Shown here piece after piece: positions 1 through 64,000 of a DNA stretch of 64,000 nucleotides. How positions within the stretch are numbered: position 1 is the first letter of the stretch; the number at the start of each line of letters is the position of its first letter. This DNA comes from a virus (taxonomy: Duplodnaviria; Caudoviricetes), in IMG/VR virus record IMGVR_UViG_3300031993_000007. One strand, given 5' to 3'. Under the pieces are notes generated by a model. The model did no database searches. It was not told where the DNA came from and saw only the letters and a program-made list of their open reading frames with translations. Both the position numbers and the translations under genes were made by a program.

Positions 1-417
1 TTGGCTGAAGATGCCGTGCTGTCTGCCCGAAGCGCTCTTGAAAATGGCGTAATTCCGGCAGGTAACATCATGGCAGCTATGGTAACTCATCCTGAAGAAG
101 TTCGTAATGAGATTGCTAATATAGTCGGCGGTACTGGATACATTACCACCGAAAATGCGCAGGATCTTGTCACGATGATTCATGACGCCTTTGTTCGTGT
201 CTTCATGATCGTTTCCAAACTCAGCTTTGAAGACGTAGAAGGTCTCCTTGATCAGAAGGTTATCTTCAATGTGCGTACCCGCAAGACAGAACCTATCGAT
301 AACACCGTGGTGCTTAACAGCGCCCGTACCGATAAGGAAATCATTCAGGGCGCACTCAGCGTGGTTGGTCTGATTAGTACCTCTAACCAGTTCATCTTCG
401 CTCCTAAACAGTTCTAA
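1..417 (+). CDS. groEL: Phage GroEL-like chaperonin, C-terminal part (truncated by window edge)
   Basis: EDAVLSARSALENGVIPAG resembles the chaperonin motif EDAL.ATRAAVEEG.VPGGG; C-terminal VVLNSARTDKEIIQGALSVVGLISTS resembles the chaperonin C-terminal helix. Confidence 0.75.
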   Translation: MAEDAVLSARSALENGVIPAGNIMAAMVTHPEEVRNEIANIVGGTGYITTENAQDLVTMIHDAFVRVFMIVSKLSFEDVEGLLDQKVIFNVRTRKTEPIDNTVVLNSARTDKEIIQGALSVVGLISTSNQFIFAPKQF

Positions 418-430
418 ATCCTTAACAGGT

Positions 431-461
431 CGGGAAGGTCTCCGGGCCTTCCCGCCTTTTT
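431..461 (+). terminator. Intrinsic terminator
   Basis: cgggaaggtc-tccg-ggccttcccg hairpin followed by a T-run. Confidence 0.75.
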
Positions 462-475
462 ATTGTAGGTAAAGT

Positions 476-1222
476 ATGAATTTCCATCAGTGGGCTACAA
501 ACCCAGTAGGCAAAGGTAGCGCCCAAGTTGCTAATCGTGGTGTTATCATCTTGGATCTTAGAAGACGTGCAGAAGGACGTGAAAGCTCTAAGGGTATCAA
601 CCTTGAAGTCTATAAGAAAGGACAGTCATATTTGTTATATTTTAAACTGCTGTCTGAGCATTGGAAAGATCTTTGGTATGACGTCGTGTTTACGCTGACT
701 CCTCCGGAAGGAGTTGATGTGTCGCATGATCGCACTATTGCCAATTACGAAATGAAGATCATTTCTAATATGCCGTCTTTTGCTTACACTTACGCTTATG
801 TAGCTAATGCTAAGGGCGAAGTCGTGGAATTCTTGAAGAGCAAATTCCCTAAGATCTTCTGGGAAGAGAAGCCTAAAGTCCGCAACCCAAGAGAAGAAAT
901 GGGTTTTGAAAAGAGTATTCTCTTGTGTGTATTTTACCTGACTTTAAAGAAGTTTCAGTATATAGACACCTTGGATAGGTTATCTAAGGGCGTTCCTAAT
1001 CTTCCTGTTCTGTACAAGAAGTTTATGTCTTTTACTGACAAAATGAAAGACTATGATGCTAAGAAGAAAGCTCACCAAGCGGCTGTTCGAAAGAGTGGCG
1101 TACACATGACAAAGCATGGCGTAAAGCGACTCAGACAGAAACCGCTAGAGCCTCTGAAGTCTTCATCTTCCAAGGCTCCGAAGATGGCCTCTAGGCGCAC
1201 ATTGCCGCAGAGAGCAAGATAG
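476..1222 (+). CDS. Hypothetical protein with basic C-terminal tail
   Basis: 248-aa ORF with AGGT RBS, between chaperonin and sigma-like gene. Confidence 0.7.
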   Translation: MNFHQWATNPVGKGSAQVANRGVIILDLRRRAEGRESSKGINLEVYKKGQSYLLYFKLLSEHWKDLWYDVVFTLTPPEGVDVSHDRTIANYEMKIISNMPSFAYTYAYVANAKGEVVEFLKSKFPKIFWEEKPKVRNPREEMGFEKSILLCVFYLTLKKFQYIDTLDRLSKGVPNLPVLYKKFMSFTDKMKDYDAKKKAHQAAVRKSGVHMTKHGVKRLRQKPLEPLKSSSSKAPKMASRRTLPQRAR

Positions 1223-1226
1223 TCTT

Positions 1227-1234
1227 TATATTAT
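1227..1234 (+). promoter_or_regulatory. Early-type phage promoter motif TATATTAT
   Basis: Motif recurs upstream of more than 10 gene starts in the window. Confidence 0.55.
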
Positions 1235-1259
1235 AAAGCGAACCCACCATGAGGTAATA

Positions 1260-2834
1260 ATGGAACAAACCGAAAACACAGAAGAAATCAATGTCATGAT
1301 GGAAGCCAAACCGGTGTTCGTGAAGATGAATCTTCATGAAATCAGCGGCCTTGGTGACCAATCTATCGATACAATGTCCTTCGGAAAGAAGCGTATCTAT
1401 TCCGGAGTCTCTGGATCGATGGTTAATGACTGGAGTGATCTGGTTCTTGGGTATTATGAAACTTTCAACGTCAAGGATGAAAACGGTAACGATGTTATCG
1501 ACCCGAAGACGGGAAAGCCTAAGACATACCAAAAGCTGATTATTCCTGGATTTGGAATTGATGCCTTGCTAGATTTGGCCAGCTTCAGATTGAAGAGCCA
1601 GTCCCAAGAAATCAAGAATCTGGAAGATCTCATATCCGAGATTGATTTTGTATTGAAAAGAAGCTTTGAATTCAGCTATCGTGTGTCGGATAGCGCTTAC
1701 AAGATCAATATCGTGTACAATACGGACAATGAAGAATTGTGCTTTAAGCGTGAGCACGTTATAGCCATTCTGGCTTGTTCAAAGGTGTTTAGAATCAGTC
1801 TGCCGCTGCTCCTCAGCTTTATGGTAGACAATCCGGAATTTCCTGAAGATATCAACACGGTCATTTTGGAATACTTCCTTCATGCAATGGAGGAGATTCA
1901 GAAGTTCATCGGCAGACCTGTGAATCTTCACAATAAACTCCGTCGTTTGGTTGAAAGTCGTGTCTATGGAACAGAATACTCTGACACAGTGATCTGGGGT
2001 TATCTCCGTAACCTTGGAACCAACTCTGTTGAAGTTGTGCAGCCGTTGCTTCGCAAGCTTATCACGGATATCACTCCGAAGCTGACGATCAATGAGAATG
2101 TGATTAACTTGTATCACGTCGTTGTAAAGAAGCAGCTTCACTTCATGTTCCATGCTAATATTCCGCTTGAATATGAAAATGTAAACTCTGCCCTTGAGCC
2201 GGATGAAGCCAGTGTGTTTGATACCACTGTAGCCAAGTTCGCTCAGAATGAAATCTATCCGCCGCTGGTGGATCTTGCTTATAAGGACTTTGTTCGTAAG
2301 CTCCTGAAGGGTGTGGCCTCCGGAATTGAGGTTACAGATGATGAAGTCGAAGAGTACACCAAGGTCTTTATACCCAGCAAAGAAAAGAACTACATCTTCT
2401 TTGCTCTATACAGCAAGTATATCGAGGATCATGAAATCCTTTTCGCTCTCAATGAACGTCGCTACACTTATCTGACGTTACTGCTTCACAGGATCCTCTT
2501 GAAGTACAATATGCCTAATCTGGCTAAGATCATCATGAGCAATACGGATGATGAAAACACTGCAAAACTCAGCACGTCCAAGCTCAAGTTGACTAGGAAG
2601 TTTATGCAGAGTATTCGTGAGAGTCATGGGTATCAGGAACTCCAGAAGAATTGTTTCAAGTATATTTCGGAGAAATTCCAGCACAATAATACCCTGCTTG
2701 GCATTCTGGAAAATATTGCCAAGAACTCTAGACACTCTGTCTTCCCGAATGCCATTGGCGAGTACGAACAAATTACCATTGATGACGAGTCTTTGGCTAG
2801 CGAACTTCTTCAGTTGGCTAAGATCATTGTATGA
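1260..2834 (+). CDS. Non-virion RNAP promoter-specificity (sigma-like) subunit, AR9 gp226/phiKZ gp68-like
   Basis: NLHNKLRRLVESRVYGTEYSDTVIWGYLRNLGT and PKL..N..VI..YHVVVKKQL match my recollection of AR9 gp226; lies two genes after the chaperonin, as gp228/gp226 do in AR9. Confidence 0.75.
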   Translation: MEQTENTEEINVMMEAKPVFVKMNLHEISGLGDQSIDTMSFGKKRIYSGVSGSMVNDWSDLVLGYYETFNVKDENGNDVIDPKTGKPKTYQKLIIPGFGIDALLDLASFRLKSQSQEIKNLEDLISEIDFVLKRSFEFSYRVSDSAYKINIVYNTDNEELCFKREHVIAILACSKVFRISLPLLLSFMVDNPEFPEDINTVILEYFLHAMEEIQKFIGRPVNLHNKLRRLVESRVYGTEYSDTVIWGYLRNLGTNSVEVVQPLLRKLITDITPKLTINENVINLYHVVVKKQLHFMFHANIPLEYENVNSALEPDEASVFDTTVAKFAQNEIYPPLVDLAYKDFVRKLLKGVASGIEVTDDEVEEYTKVFIPSKEKNYIFFALYSKYIEDHEILFALNERRYTYLTLLLHRILLKYNMPNLAKIIMSNTDDENTAKLSTSKLKLTRKFMQSIRESHGYQELQKNCFKYISEKFQHNNTLLGILENIAKNSRHSVFPNAIGEYEQITIDDESLASELLQLAKIIV

Positions 2835-3880
2835 TAAAGGATGCTGGCCAATATCTAGACGATCTCATAATGTCGGTGTATACTGGGGCCACCAGCATCG
2901 ACTATAATCGGACTCAGCGAATCATCAGATGCTTTGATTGCGGTGACTCTGACAAACAGGATCACGCTCATCTTGGCATTTCTCTGGTTCCTCCGTTTCT
3001 GTATCACTGCCATAGGTGCGGATTCGGAGGAGCCGTAAATGAAGAATTCTTGTCTAGACTCGGAATAAAAATAGACAAGAAGCTTCATGATATTCTGGCA
3101 GAGAACCGCAAGATCGTCATGACGGCGGCAAAGACTAAACAGCGCTCTGGATCTACTCTTGTTAATAGGATCTTGAATGGAGCGTTTGCAAGTCGAAAAC
3201 TTCATCTTCCAAACTACACTGACGCCGATCGACAACGACCTAATTTCAGGTATCTTTGCGATCGATTTGGTGTAGAATGGACTCTAGAGGATGCGAAAGC
3301 TTTTAAATTAATTCCGTCCTTGAAGAGGTTTGGAAGGGCTAACTTCCTCCAAGAGTGGCCTGAAAAACCAGAGGTTTTAGATGTCCTTCATACAGACTAT
3401 GCTGGATTTCTGGACTACGCCGGACAAGAAATTATCTTTCGAAGGATCGTTGAAAGTGAAAGCTCAAGATACTACGAGATAAAATTCTCTAAGGCTCCGT
3501 TCAGATTATACACTATCAGCAGGCAAGTTCCAGTAGCTACATCAAGGCTTCAGCTCATTTTGGCCGAAGGAATTTTTGATGTGATAGGTCTGTATAACAA
3601 GTTTCCTGAATTCCGTAATAATGCTGTCTTTGCAGCGATGCTAGGAAAGTATCCGGATAGCATTATGGACTTCTTCTTTAGACTTGGATTCTTTGCTCAA
3701 GACGTTATGATCTTTAAAGATAATGACGTGAATGACTGGAAATACATCAATGGAATAAAGAGATTGAATTATCCAAAAAAGCTTGGATTTACTGTCAAGG
3801 TTCTGCACAACGAAACAGGGCATGACTTTGGAATTCCGGCTAATGAGATCCGTCTGGATTCTGCTAGACGAATTTTATAA
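2831..3880 (+). CDS. DNA primase (Zn finger + TOPRIM)
   Basis: CFDCGDS...HCHRCG Zn ribbon; TOPRIM ILAEGIFD and FKDND. Confidence 0.8.
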   Translation: MIKDAGQYLDDLIMSVYTGATSIDYNRTQRIIRCFDCGDSDKQDHAHLGISLVPPFLYHCHRCGFGGAVNEEFLSRLGIKIDKKLHDILAENRKIVMTAAKTKQRSGSTLVNRILNGAFASRKLHLPNYTDADRQRPNFRYLCDRFGVEWTLEDAKAFKLIPSLKRFGRANFLQEWPEKPEVLDVLHTDYAGFLDYAGQEIIFRRIVESESSRYYEIKFSKAPFRLYTISRQVPVATSRLQLILAEGIFDVIGLYNKFPEFRNNAVFAAMLGKYPDSIMDFFFRLGFFAQDVMIFKDNDVNDWKYINGIKRLNYPKKLGFTVKVLHNETGHDFGIPANEIRLDSARRIL

Positions 3881-3886
3881 AAGAAA

Positions 3887-3956
3887 GGGACGTCTCACGA
3901 TGTCCCGTTTTCTTTTTTGGAACATAGAAAAAAGAAGCGAGCCATGTAGGCTCGCT
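3887..3956. terminator. Pair of convergent intrinsic terminators
   Basis: gggacgtc-tcac-gatgtccc plus T-run (+); agcgagcc-atgta-ggctcgct preceded by A-run (-). Confidence 0.7.
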
Positions 3957-3959
3957 AAA

Positions 3960-6662
3960 TTATACTACCAATCCGTCATTAACTTCAGCATTCGCTAAGT
4001 CATCAATTGTACGGAAGTCTCTAACGCTATCTTGGCCTGACTCTCGAATGAAATTCAGAATATCAGTCATTATAGGATAGAATATTGGATGCTTTTCTAT
4101 TACTGGTGCTAGAACCTTGTAGTACTCTGCTCTAGAGTGCTCGCTGGATTCTGCTACTTTCTTGCCTACGATTTCTAGGACTGCGCCCTTAAATCTACTC
4201 ATTGGAATATTACTATTGTAGCGCAATGGAGCTTTCGGTGATATCATTTTATAGACTTTCAACAGCGATCGCATCTGGAGATCAAAGAACTTCTTGTCAA
4301 CTTCTGTTGGCAAGAAAGTATTTTGGAATCCTTCTGTGATCGCACGTTCCAGATTATCCTCAAATTTCTTCAGCCGAGATATTTCATCTTCCCAGTCAAG
4401 TTTCTTCCAGTCTTTGTATCTGATGTAATCTAAGACATTTTTATTCCACGGAACACTGTGGACTATTTTATAGACTGGTCTGTATTTGTCATATCCATCC
4501 TTCAAGAAGTACATTAATCGACCCCAAATTCGCTTTGGATCGATGTATTCGCCACTATCCCAGTACCCCGGAAGTGGAATATGCTGAGCCGAGAAGGTGT
4601 CTTTATACGACAAGGCTACCAGCAAAGCATTAACTTCCGCTGTTCTACGATCATTAAGGAACCTTGTGAATCTTGAGTATCCTAAAATCTTTATCATGAA
4701 TTCAACTGGAACGGCTATACAATGAACGTCGTTAGTTATATTCAGCATAAAGTCTTTAGATCCCGGATCTAATTCCTCCACAAATGGGAAGAACGTATTT
4801 AGCAATTGCAAAGTCTTAAGGCTCCGAAGGGATTTGGATCTAATATTGATCGTAAAATGGAAATCTTCCGTCATGGTCTTAATATAGGCACCGGACTGTC
4901 TGCATTCCGAGAAACTGAATAACGGACTCAAGGTTTTGATCAATGCGTACACTTCAGAGATCGGATACTCTGTAACACAGTTGAATTTGGCCTCAAACCC
5001 AGTTAATAGAGATGTGCAGTTTTCCTTGTTAAACTTTTGGAATGGTCTGATCATCTCTGTCTCTAGGAATCTATACAGCTGATTACGATCATTGATAGGC
5101 TTCAGGTATTTGGTAAAACTCTGCTCCTGTGTAACCTTGAAGCTAACGGATAAAGCTTCGGCAGTTTCATCAGATGAGTAGAATTTAATAAACGCATTTA
5201 TAACTGGAGAGTCTAAGAATTTCTTGTAATCAATTATCGAAGAATGGCTGTATTCCAATTTGTCTGATATAATTTCCTTGATCTTCTGAGATAACGCCTC
5301 ATAAACTCTGGGACGGAGCGGGTCTGTACCTTTGCTCTCACGTATCAAAGCTTTAAAGATTCTAGTACAATCTTCTCTGGTGTACTTCTCTTTTAAGGCG
5401 TCATTCCCGATAATAATACTCCATAACAAGTATTCTGTCATTGGCAAGCGGACTTCGACATAGCTAGTATTGTAGTACAGTTGAACGAACATCTTTTCTT
5501 TCAATTCTAAGTACCGATCCGTCAGTGCTGATCTGTTGTCATTCAGAGTTCCACAAAGATTTACGGCGTAGCTCTTAATCCGCTCGCAAATGTCCTTTAC
5601 GATAGTATCTGCTATTTCGTGCTTGCGATTAACTAGATCCAGATAATCTACAAGCATTTTACCAACATCTTCCTCTTCTTCTTCGCTATAGTTATCCCTG
5701 TTTTGTTTTTCTTTCCAGGCTTTAGCCATTGTAAAGAATAATGAAGAAGCATCAGAAATTTCTGTTACGATGTGTTTCTTGTTTTCTGAAGTAAGTCCAG
5801 ATCCCATCGATTCTACAACATCTTTCAGGTTACGGAGTTTGGACAACAGCTTTTCGGATTCTTTAAGGATCGGAATTACCAAATCCGGATAAGCCGTAGC
5901 TTTATCGTATGATGTTATTTTTTCTGTGGTCTCGGCTACAATGCGGCTAGATGTTAAGATGTACTCAATAATCGTTTTGCTGGTAATCCGATCTGGCGAC
6001 TTCAGATACTCATCAAAAGCTATCTTTTTCTGATCCATAGAATATGTAGCCTTATCCACCACCGTCGAATAAGAATTCAGATCGCCAATATCTACCAGCT
6101 GACCGTTGATAGAGTATCTGTAACTACTAGAGGATGACAGAGTAGAATCAGTCGTTTCATTAAGTACGGTAGCAGTCGTAGGTGTGATAGGTACAGTAGC
6201 TGTGCTGACCCATTGCCCGGTAGATACATCGCTCCAGCGCCCAGTTCTTTCGGCATGGCGTCTTTCAATCTCTTCAAGACGACGGGAGATTTCTTCTCGT
6301 GTTGCACGAGAATCTACCATGCCTATCAATTGCCTAGCAGCTTCGTTCATTTCGGATCGAGCGGCTACGTACTCTTCACGGAGTCGATAGGATCTATCAA
6401 GACGTCTGGCAGCTCTTTCAAGTCGGCTACCGTATGTTGTTTCTCGGTCTTGAGTGACCGGAGGGATCGTACTGTCGGCTTCAGTAATCTCATGTGGCTG
6501 GTCATTTGGCACAGTTGCTATATTGCTTAATACTTCATTAGCTACCGATTCATCGTTAGGGCTTACCGGCTCTTCAGGAAGGTTATCGTAAGTATCTTGC
6601 TCAATATTTGGAACATCTGCGTCCGAATAAATTTGTTGAAAAGTTTGTTCTTGGGTGCTCAT
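3960..6662 (-). CDS. Large hypothetical protein, acidic disordered N-terminus
   Basis: 900-aa ORF, GAGG RBS, TATATTAT motif at 6688-6695 upstream. Confidence 0.75.
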   Translation of the reverse strand: MSTQEQTFQQIYSDADVPNIEQDTYDNLPEEPVSPNDESVANEVLSNIATVPNDQPHEITEADSTIPPVTQDRETTYGSRLERAARRLDRSYRLREEYVAARSEMNEAARQLIGMVDSRATREEISRRLEEIERRHAERTGRWSDVSTGQWVSTATVPITPTTATVLNETTDSTLSSSSSYRYSINGQLVDIGDLNSYSTVVDKATYSMDQKKIAFDEYLKSPDRITSKTIIEYILTSSRIVAETTEKITSYDKATAYPDLVIPILKESEKLLSKLRNLKDVVESMGSGLTSENKKHIVTEISDASSLFFTMAKAWKEKQNRDNYSEEEEEDVGKMLVDYLDLVNRKHEIADTIVKDICERIKSYAVNLCGTLNDNRSALTDRYLELKEKMFVQLYYNTSYVEVRLPMTEYLLWSIIIGNDALKEKYTREDCTRIFKALIRESKGTDPLRPRVYEALSQKIKEIISDKLEYSHSSIIDYKKFLDSPVINAFIKFYSSDETAEALSVSFKVTQEQSFTKYLKPINDRNQLYRFLETEMIRPFQKFNKENCTSLLTGFEAKFNCVTEYPISEVYALIKTLSPLFSFSECRQSGAYIKTMTEDFHFTINIRSKSLRSLKTLQLLNTFFPFVEELDPGSKDFMLNITNDVHCIAVPVEFMIKILGYSRFTRFLNDRRTAEVNALLVALSYKDTFSAQHIPLPGYWDSGEYIDPKRIWGRLMYFLKDGYDKYRPVYKIVHSVPWNKNVLDYIRYKDWKKLDWEDEISRLKKFEDNLERAITEGFQNTFLPTEVDKKFFDLQMRSLLKVYKMISPKAPLRYNSNIPMSRFKGAVLEIVGKKVAESSEHSRAEYYKVLAPVIEKHPIFYPIMTDILNFIRESGQDSVRDFRTIDDLANAEVNDGLVV

Positions 6663-6733
6663 AATTTCCTCGAAATATTTTCATAAAATAATATAATGAG
6701 AAGCCCGAAGGCTTCCCACATAGGTAATAAAGA

Positions 6734-7534
6734 TTACGCCTTAGAATAAAAGGCTAATTTAGCCTTTGAGATTCTATCATATCGACGAGCTTGGACTTCT
6801 TTGTCGCTCATTAGATATTCTCCAGATGCAAAAATATCTCGACCATATTTTTTCAATTCGCTGTATATACGGTCATAAACACTTCTTTCATCTGGAGATA
6901 GCTCGTTCTTATTAGTCTTACCAATGCTCTCTAGATATTTAAGACAAGGTTCAGAAACACCTTTAGCATTGCGTTGTCGTTCTTTTTTAAATTTCTCAAG
7001 TGCCGCAGCATCCTTATACATTCCGTTTTCGAAGATATTTATATGGTACTTGCGATTAAAGTATTCTATACGCTTGTATGCTAATGTTTCTTCGTGAGTA
7101 AGATCTTTAAGTTTCTTACCTATAAAGATAAGATATTGGGCTGCTGGCTTATCTTTCTTGCGATTGCTATCTGATAATCGTTCTATTCTAGTGCCATAAT
7201 TAACATTATACTTTCTATCGCACCATTCAAGATTAGTGTAATGGTTATTAGCTTTATTTTCATCTTTGTGATTTATTTCGTTAAAATGTTCCGGATCTGG
7301 ATTTGGGATGAAAGCTTCGGCTACTAGCCTATGAACACGCAAGGTGCAACCAAGTACAGTTACTACTTTATACCCATTCCAGGTAGTTCTTTCTGGCAAT
7401 TGCACATAGTCGCCAATATGAAAATTGGTACCTTTGTATTGCCTTGAAACTTTAGTAAAGATTCGACCGTCTGGATATACTTCTATATCTTTACTTTTAT
7501 TTCCTAATACTATAGAAAGAATAACACTATTCAT
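6734..7534 (-). CDS. Free-standing HNH homing endonuclease
   Basis: VHRLVAEAFIPNP...INHKDENKANNHYTNLEWC; ATG at 7534 preceded by AAGGAG; no intron core motifs nearby. Confidence 0.9.
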   Translation of the reverse strand: MNSVILSIVLGNKSKDIEVYPDGRIFTKVSRQYKGTNFHIGDYVQLPERTTWNGYKVVTVLGCTLRVHRLVAEAFIPNPDPEHFNEINHKDENKANNHYTNLEWCDRKYNVNYGTRIERLSDSNRKKDKPAAQYLIFIGKKLKDLTHEETLAYKRIEYFNRKYHINIFENGMYKDAAALEKFKKERQRNAKGVSEPCLKYLESIGKTNKNELSPDERSVYDRIYSELKKYGRDIFASGEYLMSDKEVQARRYDRISKAKLAFYSKA

Positions 7535-7540
7535 AAGAAT

Positions 7541-7570
7541 CTCCTTATTGGTAATTTCCAATAAGGAGTT
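7541..7570 (-). promoter_or_regulatory. RBS-sequestering hairpin overlapping a late-type promoter
   Basis: 11-bp perfect inverted repeat ctccttattgg/ccaataaggag; AACT-N6-TG at 7570-7559. Confidence 0.7.
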
Positions 7571-7593
7571 ATTTCACGAACTATCTTTTACGT

Positions 7594-8316
7594 CTATTGA
7601 CACCAGATCTTTCTCCTATTAACTGACAAATGTTGGAAGCTCCTTATCTTCTCAAGTAACTCATTGCGTTCGCTTTCAGCTTGCTCAAAAGTTCCCATCG
7701 AAAGTTCGAGGTCTGCCATACTAGTATTAATATTGGTAAAGACTGTCCTCAATCCAAGAATATCGAGCTTTACATCGCAACGAGCCAGCTTGAAAATGGT
7801 TTCACGAAGACCCGGATGAAATTCTGTAAAGTCAGAATGGGCCACTTTCAGCTTCAGAGCGATCTTGTTCTCATTGGTAGACGGAGGAATCGGGGTGATT
7901 CGTATCTTATTAGGAGGTACGAGCTCTGCGCTATACGGGATTGTAGTATAGCCGGACACTTCAGCCTGAAGCCACGCCAACACAAATTCATGTGGGCAGA
8001 TCTGGAAGCTACGATCATAGAAGTCGTAGGCCCCGGACTGGCCAAGGGTAGACATACTTAGAATGAGCTCTGCGCCTATCAGCTGTGTTGGAGTATTGAT
8101 GTAGAACAGACCACGCTGGTTATCGACCATATCCTGCTGAGTATCTACAATATAACCAATAGTCTTAGGGAAATAGATAGACAGTGTAGGTAGAGTTTCG
8201 TCTTTTAGGATCTTGGCAATAGCGTCATTGTCCAATTCCAAACCACGAACAGATGCCCCAAGACGAGCCTTAACGTGATTGATAATCTTTGAAGTGGTAA
8301 ACCATAAATCTTGCAT
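7594..8316 (-). CDS. Putative neck/head-completion protein (T4 gp13-like)
   Basis: N-terminal IINHVKARLG...LELD...I...TL..LSIYFP pattern; GAGG RBS and late-type motif at 8329-8340. Confidence 0.5.
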   Translation of the reverse strand: MQDLWFTTSKIINHVKARLGASVRGLELDNDAIAKILKDETLPTLSIYFPKTIGYIVDTQQDMVDNQRGLFYINTPTQLIGAELILSMSTLGQSGAYDFYDRSFQICPHEFVLAWLQAEVSGYTTIPYSAELVPPNKIRITPIPPSTNENKIALKLKVAHSDFTEFHPGLRETIFKLARCDVKLDILGLRTVFTNINTSMADLELSMGTFEQAESERNELLEKIRSFQHLSVNRRKIWCQ

Positions 8317-8388
8317 AATAACCTCTTTCAACGTAGAGTTTTGAACAAAAAAAGAAAGCGCTCTTTTGGAGCGCAATCCTTTTTGATA

Positions 8389-8637
8389 CTAGACCTCTTG
8401 GATGTAAGGAGTAAAAAGGATCCTCAAGAATTCCTTGTGGTCGTAGAAATTGATAAATCCACCGGACTTGTCAAAGCTAGCAGACATCTTTTCCAACGTG
8501 TCGGCTCGGCACTGAAGCCCCTCATCATCTTTGTGCTGATCAGCTTCGTACTTTGCCTGAGAAACAGCTTCTTTTACTTGCTTCTGTAGCCACTCGGTGT
8601 ACATTACCGCTTTCTGCGGCATTTCGATATTAGGCAT
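8389..8637 (-). CDS. Hypothetical protein
   Basis: 82 aa, GGAGG RBS, TATATTA motif upstream. Confidence 0.65.
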   Translation of the reverse strand: MPNIEMPQKAVMYTEWLQKQVKEAVSQAKYEADQHKDDEGLQCRADTLEKMSASFDKSGGFINFYDHKEFLRILFTPYIQEV

Positions 8638-8741
8638 CTTGTACCTCCATTGTTAAGTGCCATAACTTAATATATCTGGACACCATGAAATTCTACGGGG
8701 TTAAGGACTAAGCTTTCGCTTAGTCCGTTAAAAATCTTTTG

Positions 8742-9185
8742 CTAGCCTTTAAACTTCTCTTTCTGCATTTCGTTCATCTGACTGATAATCATGTCTAGCT
8801 TGGTGTTCATGATGCCATCGTTCTTAGCTCTTTCAGTTTCGGCTTTAGATAACGATTCCTTAATAGCATCAAGCTTTTCAGGAAGCTGTTCCAACTTCAA
8901 AACTCGTTCTTCGAATCTGGCGAGCCTTACACCATATTCTTGAACAGCTACGGAGTTCTTGTCGACGGCTTTGTTTTTCTCTTCGAGAGCGGTAATCCGG
9001 CTCTCGAAGGCTAGTGCTTTTTCTATGCTTTGCCCTTGGGATTTCACGGTGGCCTCCTGCGAAGAAACTTTGCGATCAGCAAGTAATCCTTTCACAGCAC
9101 CAATCAATCCAGCCAACCCAGTGAAAATTGCTGCTATGATTAAAGCTATCGCAGGGCCATTCAAGCTACCTTCTGCACCTGTCAT
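8742..9185 (-). CDS. Membrane-anchored coiled-coil protein (holin-like, tentative)
   Basis: N-terminal hydrophobic helix AIALIIAAIFTGLAGLIGAV then heptad-rich region; overlaps protease stop by 4 nt. Confidence 0.55.
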   Translation of the reverse strand: MTGAEGSLNGPAIALIIAAIFTGLAGLIGAVKGLLADRKVSSQEATVKSQGQSIEKALAFESRITALEEKNKAVDKNSVAVQEYGVRLARFEERVLKLEQLPEKLDAIKESLSKAETERAKNDGIMNTKLDMIISQMNEMQKEKFKG

Positions 9186-9979
9186 CGCAACACCTCTCTT
9201 AAAATGGATTCTGTGAAAGCACGGCGGGTTTTAAATCCGATTACCGAAGGCCCCTTGCGAGCAATAATGCCGCCAGGAGTTACGGAAACGCTATCTGGAG
9301 TACCTTCAAGGAGGTCTTCTACCATTGCAAAGCTGTTTCCACCTTCAGAAGCTAGGGCTTGTTCGATATCACGACGATCAACCTTGACTTCAACATCTTC
9401 GCCATCTACCTTGGAATTCAAGATGCTCTTGATGAAGTCAGTTCCTTCGTTTGCATTGACCATAGTGGCACCGTAGTTAGAAGGATACGGCACCCAGTCG
9501 TAAGTGAATATCTTGAGATTCTTTACAACAAAATGCCTGTTTACACGTTCAAGATGGTGGATACCACGCATAGAGAACGAGAGGATCTTGTCTTGATCAA
9601 CACAGCCTTTCATAAAGTGGCCGGGTTCATTACGAGAGGAAAGAATCTCACCATAGAAATTATTAGCCTTACGTTCGACACTGCAAATGCTATGAGAGAC
9701 CCTGCTGGTATCCAGCCAAAGTTGGCGCTCAATTTTAGGAGCTAGAGGATGGTTAGCTTCCCCAAACCAAGTACCAGTACGAAGTTGTGTCTGAATATGT
9801 TCTTCCTTCAGAGCTGCTTCAATCACCGCACTAGGATAGATCTTCTTATTGCGGTTGAGAATGTCACCTTCTTGCAAGCAAGCTTTAAACAGAACATCTT
9901 GGTCTGTTTCCTTGATGATAGAAGGTTTCGAACTCGTAGAAGCGCTCTGGGACAAATAAATCGGAGTCTCAGAGGCCAT
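9182..9979 (-). CDS. Prohead protease (T4 gp21/phiKZ gp175-like)
   Basis: LQEGDILNRNKKIYP, GEANHP, SFSMRG, TYDWVPYPS motifs; late-type promoter at 10001-10012. Confidence 0.9.
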   Translation of the reverse strand: MASETPIYLSQSASTSSKPSIIKETDQDVLFKACLQEGDILNRNKKIYPSAVIEAALKEEHIQTQLRTGTWFGEANHPLAPKIERQLWLDTSRVSHSICSVERKANNFYGEILSSRNEPGHFMKGCVDQDKILSFSMRGIHHLERVNRHFVVKNLKIFTYDWVPYPSNYGATMVNANEGTDFIKSILNSKVDGEDVEVKVDRRDIEQALASEGGNSFAMVEDLLEGTPDSVSVTPGGIIARKGPSVIGFKTRRAFTESILREVLR

Positions 9980-10042
9980 AAATAATCCTTGAAAAAATTT
10001 CAATAAGAAGTTTTTGCAAAGATCTATAAAAAAGAAAGACAC

Positions 10043-10501
10043 CTATGCGATGTCTTTCATGTATCTTTTATTTGCGTGCGATTGTCTTTGAAGTTCTGGA
10101 GGAACAGGTTCTCCAGCTTCTTCTAGCTTTTTTCTTTCTTTAAATCTCATCAACTTTTCGGCATTTTCTTCGTTAATTCTGTGTCTTCCACATTTTTTAA
10201 CCTGTAACTCTGGAGGGAGTTCCAGTCCGGCAGCTTTGAAGCGTTTTCTCCAATAAAAGCGATACAGAGAGTTCTCTAATGCCTTGGCGGGATCGTATTT
10301 GCCGATCTTTGCTATTGAAAGCGGAGACGGAACCCTTGGAGGTTTAACAGGTTCAACAGCCTTCTGCTGTTGATTCTTGAATTTGTCGGGATTTGCTTTC
10401 TTATAGGTTTCTTCGAAGACACGTTTAAACTGCTCTTCTTGTTTTGCAAGAAGAGCAGCACGTTCGTCAGACAGTTTTGCTTTCGCTAACTTCCTTTCCA
10501 T
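10043..10501 (-). CDS. Basic hypothetical protein with repeated AG.E.PPELQ motif
   Basis: 152-aa ORF in a co-oriented cluster. Confidence 0.55.
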   Translation of the reverse strand: MERKLAKAKLSDERAALLAKQEEQFKRVFEETYKKANPDKFKNQQQKAVEPVKPPRVPSPLSIAKIGKYDPAKALENSLYRFYWRKRFKAAGLELPPELQVKKCGRHRINEENAEKLMRFKERKKLEEAGEPVPPELQRQSHANKRYMKDIA

Positions 10502-10988
10502 CTTTGATTATGTCCTTGAATTCTTGTTCGTTTAGTACACGAATAATTCCGGCGGCCTTAATACGGCGATACCCCATCAAGAAGATCTTTTTGAGAGAAT
10601 CCGTAAATGGACTTTCCGGAGTGAATTCCAATCTGAATCCGGTTTCCTCATTCTCGTCTACATAACCAGCAAGATTGATCTTCTGAGTGCGAGTATGATC
10701 AGGATCGTTCAGCGGCATAAACAAGACTTTGAATTCAAAGTGATCTTGGAAGATGCCCTTCTCAAGATTTTTGCTTTCAACAGCCGGATTAATAATCAGA
10801 AATTCAGCAAAGTTTTTAAGGGCCTCTTCGCTTACATTGATCTTGTCAGGCGGGAAGCTCTGAATGTAGCTAATTCCAGCCGGAATTCCGGCAGCAGGAT
10901 CTGCCTTCTGAATGGTCTTCCTGACAAAGCTTCCATTTGGAAGCTCGTACAATGTAGTTTCGATGAAGTCATTAATTGTCTCGTTCAT
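10467..10988 (-). CDS. Hypothetical protein
   Basis: 173 aa, GGAG RBS. Confidence 0.65.
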   Translation of the reverse strand: MNETINDFIETTLYELPNGSFVRKTIQKADPAAGIPAGISYIQSFPPDKINVSEEALKNFAEFLIINPAVESKNLEKGIFQDHFEFKVLFMPLNDPDHTRTQKINLAGYVDENEETGFRLEFTPESPFTDSLKKIFLMGYRRIKAAGIIRVLNEQEFKDIIKDGKEVSESKTV

Positions 10989-11178
10989 CTATAGCTCCAT
11001 AGAAATCATAGTAAAACTTTTCAGCAAAGTAGCACAGCCGACGTATGCTTCTTCCTGCAAAAGTCTTTTCAAGGTGGGTGACTACAACTAAGAAGTAGAA
11101 AATCATAACCACTAATAGCATAACTATATAGATCGGCAGAAGTATGATTCCTGCTAATTTCTTAATGTCTGATCTCAT
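10972..11178 (-). CDS. Small membrane protein
   Basis: Hydrophobic stretch LAGIILLPIYIVMLLVVMIFYFLVVV. Confidence 0.6.
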   Translation of the reverse strand: MRSDIKKLAGIILLPIYIVMLLVVMIFYFLVVVTHLEKTFAGRSIRRLCYFAEKFYYDFYGAIDERDN

Positions 11179-11181
11179 AAT

Positions 11182-11649
11182 TTACTCCGTAGGGAGTTCG
11201 AGCTTGCCTTCAGGTGGCTCAGCAAACTGCTTGTTGGCTTCCACGAATTCATGACGCCCAAGGCGACAATGCTTGAAGTATTCGGGGAATGTTTCATCAA
11301 GAAGTTTACACTCCTCTTCAGAACATTTCCACTTGGCTCCGATAATGTATTCAGTTCCATCAGGATTCGACGTCACCAGATCCATTGCGATCCAGCAAAG
11401 TTCCTTGCCATCCAGGCTGTTAACGGACACAATATGGCATCCGCCCTTGATCTTAAGACAGGACAGATCAATTCCAAATTCTTTCGTAGAGTCGTAAGTT
11501 GCAAGTTCGTTGCAATCTTTATCAACAACACGGCTGATCTTTAAACCGTTAGCAAAGATCTGACCGCCGTTAGTCTTTTCCAATACAATATTCTGGGTAT
11601 CGTTAGGATGGAATTCAACTAAAAAGAAAGGCTTTGTTGTAAGTTTCAT
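11182..11649 (-). CDS. Hypothetical protein
   Basis: ATG at 11649 with AAGGA RBS, after a terminator hairpin at about 11673-11704. Confidence 0.6.
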   Translation of the reverse strand: MKLTTKPFFLVEFHPNDTQNIVLEKTNGGQIFANGLKISRVVDKDCNELATYDSTKEFGIDLSCLKIKGGCHIVSVNSLDGKELCWIAMDLVTSNPDGTEYIIGAKWKCSEEECKLLDETFPEYFKHCRLGRHEFVEANKQFAEPPEGKLELPTE

Positions 11650-11730
11650 GATGTTCCTTGGATTAAAAAGAAACCGGGAGTCGCACAGCAGCAACGACTC
11701 CCGGCAATAATAGGTTAAGAAGCTCTGAGC

Positions 11731-14700
11731 TTAGTGCTTATTTTCGTTGTCTGACGGTTCAAGCTTTAATCCGAGGACAGTAAAGTAAGCTTTCAGAAGC
11801 TCCTTGACCGTGGAGTAAGATCCCTTCTTGACTTCAAGATTATGACCGGGTTCCTTCTGAAGAAGTTCGCTGATAAGCTGTTCTCGATCTGCCTTGTTAC
11901 TGCTGTGGAAGTCCAGCATTTCGAAAACGCTCTTGTTGTCATTAATCAAAGCCAAGTTTGCAAGTTCCTGCTCACCAAGGCGGACAGGAGTATTGCTGTA
12001 TGGGCTTAGCCTATTGCGATAGTTACGATTAGCCTTGTTCGGAACACCCTTCTGGTTAATCTGGCCACAAGAACGGACACTCATCTTAGAGCTCGGTTCA
12101 TGACGCAGTTTGATGAAGTACATATAACCAAAAGTCATCGGTGTTTCAATGCCCTTGAACTTGGTCGTAGTGATGCCAAGGGCTTCACGAACATCCATGA
12201 GCTCTTCGAACTCAATGTTTCCAAAGAAAGGAGGCATGTGAACCGGAACACCCTTCTTATAGAAGTCATCTACAATTGCATCACGGCTGTCTTCATTTTC
12301 TTCGATGAATTTGCAGATACTTTCATACATATCGAAGCCCATGTTCATCAAAAGTTCCTTGAGCTTTTCAAGCTTGGTCTCGCTATCGGAGTTGCGCCAT
12401 CTGTCAAGCCACTGCTTGACGATAGCTGTGATCTCTAATTCGTAGAGACACCCAGGGTTAATTCTATTAAGAACACCCAGAGGGTTCAAGCATACTTCGG
12501 CTCTTTCGCCATCTTCGGTTTCCGGCATTTCAACATCAGGTACAATCTTAACCGGAACAAATCCTTCCTTAGAGTCTTTTTCAGGAACGATCGTACTAAT
12601 TACCATTTATCTTTAAAAGGTTCGCAACACCTTTCCTCTATTTCTAGAGCTTTGTATTTCTACAAAGATGAGACTATATCTTCACCCTTTCGGGGCCATC
12701 CATTTCGAGCTTGCATATGCTTCAAGCCCTACTCCCTTTCGGGATAGTCGTTGAACGTTGAGCTTCTAATTTCAATTCCTTTCGGATCTTTCGTACATAT
12801 CCGTTAGTAACGAAAAATCCCGCAGTCTTTGCTATGACCTGGACTTGCATTCCAGATTTAAGCATTTCTGCAATGGTATTTCGCTGTTCCTCTGTATACA
12901 TTATACGTCTCTTATACATACTATGAGCGTGTTCTACATTTTCTTTTGCAGTGCACCACTCAAGATTTGATAAGTAGGAATGCGTTTTTACACCATCTTT
13001 ATGGTTGACATAATTCTTTCCTTCTTCTTTTTCAAGGAAATATTCTGCCACCAGTCTATGGATAAAGAAGTCTTTTTGTTTATCATTAACCATAAGCTTG
13101 ACTTTTAGATAGCCATCAAGACCTTCACGAGTAATCATGATTCGGCCTTTTGTATCGTTTCGTACTCTTCCGTATTGACTTATGGAGTAATCTGTTCCAA
13201 TTATCTTTTTCTAGATTTCTCCAATCTCATCTTTATCGAAATATTGTACTTCTCGTTTCTTTAAACCCATGCGAACAACTTTGTGCTCGATAGATCTAAT
13301 TCCACGATTAAGAGCTACAGACAGCTCTTTATTAGTCATTTTCTTAAAGTTGCTGATTAAGAATTTTTCGTCTTCTTTTGTCCAAGACTCTCTCATTAGA
13401 AGCTCCTTCGCTGCGGATTGTCCAATACTCAATGCTCTTACCTTACCTCCATCTTTCTTGGAGGACTCTGTAATTAAACAGTCGGTGTTTGAGTCTTAAG
13501 GAGTTTCCCGCAATTAGAATGGTTACATTTAAATGTTTCCATTTAAAGGAGCATTAATTTCTACCCTTTCCACCATCATTTATGTTCAGGTTAAGTCGTT
13601 AATTTAACCCCGTGGATTAAACCACTGCTCTAACTATTATGCTAGAGATCAGACTATATCTTTCTCCGTTTAAACGGAGACCTTCCATTTCCGCTAACTT
13701 TAGCGTACTCTACTAGATTCCTCACTTTGGAGGTCGTTCGATAGTCGTTGAGCCTTCGTCTATTAGGTATAGACGCTTGGTTGCTGATTAACTGGATTTA
13801 TATTCCAGCATCCCAGCAGTTAAGAAGGTTTTCATTAGATATTACTATCTAATGCGGCAATTATTTACCGATTGGTGATTTTGGATCCGATCATAGCTGG
13901 ACGCTCATCAACAACTGTGACCTCGATAACCATGTTGTCAAAGCTGTTTTCAGAGAGCCACTTCTTCTTGGAGCTATCGTCTGTATCGATACTATCCTTG
14001 GCTCTGGTATACGCAAAGGAAGCGTCAGCCGTCAACAATCCTTGTTCACGATACGGAGCCAGAGTCTTCACAAGTTCTTCATCATAGGCCTCTTGCCTGA
14101 AGATAAGATCCCTGAGCTGTTCGTATACCGGATCGTTCAAATCTTCTGCATCACGGTTGCAATAGACAAAGATATCGTCCACTACACCATGACCGTAGTA
14201 AATTGAGTCTGTGCTTGCGATCTTACACAGAGCCTCATCGTTCAACTGGTTAGCCATCGTCATGTTAACCATACGACGACGACCACAGAGAATGCCACCC
14301 TTAATTTCTTCGCCGATCTTTGGCAATCCCTGATAAGTCTCCTTATCTCCATACAAATTTAGGAGAAGGTCGTTGCTGTTCACCGGGATTTGATACTTAG
14401 AAACCGTGGCATGAGACAACTTCTTAGCAGCCGTCTCAGATAGCACAATACTATCTTCAAAAGTCATACCAGCATTGGCATAGTACACAGTCTTCAAGTT
14501 TACTCCATACTTGAGATTCATGCACTCGTCATACGCTGTAGAGTTGGACAGGATCGTGCCTTTATTAATTTCTGTGATATTTTCCCAGTTTTCAAGGTCT
14601 GGGATTTCATTCTTGTATCCATAGTCTTCTGTCAAGTTGGTGGCAGTGGACAGCTGGATTACATCTACCTTTTTAGATTCTTTGTACTGTACAATCACCG

Positions 14701-14968
14701 AATAACGCCTAGCGTTTCGTGCGATTACCTTCAAGACGGTACAGTCTTCCTTCATCCTAACATAGGATGAAGATACTTCGCCAATCTGATTTTCAAACCT
14801 TGTAAAGACTTTCGGAATTTCTCCATGCGTCAATACAACGGCCTGATTAATGTGGTTTGTAAACATCTGAATTCTTTGGGTGTCATTCTTGTCGGCATTG
14901 GGTACCAACAGCACTTCACCTAAGAAGTCATGGGTTTCCGGTTCTCCGGTTATTGCTCTAGCTGGCAA
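11731..14968 (-). CDS. rpoB: RNA polymerase beta subunit, C-terminal half (non-virion type), spliced: 14968-13867, 13576-13563, 12603-11731 (662 aa)
   Basis: Joined exons restore GSKITNR-YGGKG-VISTIVP; also FEDSIVLSE, NPLGVLNRINPG, YFIKLRH, PVRLGEQE; total 1989 nt, in frame. Confidence 0.9.
12604..13562 (-). mobile_element. Group I intron 2 (959 nt) carrying an HNH gene
   Basis: 5' exon ends in U; core AAUUGCGGGAA, AAUCCGCAGC, UUCAACGACUA, AAGAUAUAGUCU; ends AUAAAUG. Confidence 0.9.
12722..13396 (-). pseudogene. Intron-encoded NUMOD4-HNH endonuclease with in-frame TAG
   Basis: ORFs 13211-13432 and 12722-13138 share a frame: GEI*KKIIGTDYSISQYGRVR...IHRLVAEYF...VNHKDG...NLEWC; TAG at 13213-13211 sits where NUMOD4 has Trp; ATG 13396 follows AAGGAG. 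Confidence 0.8.
13577..13866 (-). mobile_element. Group I intron 1 (290 nt, no ORF)
   Basis: P1 CGGU/GCCG with U-G pair at splice site; core AACUGCUGGGA, AAUCAGCA, UCAACGACUA, AAGAUAUAGUCU; ends in G. Confidence 0.9.
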
Positions 14969-15041
14969 TTTAACTCCTTTCTTGCTGCTGTGAAATCCTT
15001 GGTAGATCTAAGGCAGATCTACCAAGTTGTAATATAAGATT

Positions 15042-16658
15042 CTAGGCGGCACCACTTAATGTGCGACGAGACTTACGGATCGGTTTGCTAGATCCAACTT
15101 CCTGAGCTGGCTTTCTAGATTCTAGACCATCGCCCCAACTACGCTTGACTCTACTGATCTGCGAAGTGAGGTTTTGTTCCAAACGGATTGTACCATTCTC
15201 GTAAGGCAATGCCAAGTAAGTGCCTTCACAATCGACTTTGTATCGACTCTTGAGTTTGAGGAATTGAAGATATTTTACTCCGTCTTCATCTTCTCTCGGA
15301 ATCAATATCGCACAATAGTCTGTATTCTGATAAATTTCAAACGAGTCGCCAATGACTGCTGCACTCAATTCATCTTCAAGCTTCTTTCCACGTTGGTGGG
15401 CTTCCTGAATCTTCTTTACAGCTTCACGGTTTACCTGCATTACTGTGGCAAACGGAACCTGAAGACGAGTGGCGAGAGCCTTTTCTTCATTGACAACAGT
15501 ACCGTAGTCGGTATACGGATCACCGATTTCGACAGAAGCACGAATTCTCTTGATGTAATCGTGGAGAATCAATACCACTTCGTATCCGGCTCTCTTCAAC
15601 TTGTCGCAGTAGTTAGAAAGATCCTTTGTGCTCCATTCACGACTTTCCTTGTATACACGAGCAAATCGAATATTCCAACCATTTGCCTGGTACAATTCCG
15701 GAATTTCTTCAGGATCACGATCTTCAAATTTCTTCTGACAAGAAACCGAGCTAGGCAGACCGACGCTATACTGACGTTCGTTACTTTCCTTCAAAGAGTT
15801 TTCTTGAGTTACGTACAGAATCAACGGAATCAAAGACGGATTCTTCGGACGAAGTCTCAAGTTGCAGCAAGATGCCCAACAGAGAATGTTCTCAAGGAAT
15901 ACGCTCTTACCTGTTCCCGGTGCGCCCAAGAAAGTATAATGACGTTCTGCTTCCAGACCACCACCAAGCATTTCGTTCAATTCACGAATACCAGTGGCAA
16001 TCTTATTGGACGGGCGACGATATTCTTCGATAGTTGTACGAATATTCTCAAGATAGCTATCTTCGCCAAAGATGTATTCAGATCTTGCAGTTCTACGAAG
16101 TTCGTTACGATTGATTTCGCTGACAGCCTGATCCGCAAATCCTTTAAATCTTGTAGCTGCTTCTGCAATATCAAGAACTTCGCCAGAATTCATCTTCTCA
16201 GAAATGTAATCAATATCATCCCTGTACTTGTAGAAGATAGCATAGTCATACAAAGTCTTGATACGTTCATCAATGTAATCCAGAACGTTTTCACCAAGAA
16301 AGTCCGGATCATTGTTGTAAAGAGTATCTAGCTCATTGAGCATTTCTGCGACACTATCACCCAGATTCTGCATTGCATCACGGACAATCAACGCATCCGT
16401 GTTGTGCTTGACCATAATCATGTCCAAGCCAACCTGGATCATAGAAACTAGAGTCTTTCGATCTTCAAAGACCTCGCTCAAACTCAAGTCAACAGTATCA
16501 AAGAGCTTATCAATCTTTTCAAGCATTTCAATGTCGAGATCCTGCGAATACAGAATATACGACAAAATACGCTCCAACAGCTCTCTGCTCAAAGGTGCTT
16601 TAAGCTTACGTTCGTGTTTTCTATTTGTAGTCTGTGTTAAGGTCTTACGTCTTTCCAT
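15042..16658 (-). CDS. dnaB: Replicative DnaB-like helicase
   Basis: IATGIRELNEMLGGG, GAPGTGKS, ILHDYI, MQVNRE. Confidence 0.9.
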   Translation of the reverse strand: MERRKTLTQTTNRKHERKLKAPLSRELLERILSYILYSQDLDIEMLEKIDKLFDTVDLSLSEVFEDRKTLVSMIQVGLDMIMVKHNTDALIVRDAMQNLGDSVAEMLNELDTLYNNDPDFLGENVLDYIDERIKTLYDYAIFYKYRDDIDYISEKMNSGEVLDIAEAATRFKGFADQAVSEINRNELRRTARSEYIFGEDSYLENIRTTIEEYRRPSNKIATGIRELNEMLGGGLEAERHYTFLGAPGTGKSVFLENILCWASCCNLRLRPKNPSLIPLILYVTQENSLKESNERQYSVGLPSSVSCQKKFEDRDPEEIPELYQANGWNIRFARVYKESREWSTKDLSNYCDKLKRAGYEVVLILHDYIKRIRASVEIGDPYTDYGTVVNEEKALATRLQVPFATVMQVNREAVKKIQEAHQRGKKLEDELSAAVIGDSFEIYQNTDYCAILIPREDEDGVKYLQFLKLKSRYKVDCEGTYLALPYENGTIRLEQNLTSQISRVKRSWGDGLESRKPAQEVGSSKPIRKSRRTLSGAA

Positions 16659-16673
16659 TTTTTCCTCGATTTC

Positions 16674-17867
16674 CTAGTCGGCAATTGCCAACTGTACATC
16701 TTCTAGTTTGACATCTTCGTTCATACGGAGTTTGGCAAACTTGACAATCTTGGAAGGATAATCTAGGGCTGGGTCTGCAAGGAAAGCCAATTCATTTTCA
16801 GGCTCCGAACCTTCAGCAACTTCTTCAGCGCTGCTTTCAGTCTTAGATTCAGAGGCCAAAGTCTTGTCTGTTCCGAACATTGTGGAAATGTGTTTCTTTC
16901 CGGATACAAAATCCATCAAGATATGCTTCAATTCTGGATTCTTGCGAGCAAATCCGTTCGGAACGAAAAGCCTAAATGTGATGCTCTCGTCTTCAACCGT
17001 GCTAGAGATTTCCTTCATGGCAAGCTCAATGTTGCCAGAGTAGTCTGCAAAGATTCGTTCGACATCAATGGTCTTAAAGATCGGAGCCTTTTCGTTCTCA
17101 ATGAAATTAACTTCAGTGTCTCCAGTACTCTGGTCATACTGATAGTAATTGAATCCCTTAGCTTGGGGTTCACCCTGACCTTGGCGAGAGAACGATCCGT
17201 GGTAGTAGATCTTCTTTTTATAATCGCAAGCAGTGTGAATGTGGCCACCTGTAGCGATACCCTTGGTAATCCTTATAATGTCGTCGCTCTTGAATATCGG
17301 AGCCGACTCGATGGGCATTTCGCTTTCATACATTTGAGACTGGAAAGCTTGGAAGTCAAAAGTCCCGTGGAAGAATACCATATCGTAGGCTTTGTCAGGA
17401 GCATTGTAAATTGTCTCTGCGTAGAAATCCTTTTGCGATGCAGGATATTCTTCAGGGATGTAAAGGACTTTAAAGTCCGGAAACACTTCTTCAGTTGTGG
17501 CTGTAGTTACAGTCTTGAAGTGAGGCTTATCCATAAACATCACGCTAATGGTTTCAATCTGGCTACGGTCATGGGTAGCTGTACCTTTCATCAGACGAAG
17601 CTGAATGTTAAATCTTTCGCAGATATCAACGGTGCGGCTCAGACAGCCAAGCATGATTCTTGCAGATTCAGAGCTGAATCTCAATTCTTTATGAATGAGG
17701 TCTCCGGAGATTACAATCATGTCGATAGCTTCGCCGTTAGCTTCAATAAAGCCATTGAAGTATTCTTCATAAGCTTGGCCTAAAGCTACGTCATCACTTG
17801 CACCGAAGTGGAAGTCTCCAGCGTCAACGATGACATAATTAGAGTCGTCAAATTTCTTTGCGTTCAT
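16674..17867 (-). CDS. sbcD: SbcD/Mre11-like nuclease
   Basis: GDFHFG, SGDLIH, GTATHD, FHGT, GGHIH, YHGSF metallophosphoesterase motifs. Confidence 0.88.
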   Translation of the reverse strand: MNAKKFDDSNYVIVDAGDFHFGASDDVALGQAYEEYFNGFIEANGEAIDMIVISGDLIHKELRFSSESARIMLGCLSRTVDICERFNIQLRLMKGTATHDRSQIETISVMFMDKPHFKTVTTATTEEVFPDFKVLYIPEEYPASQKDFYAETIYNAPDKAYDMVFFHGTFDFQAFQSQMYESEMPIESAPIFKSDDIIRITKGIATGGHIHTACDYKKKIYYHGSFSRQGQGEPQAKGFNYYQYDQSTGDTEVNFIENEKAPIFKTIDVERIFADYSGNIELAMKEISSTVEDESITFRLFVPNGFARKNPELKHILMDFVSGKKHISTMFGTDKTLASESKTESSAEEVAEGSEPENELAFLADPALDYPSKIVKFAKLRMNEDVKLEDVQLAIAD

Positions 17868-17889
17868 AGTGGGTTTCCTTTTGGTAATG

Positions 17890-17901
17890 CAAATTGATGT
17901 T
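17890..17901 (-). promoter_or_regulatory. Late-type promoter AACA-N6-TG
   Basis: AACATCAATTTG, G located 23 nt before the sbcD start. Confidence 0.6.
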
Positions 17902-18013
17902 GAAGCTGTCTGTTCTTTGCACGTTTGCCCGCGCTTTATAAAGATTTTTTAAGTATACAAAAGTATAGTAATAAATAAAAATAAATTATTTTTATAAAAG
18001 ATTTATGATTTTA

Positions 18014-18025
18014 AACATAATATTG
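18014..18025 (+). promoter_or_regulatory. Late-type promoter AACA-N6-TG
   Basis: AACATAATATTG just upstream of ATG 18040. Confidence 0.6.
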
Positions 18026-18039
18026 AACCGGATAAACTT

Positions 18040-18975
18040 ATGAGAAAACTTTCAGAAATTTCAGCTTTAAATAAAGATACCCTAAAGGATATCGGAGCCG
18101 CCTTAAGCAATGTTAAGCTTCAAGATTGCATGGTGAAGATTTCTCAGATGGAAGATTCTGTAAGAGCTATCACTAAGAAAGAAAATCGTCCGCTGAAAAA
18201 TCGTGTTATCAACGATCTTAAAGATGGATTGATTATCCCGGTCTTTGATCCGACTGGTCTATCGAGTATTCCTGTCTTCATTCCGTTCTGGATTTCAAGC
18301 TATAACGGAAAGGTTGTGTGCGTCGTGAACCTTACTCAACGAGGCAGACAAGATAAAAAGACTGGTGAAATCGTAGTCCATCCTAAAACACTTTTTAGTT
18401 TGTTGATGTGCGGCACAGTAATTCGTCAGATGACGGTTAATGAGCACAACATCATGGGAAGCACTAAACTGCTTACCTCTTTATCCAAAATTTATTCTAG
18501 GATTTTTACAAAGATCCTTGATAAAAATTTCGCAATCTCTGCGAATGATCTGTATCTAGATCAGATCCGTTATCTAACTGCAAAATTCTTCCTTGTCTCT
18601 ATAGTCGGCAAGCCTAATACGCCGTCTATCAGCGATATAGCAGCTAAGAGTATCGGAACATCTAGTATTCAAGGTGTTCGACAGGTTGATGCGATGATGC
18701 CAACAGAAGCTTATACTAATCTAGTGACCTTCACTATGGCTCTAGGTGATGTATTTAAGCGTATGGCTCGCCTAAACACGAGACTCCTTTTAGGGGATAC
18801 CGTGAAGACGTACTCGGCGGTTTCGTTTCTTATCCTCGAGTATTGTCCTTACTTTGTAGCTAATATTCTTCTGGCCCAGACGTCCGCCGGAATCAACAAC
18901 GAATTTAGCTACGATGCGGTGCTGGATAAAGATGGGTTAGCAGTCTACTCCGAGATGGCTCGGCTTATTCAGTAA
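18040..18975 (+). CDS. Hypothetical protein (late-type promoter, possibly virion)
   Basis: 311-aa ORF followed by hairpin ggcccttacga/tcgtaagggcc. Confidence 0.7.
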   Translation: MRKLSEISALNKDTLKDIGAALSNVKLQDCMVKISQMEDSVRAITKKENRPLKNRVINDLKDGLIIPVFDPTGLSSIPVFIPFWISSYNGKVVCVVNLTQRGRQDKKTGEIVVHPKTLFSLLMCGTVIRQMTVNEHNIMGSTKLLTSLSKIYSRIFTKILDKNFAISANDLYLDQIRYLTAKFFLVSIVGKPNTPSISDIAAKSIGTSSIQGVRQVDAMMPTEAYTNLVTFTMALGDVFKRMARLNTRLLLGDTVKTYSAVSFLILEYCPYFVANILLAQTSAGINNEFSYDAVLDKDGLAVYSEMARLIQ

Positions 18976-19068
18976 TTTCCCCTGGCCCTTACGATGCGTC
19001 GTAAGGGCCTTTCCTTTGCAAGTCCAGAACATTCGAACAGACTATTGTAAATAAGGAACCCACCACCT

Positions 19069-19638
19069 ATGAAACGCACCATTGTTGTCTTCGACATGTT
19101 ATACCTTCTTGCTTTCAGCAGGGAGTCAGACTTTGACAAAATTCTTACAGGTTTAGCCCAAGCTAAGGCTAAGCCTATTTATTCGCCGTTTCAAGCTTTG
19201 AATGAATACAGCGGAACGGAACAGATTGTAAGCATAGATGCCTACTTTGATTATCAGCCTGACTACACGGGAGAAGTCGTCGAAAAATTCTCTTGGCTGA
19301 ATCTTGTCTTAGGCACAGTCGCATGGACTTATCCGTGGGATATATTACCTAAAGATGCAATCGAGAAATGGTCTATGGATAGGAACGTTAAAGATGGCGG
19401 CAAAGTGCGATGTATCCGCAAGAGCTATCCGTCTCAAGACTTGCTAAATTCAAGTAATGTCTTCATAGAATTTAGTAAGTACACCTATAACAGATTGCCA
19501 AGGCCAGCTAAGGATTATATCCGAAGCGAGGGCTTGATCCCTATCAACGCCGATCGTCTTGAGCCAATGCAATTTGACTCTGATAAAGACTTTGGACAAG
19601 AAATTTTTAACCCTTATTCCTACTTCAGCAAGGTATAA
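19069..19638 (+). CDS. Hypothetical protein
   Basis: 189 aa; AACAGACTATTG at 19036-19047; abuts sbcC. Confidence 0.65.
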   Translation: MKRTIVVFDMLYLLAFSRESDFDKILTGLAQAKAKPIYSPFQALNEYSGTEQIVSIDAYFDYQPDYTGEVVEKFSWLNLVLGTVAWTYPWDILPKDAIEKWSMDRNVKDGGKVRCIRKSYPSQDLLNSSNVFIEFSKYTYNRLPRPAKDYIRSEGLIPINADRLEPMQFDSDKDFGQEIFNPYSYFSKV

Positions 19639-19640
19639 CC

Positions 19641-22427
19641 ATGAAAATCACCCACGCAAGATTTGAAAACTTTGCAGGTTTCTTGACCGGAATGAACCTC
19701 AAGGTTTTGGAATTGGACTTTGAAAACAATGCAGGCCCTAATTCTATCAACATGATCTTCGGTCGTAATTATAGCGGCAAGAGCTGTTTGGTATCTGTCT
19801 TACAACCGTTTCCGGGAACTAATGACAACCGTAAAAACATCATCGTAGACAAGACTGACGGACGTAAGACTATCGAATTCCTCCGTGAAGATGGAAAGAG
19901 ATTCAAGATTGATATCCGCTATCTATACGATGCCAAGGAAAATGAGCATAAAGAAAAGTGCCATTTCTATGCTCAAGAAGGCGAGAACTGGAAAAATCTC
20001 AATCCGTCTGGCAGAATCACCTCGTATACCGATCTGGTAGAAGAACATCTTAGGGTCACAAAAGACTACTTCACAGTAGGTCGCATCGGTGGTGTAAGCA
20101 ATTTTATCGATCTGTCTAAGAGCAATCGTAAGAAATACATCGCTAACTTCCTGCCGGATATAGATCCGTATCTGAAGATCCACAAGACAGCTGGAGAAAA
20201 GTATACTGCTCTTAAAAAGAGTATGACTACCTTTAGCGATGAGCTTATTAAGCTTCAACCTGCTGAAATTTGTGCAGCTTCTATCATAGACACCGAGTCT
20301 AAGCTTGAAGAAAAGAATGCAGCGCTTGGAAAGGAACAGACTAAGTATGGATCTCACAAGGGCGTTATTGACCATATTCTTTCTGAGACTGATGCCACTA
20401 TTCCAGAACTCCGTGACTTTGCCAGAACTGGTGTTAATCCTTTCGAAAAGCAACACAAGGAATTGTCTGAAAAAGTTGCCCTGATGGAGAGCGCTCTTCC
20501 CGACAATTTTAATGAGGTCACTAATGCCGCTGAATTGGCTTCTTTGAAATCTGAACTTGAAAGCAATAAAATCGCTCTGTCTAGAGCCGAAGCTAACGAA
20601 GTCAATGCTAAGAGCGCTCTCGTTGGAGCAGAAGACAACCTAAATAGCATTAAGGCTGACTTGGCTGCTATTGAGAACCAGAATCGGGAATATCAGAACC
20701 AGAAAGAGACCGTAGAACGTCTTAAGTCTGAAGTAGAAGAAGACAAGAAGAGTATCCGTAAGGAATTCTCCTCTCCGAAGTTTAACAGATTCTCCAACTA
20801 CGGAATTCGTGAGATTGAAACTCTCAAGAGAGAAACTACCGAAGCTCGTCGTCTGATTAACGATATTCGCCGATCCGCCGAAGATGCTGGTATTAATGGC
20901 ATTGATTACTTTAACAAGGCAGAAATTGATAAGGCCTTGTTTGACAGCCGTAACGTCATTAAGGCCCATGAAAAGGTTGCTGAAAGGGTTGCTGAGTATC
21001 AGGCTAGAATTCCGGATCTTCAGAAGGCTATCAAGCTTGAAGAAGTCTTGGATAAGCGTCCAGCTAGCTGCCGAAATGATGAATGCCCGTTTATTGCAGC
21101 TGCTCTGAATTCAAAGGGTAGTAAGGCCGAACTGAGCCGTATCAAAATCTTCCTTGAGAGTGATGACGTTCGTAACCACGATGCCAATGAAGCTCAAGTA
21201 GAGATTGAGCGTCGTAAGTTTGCATTTCTTGAAAGCTTTGGCAAGATTTACGAAGACTTCCGTGCGTCTTGTAAGAAGATGCTCAGTCTCCGTCTTGTGA
21301 CCAAAATCCAGGAAATCATTGATATCCCTGAACGATTTGTGGAAATAGTTAATAGCTCCGAATTCGATTTGAAGGATGCCTTTGATATCTCTGATATTGA
21401 CGCTTTTGTCACTAGCCAAGTGAATTACCAAGAGAAGTCCAGACTTCTGAGCGAAGCTGTTAAGGTTCTGAACGGCATGAAGAGTGTTGAAACCTTTGTG
21501 GCTTCTAACACTGATAAGAAGACTCAGGCCGAAACTGAACTAAAGAAGGCCGCAGAAAAGCTCAACGAAGCTACAGGACAGGTGGTCATCCTTCGTGATA
21601 CTATTGCTGAGATCCTGAGCAAGATTTCTAAGCTGGAACTAGCCGAAACTGCCTTCAAGCGTATCGCAGAAAAGAAAGATGAGCTTGAAAAACTTCAGAC
21701 TAAGATTCAGCTCATGACCGGATATGTCAGCCAGATTGAGACTAACCGTAATGCGATGCTAGAGTCTAACAAGGCTTTGTCTGTCTTGAGGGATGAAATT
21801 CGTGACCTTGAAAAGATCCGTGACGAATGGAATATCCAGATCAACAAGCGCAAAGAGCTTGAAGAAAAGATCGCAAAGATTGAAGCGGAATTCAGGACTG
21901 TCGATATTGTCAAGAGAGCTACGGACACCGTCAAGGGAATTCCTATCTATCTAATTGATACATACCTTGAAGACATTCGCATTCGGGCTAATCACCTTTT
22001 GGATCTTACTTTCCACGGTGGATTTAGGCTCGACAAGTTTGTCATTGACGAAAAAGAATTCGCCATTCCAGTTATCAAGGGTGATGGAAGCCGTCTTAAA
22101 GACTGTCTGGAAGGCTCCGGCGCAGAACAGTCTTTCATCAAGGAAGCTATCTCGTTTGCGATCATTGAAAAGGCTATCAAGGGTTACAACATCATAAGTC
22201 TTGACGAAGTTGACGGAGTTCTTGATGCCAACAACCGCATGGGATTCATCAAGATGCTCAAGCAGCAGATTGAGGAGCTTGGAGTCGAGCAGGTTTTCAT
22301 TATCAGCCATGTTCGTGAATTCCTGAATGATGATTTGAACCTCATCTTGCTCCGAGACCACGGAATTGAAACTGACGACGAAGTCTTTATGTCCAATAAG
22401 CACGTTGTTTTCAATTTCTATGCGTAA
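19641..22427 (+). CDS. sbcC: SbcC/Rad50-like SMC ATPase
   Basis: GRNYSGKS Walker A, long coiled coil with central C-x4-C, SGAEQ signature, LDEVDGVLD, ISH. Confidence 0.92.
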   Translation: MKITHARFENFAGFLTGMNLKVLELDFENNAGPNSINMIFGRNYSGKSCLVSVLQPFPGTNDNRKNIIVDKTDGRKTIEFLREDGKRFKIDIRYLYDAKENEHKEKCHFYAQEGENWKNLNPSGRITSYTDLVEEHLRVTKDYFTVGRIGGVSNFIDLSKSNRKKYIANFLPDIDPYLKIHKTAGEKYTALKKSMTTFSDELIKLQPAEICAASIIDTESKLEEKNAALGKEQTKYGSHKGVIDHILSETDATIPELRDFARTGVNPFEKQHKELSEKVALMESALPDNFNEVTNAAELASLKSELESNKIALSRAEANEVNAKSALVGAEDNLNSIKADLAAIENQNREYQNQKETVERLKSEVEEDKKSIRKEFSSPKFNRFSNYGIREIETLKRETTEARRLINDIRRSAEDAGINGIDYFNKAEIDKALFDSRNVIKAHEKVAERVAEYQARIPDLQKAIKLEEVLDKRPASCRNDECPFIAAALNSKGSKAELSRIKIFLESDDVRNHDANEAQVEIERRKFAFLESFGKIYEDFRASCKKMLSLRLVTKIQEIIDIPERFVEIVNSSEFDLKDAFDISDIDAFVTSQVNYQEKSRLLSEAVKVLNGMKSVETFVASNTDKKTQAETELKKAAEKLNEATGQVVILRDTIAEILSKISKLELAETAFKRIAEKKDELEKLQTKIQLMTGYVSQIETNRNAMLESNKALSVLRDEIRDLEKIRDEWNIQINKRKELEEKIAKIEAEFRTVDIVKRATDTVKGIPIYLIDTYLEDIRIRANHLLDLTFHGGFRLDKFVIDEKEFAIPVIKGDGSRLKDCLEGSGAEQSFIKEAISFAIIEKAIKGYNIISLDEVDGVLDANNRMGFIKMLKQQIEELGVEQVFIISHVREFLNDDLNLILLRDHGIETDDEVFMSNKHVVFNFYA

Positions 22428-22462
22428 GCTTATATTAAGCTATGTATCCCAAAGAGGTAAAA

Positions 22463-24298
22463 ATGGAAAAATTCCTGTTAGAAATAACAACAGATGGCAT
22501 AAATGATGGAACCCAGAATCTAGACGAGATCCTGAAAAGGGTTATGGACTACATTCTGGTTCCTGATCATGTTTCAGAACACAAAGCTTGTACTTGTACA
22601 ATTGACGGTACTGAAATGCGATTGGGAAAGCTTGTTCCGAACTTGTTCTTCCTGAGAATATTGCAAAAGTATGGTATTCCCATTGAAGCTTCGGACTTCT
22701 TCGATTTCGTTGAGGCCAAGCAGCTTGAGAATTACATTAACAAGATTTCTGAGAAAGCAGAAGTTTACAAGGACAACATTGACCTTGAAACTCTGAAGGC
22801 CGAGCTCACAAAGTCTATTGTAGAGCTGTCCGACTTCACTGTAAAGGTTAACACCCTTGTTGGCATCACAGTGAATTTGTCTTCCCTTGGTCAACTGGCA
22901 GCTAGAAACCCGAAGATCAAGGAACTGCTGAACTTCACCATTCCGGAAGGTTTGGAGCTTAACGATATTGAAAAAACTGTTGACGAACATGTTAAGGCTA
23001 TTAACGAAATTCTGAAGAAAGAGGAAAGTGTCTACAGGCCGCTTCTGCTCGGAGGTGCTGTTAATGCCCGTCAGCTTGGTCAGACGTTTGTAAATGTCGG
23101 CTTGAAGCCGGATATTGAAGGAAATGTTATCCCTGAACCAGTTAACACCAGTTTCATCCGTGGTCTCAGGGGTAGGCAGGACTTCAAGACATGTGCAATC
23201 GGAGCTAGAAAGGCTCTGGTTATCTCTCATAAGCAGGTGCGAAACAGTGGTTATCTTTCTAGAAAGCTGCTTCTGCTTGCTGGGGAAACACAGCTGGATA
23301 CAACTTGTGAATGCTGTAACACTAAGCACTTCTTGCCAGTGGACTTCAAGACTGAAGATGTCTATAAGAGATTCGTTGGCAGGTATACCTCGGACGGCAC
23401 TCTGATTACCGAGGATCCTGAACAGATGAAGTCCTTTATAGGACGGACAGTCGAAATGCGTTCTCCGATTACTTGCGCATCTCCAACTGGAATTTGTAAG
23501 AAGTGCTATGGCGACCTATGGAAATTCAATGTCGAATACAATATCGGCATTATCTCCGTGCTGTTGCTAACTAATCAGCTTACACAGATGTTGTTGTCCT
23601 CTAAGCATCTTCTCATGGCTAAAACAGAGAAGATTGAATGGAGTCCTGAATTTGAAAGGGCATTCTCGATCGACAAGAACGAGGTATACCCGAACTTGGA
23701 AACTACGAAGATCGCAATCGCTGTATCAGATGTCTATGAAGACGATGAAGGTGACTTGTTTACCAACCGCTTCTCTGCTAAGGTTGCTAACAAGAAAGTC
23801 GTCATTACCACACCGAAAAAGATGTTCCTTAATAAGGAAGATGCGAAAAAGTTTGAGACCGAGCCTAAGGAAGTGCAGCTTTATGTAGATAACAATGAAA
23901 GCTGCTTCTTCATGAAGACAAGGAATATCGAGCTTGGAAGCACCTTGGCAGCATTGATCGACCTTCTCCAGAAGCCCAGCCACGGCGGATTTGATAATGA
24001 TTGGGTAGGCATAGCTAACAGCTTTATCGACAAAGTTTCGGAAAGCAAGTTGACACTTATGGCCGTCCATGCAGAAGTCATTCTCCGGTGTCTGGTGAAG
24101 TCCATAGAGACAGAACGATTCCCAGATTGGTCTCAGGATGAAGCTCCGGCGGTGTTCGTGGATTATGTGTCTAACGCAATCATGAACTCTGAAGAGCTTT
24201 CGACATCGTTGAGCTTCGAACAAATCAAGAAGCAGCTTAACAATGTCAAGACATATGAGAAAACAAAGGCGGGTATCTATGATCCGCTGTTCGTTTAA
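22463..24298 (+). CDS. rpoC: RNA polymerase beta' subunit, C-terminal half (non-virion type)
   Basis: Bridge helix GARKAL...SGYLSRKL; RSPITC...ICKKCYG; trigger-loop region QLTQMLLSSKH; GAGG RBS; TATATTA at 22431. Confidence 0.88.
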   Translation: MEKFLLEITTDGINDGTQNLDEILKRVMDYILVPDHVSEHKACTCTIDGTEMRLGKLVPNLFFLRILQKYGIPIEASDFFDFVEAKQLENYINKISEKAEVYKDNIDLETLKAELTKSIVELSDFTVKVNTLVGITVNLSSLGQLAARNPKIKELLNFTIPEGLELNDIEKTVDEHVKAINEILKKEESVYRPLLLGGAVNARQLGQTFVNVGLKPDIEGNVIPEPVNTSFIRGLRGRQDFKTCAIGARKALVISHKQVRNSGYLSRKLLLLAGETQLDTTCECCNTKHFLPVDFKTEDVYKRFVGRYTSDGTLITEDPEQMKSFIGRTVEMRSPITCASPTGICKKCYGDLWKFNVEYNIGIISVLLLTNQLTQMLLSSKHLLMAKTEKIEWSPEFERAFSIDKNEVYPNLETTKIAIAVSDVYEDDEGDLFTNRFSAKVANKKVVITTPKKMFLNKEDAKKFETEPKEVQLYVDNNESCFFMKTRNIELGSTLAALIDLLQKPSHGGFDNDWVGIANSFIDKVSESKLTLMAVHAEVILRCLVKSIETERFPDWSQDEAPAVFVDYVSNAIMNSEELSTSLSFEQIKKQLNNVKTYEKTKAGIYDPLFV

Positions 24299-24486
24299 TG
24301 GAGACAACAATGGCTAAAAGTAATCTTAAGAAGCATTACAAGAAACAGGAAGAAGTCCTTGGCAAAGCCATCGATAATACTGCAAGTAGCCTTACAAGCG
24401 TTGCTAGTGGTCTGATTGGAGGCTTGCTCTCAGCGGCTGCTGAGACTGTAAAGGAAAGCTTGTTCAAGAATGACGAAGAAGATTAG
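24298..24486 (+). CDS. Hypothetical protein
   Basis: 62 aa, coupled to the rpoC stop. Confidence 0.5.
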   Translation: METTMAKSNLKKHYKKQEEVLGKAIDNTASSLTSVASGLIGGLLSAAAETVKESLFKNDEED

Positions 24487-24556
24487 AACCTAAGCAGGGT
24501 TGTCATGGCTAGAAATAGCTGTGGCAATCTTTATTTTTTAACACGAGGATAAATCA

Positions 24557-24676
24557 ATGAGTAACAAAGAAGATTTCACCGTTGCAAATGAAGATGTGAA
24601 GCTCTCTCAAGAACTTCCCAAGGAAATCAAAAAAGAAATTGCTGCCGAAAAGTCCAAGAAGGATAATGATAAGTAA
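24557..24676 (+). CDS. Small charged peptide (39 aa, absent from ORF track)
   Basis: GAGG RBS, MSNKEDFTVANEDVKL...; overlaps helicase ATG at 24666. Confidence 0.45.
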   Translation: MSNKEDFTVANEDVKLSQELPKEIKKEIAAEKSKKDNDK

Positions 24677-26174
24677 TCCTATTGGGGCTCAAGCAGCCCC
24701 TTCTTTAGGCAAACAGGTAGTAGTTCGCAATACCAGAATTGATCTGGTAAATGTTTCACGGTCTGATGTGGCAGCAATCAGTAAGTATCTGACCGTCTAT
24801 GACAGCTACTCCAAATGGCCAAGAGTACTCTGGAGAGCCGTAACGGAACGCCAAGATGACAAGAACAACTATGTGGCATCTGTTCCAAGATACATTCCTA
24901 AGCGTATATTTTCAGAGTGCATTAACAATGGCTTTGAACTGGTCAGAGACACTTCCGATGCTATAGATCCAGGCCAAAATCTTGAAATTAACTTTTCTGG
25001 AACCCCTAAGGGCGATCTTCAAAATCGAGCTATCTCGTATATGTTCGACAATGATTGGAAATTCAGAGAACCTACACGAATTCTTGATCTTCCGGTCGGA
25101 GAAGGAAAGACCTTCTTGGCTTTATATGCTATGTCTATCTTAAAGAGAAAGCCTTTGATCATCGTCCACAAGGTTCCGATGATAGACACTCCTTGGAAGA
25201 AAGACATCCAGAAATTTACCGATATCAGAGCCGAAGAAATCGGTATCATCCAAGGTGAAGACTCCTTTGCAAAGCTATTGAAGCATCCAGAGAAATACAA
25301 GGCTTTCATAGCGGTTCATCGCACGATTGAAAATTTCCTAAACCGAAACGGGGCTTATGAAGCCTTCCGTGAGCTTATCAGTAAACTCAGAATAGGATTT
25401 ACGATCATCGATGAAGCTCACAAAGAACTGCTTAGCTCTTTCTTCATTTCCATGTATAATCCCTGCCCATTTAGTCTGTACATTACAGCAACACTGGGCC
25501 GAACCGATTATCAAGAAGCTAAAGTGTTCAATGTGCTCTTGCCTATCGATCATAGCTTTGCATCTAACAATTACGTCTCTACACGAAAGTTTGTAACCTA
25601 CTGTCCACGTCCATTTTCTAGTCATCCTTCAGAGAAATGGATCAAGACAATGGCTAATGCTACTGGAGTGAAGATGAATTTGTATTGCAACTATCTCTGC
25701 GAAGATGAGGAAGCAATTACTAATCTTTACAACGGGATCACTACTGCCATTAAGGATACTCTCAAGGCAGATCCAACTGCTAAGATCGCAATCTTGCTTG
25801 GAACCTTGGAGCTTGTACAACTGATCCGTGACGGTCTGGTAGAAGACTTTGGTGACGGCGCTATCGGAAACTTTACGAGCTTAATTCCTGTCAAACAGCG
25901 AGTAAAGGAACTTGAGAAGCAGATTATCGTGTCTACTGAAAAGAGTATGGATTCCGCTCTTGATACCGAAGTCAGTTCGATTATCATGTGTGTTCCGGTA
26001 ACTAGCGAAGTTCAGCTCACTCAGATCATTGGCCGAATCCGCTACAAGGAAGACAAGCCTAATCGTAAGTATCTGGTATACGACGTGTTTGATACCTCCT
26101 TTAAAAAGACGCTTAACAATTTCAAGCAGCGTTCTAAGGTTATCAAACGAGACATCAGTGTCGAAGTAGCTTAA
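24666..26174 (+). CDS. Superfamily 2 helicase (UvsW-like)
   Basis: LPVGEGKT, IIDEAH, TATLGR, QIIGRIR. Confidence 0.88.
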   Translation: MISNPIGAQAAPSLGKQVVVRNTRIDLVNVSRSDVAAISKYLTVYDSYSKWPRVLWRAVTERQDDKNNYVASVPRYIPKRIFSECINNGFELVRDTSDAIDPGQNLEINFSGTPKGDLQNRAISYMFDNDWKFREPTRILDLPVGEGKTFLALYAMSILKRKPLIIVHKVPMIDTPWKKDIQKFTDIRAEEIGIIQGEDSFAKLLKHPEKYKAFIAVHRTIENFLNRNGAYEAFRELISKLRIGFTIIDEAHKELLSSFFISMYNPCPFSLYITATLGRTDYQEAKVFNVLLPIDHSFASNNYVSTRKFVTYCPRPFSSHPSEKWIKTMANATGVKMNLYCNYLCEDEEAITNLYNGITTAIKDTLKADPTAKIAILLGTLELVQLIRDGLVEDFGDGAIGNFTSLIPVKQRVKELEKQIIVSTEKSMDSALDTEVSSIIMCVPVTSEVQLTQIIGRIRYKEDKPNRKYLVYDVFDTSFKKTLNNFKQRSKVIKRDISVEVA

Positions 26175-26235
26175 ATCTCGGGAAGCATATGCTTCCCGAT
26201 TTTCAACACTTTATTGAATAAATCCAAGGTAGATT

Positions 26236-27240
26236 ATGTTTTTAGATATTAAAGCCCCTTTGTCTTTTGAAGAAAAGATGATTCAATTCAAATCTGGTTT
26301 AAGCATATCAACGTTCCTTAGCAACGTATGCGACAGACTCAACAGTAACGGATCCGATATCATTCCTCCTCAGCAACCGATCGGTAATGGTCAGCCTGCT
26401 CCAGAGAATACCGCTAGAGAGAAACTTGAAAAGCACTGGAGAGAAGTCATCCGTAATGCTTCCGATCTATTGGCAGAAAACCAAGATCTAAAGGAAAAGT
26501 TCCAGAAGACTGCGGTTGACGACCAGATGAAGAAGGCACAATCCGACCAAGAATTCATCAAGGAAAACTCTGAAGCTATTACTGATATTGACCAGCAAGT
26601 GCCGGATGGTGCTATTGCTCATATTGATCCGTACATTTTGCAGATCAAGGGTCAAAAGATGGACTTCAGCCGAGTCTTGTCTTCGTTTATGTCGGAATAC
26701 CTACTTCCTAAGTTTACCTTGATTTCTAGTGGAAGGGTTAAAGAAGCAGGTCTGGAAGACTGGGAAGCTGCCTTTTGGAAGGCTGCATCCAATTCTGGGC
26801 AGAAACCCGATACTTCTGAAACGGATCTTCCGATTGACGCTGATCTTTGGAATTCCTGTCGAGAGCTGTTTGGCCTTGAAGGCGCTACAGAAATTCGTCG
26901 TACTGTAGATCCTCTTGAAGGTTTCAATGAGAAGGTTCACAAGTACGCCAATGCAGCTATCAGTAAGCTTACCATGACTCTGGTCGATGTTACATCGGCA
27001 GAGCCGAAGGCTAAGCCTGGGTCGCTTGAAGTTCAAGGAAACAATCTTAAGCGCTACATAGAACTTTCTACAGAAATCAGTCAGGCTTATCAGCTGCTTC
27101 TGAAGCTTTGTACCGACAAGTATAATGTAGCCAGTAGTGTTGTTCGCAGTGTGACGTTGTATTACCAACAGATACAGAACAACAGCAATGCCAAGACTAA
27201 AGAAGAAGTAGCTTCTGAAATGGCTGCACTACAATTTTAA
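26236..27240 (+). CDS. Putative internal head protein
   Basis: Late-type motif at 26205-26216; MFLD start similar to neighbouring MYLDNI paralogs. Confidence 0.5.
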   Translation: MFLDIKAPLSFEEKMIQFKSGLSISTFLSNVCDRLNSNGSDIIPPQQPIGNGQPAPENTAREKLEKHWREVIRNASDLLAENQDLKEKFQKTAVDDQMKKAQSDQEFIKENSEAITDIDQQVPDGAIAHIDPYILQIKGQKMDFSRVLSSFMSEYLLPKFTLISSGRVKEAGLEDWEAAFWKAASNSGQKPDTSETDLPIDADLWNSCRELFGLEGATEIRRTVDPLEGFNEKVHKYANAAISKLTMTLVDVTSAEPKAKPGSLEVQGNNLKRYIELSTEISQAYQLLLKLCTDKYNVASSVVRSVTLYYQQIQNNSNAKTKEEVASEMAALQF

Positions 27241-27245
27241 AATAT

Positions 27246-27269
27246 CCCGATATCCTTATGGATATCGGG
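27246..27269. terminator. Bidirectional hairpin between convergent genes
   Basis: cccgatatcc-ttat-ggatatcggg. Confidence 0.65.
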
Positions 27270-27276
27270 TAAATTT

Positions 27277-28581
27277 TTAGAAGTCAAAGATGTGAGAGAA
27301 GTCCTGGACATTATCAGAAGTCTGCTGAGTATTGTTTGCAGGAGCTTCGTTGTTCTGCTGGGCGTTTGCATCCGGCGGAACCTGTTCTCTCGGAGCATTT
27401 GCTGCTTCAGGATTGAGCTTATAACAATCCATGACTTCTTTAACAAGACGGATAACGTTCGATGTACACCTCTGAGCAGCGGTGTCAACACGAACAATCA
27501 TCTTGATATAGATCGTATAGACTTTGCGGCATTCGGACATCGCAGTACGAATGGCTTGAACCTTTCCGGAGTCCTTAGCAGCGTATGCCCCGTTGAATCC
27601 AGAAGAAAGCAGACGACCAGTAGTGTCAATTCCTCTCTTAGAACGGTCAATAGCGCTGATAACGGCATTAGCCTGCTTTTCAATATTGCCATTCGTAACG
27701 GTCTTAAGCATATTCCAAGCAGTGTTCAAGTCAGGAACAGTACTGTACTTCTTTGTCTCGCCGATAGCTCTCGCTGCATCTTCAAGCTTTTCCATATTTT
27801 CACGGAATTGCTGATCCTCGTTCATGAAGTCTTCGACGGTGTAGATCTTGCCTTCTTCAGTTTTGGCGTTAGCAAGACTTTCAGTTTTTTGACCGGATGC
27901 AGCGGCAGCTTGTGCGCCAGCAGCCTTACCAGCTTCATGTCTTGCTCCAGTAACTTGACCAGCTTTTGCTGCAAGACTTGCTCGAACCGATTTATCGAAC
28001 CTTTCACGGAAGCCAGTTCCCAAAGCGTTGGTAATAGCTGTAATCAGCTTCATGAAAAGCGTCTTAGCACCACCGACCGCCTTCTTGTTTTGGGCATCCT
28101 GCGTTTCTTGAACAGTATTTGCACCACAAAGGATTTCATCGAAATTCATGGGGCCAAATTCAATTTCTTTAAAAGCCTTTTCCTTTTCAGGATCTAGAGT
28201 CTGACGACCTTGGGTCTCCGTCATATTCTTAAGCTTGGATTCAAGACCCACCTTTGCAGCCCAGTTAGAAACACGGAGTACAAAGTTGTGAATACGACCC
28301 GGCACAGTCTGAATATAAGCCGTAATCTTAGAAGCAACGGCCTTGAGAATTTCCATCAGCTTGCGAATAACAGCCTGGATCTTGCTCCAGAAAGAAGCAT
28401 CTTCGGCTTCCATACCAAGATGGTAGTTACGGAATTCGATGGCCAAGAGTTCCGAATCAGCATTAGTTTCTGCTTCACGCAAGGAAATGATAGATTCCAG
28501 GCATTCAGCATACGTAGCACTCTTAAAGTCAGAGCCAGTAGCCAGCGAGAGAACTTTCGAAGGAATATTATCTAGATACAT
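27277..28581 (-). CDS. Internal head protein paralog 1
   Basis: MYLDNI start; GME then FWSKIQAVIRKLMEILK amphipathic helix, as in phiKZ-type internal head proteins. Confidence 0.7.
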   Translation of the reverse strand: MYLDNIPSKVLSLATGSDFKSATYAECLESIISLREAETNADSELLAIEFRNYHLGMEAEDASFWSKIQAVIRKLMEILKAVASKITAYIQTVPGRIHNFVLRVSNWAAKVGLESKLKNMTETQGRQTLDPEKEKAFKEIEFGPMNFDEILCGANTVQETQDAQNKKAVGGAKTLFMKLITAITNALGTGFRERFDKSVRASLAAKAGQVTGARHEAGKAAGAQAAAASGQKTESLANAKTEEGKIYTVEDFMNEDQQFRENMEKLEDAARAIGETKKYSTVPDLNTAWNMLKTVTNGNIEKQANAVISAIDRSKRGIDTTGRLLSSGFNGAYAAKDSGKVQAIRTAMSECRKVYTIYIKMIVRVDTAAQRCTSNVIRLVKEVMDCYKLNPEAANAPREQVPPDANAQQNNEAPANNTQQTSDNVQDFSHIFDF

Positions 28582-28650
28582 ATAATACCTTTGGTTAAAC
28601 AATAAAAAGTTGCATATGCCATAAGACATATGCAACTTTGTTTGTAAAGA

Positions 28651-29955
28651 TTACATTCGGAGGAAAGCAGCAAAATCTGGATCCTTAGAAACAGATTGCA
28701 TATCTTCTTCCATTTGACGGATGCGTTCGTCTACTTCCTTGCGGTGTTCGACATCGGCAGCACTCAGATTAGAATTGCTAACAGGTTTTCCTTTCCCATT
28801 AGGCTTCTGCTGTTTGCTTTCCTTAGAGTTGATTTTCTCATTGGAAATATTCGTCTTTCCCGGCTTGTTGTCGTCAGAATCCTTGCCAGAGACATAGCAC
28901 TTGATGGCTTCATTGAGCATCTTTGCAATGTTCAAGGCACAGGAAGCGTAAAGCTTAGCAAAGAACCCGTCGGCAATAATGATACCAACGGTGAGCTTGT
29001 TCATAGCCTTAAGCTCGGCAATCAAAGCCTTGATACCATCTTCATCATCATTCTTGTAAAGAGTGTCGAAGGTCTTGCTAGCATTTTTATGCTTGCGATC
29101 AAGGTATTCAATGACACGAGTGAAACGGACAGAAAGCTTCTCGTACTTTTTGGCAATTTCGTTGTTCTTTACGCAAGAGAACCATTCCATGATCTTCGCT
29201 TCAGAAACTTCGTTTTCTTTAGAACGGTCACGATCCATTGTATCAGAAATTGCATTCTGAACAATGGACATAACGGATTCCTTGAAAGCTTCCTTCGGAT
29301 CGAAAGCCGCATCCTTATCGACATCAGCATAGGAATCAGCCAAGTGCTTGACGAAACTATCTGCAATGGTAGTGTCAAATGTAGACAGACCAAACAATCC
29401 GGAAAGGAAAGCCTTAGCCTTCTCACGAGTAGTGCCAAAATTGCTAGTCATCTCATTGATGAACTTAGCAGCTTTTGGATCGCTATCCAGAGCTTTGTAA
29501 GCAGCATCAACAGCTTCTTCGATGATGTTCGGATTCTGAATGCCCCAATCAGACTGTTTGAAAGATTCCGCAGCATCCTTATCAAGGTGAACGATCTTTT
29601 TTGCCAGATTGGTCTTAAGGTTTTTGACACGACCTTCAACGCCACGCTTTACCCACATGGTATAGATCTTCTTGCAAAGAGTAATGATCCTAACCGGAAG
29701 AGAAGCCATCCAAGCGGCCATCTTAGTGATAATGCGCTTGAGGTTTTCCCAAATTTTATGGAAGAAAGCTTTGATCTTCGGCCACCAATCAGAAACGGCT
29801 TCAGAACCAAGAGTACGCTTTGCAAACTCGGAAGAGATGGCAAAAGCCTCAGAAGCGTAGATAGCTTCGCTAGTTTCAATGCAGTCCATCAAGATCTCAG
29901 AATAGGAGACATTGGTGTCTGCGGGTTTAGAAATCAAAATGTTGTCAAGATACAT
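28651..29955 (-). CDS. Internal head protein paralog 2
   Basis: MYLDNI start; LGSE then WWPKIKAFFHKIWENLK. Confidence 0.7.
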   Translation of the reverse strand: MYLDNILISKPADTNVSYSEILMDCIETSEAIYASEAFAISSEFAKRTLGSEAVSDWWPKIKAFFHKIWENLKRIITKMAAWMASLPVRIITLCKKIYTMWVKRGVEGRVKNLKTNLAKKIVHLDKDAAESFKQSDWGIQNPNIIEEAVDAAYKALDSDPKAAKFINEMTSNFGTTREKAKAFLSGLFGLSTFDTTIADSFVKHLADSYADVDKDAAFDPKEAFKESVMSIVQNAISDTMDRDRSKENEVSEAKIMEWFSCVKNNEIAKKYEKLSVRFTRVIEYLDRKHKNASKTFDTLYKNDDEDGIKALIAELKAMNKLTVGIIIADGFFAKLYASCALNIAKMLNEAIKCYVSGKDSDDNKPGKTNISNEKINSKESKQQKPNGKGKPVSNSNLSAADVEHRKEVDERIRQMEEDMQSVSKDPDFAAFLRM

Positions 29956-30029
29956 GATAAACCTCTAAAAAGACCCAGACAGACGAATCTGTCTGGGTTT
30001 TAGACTAAAACGGTTTTGCAGTAGCCTTA

Positions 30030-31061
30030 TTACTTGTTGCCTTCTTTGGCCTTGGCGCCCTTCTTCTTGAGAGCAGCCAAACCGGCAGCAGCGATGCGTG
30101 TAGCAAGAAGAACATCATGGGAGAGCCAACGAGTCTTCCTTGCAACAGAAGCAGCGTTTTCAGCGGTAATGGCACGAAGATCCTTAGCTGCCTTCAAGCA
30201 ATTCTTGACGGCTTCTTCGTCTTCAGCCTTAACGGCAGCTTCGTACTTGGACATTGCCTTACGATAAGTAGACGCAGCTTCACGAATATTCTTCTCATTT
30301 TCCTGAGCGATCGCCTTAGCGCTGGTAGAGTACTTCTTGTTCTTGAAGTAGGCCACCAGATTCTGGGCAAGACCAAGAATGGAAGCTTCAGAGTTGTATT
30401 CTTGTTCGAAAGGCTTGTACGGACTTTCCTTCAGAGAACGTTCGGCATCGGCGACATCGTTCTTAGCGGAGATGACCTTTTCCTTTTCAGTCTGAACCTT
30501 TTCTTCATAGTCCGAAGACTTAGAATCAAGGCCAGCGATAGCGCTGCTAGCGTTCTTGATGGCAGCATCGAGGGCTTCGATCTTACCAACAAGTTCTTTG
30601 CCCTTGCCAGACTTGACGTCATAGACGCCTTCAACGCCGAACATGAACCATTCGAATTCACGCTTCTTGAGTTCTTCAAAAGTCTTGCTGTTGACTTCAA
30701 CTTCAGATGCCGAGCCAAGAGCCTTGACCTTGTTTTCGAGGCCAGCACCAACGACCTTCGTGGCAATGCGGTTGCAGAGCGCAGCGATACGATCCGGGAT
30801 GGTCTTGATGAAGGCAAACACCTTCGAAATGAGGTTCTTCAGCATTTCGAAAATCTTGCGAGCGACAGCCTTGATCTTAGACCACCATTCAGCAGGAGCT
30901 TCGGAACCAAGAATCTGCTTGGTAGCTTCAGCCTTGAGGAGGGCAAGTTCGCCAGCACCTTCAACTTCAACCATGCGAAGAGTATCTTCCATGATTTCAG
31001 AGTAGGTAATCTCCGGCACGGGTGCAGCCTGAGAAGACTTGATAATGTTATCCAGATACAT
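30030..31061 (-). CDS. Internal head protein paralog 3
   Basis: MYLDNI start; LGSE then WWSKIKAVARKIFEMLK. Confidence 0.7.
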   Translation of the reverse strand: MYLDNIIKSSQAAPVPEITYSEIMEDTLRMVEVEGAGELALLKAEATKQILGSEAPAEWWSKIKAVARKIFEMLKNLISKVFAFIKTIPDRIAALCNRIATKVVGAGLENKVKALGSASEVEVNSKTFEELKKREFEWFMFGVEGVYDVKSGKGKELVGKIEALDAAIKNASSAIAGLDSKSSDYEEKVQTEKEKVISAKNDVADAERSLKESPYKPFEQEYNSEASILGLAQNLVAYFKNKKYSTSAKAIAQENEKNIREAASTYRKAMSKYEAAVKAEDEEAVKNCLKAAKDLRAITAENAASVARKTRWLSHDVLLATRIAAAGLAALKKKGAKAKEGNK

Positions 31062-31207
31062 TTTTTTTTACCTTTGGTTTGAGTTTGATAATCTTAGGCT
31101 TAAAGCCTTACGGAAAGCAATTAATAGTTATCAGGAGTATTGCAAATCATCGATACGGCACAAGGACAGTGGCATCGAACTCAAATTTGGTATACGAGAG
31201 GTCACAA

Positions 31208-31861
31208 ATGGAACTTTTTGATCAAATTGAGGAAGAACTTCTAACAATTCCTAAAACAGGAATCAGCATATCTTTATTGGTACGAACGTATGATCCTAAG
31301 ACAGAGCAAGGAGTCTTCTTAGAATTTACGAAGGCAGATGGAGGTAAAAAGTTACTTCTGAATAGTAGCGATTACTTGATGTTTAAGTTTAATAGTCGAG
31401 TAAATCGTGATTTGCATGAAACTGTAGCGGTATCATACCTGTGTATGGATACACTCAAGAGAGGAATGGCTGAAGCAGAAGAATTTATGTATGCGGCGTT
31501 CTTCGAAAATGAAAATGGAACGATTGTAGTGGATCCAGGTAAGATGAGTGGTATTAAAATCTCTGGGATGATAAAAAATAAGAGCCTGCTGTTCATGCCG
31601 GGAGTTAGCTTCAATGCAGAAGCTCAAACTCAGCAAGCAACTATTACGATGGTATTAAATGATAGCGAGTGCAGCGGAACAATGCCATACGAGACATTTC
31701 AACAGCTTTCTGAATTTTTAAAGCATTTTGATTTGTATACAAGTAGCAAGTTGTTGTTGAATACTCTAATAAATTATTGTAATTGCGGGCCATCCAGCTC
31801 TACAAAAAAGATTAATGAACCGGTGTATCAGCCGAAGCCTATTCCTCGCAGAGGACCATAG
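31208..31861 (+). CDS. Hypothetical protein
   Basis: ATG 31208 with GAGGT RBS and AACTCAAATTTG at 31178-31189. Confidence 0.65.
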   Translation: MELFDQIEEELLTIPKTGISISLLVRTYDPKTEQGVFLEFTKADGGKKLLLNSSDYLMFKFNSRVNRDLHETVAVSYLCMDTLKRGMAEAEEFMYAAFFENENGTIVVDPGKMSGIKISGMIKNKSLLFMPGVSFNAEAQTQQATITMVLNDSECSGTMPYETFQQLSEFLKHFDLYTSSKLLLNTLINYCNCGPSSSTKKINEPVYQPKPIPRRGP

Positions 31862-31923
31862 ATTTCCTCCTCGATACCAAAAAAAAACAAAGGAAGCAAA
31901 CGCTTCCTTTGTTTATTCTTGTT

Positions 31924-33423
31924 TTATTCTTGTCTTGTCGTAATATACACCGAGCGACCAATGGTATCCGTATCTATATTGTAGCCATTGTCGATCACTT
32001 GCTTCTTGAACGCACTCAGACCTTTAAGATTCTCCATAGGCGAGAATTCGTCTTTGACAATCATGGCAATCAGTCCGTGTGGGCCTTTGAATTGCAAGAT
32101 TCCAAGGGTAATAACCAGCTCCAGAGTGAGCTTAAGCTTTCTGGTTTTGTCTTCTTTAAAGTAATCTTCCATAGCTTTAAAGATACAACTGCCTTCCCAT
32201 TTGTCCAAATCGCTTTTGTCCTTGAGGTCTTCTAGAGTTTCAACTCCGCCAGCGCTAAGGCCATCAGGAAACTTTGAAAGATGTCCAGCCCAAGGGCCAA
32301 GCCATGTTATAATCTTCTTCATTACTTCACGGTCTTTGAACTTGTAAGAATTCTCTGGCTTCAGCATCGACCCATTAGCGAATGATCTGACATCATCGTT
32401 TATCAGATTATTACTTGATAACGAAAGGATGTCAGATATTCCCTTTATGATTTCCATCTTAGCCTGATCCTTGAATCTGTCATTTACATCTTCAGCGGAT
32501 GCTTTAGAGATTTTTGACGGCTCAAAGACAAGAATCTTATTTCCGGAAATCTTGTAAGTGGGAAGTTGGGTTGTAAGGATCCTGACAGATCCTTCCCCGT
32601 CACCTTCATACTTCTTGTCACCAGATACTTCTCGGTCACGTTGGATGCAACCCTTAAGAAATTCTTTGAGTTTTTCTTCGCCATCGGTGTTCATATCTAT
32701 AAGACAGTAACCAAGGCAAGCGTTCATCAGATCAAATTCATCCATGTCTTTAGCTGACTTTGTATCATCAGTGATCAGACTGTTGACGTGAGAAGCAGCT
32801 GCTTGGGCGGTTTCCCAGTCGTGCAACTCCGGCATTTCAAACTTTCCTGCCATAGTAATGATGGCTTCGACATCTTCCTTGCAGATATTTTCAAAGTTTA
32901 ATTCATCTTCGTTAGTGATGTTGAGTTTAAACACTTCGGGGTGATTAGAGAATTTCATTGTAAACTTTTTCAAGTCATTTTCGTAATCACTTATAACGAT
33001 AATCTTTTCTTTGTGAAGACGATCGTGCATACTATTGAACATCTTAACGAACGGTGAACGATATTCATTAATCAGATCCACGGCCTTCTTAGTATCTTCT
33101 TCGGCAAGGTAGCCAGCCATTGTGTAATCATCTGGTTCCCATCCATCAATGACTCGTACCAAACCTTCATGCTGGCACAGGGCTGCATGAAGATAGACAT
33201 ACGCATCGTGATTTTCAGGAGAGGCTTCTCTAGAAGCTGCGATGCCGTAGTTAAAGACATTTACAAGTCCGGTCATAAGTTTTAAGACAGAAACCGGATC
33301 CATATCTTCGATTTTGCCATCGTTCCGTTCTGCGATTTCGCTGCAAGTATTTTGAACATTGCAAGTGGAATGTACAAATCCAGCAGCTGGACTGAGTACG
33401 AGTCTTTCGTTAGTTTCTTCCAT
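31924..33423 (-). CDS. Hypothetical protein
   Basis: About 500 aa; GGAG RBS before ATG 33423; TATATTAT at 33451-33458. Confidence 0.7.
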   Translation of the reverse strand: MEETNERLVLSPAAGFVHSTCNVQNTCSEIAERNDGKIEDMDPVSVLKLMTGLVNVFNYGIAASREASPENHDAYVYLHAALCQHEGLVRVIDGWEPDDYTMAGYLAEEDTKKAVDLINEYRSPFVKMFNSMHDRLHKEKIIVISDYENDLKKFTMKFSNHPEVFKLNITNEDELNFENICKEDVEAIITMAGKFEMPELHDWETAQAAASHVNSLITDDTKSAKDMDEFDLMNACLGYCLIDMNTDGEEKLKEFLKGCIQRDREVSGDKKYEGDGEGSVRILTTQLPTYKISGNKILVFEPSKISKASAEDVNDRFKDQAKMEIIKGISDILSLSSNNLINDDVRSFANGSMLKPENSYKFKDREVMKKIITWLGPWAGHLSKFPDGLSAGGVETLEDLKDKSDLDKWEGSCIFKAMEDYFKEDKTRKLKLTLELVITLGILQFKGPHGLIAMIVKDEFSPMENLKGLSAFKKQVIDNGYNIDTDTIGRSVYITTRQE

Positions 33424-33491
33424 TTTTATCTCCATTAGGTTGGTCAGAGAATAATATAGAGCCAAAGGTTAGTACCTTTGGCTATCTATAA

Positions 33492-34028
33492 TTACACATA
33501 ATTGACGGCGTTTTTGAGCAGCCACTTTCGACCATATCGAACTGGGCGCTTAACATCAGCCGGAATGATGGCTTCGAGCTCTTCGTCAGTTGCTTCAGAA
33601 ATATTGTCCTTTGTAAAGGTCTTTTTCTCTTCAGCAGGTTGTTCTTCAGACTTCGGAGCCTCTTCAGTAGGAGCTTCATTTACTACTTCGGCAGGTTGCT
33701 CCACAGTTTCTTCGACCTTGACTTCTTCTTTGGGCTCCTCTGCCTTTGCCTCTTCTGTAGACTTCTTGAGAGGAGAAATCTTAGCTGGAGACTGCTCAGC
33801 AGAAGCCAAAGTTGCAGCTCGTTTCTCTTCTAGAGAAGGAACGTGCATAGACTTCGTCACGGCTATCCTCGGTTGTTCGACTGGCTCAGCCTTGGAGACT
33901 GTGATTTGGAGGCTAAATCCCATATTGGCAAGCTGCTTGCAAAGAGCGTCCGAGATTTTGACGTTCGTTACAGGGCCTCGGCCAACACCAGGAATGTTAC
34001 CTGTGTAGTTACAAGAAACGACTTTCAT
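33492..34028 (-). CDS. Hypothetical protein with Glu/Pro-rich linker
   Basis: N-terminal GNIPGVGRGPV segment then low-complexity region; AAAGGT RBS. Confidence 0.65.
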   Translation of the reverse strand: MKVVSCNYTGNIPGVGRGPVTNVKISDALCKQLANMGFSLQITVSKAEPVEQPRIAVTKSMHVPSLEEKRAATLASAEQSPAKISPLKKSTEEAKAEEPKEEVKVEETVEQPAEVVNEAPTEEAPKSEEQPAEEKKTFTKDNISEATDEELEAIIPADVKRPVRYGRKWLLKNAVNYV

Positions 34029-34099
34029 GTGTGTACCTTTGGTTCTGTGGTGGGAATAAATAGGCTGATCCGAAAATTCGAATCAGCCATTTGATAATC

Positions 34100-34795
34100 T
34101 TACAGATTGCATTCGAGTTCTGCTTCAGCTTCTTCAGCGAGGAGAATAATAGCAGATTCGGTGGCAAATTCGTCTTCTTCTTCGTCACCTTCACCTTCGT
34201 CTCCGGACTTATCGTCGGTGCCATCGGATTCACCTGCGGATTCAGCCGGATCTTTCTTATCTCCGTCCTTGAAGAGTTCATCAGAGAACAGGTCTGCAAT
34301 GTCAGACTTGTGCTTCTTGCTGCCCTTCTTCTTTTCGATTTCTTCTTCGTTTTCACCCGGAGTTTTGTCGCCTTCACCCGGAGTTTCTTCAGGTTCGGTA
34401 CCTGCGTCAGCGAAGAGTTCTTCTTCGATAGTCTTGCACTTCTTGTTCTTTGCAAGTTCCTTTTCGGCCTGATTGCCTACGGTATCCGGATTCGGATCCT
34501 TGGCTTCAGTACCGGCATCGGCACCTTCGCCCGGAGCGTGTTCGTCAAAGAGCTGGTTGAGTTCGGGATCATCAAACAGAGGCATAGTAGTATCCTGTGT
34601 AGAATTGTTGGATTTTGTTTCCTTGCACTGGCACGGAGATTTTCCACAAGTGGGGCAGGCTTTATCGGAATGTTGACAAGTGCAGGGCTGATTTCCGCAC
34701 TTTTCACAAACCTTGGACGAGTCCATCTCGCTAGATCCCGTCTCTGCAAAGAGTTCGGTTTCTATTTCATTCAAGAGTTCGTTAGTAATGGGCAT
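34100..34795 (-). CDS. Highly acidic protein with two CxxCGxxPCxC motifs
   Basis: ATG 34795 after GAGG; CEKCGNQPCTC and CPTCGKSPCQC. Confidence 0.65.
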   Translation of the reverse strand: MPITNELLNEIETELFAETGSSEMDSSKVCEKCGNQPCTCQHSDKACPTCGKSPCQCKETKSNNSTQDTTMPLFDDPELNQLFDEHAPGEGADAGTEAKDPNPDTVGNQAEKELAKNKKCKTIEEELFADAGTEPEETPGEGDKTPGENEEEIEKKKGSKKHKSDIADLFSDELFKDGDKKDPAESAGESDGTDDKSGDEGEGDEEEDEFATESAIILLAEEAEAELECNL

Positions 34796-34802
34796 AGCAA
34801 CC

Positions 34803-35042
34803 TCATGGTTCAACGAGTTTCTCGAAGTCTGATTCCAGTTTGGACATCTCGGCTTCGTCGAATTCTTCAGAGTCTTCAAAGAAGGACACCTCAGATCTAC
34901 AAAAAGCTTCAATGTCACTGAAGTCTTCATTGAGAAGTTCCCTAGTGAATTCTTTGGAATCTTCCTGAAGGTCTTGTTTTTGGTTTTCACCTAAAAATCT
35001 AGAGGTTTCCTCTAACTTATTAATTTTAGTTGTTCCAATCAT
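34803..35042 (-). CDS. Small acidic protein
   Basis: 79 aa from ATG 35042, fills the gap between co-oriented genes. Confidence 0.45.
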   Translation of the reverse strand: MIGTTKINKLEETSRFLGENQKQDLQEDSKEFTRELLNEDFSDIEAFCRSEVSFFEDSEEFDEAEMSKLESDFEKLVEP

Positions 35043-36279
35043 AAATCGTCCTAATTCGGTTAATGATGTCATGGAAAATATAGATAGCAATCGGAAGATA
35101 GTAGTAATCCCAGATTGTACCCATCGGATTGATCAACGGAAGATACTTTCGGACATCTTCAAGAGTAGGGTTGTCCTTCCAGAATTTGATCAAGCGATGA
35201 TAATTAACAGCTTCAGGAACATCCGGCTGAATCTCGTCCGTTTCATCACGGAGATATTCCCAGAGGTTGCCAAAAATCTTTTGGTAGCCAAACTTACAAG
35301 GAGAGCAGCACGATCCGGCATAGCCAACTCCACGGACTACATAGTCACGAAGATGACGACCGGGAACTTCCTCGTGATAAGGCATTCTCATGTAAGCGCC
35401 TTCATAGTCAGCCATGAAGCAGAAGTTATGATTCTGCACAGCCCAGAAGAGAGTAGTCTTGTAGACTTTGTATAGTTCGGGGAAGTCTTCTACTTCAAAG
35501 GTGATCGGGTGGAGCTCATCACGGTATGGACGAGATCTAGACATGATATTTTCGTGGGCCACAAAGAAGTGTGCACATTCATCCCACCAAAGATAGAACG
35601 GCATTGTATCTAGTTCTTTCATGTAGGCATCTGTGCGGCGGTCATAGAACATCGATCCAATATCTACCACAAGCCTGTCAATCTTCTTTTGAATTTCAAA
35701 GCAAAGCTCAGCCTTGTCTTCTGCAACGATAGCGCTCTTGTTGGCACTAGACGGACTACCGACCACTTCGTAATTGCATTCTACCTGCTTTTTAAGATCC
35801 TCGATATCTGCGAAGGTCTTGTACAAGTAGTAATTGACAGTGTAGAAAGCTCGTCCACGGATGTGCGACCTAGTGACCTTGCTAACACGGAATACAGCAG
35901 TCTTGTGTCCATACCAAGGAATTGTGAACAAGTCGTCTTCTCTGGGCTGAACACTAGTAGGCGGCACTAGAGCCGTACCTTCCACGTTAGCTTCAGTGCC
36001 GACATCTTCGCTTTCATCGGGATCAGCGTCACTAAGGTTTGTAGCCTTATAGAACGGGAAATTCTTAATGAGATTGAATTTTACCGGACTGTCTGTTCCA
36101 AGAATCTCCTGCACAGTTCGAAGATTTACATCGTGAGTAGAAGCAAAGAAATTCTTGCTATAATAATTTACCAGCAGCGGAAGCGCATTTAGGAAGGTGG
36201 AGTAGTCTTCAAGACTTTGCTTCAAAAATGCAGCTTGCGTAGCTTTAAAGTTTCTGGTATCTGAAAGTACAGTAGCCAT
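35026..36279 (-). CDS. Putative virion structural protein
   Basis: 417 aa directly downstream of the beta'-N gene; NYYS...SPVKFNLIKNFPFY pattern recalled from jumbo-phage virion proteins. Confidence 0.5.
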   Translation of the reverse strand: MATVLSDTRNFKATQAAFLKQSLEDYSTFLNALPLLVNYYSKNFFASTHDVNLRTVQEILGTDSPVKFNLIKNFPFYKATNLSDADPDESEDVGTEANVEGTALVPPTSVQPREDDLFTIPWYGHKTAVFRVSKVTRSHIRGRAFYTVNYYLYKTFADIEDLKKQVECNYEVVGSPSSANKSAIVAEDKAELCFEIQKKIDRLVVDIGSMFYDRRTDAYMKELDTMPFYLWWDECAHFFVAHENIMSRSRPYRDELHPITFEVEDFPELYKVYKTTLFWAVQNHNFCFMADYEGAYMRMPYHEEVPGRHLRDYVVRGVGYAGSCCSPCKFGYQKIFGNLWEYLRDETDEIQPDVPEAVNYHRLIKFWKDNPTLEDVRKYLPLINPMGTIWDYYYLPIAIYIFHDIINRIRTIYDWNN

Positions 36280-36287
36280 GCTAATTC

Positions 36288-37781
36288 CTATTTCGTAAGT
36301 TCATAGATGGAGACAAACGCCTCTTTCTGAAGATCGCGGCTCATACTTCCATCGGGTTGAAGAAGCATCAATGGGGATGAAATGCTCTTAGCAAGTTCTT
36401 CATTGGCCTCCTGACTAAAGACTCCCTTTAGCGACATCGTGTCGCCATCGAAGTCACCTCCAAAGCCAGACAGCGTAGTAGAGTTTGGCATGGAGCTGTC
36501 AATCCAGTGAAGATTCTTTGCAAAAATATTTGGATAGTTCTTGTAGGTAGTCCCGAACATCGTTATTTCAGGAATGGTCTCTTCAGTGGTAAGAATCACC
36601 GGACGGAAGGGCTCCACGTTTCGGTAGTCTTCCAGAGGGAAGCGCACCATGATTACAAACTTGTTCTGAATGACGTTGTGGACGCACTTATACAAGAAAT
36701 CTAGAATAGTGAAGGGTCTACCCAGAATCTTCTTATACTCGATGTCCATGATGTTTTCGCCTTCCTGTGTCTCAATGGCAAACGGCTGAAGACGGTTCTC
36801 TGGACTCTTAGCGTAGAATTTAATCAGTTTCTCGAAGCTAGTGGAGCTAATCTGATCTATGGTAGTGTCCATGATCTTAAGACCCTTTCCATTAGCAAGA
36901 TAGAGCTTATAAGCACTAAGACTCTGACAACTAGCCTGCATTTCTGCTACCACAAAGGGCATAAACAGAGCAGCCAGCTGATGCAGAGGAATTCCTACAT
37001 AGCCGTACGGAACCAGCATGTCTTTGTAGGAATTGGCGTTACGGATCGGAGCGCAACTGATAACCGTTCTGGTGGAGTAGTCGATATTCTTGCCGAGGAT
37101 ATCTTTGTGGATGATACCCTGCTTCTTGGCAATCCTATTACGGAAGAAACGGCTGATTTCCACCAGAGTATTTTGGATATTCATTTCACTAGAGTATGCA
37201 GAGAAGAATTGACCTTCATTCTTTAGCATCTTAGCCACAGAAATCAGCTTGATATACATACTTCCGAGCTCATCAATACTGCGAGCGCTATCACCAGTTC
37301 TAAGGTTGATGTCAAAGTAGAACGGAGGAATGGTTATCCACTTAGTTACAAAGATTTTGTTCTTCGGGAATAGCTTAAACAGACTTGTGCGTTTAGAGCG
37401 GCTTCTAGATCCACGGTCATCTAGATTAATCTTTTCGTAGTTCTTGTATAGCCATTCAAGGCCAGTACCGCCCTTCTCATCTTCAACAATGATGCCATTA
37501 TTACCGACAGAGAAGTTCTTTCGTCCGGCAATTAGGTCGGGAAGCTTGGTGAAGAGCTTCTGCATTTGTTCGTATGCAACTGGATGCAGGAACGGACGTC
37601 CGAGATCAATCCAGCCATATTGAAGACGACGGCGAGTAGAGCCGGGTCTGCCGAACAATTCGTAGCTAAATATTCCGTCAGAAGTTGGAATATTAGATCC
37701 TTCTACATAGACTGGATTGGTAATCTCAGGAAGATTATTTACTTTAATAATCTCTTCAATATTTGGAAGATCTAATTTCAT
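36288..37781 (-). CDS. rpoC: RNA polymerase beta' N-terminal/middle subunit with catalytic DFDGD (probably virion RNAP)
   Basis: DGIFSYELFG, GWIDLGRPFLHP, LGKNIDYSTRTVI, VRFP, GGDFDGD; late-type motif at 37799-37810. Confidence 0.88.
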   Translation of the reverse strand: MKLDLPNIEEIIKVNNLPEITNPVYVEGSNIPTSDGIFSYELFGRPGSTRRRLQYGWIDLGRPFLHPVAYEQMQKLFTKLPDLIAGRKNFSVGNNGIIVEDEKGGTGLEWLYKNYEKINLDDRGSRSRSKRTSLFKLFPKNKIFVTKWITIPPFYFDINLRTGDSARSIDELGSMYIKLISVAKMLKNEGQFFSAYSSEMNIQNTLVEISRFFRNRIAKKQGIIHKDILGKNIDYSTRTVISCAPIRNANSYKDMLVPYGYVGIPLHQLAALFMPFVVAEMQASCQSLSAYKLYLANGKGLKIMDTTIDQISSTSFEKLIKFYAKSPENRLQPFAIETQEGENIMDIEYKKILGRPFTILDFLYKCVHNVIQNKFVIMVRFPLEDYRNVEPFRPVILTTEETIPEITMFGTTYKNYPNIFAKNLHWIDSSMPNSTTLSGFGGDFDGDTMSLKGVFSQEANEELAKSISSPLMLLQPDGSMSRDLQKEAFVSIYELTK

Positions 37782-37840
37782 AAGTATTCCTTAGTTATCA
37801 AAGGAAAGTTCTAGCCCATAGGAAACCTATGGGCTTTGAA

Positions 37841-38491
37841 TTAGTAAGTGTTAAGAGTGAATTTCTTTTCTTCGGCTAGATTCTTAGCTGCTAGGATCAA
37901 GCCTTGGTTGTAGCCATACGAAGGAAAGATAAACTCTTTTTTCTCGTCTCCGCAGTGTTCCATCACATCTAACTGGTTAGCCGGATGGTCATCTACAAAG
38001 ACATCGAAATCGCCATACATCTTAGAGATAATCTTTGACTTTGGTTCAGAGATATCTATAGCTTCGTAAGCGAAATCTGTATTCTTGAAATGGTTAAAGA
38101 TCCATTCACGTTTGCTAATGTCTGACTTACCGCCAAGAACATGTGTAACAAATACGATCTTATGGCCTTGATTTCTAAGGACTAGCTCACTTCCAAATTT
38201 GGTTAATGGAAGGCCTTGATAAAAAGTCTCATTGTCTTTATAGGCATTTAAGAACGTTTCTCTAGCAATATCCGGAAGTCCTAACCATTCAGGAAGATCA
38301 TAAATAAGCCTGTCCATTACGGCTTTTTCAAAAGATTCTCTGCCTCCGCAAGCCGCATGAACCACAGCCCAGTTGCTTACCCTATTGAAGATTACTTTCT
38401 TCTTGAAGGCTTCGGCAATCCACTTAGGATCCGGAATAACAACCACATCGTCAATATCACATATCACCAGCTTCTTTTTTGTGCTTGCCAT
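37841..38491 (-). CDS. HAD-family 5'(3')-deoxyribonucleotidase
   Basis: ICDIDDVV motif I, FVTH, K, FVDDHP motif IV; GAGG RBS before ATG 38491. Confidence 0.75.
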   Translation of the reverse strand: MASTKKKLVICDIDDVVVIPDPKWIAEAFKKKVIFNRVSNWAVVHAACGGRESFEKAVMDRLIYDLPEWLGLPDIARETFLNAYKDNETFYQGLPLTKFGSELVLRNQGHKIVFVTHVLGGKSDISKREWIFNHFKNTDFAYEAIDISEPKSKIISKMYGDFDVFVDDHPANQLDVMEHCGDEKKEFIFPSYGYNQGLILAAKNLAEEKKFTLNTY

Positions 38492-38552
38492 AATGTCCTC
38501 ATAAAAAATAAAAAAGGCCGGATTGCTCCGGCCCATTTGTACATGGAGAATC

Positions 38553-39389
38553 TTAGAAGGGAAGATCGCCGTCGTCAGCGGTACCACCCCAGCCAGCTTC
38601 GTAAGAAGTTTCAGCTTGCTGTTGGGCAGGTGCCTGACCACCGCCATTCTGCTGATTAGGAGCTCCACGGCGAGTTACCACACGACCATTGGAGTTACCC
38701 ATCGGCTTACGTTGCTCACGGGCGTTACGATAGTTAACGGCCTGACGGATCGGAATGTAGTCAAGCGGAGTCTGAAGAACTTCAGCCATGCGATTGAGCC
38801 ACCTTACGAAAACCTTGAGCATCGTATTGGTCTTTTCAACGATAGAGTCAGCTTCGCCTTCCTTCACTGCAGTGAGATCCTTGTAGTAAGTGAGCTCCTT
38901 GCAGCTGAACGGGAATTGGGCGTTGAACTGTGCGTTACCAACGCTAGATTCTACATAAAGGATAAATTCATTGCTGGGGCCTTCGCCCTTATATCCTTCA
39001 AGGCTAGAGGTGCGAATGAGGCGGAGATTCTTTTCGTTACCTTCACCACCTGTACGAATGCCAACTTCACCAATTTCTTTGTTGACAACCATCTTCTTAA
39101 CCATGTCGAGGAAGTCTTCAAGGTCAGAAGAGTTGATGCCTACGAAAATGATGTTGTCATAATCATAGATCTTTTCGCCTTTGCGAGGAGCACGACCACG
39201 AGTCTCAGGGAAACGAGGAGCGAACTGGACGGTAGCGAAAGTACGACCATAGCCATCAGAGCTGTAGCCGAGGATCAAGCAGCTGTCGTCAGAGAAGTAG
39301 CTTCCACAACGAGTGTTGACGAAATTAGACTTCTTTTCTTCAGTTGCGTTGGAGTTGGTGTTGTTATTGGCATTATTTTGCTGTGTCAT
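38553..39389 (-). CDS. ssb: Single-stranded DNA-binding protein
   Basis: Gln/Gly-rich tail ending in acidic DDGDLPF; directly downstream of the DNA polymerase. Confidence 0.65.
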   Translation of the reverse strand: MTQQNNANNNTNSNATEEKKSNFVNTRCGSYFSDDSCLILGYSSDGYGRTFATVQFAPRFPETRGRAPRKGEKIYDYDNIIFVGINSSDLEDFLDMVKKMVVNKEIGEVGIRTGGEGNEKNLRLIRTSSLEGYKGEGPSNEFILYVESSVGNAQFNAQFPFSCKELTYYKDLTAVKEGEADSIVEKTNTMLKVFVRWLNRMAEVLQTPLDYIPIRQAVNYRNAREQRKPMGNSNGRVVTRRGAPNQQNGGGQAPAQQQAETSYEAGWGGTADDGDLPF

Positions 39390-39419
39390 AATGGAACCTT
39401 CACTTGAGGTTAAATTTGT

Positions 39420-41381
39420 TTATACTTCAATAAATGACGAGAAAGTTTTTCCACTTCCAATAGACTGGATTTGGAAACCCAGACTTCCCATCAAAGGATA
39501 GTCGGCTCTGGTGTTATCTTCTACAATCTTGTTAAAGTCAATAAGACCTACAAGAGCCTCTGGGATTTTATCGATTCGTTTCGGAATTGCTATGAACTTA
39601 GCGCCGCTCTTTTCAAAGTAGTCTGCATTGTTGGTAAAGACCTTTGAAGCGTTGTTGTATTCAGTAGCGAATTTTTCACGAATGGACTCAAGGTCATCTG
39701 TGCCTCTAATCTGAGAGATCGGAAGCATATACACCTTGGAATATGGCTGAATCTGATCGTTGGGATACATGGCATTCCAGAGAATAACAGCTTTGCAAAC
39801 AGAGTTAGCCGTCGGAGATTTGTAAGCCGTGAAATTAGTAAATTTTCCAGGCTTCAAAAAGTCCGTATTCAATTTTTGAGTTAGTGATGAATAAATTTCA
39901 TTCTCAAACTCGACGAATTTTCTCAGGATATTCTTTGGATTGATGGTGTCTGTGAATAGATACTCATCGTACAAAACCTGAGTAAAGAATTTTCTGGTCT
40001 TAGCGTTGGTACTGACTTTCTTAAGATCAAGGCCCTTGATATCCGGCTTCGGAGTATCGAATACCTTGCCTTCTCGCACCATCACGATAGAGGCATAATT
40101 CTTCTTATTCGGAGTCATCACCAGACGACGGAACAAGAATTCACTCTTCATGTTAATGTGCTTCTGATAGTCTTCCGAGACGCTTAAGCCGCTAGTAACG
40201 GCATCCAGAATGTCCTGAATCATGTTGGCGATGATATTGTTACCAATATGGGCCACTGCGATCTTGTGTTCTTTAGTATTCCTGACTTCAGGATCAACCT
40301 CGAATAGTTCCTCAAAAGTTTCCGTAATGAATTTGCCAAGATAAGCAAACAGAGAGTCAGAGTCAACCAATAGTACGCTACGGCGCTTAAGGCGCTTTAC
40401 AATTTCAGAACGGTTGAACTTGACGAACGGATGAGCAACATATTTGCGGACAAGATCATTTATCTTTCCCATCGGAACCTTAATCTGCTCTGTAGGAACA
40501 TTCGGATCTGTAAAATTCTGGTCATAACACTGACCCAGTAAATCTGCAACCTTATCTTGAAATAAGAACGCTTTAAGGTTGTTTGTGTAGTAGATACGGT
40601 TGATAAACTCCTGTGTACAGGTATTGACCATCTGTACGATAGGCTGTCTATCGATGTAGCATCCTTCCGCACACTTGGTCTTTGTCAAGTAGTCTATCAA
40701 GATTTCCGGGGTGATAGCATTAGGATCATCAAGCCATTCGGCAATCGGATCTTCATACTTAGAAGCATGGATTGCACATTCTTCAATAAATCGAATGGCG
40801 TCGTTTGTACTCTCAAATTGAATATTGTTTTCCATGAGAGCTTCAAGGAACATAACACCGCTAGTAATGATGGTATAGCCGTTGTATGTAGTACTTGGGC
40901 CGACAAACGAATTGGCCATGAAATAGGAACCTTGAGCGCTAGCACCATATTCGGCATTAATCACCAGCTTACAAAGAATCTGGAGAAGGTGATGAAGCTC
41001 TGTAATAGTCTGGTCTTCATCATTAAGATGCTCTAGCTCAATTTTCTTTTCGCGTTTACGACGATCTTGGACGTAGTTAATAAAGCTAATCAGCGGACTA
41101 AGATTATCAGAGTGTCTGGCCCACAAAGTACCATAAGCACTCAGGATATTCTTATTTCCGTAGACATCACCTATTACATCTACGAGGTCACATTCTTCTA
41201 CCGTATGATGGAAGTTATTGTGAATGACTACTCTATTTTTATCAGCAGTCTTTATCAACGCTTCTTCGATCATTTTAGATAGAAGCGGCTCAGCCTTGGC
41301 AGGGAATGCCTGGCCTGTCGTTAATGTATAAAGCCTCTTTACAGAGGATTTATAAGATTCTATAAAAGCATTTTGTTCCAT
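39420..41381 (-). CDS. Family B DNA polymerase, catalytic part of a split enzyme
   Basis: KLVINAEYG (motif B), VDSDS (motif C), KKNYA, KGLDLKK; no exonuclease domain seen. Confidence 0.8.
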   Translation of the reverse strand: MEQNAFIESYKSSVKRLYTLTTGQAFPAKAEPLLSKMIEEALIKTADKNRVVIHNNFHHTVEECDLVDVIGDVYGNKNILSAYGTLWARHSDNLSPLISFINYVQDRRKREKKIELEHLNDEDQTITELHHLLQILCKLVINAEYGASAQGSYFMANSFVGPSTTYNGYTIITSGVMFLEALMENNIQFESTNDAIRFIEECAIHASKYEDPIAEWLDDPNAITPEILIDYLTKTKCAEGCYIDRQPIVQMVNTCTQEFINRIYYTNNLKAFLFQDKVADLLGQCYDQNFTDPNVPTEQIKVPMGKINDLVRKYVAHPFVKFNRSEIVKRLKRRSVLLVDSDSLFAYLGKFITETFEELFEVDPEVRNTKEHKIAVAHIGNNIIANMIQDILDAVTSGLSVSEDYQKHINMKSEFLFRRLVMTPNKKNYASIVMVREGKVFDTPKPDIKGLDLKKVSTNAKTRKFFTQVLYDEYLFTDTINPKNILRKFVEFENEIYSSLTQKLNTDFLKPGKFTNFTAYKSPTANSVCKAVILWNAMYPNDQIQPYSKVYMLPISQIRGTDDLESIREKFATEYNNASKVFTNNADYFEKSGAKFIAIPKRIDKIPEALVGLIDFNKIVEDNTRADYPLMGSLGFQIQSIGSGKTFSSFIEV

Positions 41382-41511
41382 TTGTTATCTCGCTTCATCA
41401 TAGTGTTGAAGCAGATCATTCTTTCATATATTCGCATAACCAAAAAGCTTGAAAGTACAGACACTCAGAACGAAATATTGACACCCACCAACTAATTACA
41501 AAGGTAACACA

Positions 41512-42801
41512 ATGGCAAACTTAATGTCCAAATTTAGGTCGGAATACCTCAAAACATCCAATATAGGCTGCAAGGGAAATATTGTCAGCCTCCCCACAGG
41601 TCTCGATATCATTGACCTCTCCAATGGAGCTAAAGATCCGCAGACTGGTGATCTCCACCTTGGTATGCGTGAAGGCCACTTCATCTGCTTCGTAGGTGAT
41701 ACCGGTACTGGTAAATCTACGCTTGCGCAGCAGATGGCTTATGGCATTGTCCAGCCGTTTGAAAACGGTATGGTCAACGTCCTTGACCTTGAACGTGCAT
41801 ATCAGAAACCTCGTATGAAGAACCTTTATGCGAAGGGAGATCCTGAACTTCTTAAGAAGTTTGAAGAGCAAGTCGGCGATCCTCTTAACATTGACGTGTA
41901 TCTCGACGATATCCGTCAGATGCTTGCTGATACAGCTACTTTCAAGGAAGCACACAAGGCCGAACTCATGGAAACCTTTATTGATGCCAATGGCAAGAAG
42001 GTCGAAGTGATGGCTCCGACAATCTTCTTGATTGACTCCGTGGCTGCAATGGTAAGCCGTGATCGTGCTGCTACTGTCGAAAGTGGCGTTAATGATAACA
42101 ACATGAGCCACAGCCAGCAAGCTATCGAAAACTCTCAGTTCGTGACCAAGATCATGAACATCATGTTCAAGTATAACATCTATGTCTTCTTCTGCGGTCA
42201 TATCACGACCAAGGTCAACACCAATGCTGCGGATAAGCGTCCGTCGGCGTTCCCGTGGTTGGCTCCGGAAGAAAACCTTAAGGGTGGCAGAGCCGTTTGG
42301 TACTTTGCTGACTACATGGTTCGTATCCATAAGGGTACCATGCTTCATGATCCCGAAAAGGACTATGGCATTCATGGCTTCATTAACAAGATTCAGGTCT
42401 TGAAGAGCCGTGGTAACGACTCCGGTATTTCCTATCCGCTCGTGTTTGAACTGTCTCGTGGCTATGACAATCTTTTGTCTAACGTCCAGTTCCTCATTGA
42501 CAACAAGCGAATCCTTACTGGCACTCGCAGCTATCTGGACTCTATGCCGGATATCAAGTTTACCAAGAAGACCGTCCGTGAAGTGTGCAAACAGCATCCG
42601 GAACTTGAACAGGCTATCAGCGAAGAAGTACTGAAGATCTTTGAAGCTCATATGCCGTCCATTGTGTCTGATGGTTCTCAGAATGCTGCGGACGCTCCGG
42701 ATGAAGATGGCGTCGATCCGAGTGAAGTTCCGGATACCTCTAAGGCTGCTCCGGAAAATTCTAAAGGTGTTGCAGCCATCAAGAGTCGTCTGAAGAAATA
42801 A
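41512..42801 (+). CDS. recA: RecA/UvsX-like recombinase
   Basis: LPTGLDIID, GDTGTGKST, LDLE, LIDSVAAM, GGRAVWYFAD. Confidence 0.82.
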   Translation: MANLMSKFRSEYLKTSNIGCKGNIVSLPTGLDIIDLSNGAKDPQTGDLHLGMREGHFICFVGDTGTGKSTLAQQMAYGIVQPFENGMVNVLDLERAYQKPRMKNLYAKGDPELLKKFEEQVGDPLNIDVYLDDIRQMLADTATFKEAHKAELMETFIDANGKKVEVMAPTIFLIDSVAAMVSRDRAATVESGVNDNNMSHSQQAIENSQFVTKIMNIMFKYNIYVFFCGHITTKVNTNAADKRPSAFPWLAPEENLKGGRAVWYFADYMVRIHKGTMLHDPEKDYGIHGFINKIQVLKSRGNDSGISYPLVFELSRGYDNLLSNVQFLIDNKRILTGTRSYLDSMPDIKFTKKTVREVCKQHPELEQAISEEVLKIFEAHMPSIVSDGSQNAADAPDEDGVDPSEVPDTSKAAPENSKGVAAIKSRLKK

Positions 42802-42810
42802 AAATCGCAA

Positions 42811-42843
42811 AATACTCCCCTAGCCGAGGCTAGGGGTAGTATT
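42811..42843. terminator. Hairpin between convergent genes
   Basis: aatact-cccctagcc/ggctagggg-tagtatt. Confidence 0.6.
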
Positions 42844-42847
42844 ATTG

Positions 42848-43450
42848 TCACAGAGACTTACTGCGGATGAGTGATTTACGCAGGATCTCTTTGCACTTGT
42901 TTTCGAGTTCGGTCTTGTGTTGGAGACCGTTTACGTTCTTGAGGTTTCGACCGATGCAAGCGGCTTCATTGGCATATAAAGCACACATAGGCTTCATCTG
43001 GCAATTAACCAAACTGTCATGAAGGCCGTTGTACAGCTTAATAAGATCGTATTCAGAGTGGATCTTATACTGGTTCTGGTCTGCATCCAAAAAGATCTTC
43101 ATGCGATTCATACGGTCTTGGACATACATCCTAAGACTGTCAATTCGGTGCAGAAGAGTCTGATGAGGCATGAGACGCTTGAGCGTATGATGGTCAATCG
43201 TCTTCAGTTCATCACAGTTGTCAACGATCTTTTCACTTACGAGGGCCTTACCAATTCCGCCAAAGGAGCTTTTCACAAAAGATTCATGGAAAGCGTCAAG
43301 GCGTTCATTAAGCATTTTCAGCTTGTCCGGATCCGAAGAGGCTACAGCAAGGCGGCTTCCAAGATCCAGCCAACGGTCGATACCAGCGCTGAAGACAGCT
43401 GCAAGCTGTTCACGCATGGATTCTTGTTCAGCAATAGATTTAAAGCTCAT
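42848..43450 (-). CDS. Hypothetical protein
   Basis: ATG 43450 after GGAGG; overlaps the upstream stop. Confidence 0.6.
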   Translation of the reverse strand: MSFKSIAEQESMREQLAAVFSAGIDRWLDLGSRLAVASSDPDKLKMLNERLDAFHESFVKSSFGGIGKALVSEKIVDNCDELKTIDHHTLKRLMPHQTLLHRIDSLRMYVQDRMNRMKIFLDADQNQYKIHSEYDLIKLYNGLHDSLVNCQMKPMCALYANEAACIGRNLKNVNGLQHKTELENKCKEILRKSLIRSKSL

Positions 43451-44237
43451 AAGGTTCCTCCTGCTTCGGAGCCGAAGCTCGGCGTTGAAGGATTCCAAGC
43501 AAGTTGCCCAGAAGCATTTTCCAATCACGGTAGCACGGGCCAAGAGACCAGCTGGACGGACTGTTAGGATTAGCCACAGCTGTGTTCACACTCTTGCTTT
43601 GACCACGATCAAAGTCTACAAGAGAATCCAACTTGTCCTGAAGATCCTTGACGTGTTTGATATACAAGCCAATTTCAGGAGTAGTCTCAGCTTTCTTGAT
43701 CATTTCTGCACCATGAATCTTCGGATCATTGGTCAAGAAGAACATGATGTTTCTGTACACATTAGAAGTACGTTCTTCAACGGCAGAAATCTTATTGCCC
43801 TCGTTCAGGTGAGCTTGGCTGATGAGCGAACGAATCTTGGACTGAATATCAGAAAGATCTGCCGAAACAGAGTTAATAGCAATATTAGCCGTAACTTCGC
43901 CCATGTAGTCCATGATATCCGGAATATACATAGCGCCGCTTTCCAGAGCTGGAGTATGGCTCAAATAGTTTCCAGATAGACTTACCGGAACGGTATTCTT
44001 AATCTCCTGGTCAACAGCTTCAGAGCCGAGAGATTCCAGGGCTTTGTTCATACCACTCTTAAGAGTAGAAATGAATTCATCAATATCCTTAAGGACTTCT
44101 TCAGACTCGGCCTGACTGACACGCAGACGGAGTTCCTTTACCAATCGATGCGGATTCGCAAAGATGACAAAGCGACCAGAGGACTCAACCTTAATCGGAG
44201 TAGAAGTTTTAGGGGCATTAGAGTCAAGCAATTTCAT
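43440..44237 (-). CDS. Putative head protein
   Basis: Contains ALE-S and GSE-A protease-like sites; in a late-type operon. Confidence 0.5.
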   Translation of the reverse strand: MKLLDSNAPKTSTPIKVESSGRFVIFANPHRLVKELRLRVSQAESEEVLKDIDEFISTLKSGMNKALESLGSEAVDQEIKNTVPVSLSGNYLSHTPALESGAMYIPDIMDYMGEVTANIAINSVSADLSDIQSKIRSLISQAHLNEGNKISAVEERTSNVYRNIMFFLTNDPKIHGAEMIKKAETTPEIGLYIKHVKDLQDKLDSLVDFDRGQSKSVNTAVANPNSPSSWSLGPCYRDWKMLLGNLLGILQRRASAPKQEEPYEL

Positions 44238-44240
44238 AGG

Positions 44241-44960
44241 TTATTTACCAAGAAGTTTGTCGTAAATGTGCTGTACGCTTTCAGAGCCGTATTCGTCGTC
44301 TTCATCTTCCGGAATGTCATCCATGCCACCTTCACGATGGTCATGGTACTGTTCCTTACGAAGCTGTTCACGCTTGCTCATGGCCTTGCGACGAAGGGTA
44401 AAGAGCTCATTCTGCACCTGACGGAGCATAGATTTACCCTTGTTGATATACACAGAGTTGGCAAGAGCCGCCGTAATACCAACGGCAGCGCCAGCTACAC
44501 CAGCCACAGAAGCACCAATCGTGATGATACCAGCCTTGATGATAGCACGAAGGAAAGAACGCATGGTAGCGTTATTTTCTAGGATGTCCTTGATTTCATC
44601 GATCTTCTTGTCGATTTCTTCAATGACGTTCATAATGTCAGGCACAGTGTGGCATTCATTAATGCGCTTAGAAAATTCGTTGACCCAGCGAGTCTTGTCT
44701 TCGGTAACGAGTTCTACTACCCACTCTATAGCGCCTTCATTGGCAACCGTCATGGAACGAAGAACATCGATACGATTCTGCAAAGCATCGATGGTGTCCA
44801 AGACAACCTTGTTATCGGCTGCAGCGAAAATGGCACCGGACATGTCCGTGCCTTCATTAGCAGCAACCATAATCCGTTCCACAGTCGTACGCAAGTCATT
44901 ACGCTTGCCAAGAACAAACTGGGTAACGTCGTCGCTAGAAAGGTTCAAAGATTTAAGCAT
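44241..44960 (-). CDS. Putative processed head protein with hydrophobic segment
   Basis: AANE-G and VANE-G sites; AGIITIGASVAGVAGAAVGITAALA; late-type motif at 44989-45000. Confidence 0.55.
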   Translation of the reverse strand: MLKSLNLSSDDVTQFVLGKRNDLRTTVERIMVAANEGTDMSGAIFAAADNKVVLDTIDALQNRIDVLRSMTVANEGAIEWVVELVTEDKTRWVNEFSKRINECHTVPDIMNVIEEIDKKIDEIKDILENNATMRSFLRAIIKAGIITIGASVAGVAGAAVGITAALANSVYINKGKSMLRQVQNELFTLRRKAMSKREQLRKEQYHDHREGGMDDIPEDEDDEYGSESVQHIYDKLLGK

Positions 44961-45073
44961 ATTCTACCTTTACCTTAAAGGTTATTTTCAATATGAAGTT
45001 TTTGAATCCATGAAAACACTATAAAAAAAAATAAAAGGCGGCACTAGGCCGCCTAATTTTTTTGTAGAAAGCA

Positions 45074-46162
45074 CTAGAGACCTTTAATAAGATCTTCCAG
45101 CGTCTTCTTTGCAGCAGCAACCTTTGCAGCCTTTTGAGCCTGAGTCGTCTGCATTTGCGTGATATAGCTATTCTTGTTAGCTAAGTGATTCTCTAGCCTT
45201 TGGATTGTCTGTTTTTGTTCTTGGACTTCATCCTCAAGCGTGCGAATCTTAGCTTCCAGCTCTACAATCCGTTCGTCCTTCTCGTCCATTTTAAAGGCCT
45301 TGAATTTCGCCGGATCTAGCTCTTTCAGCTTTGAATTGACCCACCAGCTTAACCAACTAGTAGACATACCGAGTTTATCGGCATTCTCCTTGAGAGATAA
45401 GTTTGGATCAAAGGCTGATGCTCGTCTGCCATCACGATCATACTTCCGTGTAATCTCTTCGCCGCATTTCTTACGAAAGATCGTTACGGACAAGTCGTGC
45501 TGGAATGCCCAGTCTTGGAGACACAGGTCAGATTTCATCATGCCTTCAATCTCAGCCTGCCAGTTAACTGTACGACGTTTATAATCGTACCTCTTCTGCC
45601 AGACTTCCTTTGGACAGATCTTTTGGAATTTGTTAATATCCAGCCCTTGCTCTGAGCAGAACTGCTGCACAGAGATGGTCGGCACATCCTCCAGAAAGAT
45701 TCTAAGCAATTCCCGCCAGTCATTCCTTTCCTTGTATACATACCTTTGTTGCCAAAGGTCTTGGGGAATGATATTCCTGAGTTGAGTCTCCGGAATATCT
45801 GAATGACTAACAAGAAATTCTTGCACAGTCTCTTGTGAGTCTTTGAATTCCTTCAAGATTTCCTTGCGGCGTCTTCTACTCCACTCACGAGAGCTTTCAA
45901 CTACTTGCGGAGTTGGAACCTCTGCTTCTCTTTTTACAAAGGAACGAATTAACAATTCTTTTTGTGGGCCAGTGAGCTCAAGAAGCACAGAGTCACGAAT
46001 AACCTCTGCCACGTCTGCATACTCGAATCCATAGCTGGATGCAAATACCTTCATGTCTGGATGTTCGTGATCCTCTCGGATGTATTTGTCCAAAGAGTTC
46101 TCTATCTCGTCAAATCGTTCGCATCTGCTCGAAGCGTTCTTATCCTTTGTTAAATCGGCCAT
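45074..46162 (-). CDS. Multi-HTH DNA-binding protein with C-terminal coiled coil
   Basis: Three internal repeats and LSLKENADKLGMSTSWLSWW helix-turn-helix. Confidence 0.6.
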   Translation of the reverse strand: MADLTKDKNASSRCERFDEIENSLDKYIREDHEHPDMKVFASSYGFEYADVAEVIRDSVLLELTGPQKELLIRSFVKREAEVPTPQVVESSREWSRRRRKEILKEFKDSQETVQEFLVSHSDIPETQLRNIIPQDLWQQRYVYKERNDWRELLRIFLEDVPTISVQQFCSEQGLDINKFQKICPKEVWQKRYDYKRRTVNWQAEIEGMMKSDLCLQDWAFQHDLSVTIFRKKCGEEITRKYDRDGRRASAFDPNLSLKENADKLGMSTSWLSWWVNSKLKELDPAKFKAFKMDEKDERIVELEAKIRTLEDEVQEQKQTIQRLENHLANKNSYITQMQTTQAQKAAKVAAAKKTLEDLIKGL

Positions 46163-46241
46163 ATTTTATACCTCCAGTATAATCCGTAAGCACCATTGCT
46201 TACGGATGTATGGTCATAATTTAATATAGGAGGTTTTTAAA

Positions 46242-46574
46242 TTATTCTACGCAATCTAAAGGTTCTCCCTCTCCTCTGGTAATGTCTTTCAAGACATGCC
46301 AACAATCCGGACTGTCAAAGTAAGCCACAAAGCCAGCCTTTTCATAAGCGCTCCAGCTCTCTCCACCGTATGCCGGAAGACAAGTCGGCTTGAAATGCTG
46401 AGGATACTTAAGATGTTTAGGCCCAAGACGCCTAAGCATAACCTGTCCGGCATCATTAAGATCATCCTTGGTTAGGAGATGCGCTCGCCTAAGCGGAACA
46501 TTCTTTCCTCGGCGTTTCCAGTAGTTTTGCTCCAGAGTGGCAAAGGACAATTCTTCAGTAGGTTCGTTAGTCAT
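46242..46574 (-). CDS. Hypothetical protein, paralog of 46567-46824
   Basis: Shared DLN..G, FKP..L.P and LKD motifs. Confidence 0.6.
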   Translation of the reverse strand: MTNEPTEELSFATLEQNYWKRRGKNVPLRRAHLLTKDDLNDAGQVMLRRLGPKHLKYPQHFKPTCLPAYGGESWSAYEKAGFVAYFDSPDCWHVLKDITRGEGEPLDCVE

Positions 46575-46824
46575 GGTCAGTCTCGTCTTTAAGGATCTTA
46601 AAGTGGTCTAAAGCATGAAATAAAATAAACCCAAAGGGGGTTAAATCCATAGGCTTGAAGTCCATTAGATTAATCCCTTCTGGGTTTCTATCAAATTTCT
46701 TGAGACCGTTTTCATTAAGATCCTGATATCGCAGTACACAGTACCGTTTGATCTTTGCCTTTCCAGCCAAACACCGCTTAAAGTACTGTAAAGCATATTC
46801 AGATTCTTGCATAATTAGCCTCAA
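46567..46824 (-). CDS. Hypothetical protein, paralog of 46242-46574
   Basis: Shared DLN..G, FKP..L.P and LKD motifs. Confidence 0.55.
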   Translation of the reverse strand: MRLIMQESEYALQYFKRCLAGKAKIKRYCVLRYQDLNENGLKKFDRNPEGINLMDFKPMDLTPFGFILFHALDHFKILKDETDHD

Positions 46825-46834
46825 TGACTTGTTT

Positions 46835-47026
46835 TTAGAATTTTTGGAATCTTGTGAATAATTCTGAAATAACTATATAGTCCGTTTCTACTTCGGGCTC
46901 CGCTGAAGCCTTAATGTCGCTTAGGGTGCTAGCGCCATCAATGATCTCCTTTAGAGCTATCATCAACAGGTATTTCATAGGCAAGACTTCCAAGACCTTT
47001 CTGAATGCGACATTCGTATCGTTCAT
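46835..47026 (-). CDS. Hypothetical protein
   Basis: 63-aa ORF in a co-oriented cluster. Confidence 0.45.
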   Translation of the reverse strand: MNDTNVAFRKVLEVLPMKYLLMIALKEIIDGASTLSDIKASAEPEVETDYIVISELFTRFQKF

Positions 47027-47076
47027 CTTGTTAAGATAGAATTTTGCCCAAGATGTAAACGGATGATGAAGAGTCT

Positions 47077-47433
47077 TCAGAAGTCTAACTTCCTTAGGTA
47101 TGGGGGATGACTAAACCAATCCATGATGAGCATATCACCTATAGAATCGTTGAATTCTCTTTGGCTGCTCATCAGATATCCAAATCCTTTCGGAAAAGAC
47201 AGCCAGAATTCAAAGTGGGTCGAAACAATCATCATTTTGATGGTGTCTATCTGAGTCCAGAACTTAGGATCTAAGTCCTTGCAAAATTTTTCTCTGAAAT
47301 CCCAGTTTATGAGTACCGACGCTGAAGTTTTCAAGTCAGGATCGTTACAGATTTCTTCGTAGATATCTAGCATCAAAGATTCAGTCATCGTTTGAATTGG
47401 GACTATCGGTGGCTGTTTCGTCTGCTGTTCCAT
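47077..47433 (-). CDS. Hypothetical protein
   Basis: 118 aa, GAGG RBS. Confidence 0.6.
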   Translation of the reverse strand: MEQQTKQPPIVPIQTMTESLMLDIYEEICNDPDLKTSASVLINWDFREKFCKDLDPKFWTQIDTIKMMIVSTHFEFWLSFPKGFGYLMSSQREFNDSIGDMLIMDWFSHPPYLRKLDF

Positions 47434-48667
47434 TATTAGTATCCTCCTCTGCTAAGAGTTCGTTTTCCATTGGGGTTGTTAGACATAAGTCCGTAAGGGT
47501 CTTCGTAATGACAAGATCTCTTGAAGCCCCTTTAGAAGTGTCAATTTTCAGACCTGTGTAAGATGTAGGATCAGCAACAACGCTTTCATACAAGTCCTCG
47601 ATCAGTTTCTTGCTGAGATCGCTCAGAGAAGATTCGGAGTCTATCTTGTACATAGCTTCACATTCGACCTTGATCCTGTTTAGTTTTGCTAAAAACTTCT
47701 TTGTCGTGTCTATCTCGCCGTCAACGATTTCACGGAATTTTTCAATCTTCTTCGCTCTGACGAAAGTTCTAAGACCAAGATAGGCTTTAACTGTAGCCTT
47801 GTCTATACCTCCAATGTACTTCCCTCCGGTAAATTCTTCTTCGGATAGGGTTTCAGAGTCGTGTTTCTCCATGATGTCGATCACTTTACAGATGTCATAC
47901 AGCGAAGAGGTAAAGCCTTTCTTTTTATGAGAGAACAGGCGCAAAAACACGTCTTTCATAGTATGATATCTAGGATGGTACACAATAGTACTAATGAACG
48001 GCTTTTCGTTGAAGTATTTTGTGACAGCAGAGAATAGAGCGATTTCTTTAGGCCAGTAGGTCAAAGATAGCAGCAGCTTGCTGGCCTCACGGAAAGTGGA
48101 AAACTGGTCAAATCTTAGCGGAACGTTGAAGATCCGAGTTCCGATTTTTGGGATATCTATTTTGGCCAGTTTGAACGTAAGATCTTTAAAGGTACAGATA
48201 TACTGCCTAAGTTTGTTTGTATAATTGATAGCAAAATGAAAGCTAATGACTTCCAGTTCATACCCGAAAGTAAGATCCTGCTGGTTCCAGCTGTTATGGG
48301 AGATTACCAAAACATCTTTCCATCCAGTGTCGTCTTTCTTGTTGAAAGAATTTCTCATTAAATTCGTAGCAGAACTCATGTCTAATATCGCTTTCACGTT
48401 AGGTACAGTATAGGCGTTTCCTTCAAGTACAGAGATAAGATTTGGGAATCTTTCTCGGATGGTGGCATTCTCTTCTGGGCTACCGTCGGTGTATTCAAGA
48501 AACCTCTCGGTATTTACCAAGTACAAATCTTTATAATCATTTTGGATGTCTTCGTCCAGCTCAAATTCGTCCGGATCATAGAAACCCATTTTGATGTATC
48601 GAATCTTTTTCTCCTCGTCGTCGCACCTGTAGAGCATGGCACAAGCCAGCTGATTAATGTCCTTCAT
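47381..48667 (-). CDS. Hypothetical protein
   Basis: 428 aa, AAGGA RBS. Confidence 0.7.
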   Translation of the reverse strand: MKDINQLACAMLYRCDDEEKKIRYIKMGFYDPDEFELDEDIQNDYKDLYLVNTERFLEYTDGSPEENATIRERFPNLISVLEGNAYTVPNVKAILDMSSATNLMRNSFNKKDDTGWKDVLVISHNSWNQQDLTFGYELEVISFHFAINYTNKLRQYICTFKDLTFKLAKIDIPKIGTRIFNVPLRFDQFSTFREASKLLLSLTYWPKEIALFSAVTKYFNEKPFISTIVYHPRYHTMKDVFLRLFSHKKKGFTSSLYDICKVIDIMEKHDSETLSEEEFTGGKYIGGIDKATVKAYLGLRTFVRAKKIEKFREIVDGEIDTTKKFLAKLNRIKVECEAMYKIDSESSLSDLSKKLIEDLYESVVADPTSYTGLKIDTSKGASRDLVITKTLTDLCLTTPMENELLAEEDTNNGTADETATDSPNSNDD

Positions 48668-48738
48668 AATTCTTCCTTTGTTGGTTACATAATTTTATAT
48701 AATATTTTGTAACATCTAAAAATAACAAAGGGAACAAA

Positions 48739-50364
48739 ATGGAATTCACATCGCTTTTTAAATTCGAAAACGGAAGCTATCGGGACATGGAGGCCTACAA
48801 ATTCACCAATGAAGATCAACTTGCAGAATTTGAAAAGACCTTGCTTAATAATGATGAGGGAAAGTTCTTAGAGAATCTTATCACTAAGATGGCTCGTAAT
48901 GATGTTCAATGCCTTCGTGACGATCCGCTGGATGTCGTTTCAGATTCCATCAAGAATGACTATGTTCAGATCTTCAAAGACTATGTGCACTATGACCCAG
49001 AATCGAACAAAGAAGGAAAGGCAGCAAATCTATCGGATGTCAAGGAAGATTTTAACCGAAGTATAGCACCTGAAAATCTGTATAAGCAAATTTCAATACC
49101 TACGAAGTCACGGTACTCCGGAAGAAAGCAAGAAGGCACTTATATCTTCGAAGATATCCTTCTTGGAATTGGAATAATGCTCCCTAGTATCATTCAGTCT
49201 AATCCGAATATAACCTTCGAAACTTTGATGCCGAATTTCTGCAATGCTTTGCAATCTGAAACTTACTGCTCAAAGCTCCTTTTAAAGTTTACTAATCTTG
49301 GGGGTATTGAAAGCTTTTACGCTCCTTCAGAAGAAAGTCTAGATACACAGTTGCCTATTAATAACGAAATTTTAGATAAGGTTCATGCGCTCTTGATATC
49401 ACTGATAAATTCTACCGGAATTGAGCCAGTCGATAATAATGGGGAATTGGAATTCTATACGGAATTGGATAGTACTGATCCCGTTAATCTGTGTGTTAGA
49501 AAACGCTCCAAGGGTAATTCTGAAGATATGATCTCCAAGAATTCCATTCCGGCTATTCCGTTAGATATCAAAGGAAAGATCTTTGAAGGCTATAAGACGC
49601 ATAGAGCTCAAGGGAGAGCCGTAAAGAGTAGCATGGAATACTTTGGGGATGGAACTGGAAAAATCTTTAGAGAGCGAATGATTTACCTTCAAATAGAAGT
49701 AACATTTAAACTTGCATTTGTTCCGCAATCCAATAAAAGGCTGCTCATCAATCCATCTAAATCTTACAAAATCTATGATAATAATTCCGTGGCAATAACT
49801 ATCAACACTCTAAAATCTATGATAGAGAATCCCGGAAATATGCACATTGATTTTGAGAAGGGAATTGGATCTCTGGTATTCTTTAATGATAAATTCTCTA
49901 GGTCTAGAACCGATAATGATATGAAATCTGCCATCAATGAACAGCTTCGAAAAGAATTCAAGAAGATGGACGGTTGGACTTTCTTTAAATTTCTAGAGGA
50001 CATAACTGGACAAGATCCTAACAGGAAAGCTAGACTCAGCGATAGCAATCCGTTTAAAAATTTAAACGGATTTGGTATTTCCTATACATCATTAGAATTC
50101 TCGGCTTATGTGCCAGATTTAGCTAGTTCATATCTTGATGGTCTTAGAGGCTTGAAGGTTATCTTTGGAACACTTCTAAAAGAAGCCGAAGATCTTGAAG
50201 CCTTCCTGACCAAAAAGTTTGAAGAGCTCGCGATAGACATTACCAGCAAAGTCTCTCTTAGAAACTTGATCATCAAGATTATCGCCAGCGAGGCCAAGGT
50301 AGATCCTATTAACTTGGCTTCTAAAGGAGGATACCTTGGAGAGATCGCAAAGGAATTCATATAA
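48739..50364 (+). CDS. Hypothetical protein
   Basis: 541-aa ORF with no recognised motif. Confidence 0.7.
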   Translation: MEFTSLFKFENGSYRDMEAYKFTNEDQLAEFEKTLLNNDEGKFLENLITKMARNDVQCLRDDPLDVVSDSIKNDYVQIFKDYVHYDPESNKEGKAANLSDVKEDFNRSIAPENLYKQISIPTKSRYSGRKQEGTYIFEDILLGIGIMLPSIIQSNPNITFETLMPNFCNALQSETYCSKLLLKFTNLGGIESFYAPSEESLDTQLPINNEILDKVHALLISLINSTGIEPVDNNGELEFYTELDSTDPVNLCVRKRSKGNSEDMISKNSIPAIPLDIKGKIFEGYKTHRAQGRAVKSSMEYFGDGTGKIFRERMIYLQIEVTFKLAFVPQSNKRLLINPSKSYKIYDNNSVAITINTLKSMIENPGNMHIDFEKGIGSLVFFNDKFSRSRTDNDMKSAINEQLRKEFKKMDGWTFFKFLEDITGQDPNRKARLSDSNPFKNLNGFGISYTSLEFSAYVPDLASSYLDGLRGLKVIFGTLLKEAEDLEAFLTKKFEELAIDITSKVSLRNLIIKIIASEAKVDPINLASKGGYLGEIAKEFI

Positions 50365-50417
50365 CTATATTAAATTCTGCACCTTTCAAAACCCATAATC
50401 AAAAGAGGTAGTAAAAA

Positions 50418-51740
50418 ATGGATATAAAAGGTATTGATCGTTTCATTCGCAACGGCTTGAAGCGCAGTCATACAGTTACATTCTTCGGAAACCACGGTAT
50501 TGGCAAAACGTCGTATACCAAGTACAATGTCCGTGCTCTTGTGGCAGAAAAAGAAAATGTGCCTATTGAACGTGTTCATGTAATTACAAAGTGCGTCAGC
50601 ATCATGGATCCCGCTGACTTACTTGGTAACTTCCATGAATTCGGCGGACGTACGTATAACTGTCCTCCGAACTGGATTCCGGTTTCCAAGGCCTACGAGG
50701 ACGAAATGGAAGCTTTGTACAAGTCGTATGGAATGGAATACACCCGTTTGACAAACTATGATGACGTGTATATCTTGTTTCTTGACGAGTGTAAGCGTGG
50801 CAACCCCATCATTCAAGACTCTATCATGGAACTGATTCTCGGTCATACCATCTTCGGTATTGACCTGCACGAAAAGACGTATATCTTTGCGGCTGACAAC
50901 GACAATGCAAAGATCTATAACGGATCTAAACGTGACCCGGCCCAGATGAGCCGTTTGAAGAACTTTGACTTCATGCCGACTAACAAGGAATTCTTGGCTG
51001 ACTTTGATGCTCGTACCGAGCGCGGAGAGATCCACGAGGTCATTTCGGCCTTCCTTAAGAAGAATGAAGACTTCATCGTGCTCCCGACCAAGACTATCGA
51101 AGAGCTTACCATCCAGAATAAGAAAGGCCCGTCTCCTCGTGACTGGACTCAGCTTGGCGAATGCTTGCTGGAGTTCAAGAACAATGATGACGATATCGTT
51201 GCTAACATCAACGGTAGCACCGCCAACGAAATGTACCTTCAGCAGATTGCTCAGGCTTACATCGGATCGGGTTATTCCAACAAGTTCGCCCGTTGGTGTG
51301 CTAGTGAATTCGCTCAGCAGATCGATATCAACGACATTGTTGAAAACATGACCGACAAGCTGTTCAATATTCTGAGGGACGAGTTTGACAAGGATCCGAA
51401 GAGTGCAATTCCGTTCTGCGAAGAAGTGGTCAAGAATCTTGAAAAGCGCAGCAAGCTCACTGAAAAGATGGGCAAGAACATTCTGCGCTTCATGGAGGCT
51501 ATGCCCAATGCTGGAATCAGCAACTTCTTCCAGACTTGGAACAAGGCTAATCCCAAGCAGTTCACAATGTGGAAGCACACTCCTCGTCGTCATGATATCT
51601 GTATGCGCTCTACGGCTTCTACCAACGCCAAGCCCGGTGAAAAGTCGGCTTATGAATCTTGGCTGGAAAACTTCCTCCGTAGGTTCAAGCTCACTCCGGC
51701 AGATATGGCTAGCGATACCATTGACCTGTCTACGAGGTAA
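50418..51740 (+). CDS. MoxR-family AAA+ ATPase
   Basis: GNHGIGKT, LFLDECKRG, DPAQMSR, SPRDW. Confidence 0.85.
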   Translation: MDIKGIDRFIRNGLKRSHTVTFFGNHGIGKTSYTKYNVRALVAEKENVPIERVHVITKCVSIMDPADLLGNFHEFGGRTYNCPPNWIPVSKAYEDEMEALYKSYGMEYTRLTNYDDVYILFLDECKRGNPIIQDSIMELILGHTIFGIDLHEKTYIFAADNDNAKIYNGSKRDPAQMSRLKNFDFMPTNKEFLADFDARTERGEIHEVISAFLKKNEDFIVLPTKTIEELTIQNKKGPSPRDWTQLGECLLEFKNNDDDIVANINGSTANEMYLQQIAQAYIGSGYSNKFARWCASEFAQQIDINDIVENMTDKLFNILRDEFDKDPKSAIPFCEEVVKNLEKRSKLTEKMGKNILRFMEAMPNAGISNFFQTWNKANPKQFTMWKHTPRRHDICMRSTASTNAKPGEKSAYESWLENFLRRFKLTPADMASDTIDLSTR

Positions 51741-51742
51741 CT

Positions 51743-53086
51743 ATGGCTGAAGTTCTGAAGAGTAACTTTGAGGAAGCTCTCTGTTTGCTCTCCATCAACA
51801 GCCCTGCGTGTTTCAACTTAATCATCCGTATTATCACCACGGAAACTGATAAGGTTGAGACTATGGGTGTTAAGGTCTGGGATGGCCAAATCGAGCTCCA
51901 GTACAACCGGAAATTCATTGACAACCTTGAAAAGGCAGAAAGGAACTATGTCCTCATTCATGAGATGCTTCACATCTTGATGCATCACTGTACGTGGCGA
52001 CAGAGTTCTGATCTGCGTATGAAGTATATCGACAACGTAGCGATGGATCTAGAAATCAACTCCATGATCCATGAAGATAACTTCATTAAAATGCCTATCT
52101 TCAAGAATAACGAAGGGGCAAGAAAGAAAGGGGAACAGTGCGGTCTGCTGCCTAAGATGTTCGGCTACAGCGATGGTCTGTCTTACGAACAGTACAGAGC
52201 TTTGTTGACAAAGGACTTCCCTCAATCCGAGATAATGTTCATTGTCGAAGAAGATGGGGAATCCAGCAACAGCGACGGTAACGGTGGCCAGTCCAATAGT
52301 TCCGGTAGCAACGGAGAAGGTGACGGAGATTCAGATGGCTCTAACCAGAATGATTCTGGTTCTAGCATGGAAGGAAAGATGGTTATCGATCCGAACTGTC
52401 CGCTCGGTAAGATTACCTCTGGAAGAATTGCTAATGATCATGGCAAGGATTATAATGAAGATACGTATGCCGACGACTTCGTAAGAGGCGAAGTTGAACG
52501 CATCCAGCGTAACAATCTGTGGGGAAATACTCCGTCTGGAACGATCGAAAAGATCTTGAAGGCTCAGGAACAACCCTTGGATTGGGCTGGCTTGCTTCGC
52601 TTAGAAGCTGGTCACTTCATTAGCTTTGAAAAGGTGTATACCCGTCGTAGATGGGATAAGCACTTTGGAAAGCCCTTCCTTGGCTATACTATGAAAAGTG
52701 TAGAACCGGTTGCTGTCTATACTGACACCAGTGCTTCCGTTGGAAGTTCTGATTTAAGTAGATTCATTGTCGAGATTGGACGTATTGCTCACTTCACACA
52801 AGTGATGCTGTACAACTTCGATACTGAAATCAAGAATCCTGAAGAACCAGTGCTGTTCAGCCGTGAGGCTATCGAGTCTATTGAGTTCAAGGGACGTGGC
52901 GGTACAAGTTTTACACCTATCTTTGAGCATGTCAAAGAACACGAAATCCATCAAGTGGTCATCCTTACTGACGGTTTTGCCGAAGCAATATCTCAAGATG
53001 AAGTCGGTGATGCTTCAGTAATTTGGGTGATTACCAAGGGTGGAAGCCTAACAGGGAAACCTGGGGTAGTCGTGGAAATGCAATAA
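51743..53086 (+). CDS. HExxH metallopeptidase-like + vWA domain protein (MoxR partner)
   Basis: IHEMLH; MIDAS DTSAS, GRGGTSF, LTDG. Confidence 0.85.
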   Translation: MAEVLKSNFEEALCLLSINSPACFNLIIRIITTETDKVETMGVKVWDGQIELQYNRKFIDNLEKAERNYVLIHEMLHILMHHCTWRQSSDLRMKYIDNVAMDLEINSMIHEDNFIKMPIFKNNEGARKKGEQCGLLPKMFGYSDGLSYEQYRALLTKDFPQSEIMFIVEEDGESSNSDGNGGQSNSSGSNGEGDGDSDGSNQNDSGSSMEGKMVIDPNCPLGKITSGRIANDHGKDYNEDTYADDFVRGEVERIQRNNLWGNTPSGTIEKILKAQEQPLDWAGLLRLEAGHFISFEKVYTRRRWDKHFGKPFLGYTMKSVEPVAVYTDTSASVGSSDLSRFIVEIGRIAHFTQVMLYNFDTEIKNPEEPVLFSREAIESIEFKGRGGTSFTPIFEHVKEHEIHQVVILTDGFAEAISQDEVGDASVIWVITKGGSLTGKPGVVVEMQ

Positions 53087-53091
53087 AATTT

Positions 53092-53119
53092 AGAGAGCCG
53101 CAAGGCTCTCTTATTTTTT
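53092..53119 (+). terminator. Intrinsic terminator
   Basis: agagagcc-gcaa-ggctctct plus T-run. Confidence 0.75.
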
Positions 53120-53130
53120 AAGGAACATAG

Positions 53131-53206
53131 AAAAAAAAGACGCCGCACCATGTTGTGGAAAAAGTGTCTTGCCCAGGGAAAGAGGGGAGAACTTTGGTGC
53201 GGCGTC
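53131..53206 (-). terminator. Large-loop terminator-like 3' structure
   Basis: 12-bp perfect stem, 44-nt loop, U8 tail on the minus strand. Confidence 0.6.
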
Positions 53207-53214
53207 AGATTGGG

Positions 53215-53556
53215 TTATGCGTCTCCGCTAGTAGTTGCTTGTTCCTTTTCACGCAGGTAAGTCGGAATCGAATAATCAATCCCGGATGCCTTTAAATCGC
53301 TTTGAATTGACGTGCAAGCCTCTTTGTATTTCTCCCATTCCCATTTAGAAGCTTTAGCCTTCTCTTCATTGTCTAGTGCTTTGAGAAGAAGGTTAACTTT
53401 CTTTGTGGGAAGGGCGGCGGCCAACTTGCGATTTTCACGTTTCATTCTCGGAAATTCTTCAGATCGATGGGTTAACCACGCCTGAAGAGCAACTCCGGCC
53501 TGAAAACCGAACCAAAGACCGGAAAGGATAAGCGACGCTTTTTCTTTTGAAGCCAT
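53215..53556 (-). CDS. Hypothetical protein with N-terminal hydrophobic helix
   Basis: 113 aa, GGAGGT RBS. Confidence 0.65.
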   Translation of the reverse strand: MASKEKASLILSGLWFGFQAGVALQAWLTHRSEEFPRMKRENRKLAAALPTKKVNLLLKALDNEEKAKASKWEWEKYKEACTSIQSDLKASGIDYSIPTYLREKEQATTSGDA

Positions 53557-53758
53557 ATTACTACCTCCAGATAGTTAAAGAGAAGCAGGATTACTTCTCT
53601 TCTATGGGTCATAATTAAATATAGCCCGTTCGCTATATTTTTTACGGAAAAAAAGAAAGGGGCATTCCTATTCCAGCTGGAGGATCCAGAATAGGAAATA
53701 AACACCTCAACCCTAGGTGCGCCCCGGTGGCCGCTAAAAGAGCCGTCGGCCAGTTTTG

Positions 53759-54208
53759 TTAATTGTGGTTCGTATAGACGTGCTCCATCCAATTTTGGGT
53801 AAACTGCGGACACTTGCAAAGCTTTCTTTCGCTATCTCCGTTCCCGACATTTCCGGGTCGAGCATGAAGTCTAATCACATCTGCTTCATTGATACATTCG
53901 TGATTTCCGTACTTTACCATCCCATACATCCTAAGGACATTTCCGGGATCTCTCACTATGGTATAGGTTTTTCCAAATACGGAAAACAAGTAAGATTCCT
54001 GCTCTTCAGGATGTTCAGTCTTAAAAGTGCTACCAAACCTATTATCCGCTACGACTTTAAATCTGTCGCCTTGGTATAACACCGAAATTTGGTGATTTTT
54101 GATGAAGGCATTAGCGCTGCTTAGAAAAGTGTCGCCTGGGCCTTCTTTACACTTGAAATTATTTTTCGCCAGCCGAAACTGCGAAGGACTTTTAGGATTC
54201 ATGCTCAT
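53759..54208 (-). CDS. Hypothetical protein
   Basis: About 149 aa; start uncertain. Confidence 0.5.
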   Translation of the reverse strand: MSMNPKSPSQFRLAKNNFKCKEGPGDTFLSSANAFIKNHQISVLYQGDRFKVVADNRFGSTFKTEHPEEQESYLFSVFGKTYTIVRDPGNVLRMYGMVKYGNHECINEADVIRLHARPGNVGNGDSERKLCKCPQFTQNWMEHVYTNHN

Positions 54209-54219
54209 ACAATGAGGTG

Positions 54220-54441
54220 TTAGCCGAATGGATCGGAGTTCCATACAAGCCATCCGCAAAAGATAGATGGAATTATCCAGAATCCCCAATGCAATCCCAT
54301 TAGGTATACTATCACAAAGTATAAGAATAGCACTATTGCTAGAGTAAGAAACAAGTTTTTCGTAGTTTTCATATTATTATCCTGACAATAATCTATACGA
54401 CAAAGGTTGTTTACCAGAATTGCAAGTATCTTATCTTTCAT
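54220..54441 (-). CDS. Small membrane protein
   Basis: LFLTLAIVLFLYFVIVYLMGLHWGFWIIPSIF; true start may be the internal MKTTK. Confidence 0.5.
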   Translation of the reverse strand: MKDKILAILVNNLCRIDYCQDNNMKTTKNLFLTLAIVLFLYFVIVYLMGLHWGFWIIPSIFCGWLVWNSDPFG

Positions 54442-54573
54442 GAGTTTTCCATAAAAAATAACTGCGCCGGGATAGGAGGTGTGTTAAGTCTCCAATGTTG
54501 TGGTGAGGCTGTGTGGACCTCAAAACTTCCCAGCGCAGTTGAGGTAGATGGATCTCCTTTGTGTTAAATCCTC

Positions 54574-55062
54574 TTACTTCTTCTGCTCTTCTTCGGCTTC
54601 TGCTTCGGTCTCATCTTCATCTGCTCCAACCGGACGGACGGTATATTCAATACCAGCCATCAGAACGACACGAGAGCCGTCATTTGCAGGAGGACAAAGT
54701 TGCATGCGAGGAGCACCAATGAAGTTGCCCATAGACTCTTCATAGAATCTGTTAATATTCTTTTCAAGTTGAATCGTATTTTCACCTACGATGAACTTCA
54801 CACGGTTCAACAACTTAGGCTTCTTGACTTCGTCTGCTTCAACCGGACGGACGGTATACTCGACACCAGCCATCAGAACAACATGAGAGCCATCATTCGC
54901 AGGGGGACAAAGCTGCATATGCGGAGCGCCAACAAAGTTGCCCATAGACTCTTCATAGAATCTGTTGATATTCTTCTCAAGCTGAATCGTATTATCGCCT
55001 ACGATGAGCTTCACACGATTCAACAACTTAGGCTTCTTAAAATTCTTTTTATTGTTAGGCAT
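54574..55062 (-). CDS. Hypothetical protein made of two 71-aa tandem repeats
   Basis: KKPKLLNRVK...YTVRPV.ADE occurs twice; AAGGA RBS before ATG 55062. Confidence 0.75.
   Translation of the reverse strand: MPNNKKNFKKPKLLNRVKLIVGDNTIQLEKNINRFYEESMGNFVGAPHMQLCPPANDGSHVVLMAGVEYTVRPVEADEVKKPKLLNRVKFIVGENTIQLEKNINRFYEESMGNFIGAPRMQLCPPANDGSRVVLMAGIEYTVRPVGADEDETEAEAEEEQKK
54613..55038. repeat. 213-bp intragenic tandem duplication
   Basis: ttcaacaacttaggcttctt at 54806 and 55019, 213 bp apart, with the alignment continuing. Confidence 0.85.
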
Positions 55063-55169
55063 TTTGGATCCTTTTTTGATTTGGGTTGTCATCCAAGTGT
55101 ACATCTTGGACATAAGATAATATAGACTTGTTCTGATCAACAATTTATTGTACAACCTATAGGTAAACT

Positions 55170-57203
55170 ATGAATAACAAAGCTCAAGAAAAACTTCAGA
55201 ATCTCAATACGGTTGCTGAAGATATCAAAAAGAATTTTCAAAATCTTGACGAGCAAATCGACAAATTTAAGGATATGATCAGTCCTTGGTATGTTGCTCC
55301 GGAACTTTGCACCCGTCCTACAGTGATCAACCTCTGGGGCATGACTGGCATCGGCAAGACCGCTATGGTTCGTGAGTTTGTAGATCGCCTTGGAATGAAG
55401 GATAAATTCCGTGACGTTATCTGCAACAGCAAGAGCGGCTACGGAAATCTTCGTGATGTCGTTACCGGATTGCTTGAAAGTGATTTCGATGGCGATGGTC
55501 GGGCTATCATCTTTATTGACGAATTCCAGAACGTGATTACCCGTGGATTTATGGGCGCTCGCAACACAAACTGCGAACCGTTCCTGTGGGAAGCTCTGTC
55601 CGACGGTCGCATCAAGATTTCTATCCCCAAGATTAGCTTGATCGAAACTGTTGCCAGACTTCGTAGGATCGTTAAAGATCGTGCTGATCGTCGCAATTCT
55701 GGCAAGCTGGTTGAAGATTGCGGCAGTCGTGGAATTTGGGAAGTCCAAAAGATGCGTCGCATGTACAGCATTAAGAATATGCCCCTTCTCGACATCATGT
55801 CTATGTCGTATGAAGAAGAACTCAAGCTGGCTGAAAAGGCCCTTGAAACCTACAGCGATCAGGTCTTTTACATGGACTATCGCAAAGTTCTGTTCATCAT
55901 CGCTGGTAATATGGATCAGGTCTTTACCGAAGCTAGCGGCGTGTCCAGTGTTGAAGTTGATGCTGATGCAGTCTACAAGAGTGCCAAGGAAGTCACCATC
56001 TTTGACATCAAGCGTGGCTTGGCTATGCGCTTGTTCCCTGAAGAAGTAGCCCGTCTCGGTAATAACCATATCATCTTCTACGGCTTCCGTAAGCAGGACT
56101 TCGCAAACCTGATTAAACAGCGTTTGGAAGCGGTTGTAGCCGAAACTGAAAAGCTTTCTGGAATCAAGCTGGTCTTTGACCCGTCTGTGATGATTATGCT
56201 TTATCGAAACGGCGTATTCCCGGCTCAGGGTGCAAGACCGCTGTTTTCTACGATCCAAGGCTTGATTGAGAGTAACATTCCTAAGATCGTCTTTGCGGCT
56301 GCTGAAGCCGACAAGGAAATTTCGATCTCTTACGACGAGGAGAAATTCTGTCTCGTCACCTCCAACAATGTCACGATTCCGTGTCTCGGTGGTGTAGACG
56401 AAGCCATAAACCGCTTGAACAAGGACAAGGACGAAAAGCGTTGTACCTCTGTTCATGAAACTGGTCATGCCATTGTCTATGCAGAAACCTTCGGTGCCAT
56501 CCCGCAGACTATGGTGAGTGTGGTGGCTGACAGTAACGTTGCTGCTGGGTTCATCACTACTCATTCGATCCGTCATACCCGTACCACGATTGAAAACTTC
56601 ATCGCTACGGCTGTGGCTGGCATGGTTGCTGAAGAAACCGTGTTCGGAAAAGACTTCCGTACAGTTGGTTGCTCTTCTGACCTTGTGACGGCTACTACGC
56701 TTGCTGCGAAGTTCATTCGTCGCTTTGCCTACTCTGACAAGTACAAAGCTGTAATAGGTGGAGACGTCGATGAGTACAATGCCGTCGGCGAAACGAGCGA
56801 ACTCGTTAACAAGATGGTTATGTCTTGCATTGACAAGGCTCGTAGTATCATTGAAAACAACATTGAGCTCCTGAAGGATGTCTCTAACGTGATGTTCGAA
56901 AGCGGAAAGTGCTCTCCGGAAGAATTCCAAGAAATCTCTAGCAAGCATGGAAAGAATTACAAGATTCTTGACTTCAACGCTAAGATTACTCCGAACTTCC
57001 GGGAACGCTACAAGCTCTTTGTGGAATCCGGTGTTCGCAACATCGCAGAAATTGCTAATGAGGCGGCTGAGTGCGCTAGCTTCTTTGAAGGAGCTAAAGC
57101 TAACGTCAGCTATACCTTAGCTAATGAAGACGTCGATATCCAGAAATCTGCTGCTGTCAATGCCGGGGTGTCTCTCTCCAGCGATAGCCTCTGGGGTGAC
57201 TAA
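55170..57203 (+). CDS. Clp-type AAA+ ATPase fused to an FtsH-like M41 zinc peptidase
   Basis: GMTGIGKT, FIDEFQ, GARPL sensor-2; VHETGHA, AGMVAEETVFG, GCSSDL..AT; no transmembrane segment. Confidence 0.8.
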   Translation: MNNKAQEKLQNLNTVAEDIKKNFQNLDEQIDKFKDMISPWYVAPELCTRPTVINLWGMTGIGKTAMVREFVDRLGMKDKFRDVICNSKSGYGNLRDVVTGLLESDFDGDGRAIIFIDEFQNVITRGFMGARNTNCEPFLWEALSDGRIKISIPKISLIETVARLRRIVKDRADRRNSGKLVEDCGSRGIWEVQKMRRMYSIKNMPLLDIMSMSYEEELKLAEKALETYSDQVFYMDYRKVLFIIAGNMDQVFTEASGVSSVEVDADAVYKSAKEVTIFDIKRGLAMRLFPEEVARLGNNHIIFYGFRKQDFANLIKQRLEAVVAETEKLSGIKLVFDPSVMIMLYRNGVFPAQGARPLFSTIQGLIESNIPKIVFAAAEADKEISISYDEEKFCLVTSNNVTIPCLGGVDEAINRLNKDKDEKRCTSVHETGHAIVYAETFGAIPQTMVSVVADSNVAAGFITTHSIRHTRTTIENFIATAVAGMVAEETVFGKDFRTVGCSSDLVTATTLAAKFIRRFAYSDKYKAVIGGDVDEYNAVGETSELVNKMVMSCIDKARSIIENNIELLKDVSNVMFESGKCSPEEFQEISSKHGKNYKILDFNAKITPNFRERYKLFVESGVRNIAEIANEAAECASFFEGAKANVSYTLANEDVDIQKSAAVNAGVSLSSDSLWGD

Positions 57204-57430
57204 CTCTATAATGAGGCGAATACCTCCTTTTTTGGGTTAACGTGAAACGACTGCCAAGACCTTTCTAGCCATTGGGTCTTGGCAGTTGATTTGCTTAGAC
57301 AAAACTCTAAATTAAATTATGACCTCGCACCAAAGTGCGAGGCGGAGGGGAACTATTTCAGGACTTTGATCAGCGATAGCAGTCAAAGTTTCAAACGAGT
57401 TCGGAACTGAATTTAGGAGGATCATAACAA

Positions 57431-58462
57431 ATGAAATTCTGTACTGGAAAGGGATGCCGATGCAATGGTGTTCAAATTAAAGACCTGCCGGATTACGCAG
57501 GTAATGACGGTTTTGTGGCAATGGATAGCTCTCAGCACAAAACTGGCAGGGTTCCTCTCTCCCGTTTGCGTGAGATGATAGGGGGCGGTAGCGCAGATCC
57601 TGCCGTTCTCAATAGTAAGGCTGATAAAGTGGAAAACGCCACAGAAAATGATCTTGCTACATTAGATGCCGAGGGCAACCTGACCGATTCGGGCATACAT
57701 GTCAAAGATATTGTGACAGATGAAGACTATGTTCACACGGACAACAATTTTACCGATGAATACAAGGCGAAACTTGATGGAGAGAGTGGCGAGTGTGAAT
57801 TGTTTGTGGGGGATGCAAATACAACGTATGCTGAATGGAAGTCGGCTAGCGATGCAGGAAAAGCCCTTGTTTTCCGTTATGTTCTGGATGCAGGTGGTGG
57901 TACAACCATTCTCGCCGACACTATGAGTTCTAAGGTCATGGTTACTAATAGCTCGGTGACAATCAGCACAACGATAGATATTGTTGTTGAAAAGCTTTAT
58001 CTTGAGTGGAGATTGGATACAGAAGATAATCTTCAAATTCAGTATATTGGAGAAATGCTTGCTGGAAAAGCGCTAGTAACGGTTCCGCCAGGTGGAGATA
58101 CTCCCATGTGTACATTTATGTATTTAGGGTTTCTTACCGGTGTCGATGTAATTGATATACTCACTGGACAAGTAGACATCAGTACACTCCCGCAATGGCA
58201 GAAAAATAGAATTGTCTTGCAAGGTTTTTTGAAAATGCGATTGTCGGCGTTTCCTTGGGCATATAGTGAAGGGACTACTTTTTACCTTCCTATAAATGTA
58301 GCTGTAGATGAGGACGAACCATCTATATGTATGGGAACCGACAACGGAATACTAAAATTTCGCGAGGTAGGTCTCCATGAGCACCTTGATGAAGAAACAC
58401 ATGAAGATGTAATTGATATTTATGCAAACCGCTGCTTTATGCAATTAGAAACGCCCGATTAG
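57431..58462 (+). CDS. Tail fibre/appendage-like protein (tentative)
   Basis: IKDLP N-terminus, KADKV...LATLDAEGNLTDSG and HTDNNFTDEYKAKL motifs recalled from phage fibre proteins; AGGAGG RBS. Confidence 0.5.
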   Translation: MKFCTGKGCRCNGVQIKDLPDYAGNDGFVAMDSSQHKTGRVPLSRLREMIGGGSADPAVLNSKADKVENATENDLATLDAEGNLTDSGIHVKDIVTDEDYVHTDNNFTDEYKAKLDGESGECELFVGDANTTYAEWKSASDAGKALVFRYVLDAGGGTTILADTMSSKVMVTNSSVTISTTIDIVVEKLYLEWRLDTEDNLQIQYIGEMLAGKALVTVPPGGDTPMCTFMYLGFLTGVDVIDILTGQVDISTLPQWQKNRIVLQGFLKMRLSAFPWAYSEGTTFYLPINVAVDEDEPSICMGTDNGILKFREVGLHEHLDEETHEDVIDIYANRCFMQLETPD

Positions 58463-58688
58463 ACGGAGATGAGAAATGGATCAAAAATCGAAAAAAACTA
58501 ACAAACAACAACTTGACCAAGTAATAGAAGCCATCTATACTCGTGCAAAGAACACCCAAAACGCCCCTAAATTTGGGGTAATAGCTGATTTGCTGACCCA
58601 TCGTGCTAAGTGACAACATATTTAGCAATACTTTGTGGTCACACAGCCTTTGCTTATTCAGTATAGGTGAACTCAATAATGGACACAG

Positions 58689-59036
58689 TTGTTTGTAGAT
58701 TGTGTTTTATACTCCTCCTTCTTGGCACTACCGCAAGACTTCTACCTCAGTCTTGCGGTAGCTGCTTTTGGAAAAATTATGTCGTCCTATTCATATTTAA
58801 GTACACCTTTAATGCGAAAGAGCTGGGAACGTCTAGCTATGTTCAGAAAAGTTTCGATCGAAACTTTTATCACTAATTCTATAAAGGGAGCTAAAGCAGA
58901 TTTTCTTCCACCTTGGTTAAATGAAGATGGATCTCTAAGCGAAGTTGCTAAGATGTTTCAGCGGATTGCGGATAACGCCAAATTGAATACAAATATTCTG
59001 TCTTTAATCAAGGAATACAAAAAACTTCAAGCGTGA
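58689..59036 (+). CDS. Hypothetical protein, start uncertain
   Basis: 115-aa ORF. Confidence 0.35.
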   Translation: MFVDCVLYSSFLALPQDFYLSLAVAAFGKIMSSYSYLSTPLMRKSWERLAMFRKVSIETFITNSIKGAKADFLPPWLNEDGSLSEVAKMFQRIADNAKLNTNILSLIKEYKKLQA

Positions 59037-59046
59037 AACTCCAAGT

Positions 59047-59238
59047 ATGTCTGAATACCAGACTCTCGTGGATTCCATAACAGATTTCGCCAATAAAATT
59101 GTAGAGTATCTAGGTACAAAGGAAGCTATCCTAGATGTCATAGATCTGCATGACTTGATGATAAATGAGCCAATTAGTCGTGTAGAGCACGGTATTTTCG
59201 ATCAGCTTCATACGCTGTATTCAAAAGCTATGCAATAG
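59047..59238 (+). CDS. Hypothetical protein
   Basis: 63-aa ORF. Confidence 0.45.
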   Translation: MSEYQTLVDSITDFANKIVEYLGTKEAILDVIDLHDLMINEPISRVEHGIFDQLHTLYSKAMQ

Positions 59239-59262
59239 ATATATTACCTTTAGAGGTTTTAT

Positions 59263-59661
59263 ATGTTTAAATCTATGAACGAAAATAATTTTGCGATGAT
59301 TTTCAACCGTTCTTTGGTGTCTAACGACTTTTCAGTCTTTAATCCAGAAACGTGGAAGTACGAGTTTAATACCGTTGGAAAATTCCTTGATAATTTCCTG
59401 AAGACTGTTGACAAAGAAGCTCAAAAAAATTTTGAGTACTTAGTTATTAGTAGACTTGGAAGTATAGAAAATATGGAAGAAAGACGGACGGCTCTTTCTA
59501 GAAAGATGGCGGCTTTCTTTATAACCAATAAACGCCGAGAAATCTTAAACATCATTGAAATGTATAATTTGCTATTACCTTACAGCGATTATGACGAAAA
59601 CATGTCCGAACGAAGCTTGTACGAAACCTTTAAATTCTTATACCAAGAGATTATCCAATGA
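59263..59661 (+). CDS. Hypothetical protein
   Basis: 132 aa, GAGGT RBS, TATATTA at 59240. Confidence 0.6.
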   Translation: MFKSMNENNFAMIFNRSLVSNDFSVFNPETWKYEFNTVGKFLDNFLKTVDKEAQKNFEYLVISRLGSIENMEERRTALSRKMAAFFITNKRREILNIIEMYNLLLPYSDYDENMSERSLYETFKFLYQEIIQ

Positions 59662-59708
59662 TTTTATATTATAACATGCTGTAATGTTGCAGCTGAAAAA
59701 AGGAACAT

Positions 59709-61043
59709 ATGTCAATATTTGATATTCTTACAGAAATCAGAACTACAGCCGGAGCCGCCGGGAAAAAGGCAGTCCTTCGCAAATATACCAGCAACGAGCT
59801 TTTAAAGAAACTGCTGGTAGCGACCGCCAAGGAAACTGATGTAAGATATGGAGTTAAAGCTCTTGAAACTGTTCCAGTCGGAATTAAAACCTTTGAAGAA
59901 ATTTCAGACGAATTGTTCATCCTTCTCGATGACCTAGCAAACCGCAGACTTACTGGAAATGCCGCTAAGACCGCTTGCAGGAATCTTCAGGCACAAATGG
60001 ATGCCAATGCGCAGTGGATCTTTAGTGGAATCATCGCTCGTAACCTGAAGGTTGGCCTTAGCTCTGAAAGCATTAATGAGGTATTTCCGAAACTTATCTC
60101 TGTCTATAAGGTCTCAAGAGCTCATCACATAAACGAAAAGTATCGTGAAATCATTAGATGCAATCCTCAAGAATGGTTCATTAGCCGAAAGATGGATGGC
60201 ATCCGAACTAACATCTGGTTCGACATGAAAGACAACGTGGCTAGCAATGTCAGGATCTTCAGCCGAGAGGGTACCCCGATCTTGACGTTTGACAATCTTA
60301 AAGAGCCAGTCCTCAAAACCTTCAATGATCCAGATGAGTTCTCCTTCATGATGGAAGATGGTACTTATATCCTTGATGGTGAAACTTGTATCATTGACCA
60401 AGAAGGTAAAGAAAACTTCCGTGCGATTATCAGCGAATGGAATAAGAAGAATCACACGGTTGAACACCCATTCTTCATTGTATTGGATCTTATCACTGAA
60501 GAAGAATGGAACGGAACTTCCACATCTCCGAACTTCAAGGAGCGCCATGAATTCCTTAATAGCCTAAGTTGGGATACCAATTTCATGCGAGTCCTTGAAC
60601 AGATTCCGGTCACAAGTATTGAGCAAGTGGATGCCTTCCAACAGAAAGCCGTTGCAAATGGTTGGGAAGGTTCTATGCTCCGTCGTGATCGTCCGTATGT
60701 CCGTGGCGAGAGCTGGGATATGCTCAAGTACAAAGGCGTTTACGATGCCGAATTCCGAGTCAAGAGTCTGGAAATCAGTGATCAGACGTTCTCAGTTGTC
60801 GGAAAAGGCCAGCAGACTTTCAACTGCGTCGCAGCACTCATTATTGACTTCGATGGATTTGAGGTGCGTGTCGGCGGTGGCATGAGTCTTGAAGAAAAGC
60901 TCAGATGGAAGGATCATCCAGAAGAGGTCGTTGGAAAGCTTGTAACAGTGGCTTATAACGAAATCTTCGTTCTAGAGGATGGATCCAAGAGCCTTAGATT
61001 CCCACGCTTGAAAGCGGTAATTGGAACTAAGCGTCTAGCTTAA
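59709..61043 (+). CDS. lig: ATP-dependent DNA ligase
   Basis: SRKMDGIR (KxDG), FSREG, LDGE, WEGSMLR, MLKYK, SLRFPR. Confidence 0.92.
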   Translation: MSIFDILTEIRTTAGAAGKKAVLRKYTSNELLKKLLVATAKETDVRYGVKALETVPVGIKTFEEISDELFILLDDLANRRLTGNAAKTACRNLQAQMDANAQWIFSGIIARNLKVGLSSESINEVFPKLISVYKVSRAHHINEKYREIIRCNPQEWFISRKMDGIRTNIWFDMKDNVASNVRIFSREGTPILTFDNLKEPVLKTFNDPDEFSFMMEDGTYILDGETCIIDQEGKENFRAIISEWNKKNHTVEHPFFIVLDLITEEEWNGTSTSPNFKERHEFLNSLSWDTNFMRVLEQIPVTSIEQVDAFQQKAVANGWEGSMLRRDRPYVRGESWDMLKYKGVYDAEFRVKSLEISDQTFSVVGKGQQTFNCVAALIIDFDGFEVRVGGGMSLEEKLRWKDHPEEVVGKLVTVAYNEIFVLEDGSKSLRFPRLKAVIGTKRLA

Positions 61044-61077
61044 AAAAATAAAGCCTACCTTGCGGTAGGCTAGTTTT

Positions 61078-62076
61078 TTATTTTTCTTTCTCAAGTAGAG
61101 CTTTGATAAGACTGTAGACCACTTGGTTTCCGCAGATTTCTGGAACGACTGTATTGGTTTCCTTGGCTTGGTTTAACCAATCAAGCTCGAACCCGATATC
61201 AAAATAATTCAAGATATCAGTTGCAACCGGGATCTTAGAAAAATTTGCATCAGGAACATGCTCGCCGTTCATACTGAAACCTATGGAGATCTTTCCGTGA
61301 TCATTAGTGAGTCCGTAGAACTGAAGATAATTATCTGTCGTGTTTATTCTGAGCGTTAGACTTTCGCCGTTAAAGCGCTCAATAATCGCAGTGTTAATAT
61401 CCTTATTCTCTCGAACGCAAATGTTACGTTCAGCACCAGTAGCTCCATTTGGGAATGTACTTCGACTGTTTATCAGGCTTTCTCGCATCTGACTAAACAA
61501 CGAACTCCCAAAGAATACGACATCAGGAGTGATATTGCCTCGTCTGTAGCCGTAGCTGTTACTTTCAGTGCTTACAGAATCATTAGAATAAAGTCCTTTG
61601 AACACTTCCAAAAAGTTTTCTGTTTTGGCAATGACTTTCTTTTCGGATCCTGCATCGACATTAACAACAGGGAAAGATGACGCTGACAGCCGTTCAGAAT
61701 CAAAAGTACGAAGAACTTTGGTTTCTTCTCGATCTATCTTAAAGTCAACGAATTTTCCTGAATCGATTCTGGATTCCACAACTTTTACTAAGCAGCCTTT
61801 CCAGAAGTTTTGCTCACTCCAGATAGTGTCAAATTCATTATGATCAAACACTTCTTGGCTGTTTAGCTTCTTTCGAACAGACCTTGTAAAGATTTTTCCG
61901 TCTTTCGTTCGAAGCCTTACATAGACTGAGAAGCAGAATGGAACTTCATGGATTTCTATCGTTAAATAGTCCTCTCCTATCTTAGCTTCAGCAAACTTGT
62001 GGATCTTTGTAGTAATATGCGAAGAGAATTTCTTTATAAGATACTGGCTTTCATATTCACGGATTAATCTTTTCAT
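61078..62076 (-). CDS. Hypothetical protein
   Basis: 332 aa, GGAGG RBS, coupled to the upstream gene. Confidence 0.7.
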   Translation of the reverse strand: MKRLIREYESQYLIKKFSSHITTKIHKFAEAKIGEDYLTIEIHEVPFCFSVYVRLRTKDGKIFTRSVRKKLNSQEVFDHNEFDTIWSEQNFWKGCLVKVVESRIDSGKFVDFKIDREETKVLRTFDSERLSASSFPVVNVDAGSEKKVIAKTENFLEVFKGLYSNDSVSTESNSYGYRRGNITPDVVFFGSSLFSQMRESLINSRSTFPNGATGAERNICVRENKDINTAIIERFNGESLTLRINTTDNYLQFYGLTNDHGKISIGFSMNGEHVPDANFSKIPVATDILNYFDIGFELDWLNQAKETNTVVPEICGNQVVYSLIKALLEKEK

Positions 62077-63242
62077 TATACTTCCTCCATTGCAAAGGCC
62101 TTTGTGGAGCGGACAATTTGAGAGGTCAGAGACACCAGAGGTGCAGTGGCTTCAGCTATCTTCTTTGAACTAGACGGGAACAAAGTCAGTTTCCTGTACT
62201 TGTCTGGATTCGCATTAACCACTTCAAGAATCTCTAAGGCCTTCCTTTCAATCGGATCAAGCACTGTGCGAACGGTGCTGATATCCAAGAAGGAAGTCTT
62301 CATGCCTTGTTGATATTTAGAGAACAATCCGTCTCTGGTCAGACCCAAGCTATGATATTCCTGCCAGTGCATATTATACATGTTGGAATCAAAAAGGCCT
62401 GTGTCAGACAGAAGTTGATCCTTCTGTTTATCAGAGATTTTAACTTTGTTGAAGTCCGGGATATCTCTGTAGCGTTCCCCAAAGATATTGCGGAAAGTGT
62501 TAGAGACGCTAACCCGCATCACTGGCTCAACACAATGGAAATCCTGTGCATGAGAACCCATACGCTTAGTGTCCTTAACACTTACGATATGGAATCTGTC
62601 CAGCCAGAAAACATAAGTTCCATAAACGGCAGAAGACAGCTCAGGAATGAACATCTTATCCAGATCAGTTGGATTCATCAAGTCCATTCCTTCTGGATAA
62701 GTGAGGGACGGCAAGATGATATCGCATTGTCTATAGACCGTGTCATAGTTGTAAGCACTTAGGGGTAGATAGTTGCCTTCAGTATCAAAATTGATACTGA
62801 ATTTTCCGTCATCGAATAAACCCCAGAATTCTGCATTAATGTGGAAATTTCCAAAGCAATACCCAATTGTCTCAGCCGAGTTTGGGAATGCTCTTTCTAG
62901 AAAGATTCCGTCAAGACCTCTGTCGATTTCGTAGTTGTCACCACTGAATTCAAACGTTCTCTTCGGAAAATTCAGGTTCAACTCAACAGTAGATCTACGG
63001 CTTTCAGACTCAAAGTTGAAACGAAACTTTCCAAGATATTCATTACGCCTGTCTATAGCTGAAAAGCTTACAAGAAGCTCATGATCTCCGTCATCAGGAA
63101 ATGGCGTTACCTCGTTATTCCTTGCAGACAAGATCTTAGAGATAAAATCTTTGAAGTCAAAACCACAAGACTCAAAATCATCTCTGCTGATCTGAGTTAT
63201 GAGCCTTGGCTTATAGGTGAAGTTATTTAGTATCATAATCAT
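62076..63242 (-). CDS. Hypothetical protein
   Basis: 388 aa; TATATTAT at 63268-63275. Confidence 0.7.
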   Translation of the reverse strand: MIMILNNFTYKPRLITQISRDDFESCGFDFKDFISKILSARNNEVTPFPDDGDHELLVSFSAIDRRNEYLGKFRFNFESESRRSTVELNLNFPKRTFEFSGDNYEIDRGLDGIFLERAFPNSAETIGYCFGNFHINAEFWGLFDDGKFSINFDTEGNYLPLSAYNYDTVYRQCDIILPSLTYPEGMDLMNPTDLDKMFIPELSSAVYGTYVFWLDRFHIVSVKDTKRMGSHAQDFHCVEPVMRVSVSNTFRNIFGERYRDIPDFNKVKISDKQKDQLLSDTGLFDSNMYNMHWQEYHSLGLTRDGLFSKYQQGMKTSFLDISTVRTVLDPIERKALEILEVVNANPDKYRKLTLFPSSSKKIAEATAPLVSLTSQIVRSTKAFAMEEV

Positions 63243-63302
63243 CCTTGGGTTGAATATTTCACAGAAAATAATATAACCGCGAACCCGAAGGTTCGCGTAT
63301 AT

Positions 63303-63743
63303 TTAGATTCGCACCGGGAAGATTGTTAGATCTTTAATTTCTACAGTCTTCTCCTGTTCTTTAATGGTTGATTCACGAATAGAGTCTAAGACTTCTATAT
63401 CAGTCGGGTTAAAGACTTTGATTCTTCGTCTATTGAAATTCTGATGGGAGATTGTTCCGCTGCTACACAGCACCAGCCACCAGAGATCAGAAGATCCATA
63501 GAAGTCCTTAGCAAACAGCTCAGGCCTATAGAAGTACCTCTCGTCCACATTGGTTCGTATCAGATGGCTGCTAATGATATTCTGAAATCTCTGGAACACA
63601 AGAAGCGGATTGTCCATGACTACCTTGTCATTTTTGAATAACAGATTCAAGGATAGTTTGGAAGCTGTCCACTTGTTAGACTCTGAAGAGGCAATATTCT
63701 GATCGATATAGACGCTTTCTGCACTATCAATAATTCTTTCCAT
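63303..63743 (-). CDS. Baseplate wedge protein (T4 gp53/LysM-like)
   Basis: YRPELFAKDFYGSSDLWWLVL. Confidence 0.7.
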   Translation of the reverse strand: MERIIDSAESVYIDQNIASSESNKWTASKLSLNLLFKNDKVVMDNPLLVFQRFQNIISSHLIRTNVDERYFYRPELFAKDFYGSSDLWWLVLCSSGTISHQNFNRRRIKVFNPTDIEVLDSIRESTIKEQEKTVEIKDLTIFPVRI

Positions 63744-63751
63744 AAATTCCT

Positions 63752-63964
63752 CTAGAATTTCTTGTAGTACATCTGCATCCTTTCAAAGACTTGCCGATTC
63801 CAGTATGTACTCTTGGTTAATGTATAATCAATGGTGCCTTTAGCTTTAGCTTCGTTGTAAGCATCCCAATCAGCAACTTCGTCGAAGAATCTGATAAAGC
63901 GCTTATCCAATTTGGAAGTTCTAACCCACCCACTGAATAAGACATGCCAGAGTTTTCGAAACAT
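63752..63964 (-). CDS. Hypothetical protein
   Basis: 70-aa ORF. Confidence 0.5.
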   Translation of the reverse strand: MFRKLWHVLFSGWVRTSKLDKRFIRFFDEVADWDAYNEAKAKGTIDYTLTKSTYWNRQVFERMQMYYKKF

Positions 63965-64000
63965 TCTCTCTTCAGGAATATTGTCGTAGAAGCTGTCGGC

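Follow-up and report, generated by a model that had tools for sequence, protein, structure and literature searches.

A gp226-type sigma-like subunit and AR9-type late promoters in an uncultured jumbo phage with probable uracil DNA

Gene content of the locus

The window analysed here is a stretch of 64,000 nucleotides from the complete 259 kb genome of an uncultured jumbo phage (IMG/VR record IMGVR_UViG_3300031993_000007). It opens with the 3' end of a GroEL-like chaperonin gene (1-417, plus strand), the first gene of a conserved block; the full gene, located at 81263-83005 of the genome, matches the AR9 GroEL g228 region (E 1e-63). The next gene (476-1222, plus strand; phrog_20045, E 7e-39) is a homologue of AR9 g227 and phiR1-37 g244, with tblastn E-values of 1e-30 and 4.5e-13, respectively, and belongs to one of six families reported only in uracil-DNA phages (PMC10303552, Table 3). 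It is followed by a gene for a sigma-like protein of 524 residues (1260-2834, plus strand), the stop of which overlaps the start of a DNA primase gene (2831-3880, plus strand; phrog_19847, E 7e-36) that corresponds to the AR9 g225 region and to phiR1-37 g247. The gene order GroEL, gp227, gp226 and primase is common to AR9, phiR1-37 and one relative of the phage, L042. An early-type promoter core, TATATTAT, is located at 1227-1234 (plus strand), 33 nt before the ATG start codon of the sigma-like gene, and an early promoter, AAATATATATTAT, is annotated in AR9 at the equivalent site upstream of g226. Across the genome, the heptamer TATATTA is intergenic in 34 of its 59 copies, one of which forms an early-type promoter 11 nt upstream of the gene for a non-virion RNA polymerase (nvRNAP) beta'-C subunit (22442-24298, plus strand), a homologue of AR9 g154 (tblastn to AR9 127979-129697, E 1e-95).

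A second group of genes is encoded on the minus strand. It contains a late gene for the beta'-N piece of the virion RNA polymerase (36288-37781), which is homologous to AR9 g145 (tblastn E 9e-76) and has a weak match to the Pfam family RNA_pol_Rpb1_2, an NT5C-like HAD deoxyribonucleotidase gene of 216 codons (37841-38491), a gene for a putative SSB-like protein whose translation shows an acidic tail, DDGDLPF (38553-39389), and the gene for the catalytic subunit of a divergent family B DNA polymerase, a homologue of AR9 g152 (39420-41381; divDNApol E 7.7e-29, tblastn to AR9 E 2.8e-88). The SSB-like gene has a weak match adjoining phiR1-37 g177. A previous reading of the sequence alone had noticed a HAD nucleotidase beside the DNA polymerase and SSB genes, and this is where the gene was found: between the SSB-like and beta'-N genes, just downstream of the polymerase, in the block where its counterpart is also found in AR9.

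The sigma-like subunit, its pocket and its promoters

The product of ORF 1260-2834 matched AR9 gp226 (PDB 7S01_A, E 1.7e-16, residues 118-491) and phrog_25005 (E 1.4e-21), while a megablast search of the ORF against phage records yielded no match. An AF2 model of the protein had a pLDDT of 89, and its best fold matches were 7UM0_A (E 4.5e-14) and 7S01_A (E 1.1e-13), both with a probability of 1.0. The whole-chain TM scores to these two structures were 0.44-0.50, and 7UM1_A gave a TM score of 0.72 over 173 residues. The next match was phiKZ gp68 (8QUE_B; Foldseek E 4e-4). The sequence-only reading had suggested alignment and modelling against AR9 gp226, and by both approaches the protein is a genuine gp226 homologue with a predicted role in promoter specificity. 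A bacterial sigma factor and a chance helical ORF were ruled out, since the sequence and fold matches are specific to gp226 and gp68.

The motif YSDTVIWGY is encoded at 1977-2003 (plus strand), corresponding to residues 240-248 of the protein in a helix that spans residues 240-251 of the AF2 model. This segment, the 2.1bis helix, aligns without gaps to AR9, phiR1-37 and LPJP1; the AR9 gp226 sequence is YSDVVIWTY. Residues V206, I207, W208 and Y210 of AR9 correspond to the identical residues V244, I245, W246 and Y248, and the equivalents are conserved in 7 of 7 close relatives (P0004-P0010), so that the previous observation of an intact valine, isoleucine and tyrosine holds. In AR9 gp226, V206 excludes the methyl group of thymine, a role that the sequence-only reading had given correctly, the -10 U is wedged by I207, and Y210 makes a stacking contact with the -9 G (PMC9209446). 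Thymine at -11 or -10 leaves the AR9 nvRNAP inactive, and the substitution V206G lifts the block at -10 (PMC5449584, PMC9209446); the exclusion of thymine at -11 is due to the conformation of the DNA itself and involves no side chain (PMC9209446).

The beta-N partner subunit matched 7S00_c (E 1.5e-74) and has retained R363 and N382. In place of K375, which in AR9 forms a hydrogen bond with the -10 U, there is an Ile, with a Lys at the preceding position and an Arg two positions further on; phiR1-37 has Arg at the K375 position. Side chains also differ at the positions of AR9 S245/Y246 and of F261, K262 and Y263, the last three of which contact the -9 G through the main chain in AR9. In the wider gp226 family of 184 metagenomic clusters, 93 of the 156 members that align there have Val at the V206 position, and the natural variants at this U/T-discriminating position are Val, Gly, Ala, Pro and Thr. 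Hence, the family is not uniformly U-specific and the valine alone is not diagnostic.

Many AAC[A/T]-N6-TG motifs had been noted previously. As a count this does not hold: the loose motif AACW-N6-TG occurs 76 times in the window, against 75.8 +/- 8.8 expected, which is the chance level. We therefore tested the tighter motif AACW-N4-ATTG by position and orientation. Among intergenic sites genome-wide, 27 copies were in promoter orientation and 2 in the opposite orientation, compared to 1.8 in shuffled sequences. The top pairs in an unbiased scan for gapped 3-mers were AAC-N5-ATT (41 versus 6.8 expected) and AAC-N6-TTG (43 versus 7.6 expected). The refined motif is thus enriched in promoter orientation, and we identify AACW-N4-ATTG as a genuine late promoter that has the AR9 spacing (-11 to -8 and +1, as in AACA-N6-T(A/G)). 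One example, AACTTTCCTTTG, is located at 37799-37810 (minus strand), 29 nt ahead of the gene for virion beta'-N, and the identical motif is present at the equivalent place in a sister genome, L044. Further examples are found at 18014-18025, 19036-19047, 26205-26216 and 55139-55150 on the plus strand and at 17890-17901, 31118-31129 and 44989-45000 on the minus strand. The AAC...ATTG motif was found in relatives too.

Nucleotide metabolism, clade and base composition

The HAD protein has the motifs DIDDV and FVDD, with intact DxD and DD (HAD motifs I and IV). Its start was placed at MASTKK and not at an upstream GTG because five relatives are 215-216 residues long. The protein matched AR9 g151 by BLASTP (E 3e-10), and the two were reciprocal best hits in phmmer searches (7.6e-9 and 3.4e-8). 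The termini of AR9 g151 are those of the cloning primers for Dtm_PBS1, hence g151 is the proven dTMP phosphatase Dtm_PBS1. Structural look-alikes in the Atlas were NT5C clusters with TM scores of 0.65-0.69. An AF2 model inferred from an alignment of 6 sequences was poor (pLDDT 49.5), and the assignment relies on the sequence orthology to AR9 g151 and on the Atlas look-alikes. A Pfam search with the HAD protein gave nothing significant (best match DUF2608, E 0.17), AR9 g151 itself matched the HAD hydrolase family at E 0.045 at best, PF06941 (NT5C) had no match in any of four genomes, and a PDB sequence search returned spurious repeats only. We conclude that the gene is an orthologue of Dtm_PBS1 and predict that it encodes a dTMP-removing enzyme.

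Thymidylate synthases and dUTPase were searched for with PF00303, PF02511 and PF00692, using three dU phages as controls. No gene for ThyA, ThyX, dUTPase, thymidylate kinase or UDG was identified in the complete genome, and all five are likewise absent in AR9, phiR1-37 and LPJP1. Thymine-DNA phages, too, commonly lack Thy and Dut genes. No dCTP deaminase of the cytidine type was detected in the genome, either by a six-frame search with PF00383 or with a zinc-motif regular expression, and there was no match to the dUTPase-fold DCD (PF22769). Both searches for the cytidine type performed well on positive controls: PF00383 matched AR9, phiR1-37 and LPJP1, and the zinc-motif expression recovered the enzymes of AR9 and phiR1-37. 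A Dcd of the cytidine deaminase family is present in each of the latter two phages, and the match in LPJP1 is frameshifted. A search with the AR9 Ugi ORF yielded no homologue (best E 0.94). Most dU phages outside Bacillus, among them phiR1-37, LPJP1 and the Staphylococcus phages, likewise have no recognisable Ugi (PMC10303552). The gene content that the sequence-only reading had proposed to look for is therefore present in part: thymidylate synthase and dUTPase are absent as anticipated, whereas neither a dCTP deaminase of either fold nor a Ugi-like gene was found. The genome encodes a class III ribonucleotide reductase, NrdD, in which both an ATP-cone and a glycyl-radical domain are present; the nrdD gene is interrupted, and an Rfam search of it found no catalogued intron.

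We also examined the distribution of these genes among 50,697 phage records. Searches with AR9 gp226 and AR9 Dtm (tblastn, E 1e-3) and with the beta-N subunit of this phage each matched the same 21 records, identical by accession, all of which are PBS1/AR9, Staphylococcus jumbo, LPJP1 or phiR1-37 phages; its own sigma-like protein reached 10 of the 21 at E 1e-5. The uracil-DNA phages named in the literature consulted are these groups plus the roseophage DSS3_VP1. Homologues of all six families reported to be exclusive to uracil-DNA phages (phiR1-37 g196, g207, g234, g244 and g278/g282) were present, as assessed from tblastn matches falling on each annotated phiR1-37 gene. The g244 homologue is that at 476-1222 of the window, genome ORFs 96749-99619, 203231-206011 and 176334-177793 are homologous to g207, g234 and the g278 pair, respectively, and the match to g196 is weak (E 1.9e-6). 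The identity in beta-N to AR9 and phiR1-37 is about 30-34%, a roughly equal distance to both, and the phage represents a new deep lineage within the known clade of PBS1/AR9, Staphylococcus jumbo, LPJP1 and phiR1-37 phages. The beta-N search at E 1e-5 recovered no outgroup by which a tree could be rooted, and uracil DNA is possibly not ancestral to the phage. With a G+C content of 42.4%, the genome is clearly more GC-rich than AR9, as had been remarked before; AR9 has 27.75% G+C and 72.25% A+U (PMC5449584).

The most probable reading of these data is that the phage has uracil in its DNA, as deduced from the sequence. The earlier suggestion of a genome with dU in place of T is supported by the pocket, the Dtm orthologue and the absence of Thy and dUTPase genes, and weakened by the absence of a dCTP deaminase, Ugi and K375. 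Taken as a whole, we favour the explanation that this is a dU-for-dT phage of the AR9/phiR1-37 clade with a gp226-type sigma-like subunit and an AR9-type nvRNAP. The product of ORF 1260-2834 would be the promoter-specificity subunit of a five-subunit AR9-type nvRNAP that reads the template-strand 3'-UUG-5' opposite AAC. The pocket that receives the -10 base would consist of V244, I245 and R363 of beta-N and offer no space for the methyl group of thymine, and late transcription, hence the genome, would consequently use deoxyuridine for thymidine. The phage NrdD may convert UTP directly into dUTP, which would not be diverted, as there is no phage dUTPase or thymidylate synthase, and dTMP would be drained by the Dtm-type HAD phosphatase.

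The main competing explanation, which we consider rather unlikely, is that a gp226-type protein and AAC promoters operate on thymine or partly substituted DNA, with a pocket that tolerates the 5-methyl group, a HAD protein that acts as a general deoxynucleotidase and dTTP provided by the host. It would account for the lack of a dCTP deaminase of either fold, unlike in the characterised dU phages (PMC12697855), for the loss of K375 in beta-N and the altered side chains at the F261/K262/Y263 and S245/Y246 positions, and for the variability at the V206 position across the family. Also consistent with it are the wide spread of NT5C-like nucleotidases in phages and the repeated assembly of the genome from ordinary metagenomes. 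However, V244, I245, W246, Y248 and R363 are all conserved. In AR9, thymine at -11 is excluded by DNA conformation (PMC9209446), and the spacing from AAC to the start site is unchanged here. Moreover, homologues of AR9 gp226 and Dtm were confined to the 21 records of the uracil-DNA groups in the tblastn searches at E 1e-3, and a phage that needs dTTP and has no thymidylate synthase or kinase would derive no benefit from an orthologue of a phosphatase that prefers dTMP.

It is very improbable that thymidine is replaced by another 5-substituted pyrimidine, such as 5-hydroxymethyl-dU or a hypermodified derivative, and not by plain dU. The hmU phages have other bases in place of T, and a dTMP-depleting phosphatase would suit any phage that excludes T in this manner. 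The genome, however, contains no hydroxymethylase of the ThyA family, and by the structural logic of the AR9 pocket a 5-substituent would clash with V244 worse than a methyl group does (PMC9209446).

If the phage does use uracil, the trait reaches uncultured gut or rumen viruses. We propose only tentatively that substitution by dU is complete and achieved without a dCTP deaminase, with NrdD making dUTP from UTP and the Dtm-type phosphatase removing dTMP. The phage would then represent a third way of arriving at uracil DNA, one that needs no deaminase, and would be the first phage with such DNA from a gut ecosystem that is strictly anaerobic. The dCTP deaminase, a common element of dU-DNA synthesis according to a biochemical study from 2025, would be dispensable in combination with a class III reductase. 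The 184-cluster gp226 family would then point to a hidden set of uracil-DNA and "reverted" phages that is much larger. The residues that occur naturally in this family at the U/T-discriminating site could serve to probe the published effect of V206G. Uracil in DNA stalls high-fidelity archaeal-type polymerases (PMC2995087), for which reason viromes prepared with amplification could contain too few uracil-DNA phages.

Comparison with AR9, phiR1-37 and phiKZ

The sigma-like protein resembles gp226 of AR9/PBS1 (PDB 7S01, 7UM0, 7UM1) in its sigma2-like core and in the 2.1bis helix with V, I, W and Y. The similarities to AR9 extend to the GroEL, gp227, gp226 and primase block with an early promoter before the sigma-like gene, to the split beta and beta' partners, to the AAC at -11 to -9 with the same spacing to the start site, and to the Dtm phosphatase in the block downstream of the divergent PolB. 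The identity to gp226 is about 32% and covers the central 200 residues only, and the N-terminal domain is 60 residues longer. The promoters differ from those of AR9 in having A or T at -8 and an additional conserved AT at -3/-2. Other differences are the replacement of K375 in beta-N, the G+C content of 42% versus 28%, and the presence of a class III reductase instead of Dcd, Ugi and a class I reductase.

In phiR1-37, the gp226 homologue g245 contains the motif YSDQVIW and is located in the same gene block, and g177 is Dtm-like. Both phages lack a recognisable Ugi as well as ThyA, ThyX and dUTPase, but phiR1-37 encodes a Dcd (G4KK42) and the dTTP pyrophosphatase Dtt (G4KK39), neither of which has a homologue here. 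For phiKZ gp68 (PDB 8QUE_B), the likeness is in the overall fold and in the role within a non-virion RNA polymerase of split subunits. The DNA of phiKZ contains thymine and is not transcribed by the AR9 nvRNAP (PMC9209446, PMC5449584). There is no detectable sequence similarity to gp68, and the product of ORF 1260-2834 is far nearer to gp226.

The sigma-like gene and the pocket residues

The window corresponds, in reverse complement, to bases 17680-81679 of a virus record of 259,448 bp. This record is rated complete; it carries direct terminal repeats of 127 bp, and its G+C content is 42.4%. About 63 of the predicted proteins of this genome have homologues in the uracil-DNA phage AR9, and 54 have homologues in phiR1-37. 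The ORF at 1260-2834 (+) encodes 524 residues, and the YSDTVIWGY motif singled out by the sequence-only reading (1977-2003) corresponds to residues 240-248. The protein matched chain A (gp226) of the AR9 non-virion RNA polymerase (RNAP) holoenzyme over residues 118-491 (E = 1.7e-16) and PHROG 25005, annotated as "RNA polymerase" (E = 1.4e-21). An AF2 model based on 85 homologues (pLDDT 89) placed a short helix at residues 240-251 between two long helices, and its top PDB fold matches were 7UM0_A (E = 4.5e-14) and 7S01_A (E = 1.1e-13), both with prob 1.0, followed by phiKZ gp68 (8QUE_B, E = 4e-4). The identification of the sigma-like protein is secure.

The gene is preceded by the 3' end of a GroEL-like gene (1-417) and a homologue of gp227/g244 (476-1222), and is followed by a primase gene (2831-3880). 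The same order is seen in AR9 (g228 to g225), in phiR1-37 (g243, g244, g245 and then g247, with the small extra gene g246 intervening) and in a metagenomic relative (43% identical) that has a small extra gene ahead of its sigma-like gene. Immediately past the primase gene lies a 900-aa ORF (3960-6662, -) for which no PHROG match was obtained and, at E = 1e-4, no homologue in either AR9 or phiR1-37. The element TATATTAT is located 33 nt upstream of the ATG of the sigma-like gene, and the early promoter AAATATATATTAT is annotated at the equivalent spot in AR9, which fits with the non-virion RNAP genes being early genes.

In AR9, the template uracil at -10 is wedged by gp226 I207 and beta-N R363 and receives hydrogen bonds from beta-N K375 and the V206/I207 main chain, with 3.9 Å between its C5 and the V206 C-beta, while Y210 stacks on the G at -9 (PMC9209446). 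V206 has the role in thymine exclusion that the sequence-only reading gave it; the V206G substitution abolishes the difference between U and T promoters (PMC9209446). The ungapped alignment core places TEYSDTVIWGYLRNLGT of the sigma-like protein over TKYSDVVIWTYLKNMST of AR9 gp226, which pairs V206 with V244, I207 with I245, W208 with W246 and Y210 with Y248. The Val, Ile and Tyr are intact as proposed, and all four columns are invariant in an alignment that also includes phiR1-37 g245 and the LPJP1 protein. The partner beta-N (genome 255948-257456) matched 7S00 chain c (E = 1.5e-74) and retains R363 and N382. In place of K375 it has Ile (Lys at -1, Arg at +2), and the residue aligned in phiR1-37 is Arg.

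Late promoters

The abundance of AAC[A/T]-N6-TG motifs that the sequence-only reading took as a signal is at chance level (76 in the window versus 75.8 +/- 8.8 expected) and hence uninformative by itself. For a genome-wide analysis, we called 271 genes and examined the intergenic DNA. Altogether, 63% of the AAC-N5-ATTR sites were intergenic, compared to 9.8% of the bases, and intergenic AACW-N4-ATTG occurred 27 times in the promoter orientation versus twice in the other (shuffles, 1.8 +/- 1.4). The top ranks in an unbiased scan of 3-mer/gap/3-mer pairs were AAC-N5-ATT (41 versus 6.8 expected) and AAC-N6-TTG (43 versus 7.6 expected). Most sites precede a start codon by 20-45 nt, and many are followed by an AGGA-type ribosome-binding site; the clearest annotated case is the gene for virion RNAP beta'-N. 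In the 254-kb sister genome the motif is found at the same places; in a more distant relative, it precedes the prohead protease gene. As a sequence signal the late promoter is secure, and its geometry (AAC at -11 to -9, W at -8, T-G at -1/+1) is that of AR9, for which the consensus is A(-11)ACA-N6-T(A/G)(+1) and transcription is lost when T occupies -11 or -10 (PMC5449584); the bound DNA backbone itself excludes T at -11 (PMC9209446).

The region upstream of the DNA polymerase gene (41400-41445, -) contained only the near-early element AATATATGAAAG, with no clean TATATTA or AAC...ATTG, and may represent a third, middle promoter class.

Nucleotide metabolism

The HAD nucleotidase noted near the DNA polymerase and SSB genes is indeed a 216-aa ORF (37841-38491, -), its start fixed by five relatives of 215-216 aa. 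The gene belongs to the block downstream of the divergent PolB, as do its counterparts in AR9 and the sister genome; an SSB-like gene intervenes in the sister genome and in this phage. The protein is the reciprocal best match of AR9 g151 (phmmer, 7.6e-9 and 3.4e-8; BLASTP, E = 3e-10 over about 200 residues) and of phiR1-37 g177. AR9 g151 starts with MFSIKEP and ends with TEEKAV, exactly the termini in the cloning primers for Dtm_PBS1, the PBS1 phosphatase shown to prefer dTMP. Motifs I (DIDDV versus DCDEV) and IV (VDD versus VED) are kept, and the structural neighbours in the ESM Atlas are NT5C clusters (TM 0.65-0.69). Between the SSB-like and HAD genes (38505-38540, -) there is a GC-rich hairpin, GGCCGGAGCAATCCGGCC, with a T-run behind it; the nucleotidase may thus not simply share a transcript with the polymerase and SSB genes. 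The phiR1-37 gene g177 (AJ972879.2, 121220-121822) is a clear homologue of the PBS1 enzyme (phmmer E = 5.9e-14 to AR9 g151), additional to the phiR1-37 dTTP pyrophosphatase characterised in PMC12697855, in whose consulted sections g177 is not mentioned.

Six-frame translations of this complete genome and of three control genomes (AR9, phiR1-37 and LPJP1) were searched with Pfam models. None of the four yielded a dUTPase, ThyA, ThyX, thymidylate kinase or UDG, in line with the predicted absence of thymidylate synthase and dUTPase. The search for a dCTP deaminase had the opposite outcome to that anticipated. The cytidine-deaminase family, to which Dcd of PBS1 and phiR1-37 was shown to belong in the 2025 study (PMC12697855), was present in all three controls and not found in this genome, nor was a dUTPase-fold DCD; a zinc-motif regex that recovered the AR9 and phiR1-37 deaminases gave nothing relevant here. 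The Dcd homologue in the deposited LPJP1 genome is itself frameshifted (MZ422438.1, ~5330-5760; L007:1410-1917, minus strand), its HAE and PCxxC motifs being split between overlapping ORFs that are read in two different frames, reflecting either a sequencing error or the dispensability of Dcd in a reported uracil-DNA phage.

Only this genome among the four encodes a class III reductase, NrdD, and class I and II reductases were not found in it. Class III reductases act on nucleoside triphosphates, so reduction of UTP to dUTP by the phage NrdD would provide a direct route that needs no deaminase. The gene (genome 111094-114668, outside the window) contains an insert of about 1.2 kb, placed exactly at Pfam model position 280/281. 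This insert carries a GIY-YIG homing-endonuclease gene (112846-113499); on one side of it are the ATP-cone and N-terminal half (111094-112542), on the other the C-terminal half, which includes the glycyl-radical domain (113775-114668). Rfam revealed no catalogued intron, so either an intron is present that is not catalogued or the gene is truly split.

Probable uracil DNA and the gp226 family

In tblastn searches of 50,697 phage records, AR9 gp226, AR9 Dtm and the beta-N of this phage each matched 21 records, identical by accession: seven of the PBS1/AR9 group, BpSp, LPJP1, ten Staphylococcus jumbo phages and two of phiR1-37. Most are given as uracil-DNA phages or as having their characteristics, and six protein families are reported only in phages of this type (PMC10303552); homologues of all six are present here, the g196 match being weak.

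The proposal that dU replaces T is favoured by this clade membership, the conserved pocket residues (with one exception), a promoter geometry that physically bars thymine from -11 in AR9, the Dtm orthologue and the lack of a phage-encoded route to dTTP. Against it stand the missing Dcd, the non-conserved K375, the deep branching of the lineage and the fact that Val is not universal in the gp226 family; base chemistry, moreover, is not visible in sequence. On balance, we regard uracil DNA as probable in this phage, with substantial room for doubt.

The gp226 family comprises 184 members, counted as clusters at 50% identity, at E <= 1e-3 among 1.84 billion representative proteins; with its metagenomic proteins (P0012-P0158) it goes far beyond the twelve members in GenBank that were cited in 2022. 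The W246 column is nearly invariant. The V206 column (n = 156) contains 93 Val, 11 Thr, 9 Ile, 7 Lys, 6 Gly, 4 Pro and 4 Ala, with Val in all seven closest relatives. The roughly 25 members with Gly, Ala, Pro or Thr at this U/T-discriminating position represent naturally occurring counterparts of the engineered V206G variant of AR9.

Follow-up and report, generated by a model that had tools for sequence, protein, structure and literature searches.

How can a polymerase subunit be made from a gene that is interrupted twice, at positions 14 bp apart, within its active-centre motif, and what does the short segment between the two interruptions represent? This question is raised by the gene for the beta C-terminal subunit of the non-virion RNA polymerase (nvRNAP) of an AR9/PBS1/phiR1-37-like jumbo phage of the bovine gut, with a genome of 259 kb, of which a stretch of 64,000 nucleotides (the window) was analysed. 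Unless otherwise stated, all coordinates refer to the minus strand of the window. In a preliminary description of this locus, two tandem group I introns flanking a micro-exon had been proposed, together with a role of their splicing in the control of late transcription.

A 14-nt micro-exon completes the polymerase reading frame

Exon 1 (13867..14968) starts with a TTG codon at position 14968, preceded by a ribosome binding site (AAAGGAG, 14980-14974), and ends with ...AAT CGG T, the last T being located at 13867. It is followed by a 290-nt intron inserted at site A (intron 1, 13577..13866), by the 14-nt micro-exon ATGGTGGAAAGGGT (13563..13576), by a 959-nt intron inserted at site B (intron 2, 12604..13562) and by exon 3 (11731..12603), which begins with GTA ATT AGT (VIS) and comprises 290 codons and the stop codon. 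The coordinates and sequences given in the preliminary description all proved correct. When the three exons are joined, a CDS of 1102+14+873 = 1989 nt is obtained, which encodes 662 aa with no internal stops, as previously proposed, and contains ...GSKITNRYGGKGVIS... Specifically, the spliced frame reads KITNR-YGGKG-VIS across the junctions, and the residues Y-G-G-K-G are encoded by the final T of exon 1 together with the micro-exon. The active-centre lysine conserved in beta subunits lies in this motif. In the unspliced RNA, a TAA codon is formed at the 5' junction of intron 1 (CGG T/AA) and another in-frame TAA lies three codons inside intron 2, so that read-through is not possible. Excision of both introns restores the host frame and the conserved protein sequence. 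As anticipated, omission of the 14-nt exon shifts the frame and leads to a stop two codons on.

Profile and homologue comparisons identify the gene product. The PHROG 3295 profile ('RNA polymerase beta subunit') matches exon 1 over profile positions 12-400 (E 5e-60) and exon 3 over positions 406-695, and the five positions missing between them (401-405) are exactly those filled by the micro-exon. A match to PDB 7S00 chain C (AR9 nvRNAP) was obtained with an E value of 1e-58. AR9 g089, annotated as an nvRNAP subunit (beta C-terminal), is 33.8% identical to exon 1 (tblastn) and 37.3% identical to the joined protein, and the identities of phiR1-37 g261, BpSp gp155 and AR9 g089 to the beta C-terminal subunit lie between 34 and 37%. 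In addition, PF00562 (Rpb2 domain 6) scores 37.2 bits on exon 3, against a cut-off of 23.4, and 20.4 bits, below the cut-off, on exon 1; the GxKG active-centre motif of the PF00562 region comes from the micro-exon. No further PF00562 match was found in the 259-kb genome, and therefore the interrupted gene has to work.

The alignment to intronless homologues, which the preliminary description had indicated as a check, turned out to be contiguous at both junctions. A metagenomic locus without introns (L022), 86% identical to the joined gene in amino acids and 76% in nucleotides over 661 codons, is unbroken across both junctions and shows the same YGGKG residues, and about 50 homologues, AR9 g089 included, show [YFVSHM]G.K[GS] at the motif position. 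Both sites are uninterrupted in 14 of the 15 viral loci, the remaining one (L021) having an intron after YG, as well as in most metagenomic loci. No close relatives emerged when viral_contigs was scanned with the single protein, whereas alignment-based scans did find loci; two degenerate junction patterns, which are too loose, gave 238 loci in the same collection, one with an intron core nearby and none in a polymerase gene. In conclusion, the intron-flanked micro-exon is real, well beyond what chance would produce.

The first 15 residues or so of exon 3, after GVIS, form a lineage-specific insertion. We asked whether this segment could be a duplication scar from an invading intron, or whether the 3' splice site could actually lie 45 nt further on; both ideas were rejected, since the insertion is shared by L022, which has no intron, and none of the alternative in-frame sites ends in G.

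Both interruptions fold as complete group I introns

The search with the group I intron model RF00028, also indicated beforehand as a check, matched intron 1 over the full model (1-253) with 66.6 bits (E 1e-14), above the gathering score of 50. On intron 2 the match is split by a 626-nt ORF loop into two halves, 13572-13302 (18.3 bits, E 0.07) and 12925-12650 (38.9 bits, E 5e-8), both below the gathering score; with the ORF taken out, intron 2 folds into P2-P9.2 and can be aligned, in every core element, to ORF-less relatives scoring 75-91 bits. The MFE fold of intron 1 recovers P2-P9.2, with P7.1 and P7.2 included. In both introns, MFE folds and the alifold consensus show a P3-P9 core with the P/Q/R/S elements, P7.1 and P7.2; P7 (GACUA/UAGUC) can be read directly, and in the family alignment, which covers every core helix, P8, P9 and P9.2 show compensatory changes. 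Model matches, folds and alignment all agree with the earlier claim that each intron possesses its own core. On the basis of P7.1 and P7.2, both introns presumably belong to subgroup IA of the Michel-Westhof classification.

The boundaries are those of canonical group I introns. In intron 1, P1 is formed by CGGU/GCCG, with a splice-site U.G pair involving U13867, while in intron 2 it is formed by GGGU/GCUC, with a U.G pair involving U13563, and possibly extends to 8 nt. Both pairs fall on the conserved U and G of the model. The 5' exon U paired with a guide G, and a G at the intron terminus, are found in both introns and in all the related introns inspected. The omega-G constitutes the 3' terminus, at 13577 in intron 1 and at 12604 in intron 2, and both introns end with the identical ATAAATG sequence, which was read directly, as the preliminary description had reported. 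P10 of intron 2 pairs the exon 3 sequence UAAUU with intron nucleotides 4-8; between intron 1 and the micro-exon no convincing P10 was found, this pairing being nearly absent. Intron 1 proved to be ORF-less, with no ORF of at least 40 aa on the gene's own strand; the one listed ORF of 47 aa (13150-13293) lies on the other strand. All together, these features suggest that both introns are capable of self-splicing.

A disabled homing-endonuclease gene in intron 2

The loop that splits the core of intron 2 is closed by P6a, whose strands GAGCUUCUAA (5' strand, 13396..13405, by direct reading and fold) and UUAGAAGCUC (3' strand, 12760..12769, by fold) are perfect complements over 10 bp. This P6a loop hosts a homing-endonuclease gene (12722..13396), which had escaped the preliminary description. 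Part of the Shine-Dalgarno sequence of the endonuclease gene (AAGGAG, 13408-13403) falls within the P6a 5' strand, as does the first base of the AUG, and the last 17 codons overlap P6a', P7 and P7.1. The product, an I-HmuI-like HNH endonuclease, is arranged as an N-terminal helix-turn-helix part, NUMOD4, HNH_3 and a C-terminal helix-turn-helix part. HNH_3 scores 26.4 bits against a Pfam cut-off of 24.8 and, with TAG read as W, NUMOD4 scores 32.9 bits against a cut-off of 23.4, spanning the stop, and the PHROG 59 HNH endonuclease profile gives an E value of 7e-35.

The endonuclease frame, in fact, is not intact: an in-frame TAG (13213-13211) occupies the position of a NUMOD4 tryptophan. This single TAG disables the gene in the source genome, where TAG serves as an ordinary stop codon. 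Contigs from three RNA runs, representing related copies, have TGG at this codon. Recoding of TAG as an amino acid was considered and rejected because 27 of 80 long ORFs end in TAG (code 11).

The same layout recurs in a cultured phage

The Bacillus pumilus phage vB_BpuM-BpSp (KT895374) carries an orthologous nvRNAP beta-C gene (gp155...gp158), with about 37% amino acid identity to the gene described here. In both phages one insertion site follows the first base of the Y/F codon and the other follows GxKG; the micro-exon is 14 nt long (TCGGGAACAAGGGT in BpSp), and an ORF is present in the downstream intron but not in the upstream one. The two genes differ in the site-B ORF, which is of the LAGLIDADG type in BpSp and HNH in the source phage; in the number of introns, a third one being present in BpSp after NPLG; and in the P10 pairings, strong in BpSp (10 and 9 bp) and weak in the source phage. 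Nucleotides 1-10 of the BpSp micro-exon are the P10 partner of the upstream intron and nucleotides 11-14 the P1 partner of the downstream intron, with no overlap. The join of four exons yields a protein of 655 aa, 69.5% identical to AR9 g089. In the BpSp record these pieces appear as distinct or hypothetical genes; no description of this two-intron layout in BpSp was found in the literature. By pairwise identities of intron halves, same-site introns of the two phages are no more alike than different-site introns.

Other relatives have introns after YG, after NPLG and further downstream; across relatives, at least five intron sites occur within about 35 codons at the motif. In one metagenomic locus (L029) the site-A intron is found alone and carries a Zn-ribbon nuclease ORF; this intron is homologous to intron 1, with an identical site and the same guide sequence. 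The intronless sister locus (L028) differs from it by four silent changes within 10 nt of site A, a co-conversion signature.

Origin of the micro-exon and order of splicing

These observations would be accounted for by a pair of distinct mobile group I introns, both of the phage IA type, inserted at sites 14 bp apart where the gene is most conserved. Each would act as its own complete ribozyme with its own guide, intron 1 pairing with ...CGGU and intron 2 with ...GGGU, and the two splicing reactions would be independent of each other, the 662-aa frame arising only when both introns have been excised and the three exons joined. The two introns would also have separate histories: the site-A intron, ORF-less here, occurs elsewhere alone, with a nuclease gene and a co-conversion footprint, and the HNH/NUMOD4 endonuclease of the site-B intron was probably inactivated recently in the source phage by a TGG-to-TAG change. 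Given such separate histories, the micro-exon would be a by-product of two homing sites located in one conserved intron hot spot, and not a designed regulatory device. We consider it very probable that two independent mobile introns surround the 14-nt exon as a consequence of homing-site clustering.

The pair could instead travel as a cassette, in which the ORF-less intron 1 is co-converted whenever the site-B endonuclease, 14 bp away, starts homing. Site B is occupied only together with site A in two cases out of two (source phage and BpSp), in both of which the site-A intron is ORF-less and the site-B intron ORF-bearing; co-conversion tracts are visible at the same locus in the L028/L029 pair, and ORF-less introns are known to home collaboratively or in trans (PMC3984707). 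However, the cases are only two, their site-B endonucleases differ (HNH versus LAGLIDADG), their intron cores are not specifically alike, and the site-A intron is able to carry a nuclease of its own, as in L029; a common journey of the two introns is possible, if on balance doubtful. We judge substantial exon skipping, which could coexist with independent homing, to be unlikely. In this case exon 1 would be ligated to exon 3 through the 3' end of intron 2, yielding a frameshifted and truncated product that is either waste or a down-regulator. Such an event would be favoured by the identical AUAAAUG ends and by a 7-bp pairing (-4.7 kcal/mol) between the 5' guide of intron 1 and the first bases of exon 3, which beats the canonical P10 with the micro-exon; moreover, skipping is documented for phage group I introns, reaching 47% of transcripts in SIOphi and occurring in Twort orf142 (PMC11878797). 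Nevertheless, the pairing with exon 3 is AU-rich and could be due to chance, the same UAAUU guide segment is found in L029, which has no second intron, and contigs from RNA runs gave no junction reads. Specifically, four bovine RNA runs contain 5-10% of the sampled words, and their contigs fall on the intron 2 ORF and on intron 1 (90-99% likeness) as intron pieces only, none of which bridges an exon-exon junction, and speak neither for nor against splicing. One contig appears to join position 12756 to 13495, maybe from a relative of intron 2 that has no ORF; with just 21 nt on one side, this contig is too weak for use.

The preliminary description had gone further, by proposing that the shared exon may force a fixed order of the two ribozymes and could turn splicing into a timer or gate for the late-gene polymerase. 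As for the geometry, the proposal holds: the 14 nt serve intron 1 as its 3' exon and intron 2 as its P1 strand. The forced order is not supported, since the pairings need not compete for bases; the non-overlapping P10 and P1 segments of the BpSp micro-exon and the near absence of P10 in intron 1 indicate that no order is demanded. The gate would find some favour in the consequences of mis-splicing, which leads to a dead product, and in the fact that the gene encodes a subunit of the polymerase which, in AR9, transcribes late genes. In addition, the gene lies behind a putative AR9-type early promoter, TATATTAC (15029..15036), matched by motif at a distance of 62 nt upstream from the TTG codon; across the window this motif is found 10 times, versus 3.4 expected, and the early promoter consensus of AR9 and MarsHill is TATATTAT (bioRxiv 10.1101/2020.12.14.422802). 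Gating of late transcription is nonetheless unsupported: the close relative L022 and most homologues lack either intron, therefore the arrangement is dispensable, and the pattern over relatives resembles the turnover of selfish elements. We regard an imposed order acting as a gate as very improbable. Equally improbable, in our opinion, is the view of the pair as a functional unit, in which intron 1 would spread only through co-conversion by the site-B endonuclease, and the AUAAAUG ends together with the guide would allow the upstream ribozyme to use either the near or the far 3' site; if true, the ratio of productive to skipped mRNA would set the amount of late-gene polymerase. Finally, practically no credit can be given to the absence of splicing, with exon 1 (367 aa) and an ORF from ATG 12606 (291 aa) acting as separate subunits. 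ORF callers do give two ORFs, the ATG at 12606-12604 being in frame with exon 3, and the BpSp gene is annotated in that way; yet the invariant YGxKG would be absent, no Shine-Dalgarno sequence precedes ATG 12606, each of the two interruptions folds as a full ribozyme whose boundaries show the canonical U and G, and the homologues, the solved AR9 nvRNAP included, are single chains.

Discussion

The locus described here represents a dense example of a behaviour already known in phage introns, as small exons and skipping have already been published (Bastillevirinae, Twort). Landthaler and Shub, in 1999, reportedly described three group I introns and exon skipping in Twort orf142. In PMC11878797, cDNA sequencing of multi-intron phage genes is reported to have revealed a 'small exon between two introns', and skipping events are described in which the 5' site of an intron is joined to the 3' site of the following one. 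Twort orf142, phiNIT1 rNDPL and SIOphi share with the source phage the presence of several group I introns close together in one essential gene. They differ in the genes involved (tail tube, ribonucleotide reductase), distinct from nvRNAP beta-C, and in the fact that their splicing was seen in cDNA, while it is predicted in the source phage. The paper presents the skipped gene of SIOphi as a terminase in one passage and as a polymerase in another (PMC11878797).

Group I introns in RNAP genes of AR9- and phiKZ-type phages, mentioned in the preliminary description, are indeed found in the literature, namely in AR9 and MarsHill (bioRxiv 10.1101/2020.12.14.422802) and in PhiPA3 gp210, a virion RNAP beta, where a group I intron that encodes an I-HmuI-like HNH endonuclease interrupts the gene at conserved catalytic residues (PMC11620839). 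PhiPA3 thus resembles the source phage in having an HNH-bearing group I intron at the catalytic residues of a jumbo-phage RNAP beta, but its intron is single, belongs to the virion polymerase and follows two conserved Asp (E. coli D675); AR9 g089 itself, unlike its orthologue in the source phage, is intronless. Outside phages, a 1-bp exon bounded by group I introns occurs in placozoan cox1 (PMC5436844). Such organellar micro-exons are likewise tiny exons between group I introns in a gene for a conserved catalytic protein, although they are mitochondrial, partly trans-spliced and dependent on protein-assisted splicing, and are not homing-endonuclease-driven phage elements.

Conceptually, the addition to the knowledge of phage introns is incremental. 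In practice, gene callers and public records, such as that of BpSp, split genes of this kind into two or three unrelated ORFs with loss of the catalytic motif, and a correct annotation of jumbo-phage polymerases needs 14-nt exons to be recognised. The locus also shows a tight clustering of homing sites on one active-site motif. Since BpSp is cultured and has the same layout, the order of splicing and skipping around a very short exon are directly testable there. The L029 and L028 loci, in turn, constitute a natural intron-plus/intron-minus pair with a clean co-conversion footprint.

A 14-nt micro-exon between two introns of an RNA polymerase gene

On the minus strand of the window, exon 1 (14968-13867) opens with a TTG start at 14968, preceded by AAAGGAG, and ends ...AAT CGG T. 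It is followed by intron 1 (13866-13577, 290 nt, without an ORF on the gene's strand), the 14-nt micro-exon ATGGTGGAAAGGGT (13576-13563), intron 2 (13562-12604, 959 nt) and exon 3 (12603-11731), which begins GTA ATT AGT... and reaches its stop at 11731. Both introns have the 3' end ATAAATG, and all the coordinates of the preliminary description proved correct in this minus-strand reading. The last T of exon 1 and the first bases of intron 1 (AA) form a TAA stop at the junction. Conceptual joining of the three coding pieces gave 1989 nt, corresponding to 662 codons with no internal stops, and the product ...GSKITNR-YGGKG-VISTIV.... When intron 2 was kept, a stop followed after three codons; when the 14 nt were left out, the join of exon 1 to exon 3 ran into a stop two codons on, in agreement with the frameshift previously predicted for micro-exon skipping.

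Exon 1 matched profile positions 12-400 of PHROG 3295 ('RNA polymerase beta subunit') and exon 3 positions 406-695, and the five missing positions are those encoded by the micro-exon; Pfam Rpb2 domain 6 is likewise divided between the two exons. The closest solved structure was chain C of the AR9 non-virion RNA polymerase (7S00, E 1e-58), and the top annotated relative was AR9 g089 ('non-virion RNAP subunit, beta C-terminus'), which is unsplit and reads GSKITGRYGNKGVIS. The virus record is complete, its 259-kb genome having terminal repeats, and the DNA runs that contain it come from bovine gut. No second PF00562 gene was detected in the 259 kb and, therefore, the interrupted gene must be functional.

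The strongest evidence for the junctions comes from the metagenomic contig L022, in which the gene is unsplit (86% protein and 76% DNA identity over 661 aligned codons) and reads ...KITNRYGGKGVISVKVPEKK... across them. The motif [YFVS]G.KG is contiguous in 14 of the 15 IMG/VR relatives, the remaining one (L021) having an intron after YG, and also in most of the 34 metagenomic relatives with sequence there. The expectation that intronless homologues carry the micro-exon residues was thus borne out. A 15-residue insertion (VISTIVPEKDSKEGF..., 12559-12603, minus strand) directly after GVIS, missing from AR9, the Bacillus pumilus phage vB_BpuM-BpSp (BpSp, KT895374) and most relatives, was considered as a mis-called splice site or intron scar; this was ruled out because intronless L022 has the same insertion, which is therefore a lineage feature. 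In a further relative, L058, an in-frame TGA (L058:6160-6175) stands precisely in the place of the invariant GNKG glycine (YGNK*TV), suggesting a jumbo phage in which TGA is read as glycine (genetic code 25).

Both introns belong to group I

Intron 1 matched the Rfam model RF00028 at 13876-13628 with 66.6 bits (E 1e-14; gathering score 50), placing the conserved splice-site U at U13867 and its partner G in the guide GCCG. By permissive search, intron 2 gave two partial matches: a 5' half (13572-13302, 18.3 bits) spanning P1 to P6, with the conserved U.G pair again at U13563, and a 3' half (12925-12650, 38.9 bits) comprising the R and S elements and P9. Between them lies an ORF, in a 626-nt loop closed by the perfect 10-bp P6a stem GAGCUUCUAA/UUAGAAGCUC (13405-13396 with 12769-12760, minus strand). 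With this loop replaced by a tetraloop, the minimum free energy fold contained P2, P3, P4, an extended P5, P6/P6a, P7.1, P7.2, P8, P9, P9.1 and P9.2, and that of intron 1 was alike. In a MAFFT/RNAalifold alignment, intron 2 aligned across all core elements with ORF-less relatives scoring 75-91 bits in Rfam, with compensatory changes in P8, P9 and P9.2. The two are group I introns, as initially proposed, and the presence of P7.1 and P7.2 assigns both to subgroup IA.

An endonuclease gene in intron 2

By sequence reading, the HNH endonuclease ORF starts at an AUG at 13396, with the Shine-Dalgarno sequence AAGGAG at 13408-13403 (minus strand); the P6a stem takes in part of the latter and the A of the AUG, and the final 17 codons share their sequence with P6a', P7 and P7.1. 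With AAGGAG and the start codon within or adjacent to the 10-bp stem, folding of the ribozyme would be expected to mask endonuclease translation, a mechanism established for certain endonucleases of T4 introns. An HNH_3 domain was found in the ORF (Pfam). Its only in-frame stop, a nonsense TAG at 13213-13211, falls at the conserved tryptophan of NUMOD4; taken as W, the NUMOD4 motif spans the codon and PHROG 59 ('HNH endonuclease') is matched with E 7e-35. TAG is an ordinary stop in the phage genome, and contigs of three independent bovine RNA runs have TGG at this codon (plus-strand 13212 T>C). The endonuclease is thus freshly broken here, while circulating related copies are intact.

The same layout in BpSp and an intron hot spot

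The BpSp gene is about 37% identical to that of this phage. Its exon 1 ends ...AGA T and is followed, at the position of intron 1 (site A), by a 297-nt ORF-less intron (83 bits), a 14-nt micro-exon (TCGGGAACAAGGGT) and, at the position of intron 2 (site B), a 986-nt intron with a LAGLIDADG gene, then GTT ATT AGC...; a third intron lies after NPLG (site C). The four exons joined encode 655 aa with 69.5% identity to AR9 g089. In the BpSp record the pieces are annotated as separate genes, and a literature search found no published description of this layout. Both phages thus have an ORF-less upstream intron, a 14-nt exon and an ORF-bearing downstream intron, but the downstream ORF is LAGLIDADG in BpSp and HNH here. 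Same-site intron halves of the two phages are no more alike than different-site halves. Sites A and B are independent, and the 14-nt exon arises when both are occupied.

In relative L029, only site A is occupied, by an intron that carries a Zn-ribbon nuclease ORF; the AATCGGT exon end and the guide UAAUUGCCG match those of this phage exactly. L028, a near-identical sister of L029, is intronless. Comparing L029:2440-2460 and 3833-3850 with L028:6090-6125, we found four silent substitutions, none more than 10 nt from the insertion site (AAC CGT TAC GGT in L028, AAT CGG T|AT GGC in L029), with flanks identical at 13-15 of 15 positions per bin. Such a cluster is the footprint expected from homing with co-conversion, or from endonuclease immunity. 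Introns are found after YG in L036, L047 and L057 as in L021, after NPLG in L047 as in BpSp, and further downstream in the Bacillus phage Internexus; the polymerase motif is thus a hot spot of intron insertion, for which relatives together show five or more sites. The Internexus intron (L003:4690-6040) is group I-like, has a Zn-ribbon nuclease ORF and follows NPLGVFNRLN; it was not reported by Rfam at E<0.01 and its exact splice sites could not be placed by the U/G rule.

The closest match to intron 2 is the site-C intron of L047. Comparison of L047:2130-2385, BpSp (L002:5955-6250) and window 12600-12610 showed the target GGGT|GT(A/T)AT to be common to site B of this phage and site C of L047 and BpSp, GGGT|GTAAT being shared by intron 2 and its closest site-C intron. 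This suggests movement of introns between sites B and C within one gene.

Splicing order, exon skipping and regulation

P1 is CGGU/GCCG in intron 1 and GGGU/GCUC in intron 2, where it may be as long as 8 nt if a single mismatch or bulge is allowed. For P10, intron 2 has a weak AU pairing, and pairing inspection found essentially no canonical P10 for intron 1. In BpSp the micro-exon is cleanly partitioned: nt 1-10 pair with the upstream intron as a P10 of 10 bp, and nt 11-14 serve as the P1 strand for the downstream intron. These pairings demand no splicing order, contrary to the earlier proposal that the shared exon may force one, and either ribozyme can in principle splice before or after the other.

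Skipping of the micro-exon is a real possibility here, considering that the tails of the two introns are identical (AUAAAUG) and that the intron 1 head can pair with exon 3 over 7 bp; SIOphi and Twort are documented cases of such skipping (PMC11878797). The polymerase gene also lies downstream of the motif TATATTAC, which resembles AR9 early promoters and has 10 copies in the 64-kb window versus 3.4 expected, so that any delay in splicing would postpone production of the late polymerase. Most relatives, however, are free of these introns, and for this reason a regulatory role, including the suggested gating of late transcription, is unsupported. Between TATATTAC and the polymerase-gene ribosome-binding site we noted a 9-bp hairpin (GGTAGATCT/AGATCTACC, 15001-15023, minus strand), with no T-run on its 3' side.

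Group I introns are known in the jumbo-phage polymerase genes of AR9 and MarsHill (bioRxiv 10.1101/2020.12.14.422802) and, with an HNH nicking enzyme, of PhiPA3 (PMC11620839). Phage genes with more than one intron, a small exon separating two introns and exon skipping are likewise known (PMC11878797), as are organellar micro-exons flanked by group I introns (PMC5436844). The gene described here thus provides a new, well-supported example, at a new site, and not a new kind of element. Outside the window, an RNA polymerase beta-prime gene of this genome has a third group I intron (92 bits; L004:1500-2520, G000:C1:164784-165800), located directly after NGDYDG, within the metal-binding motif, and carrying a treble-clef zinc-finger (DUF4379) ORF.
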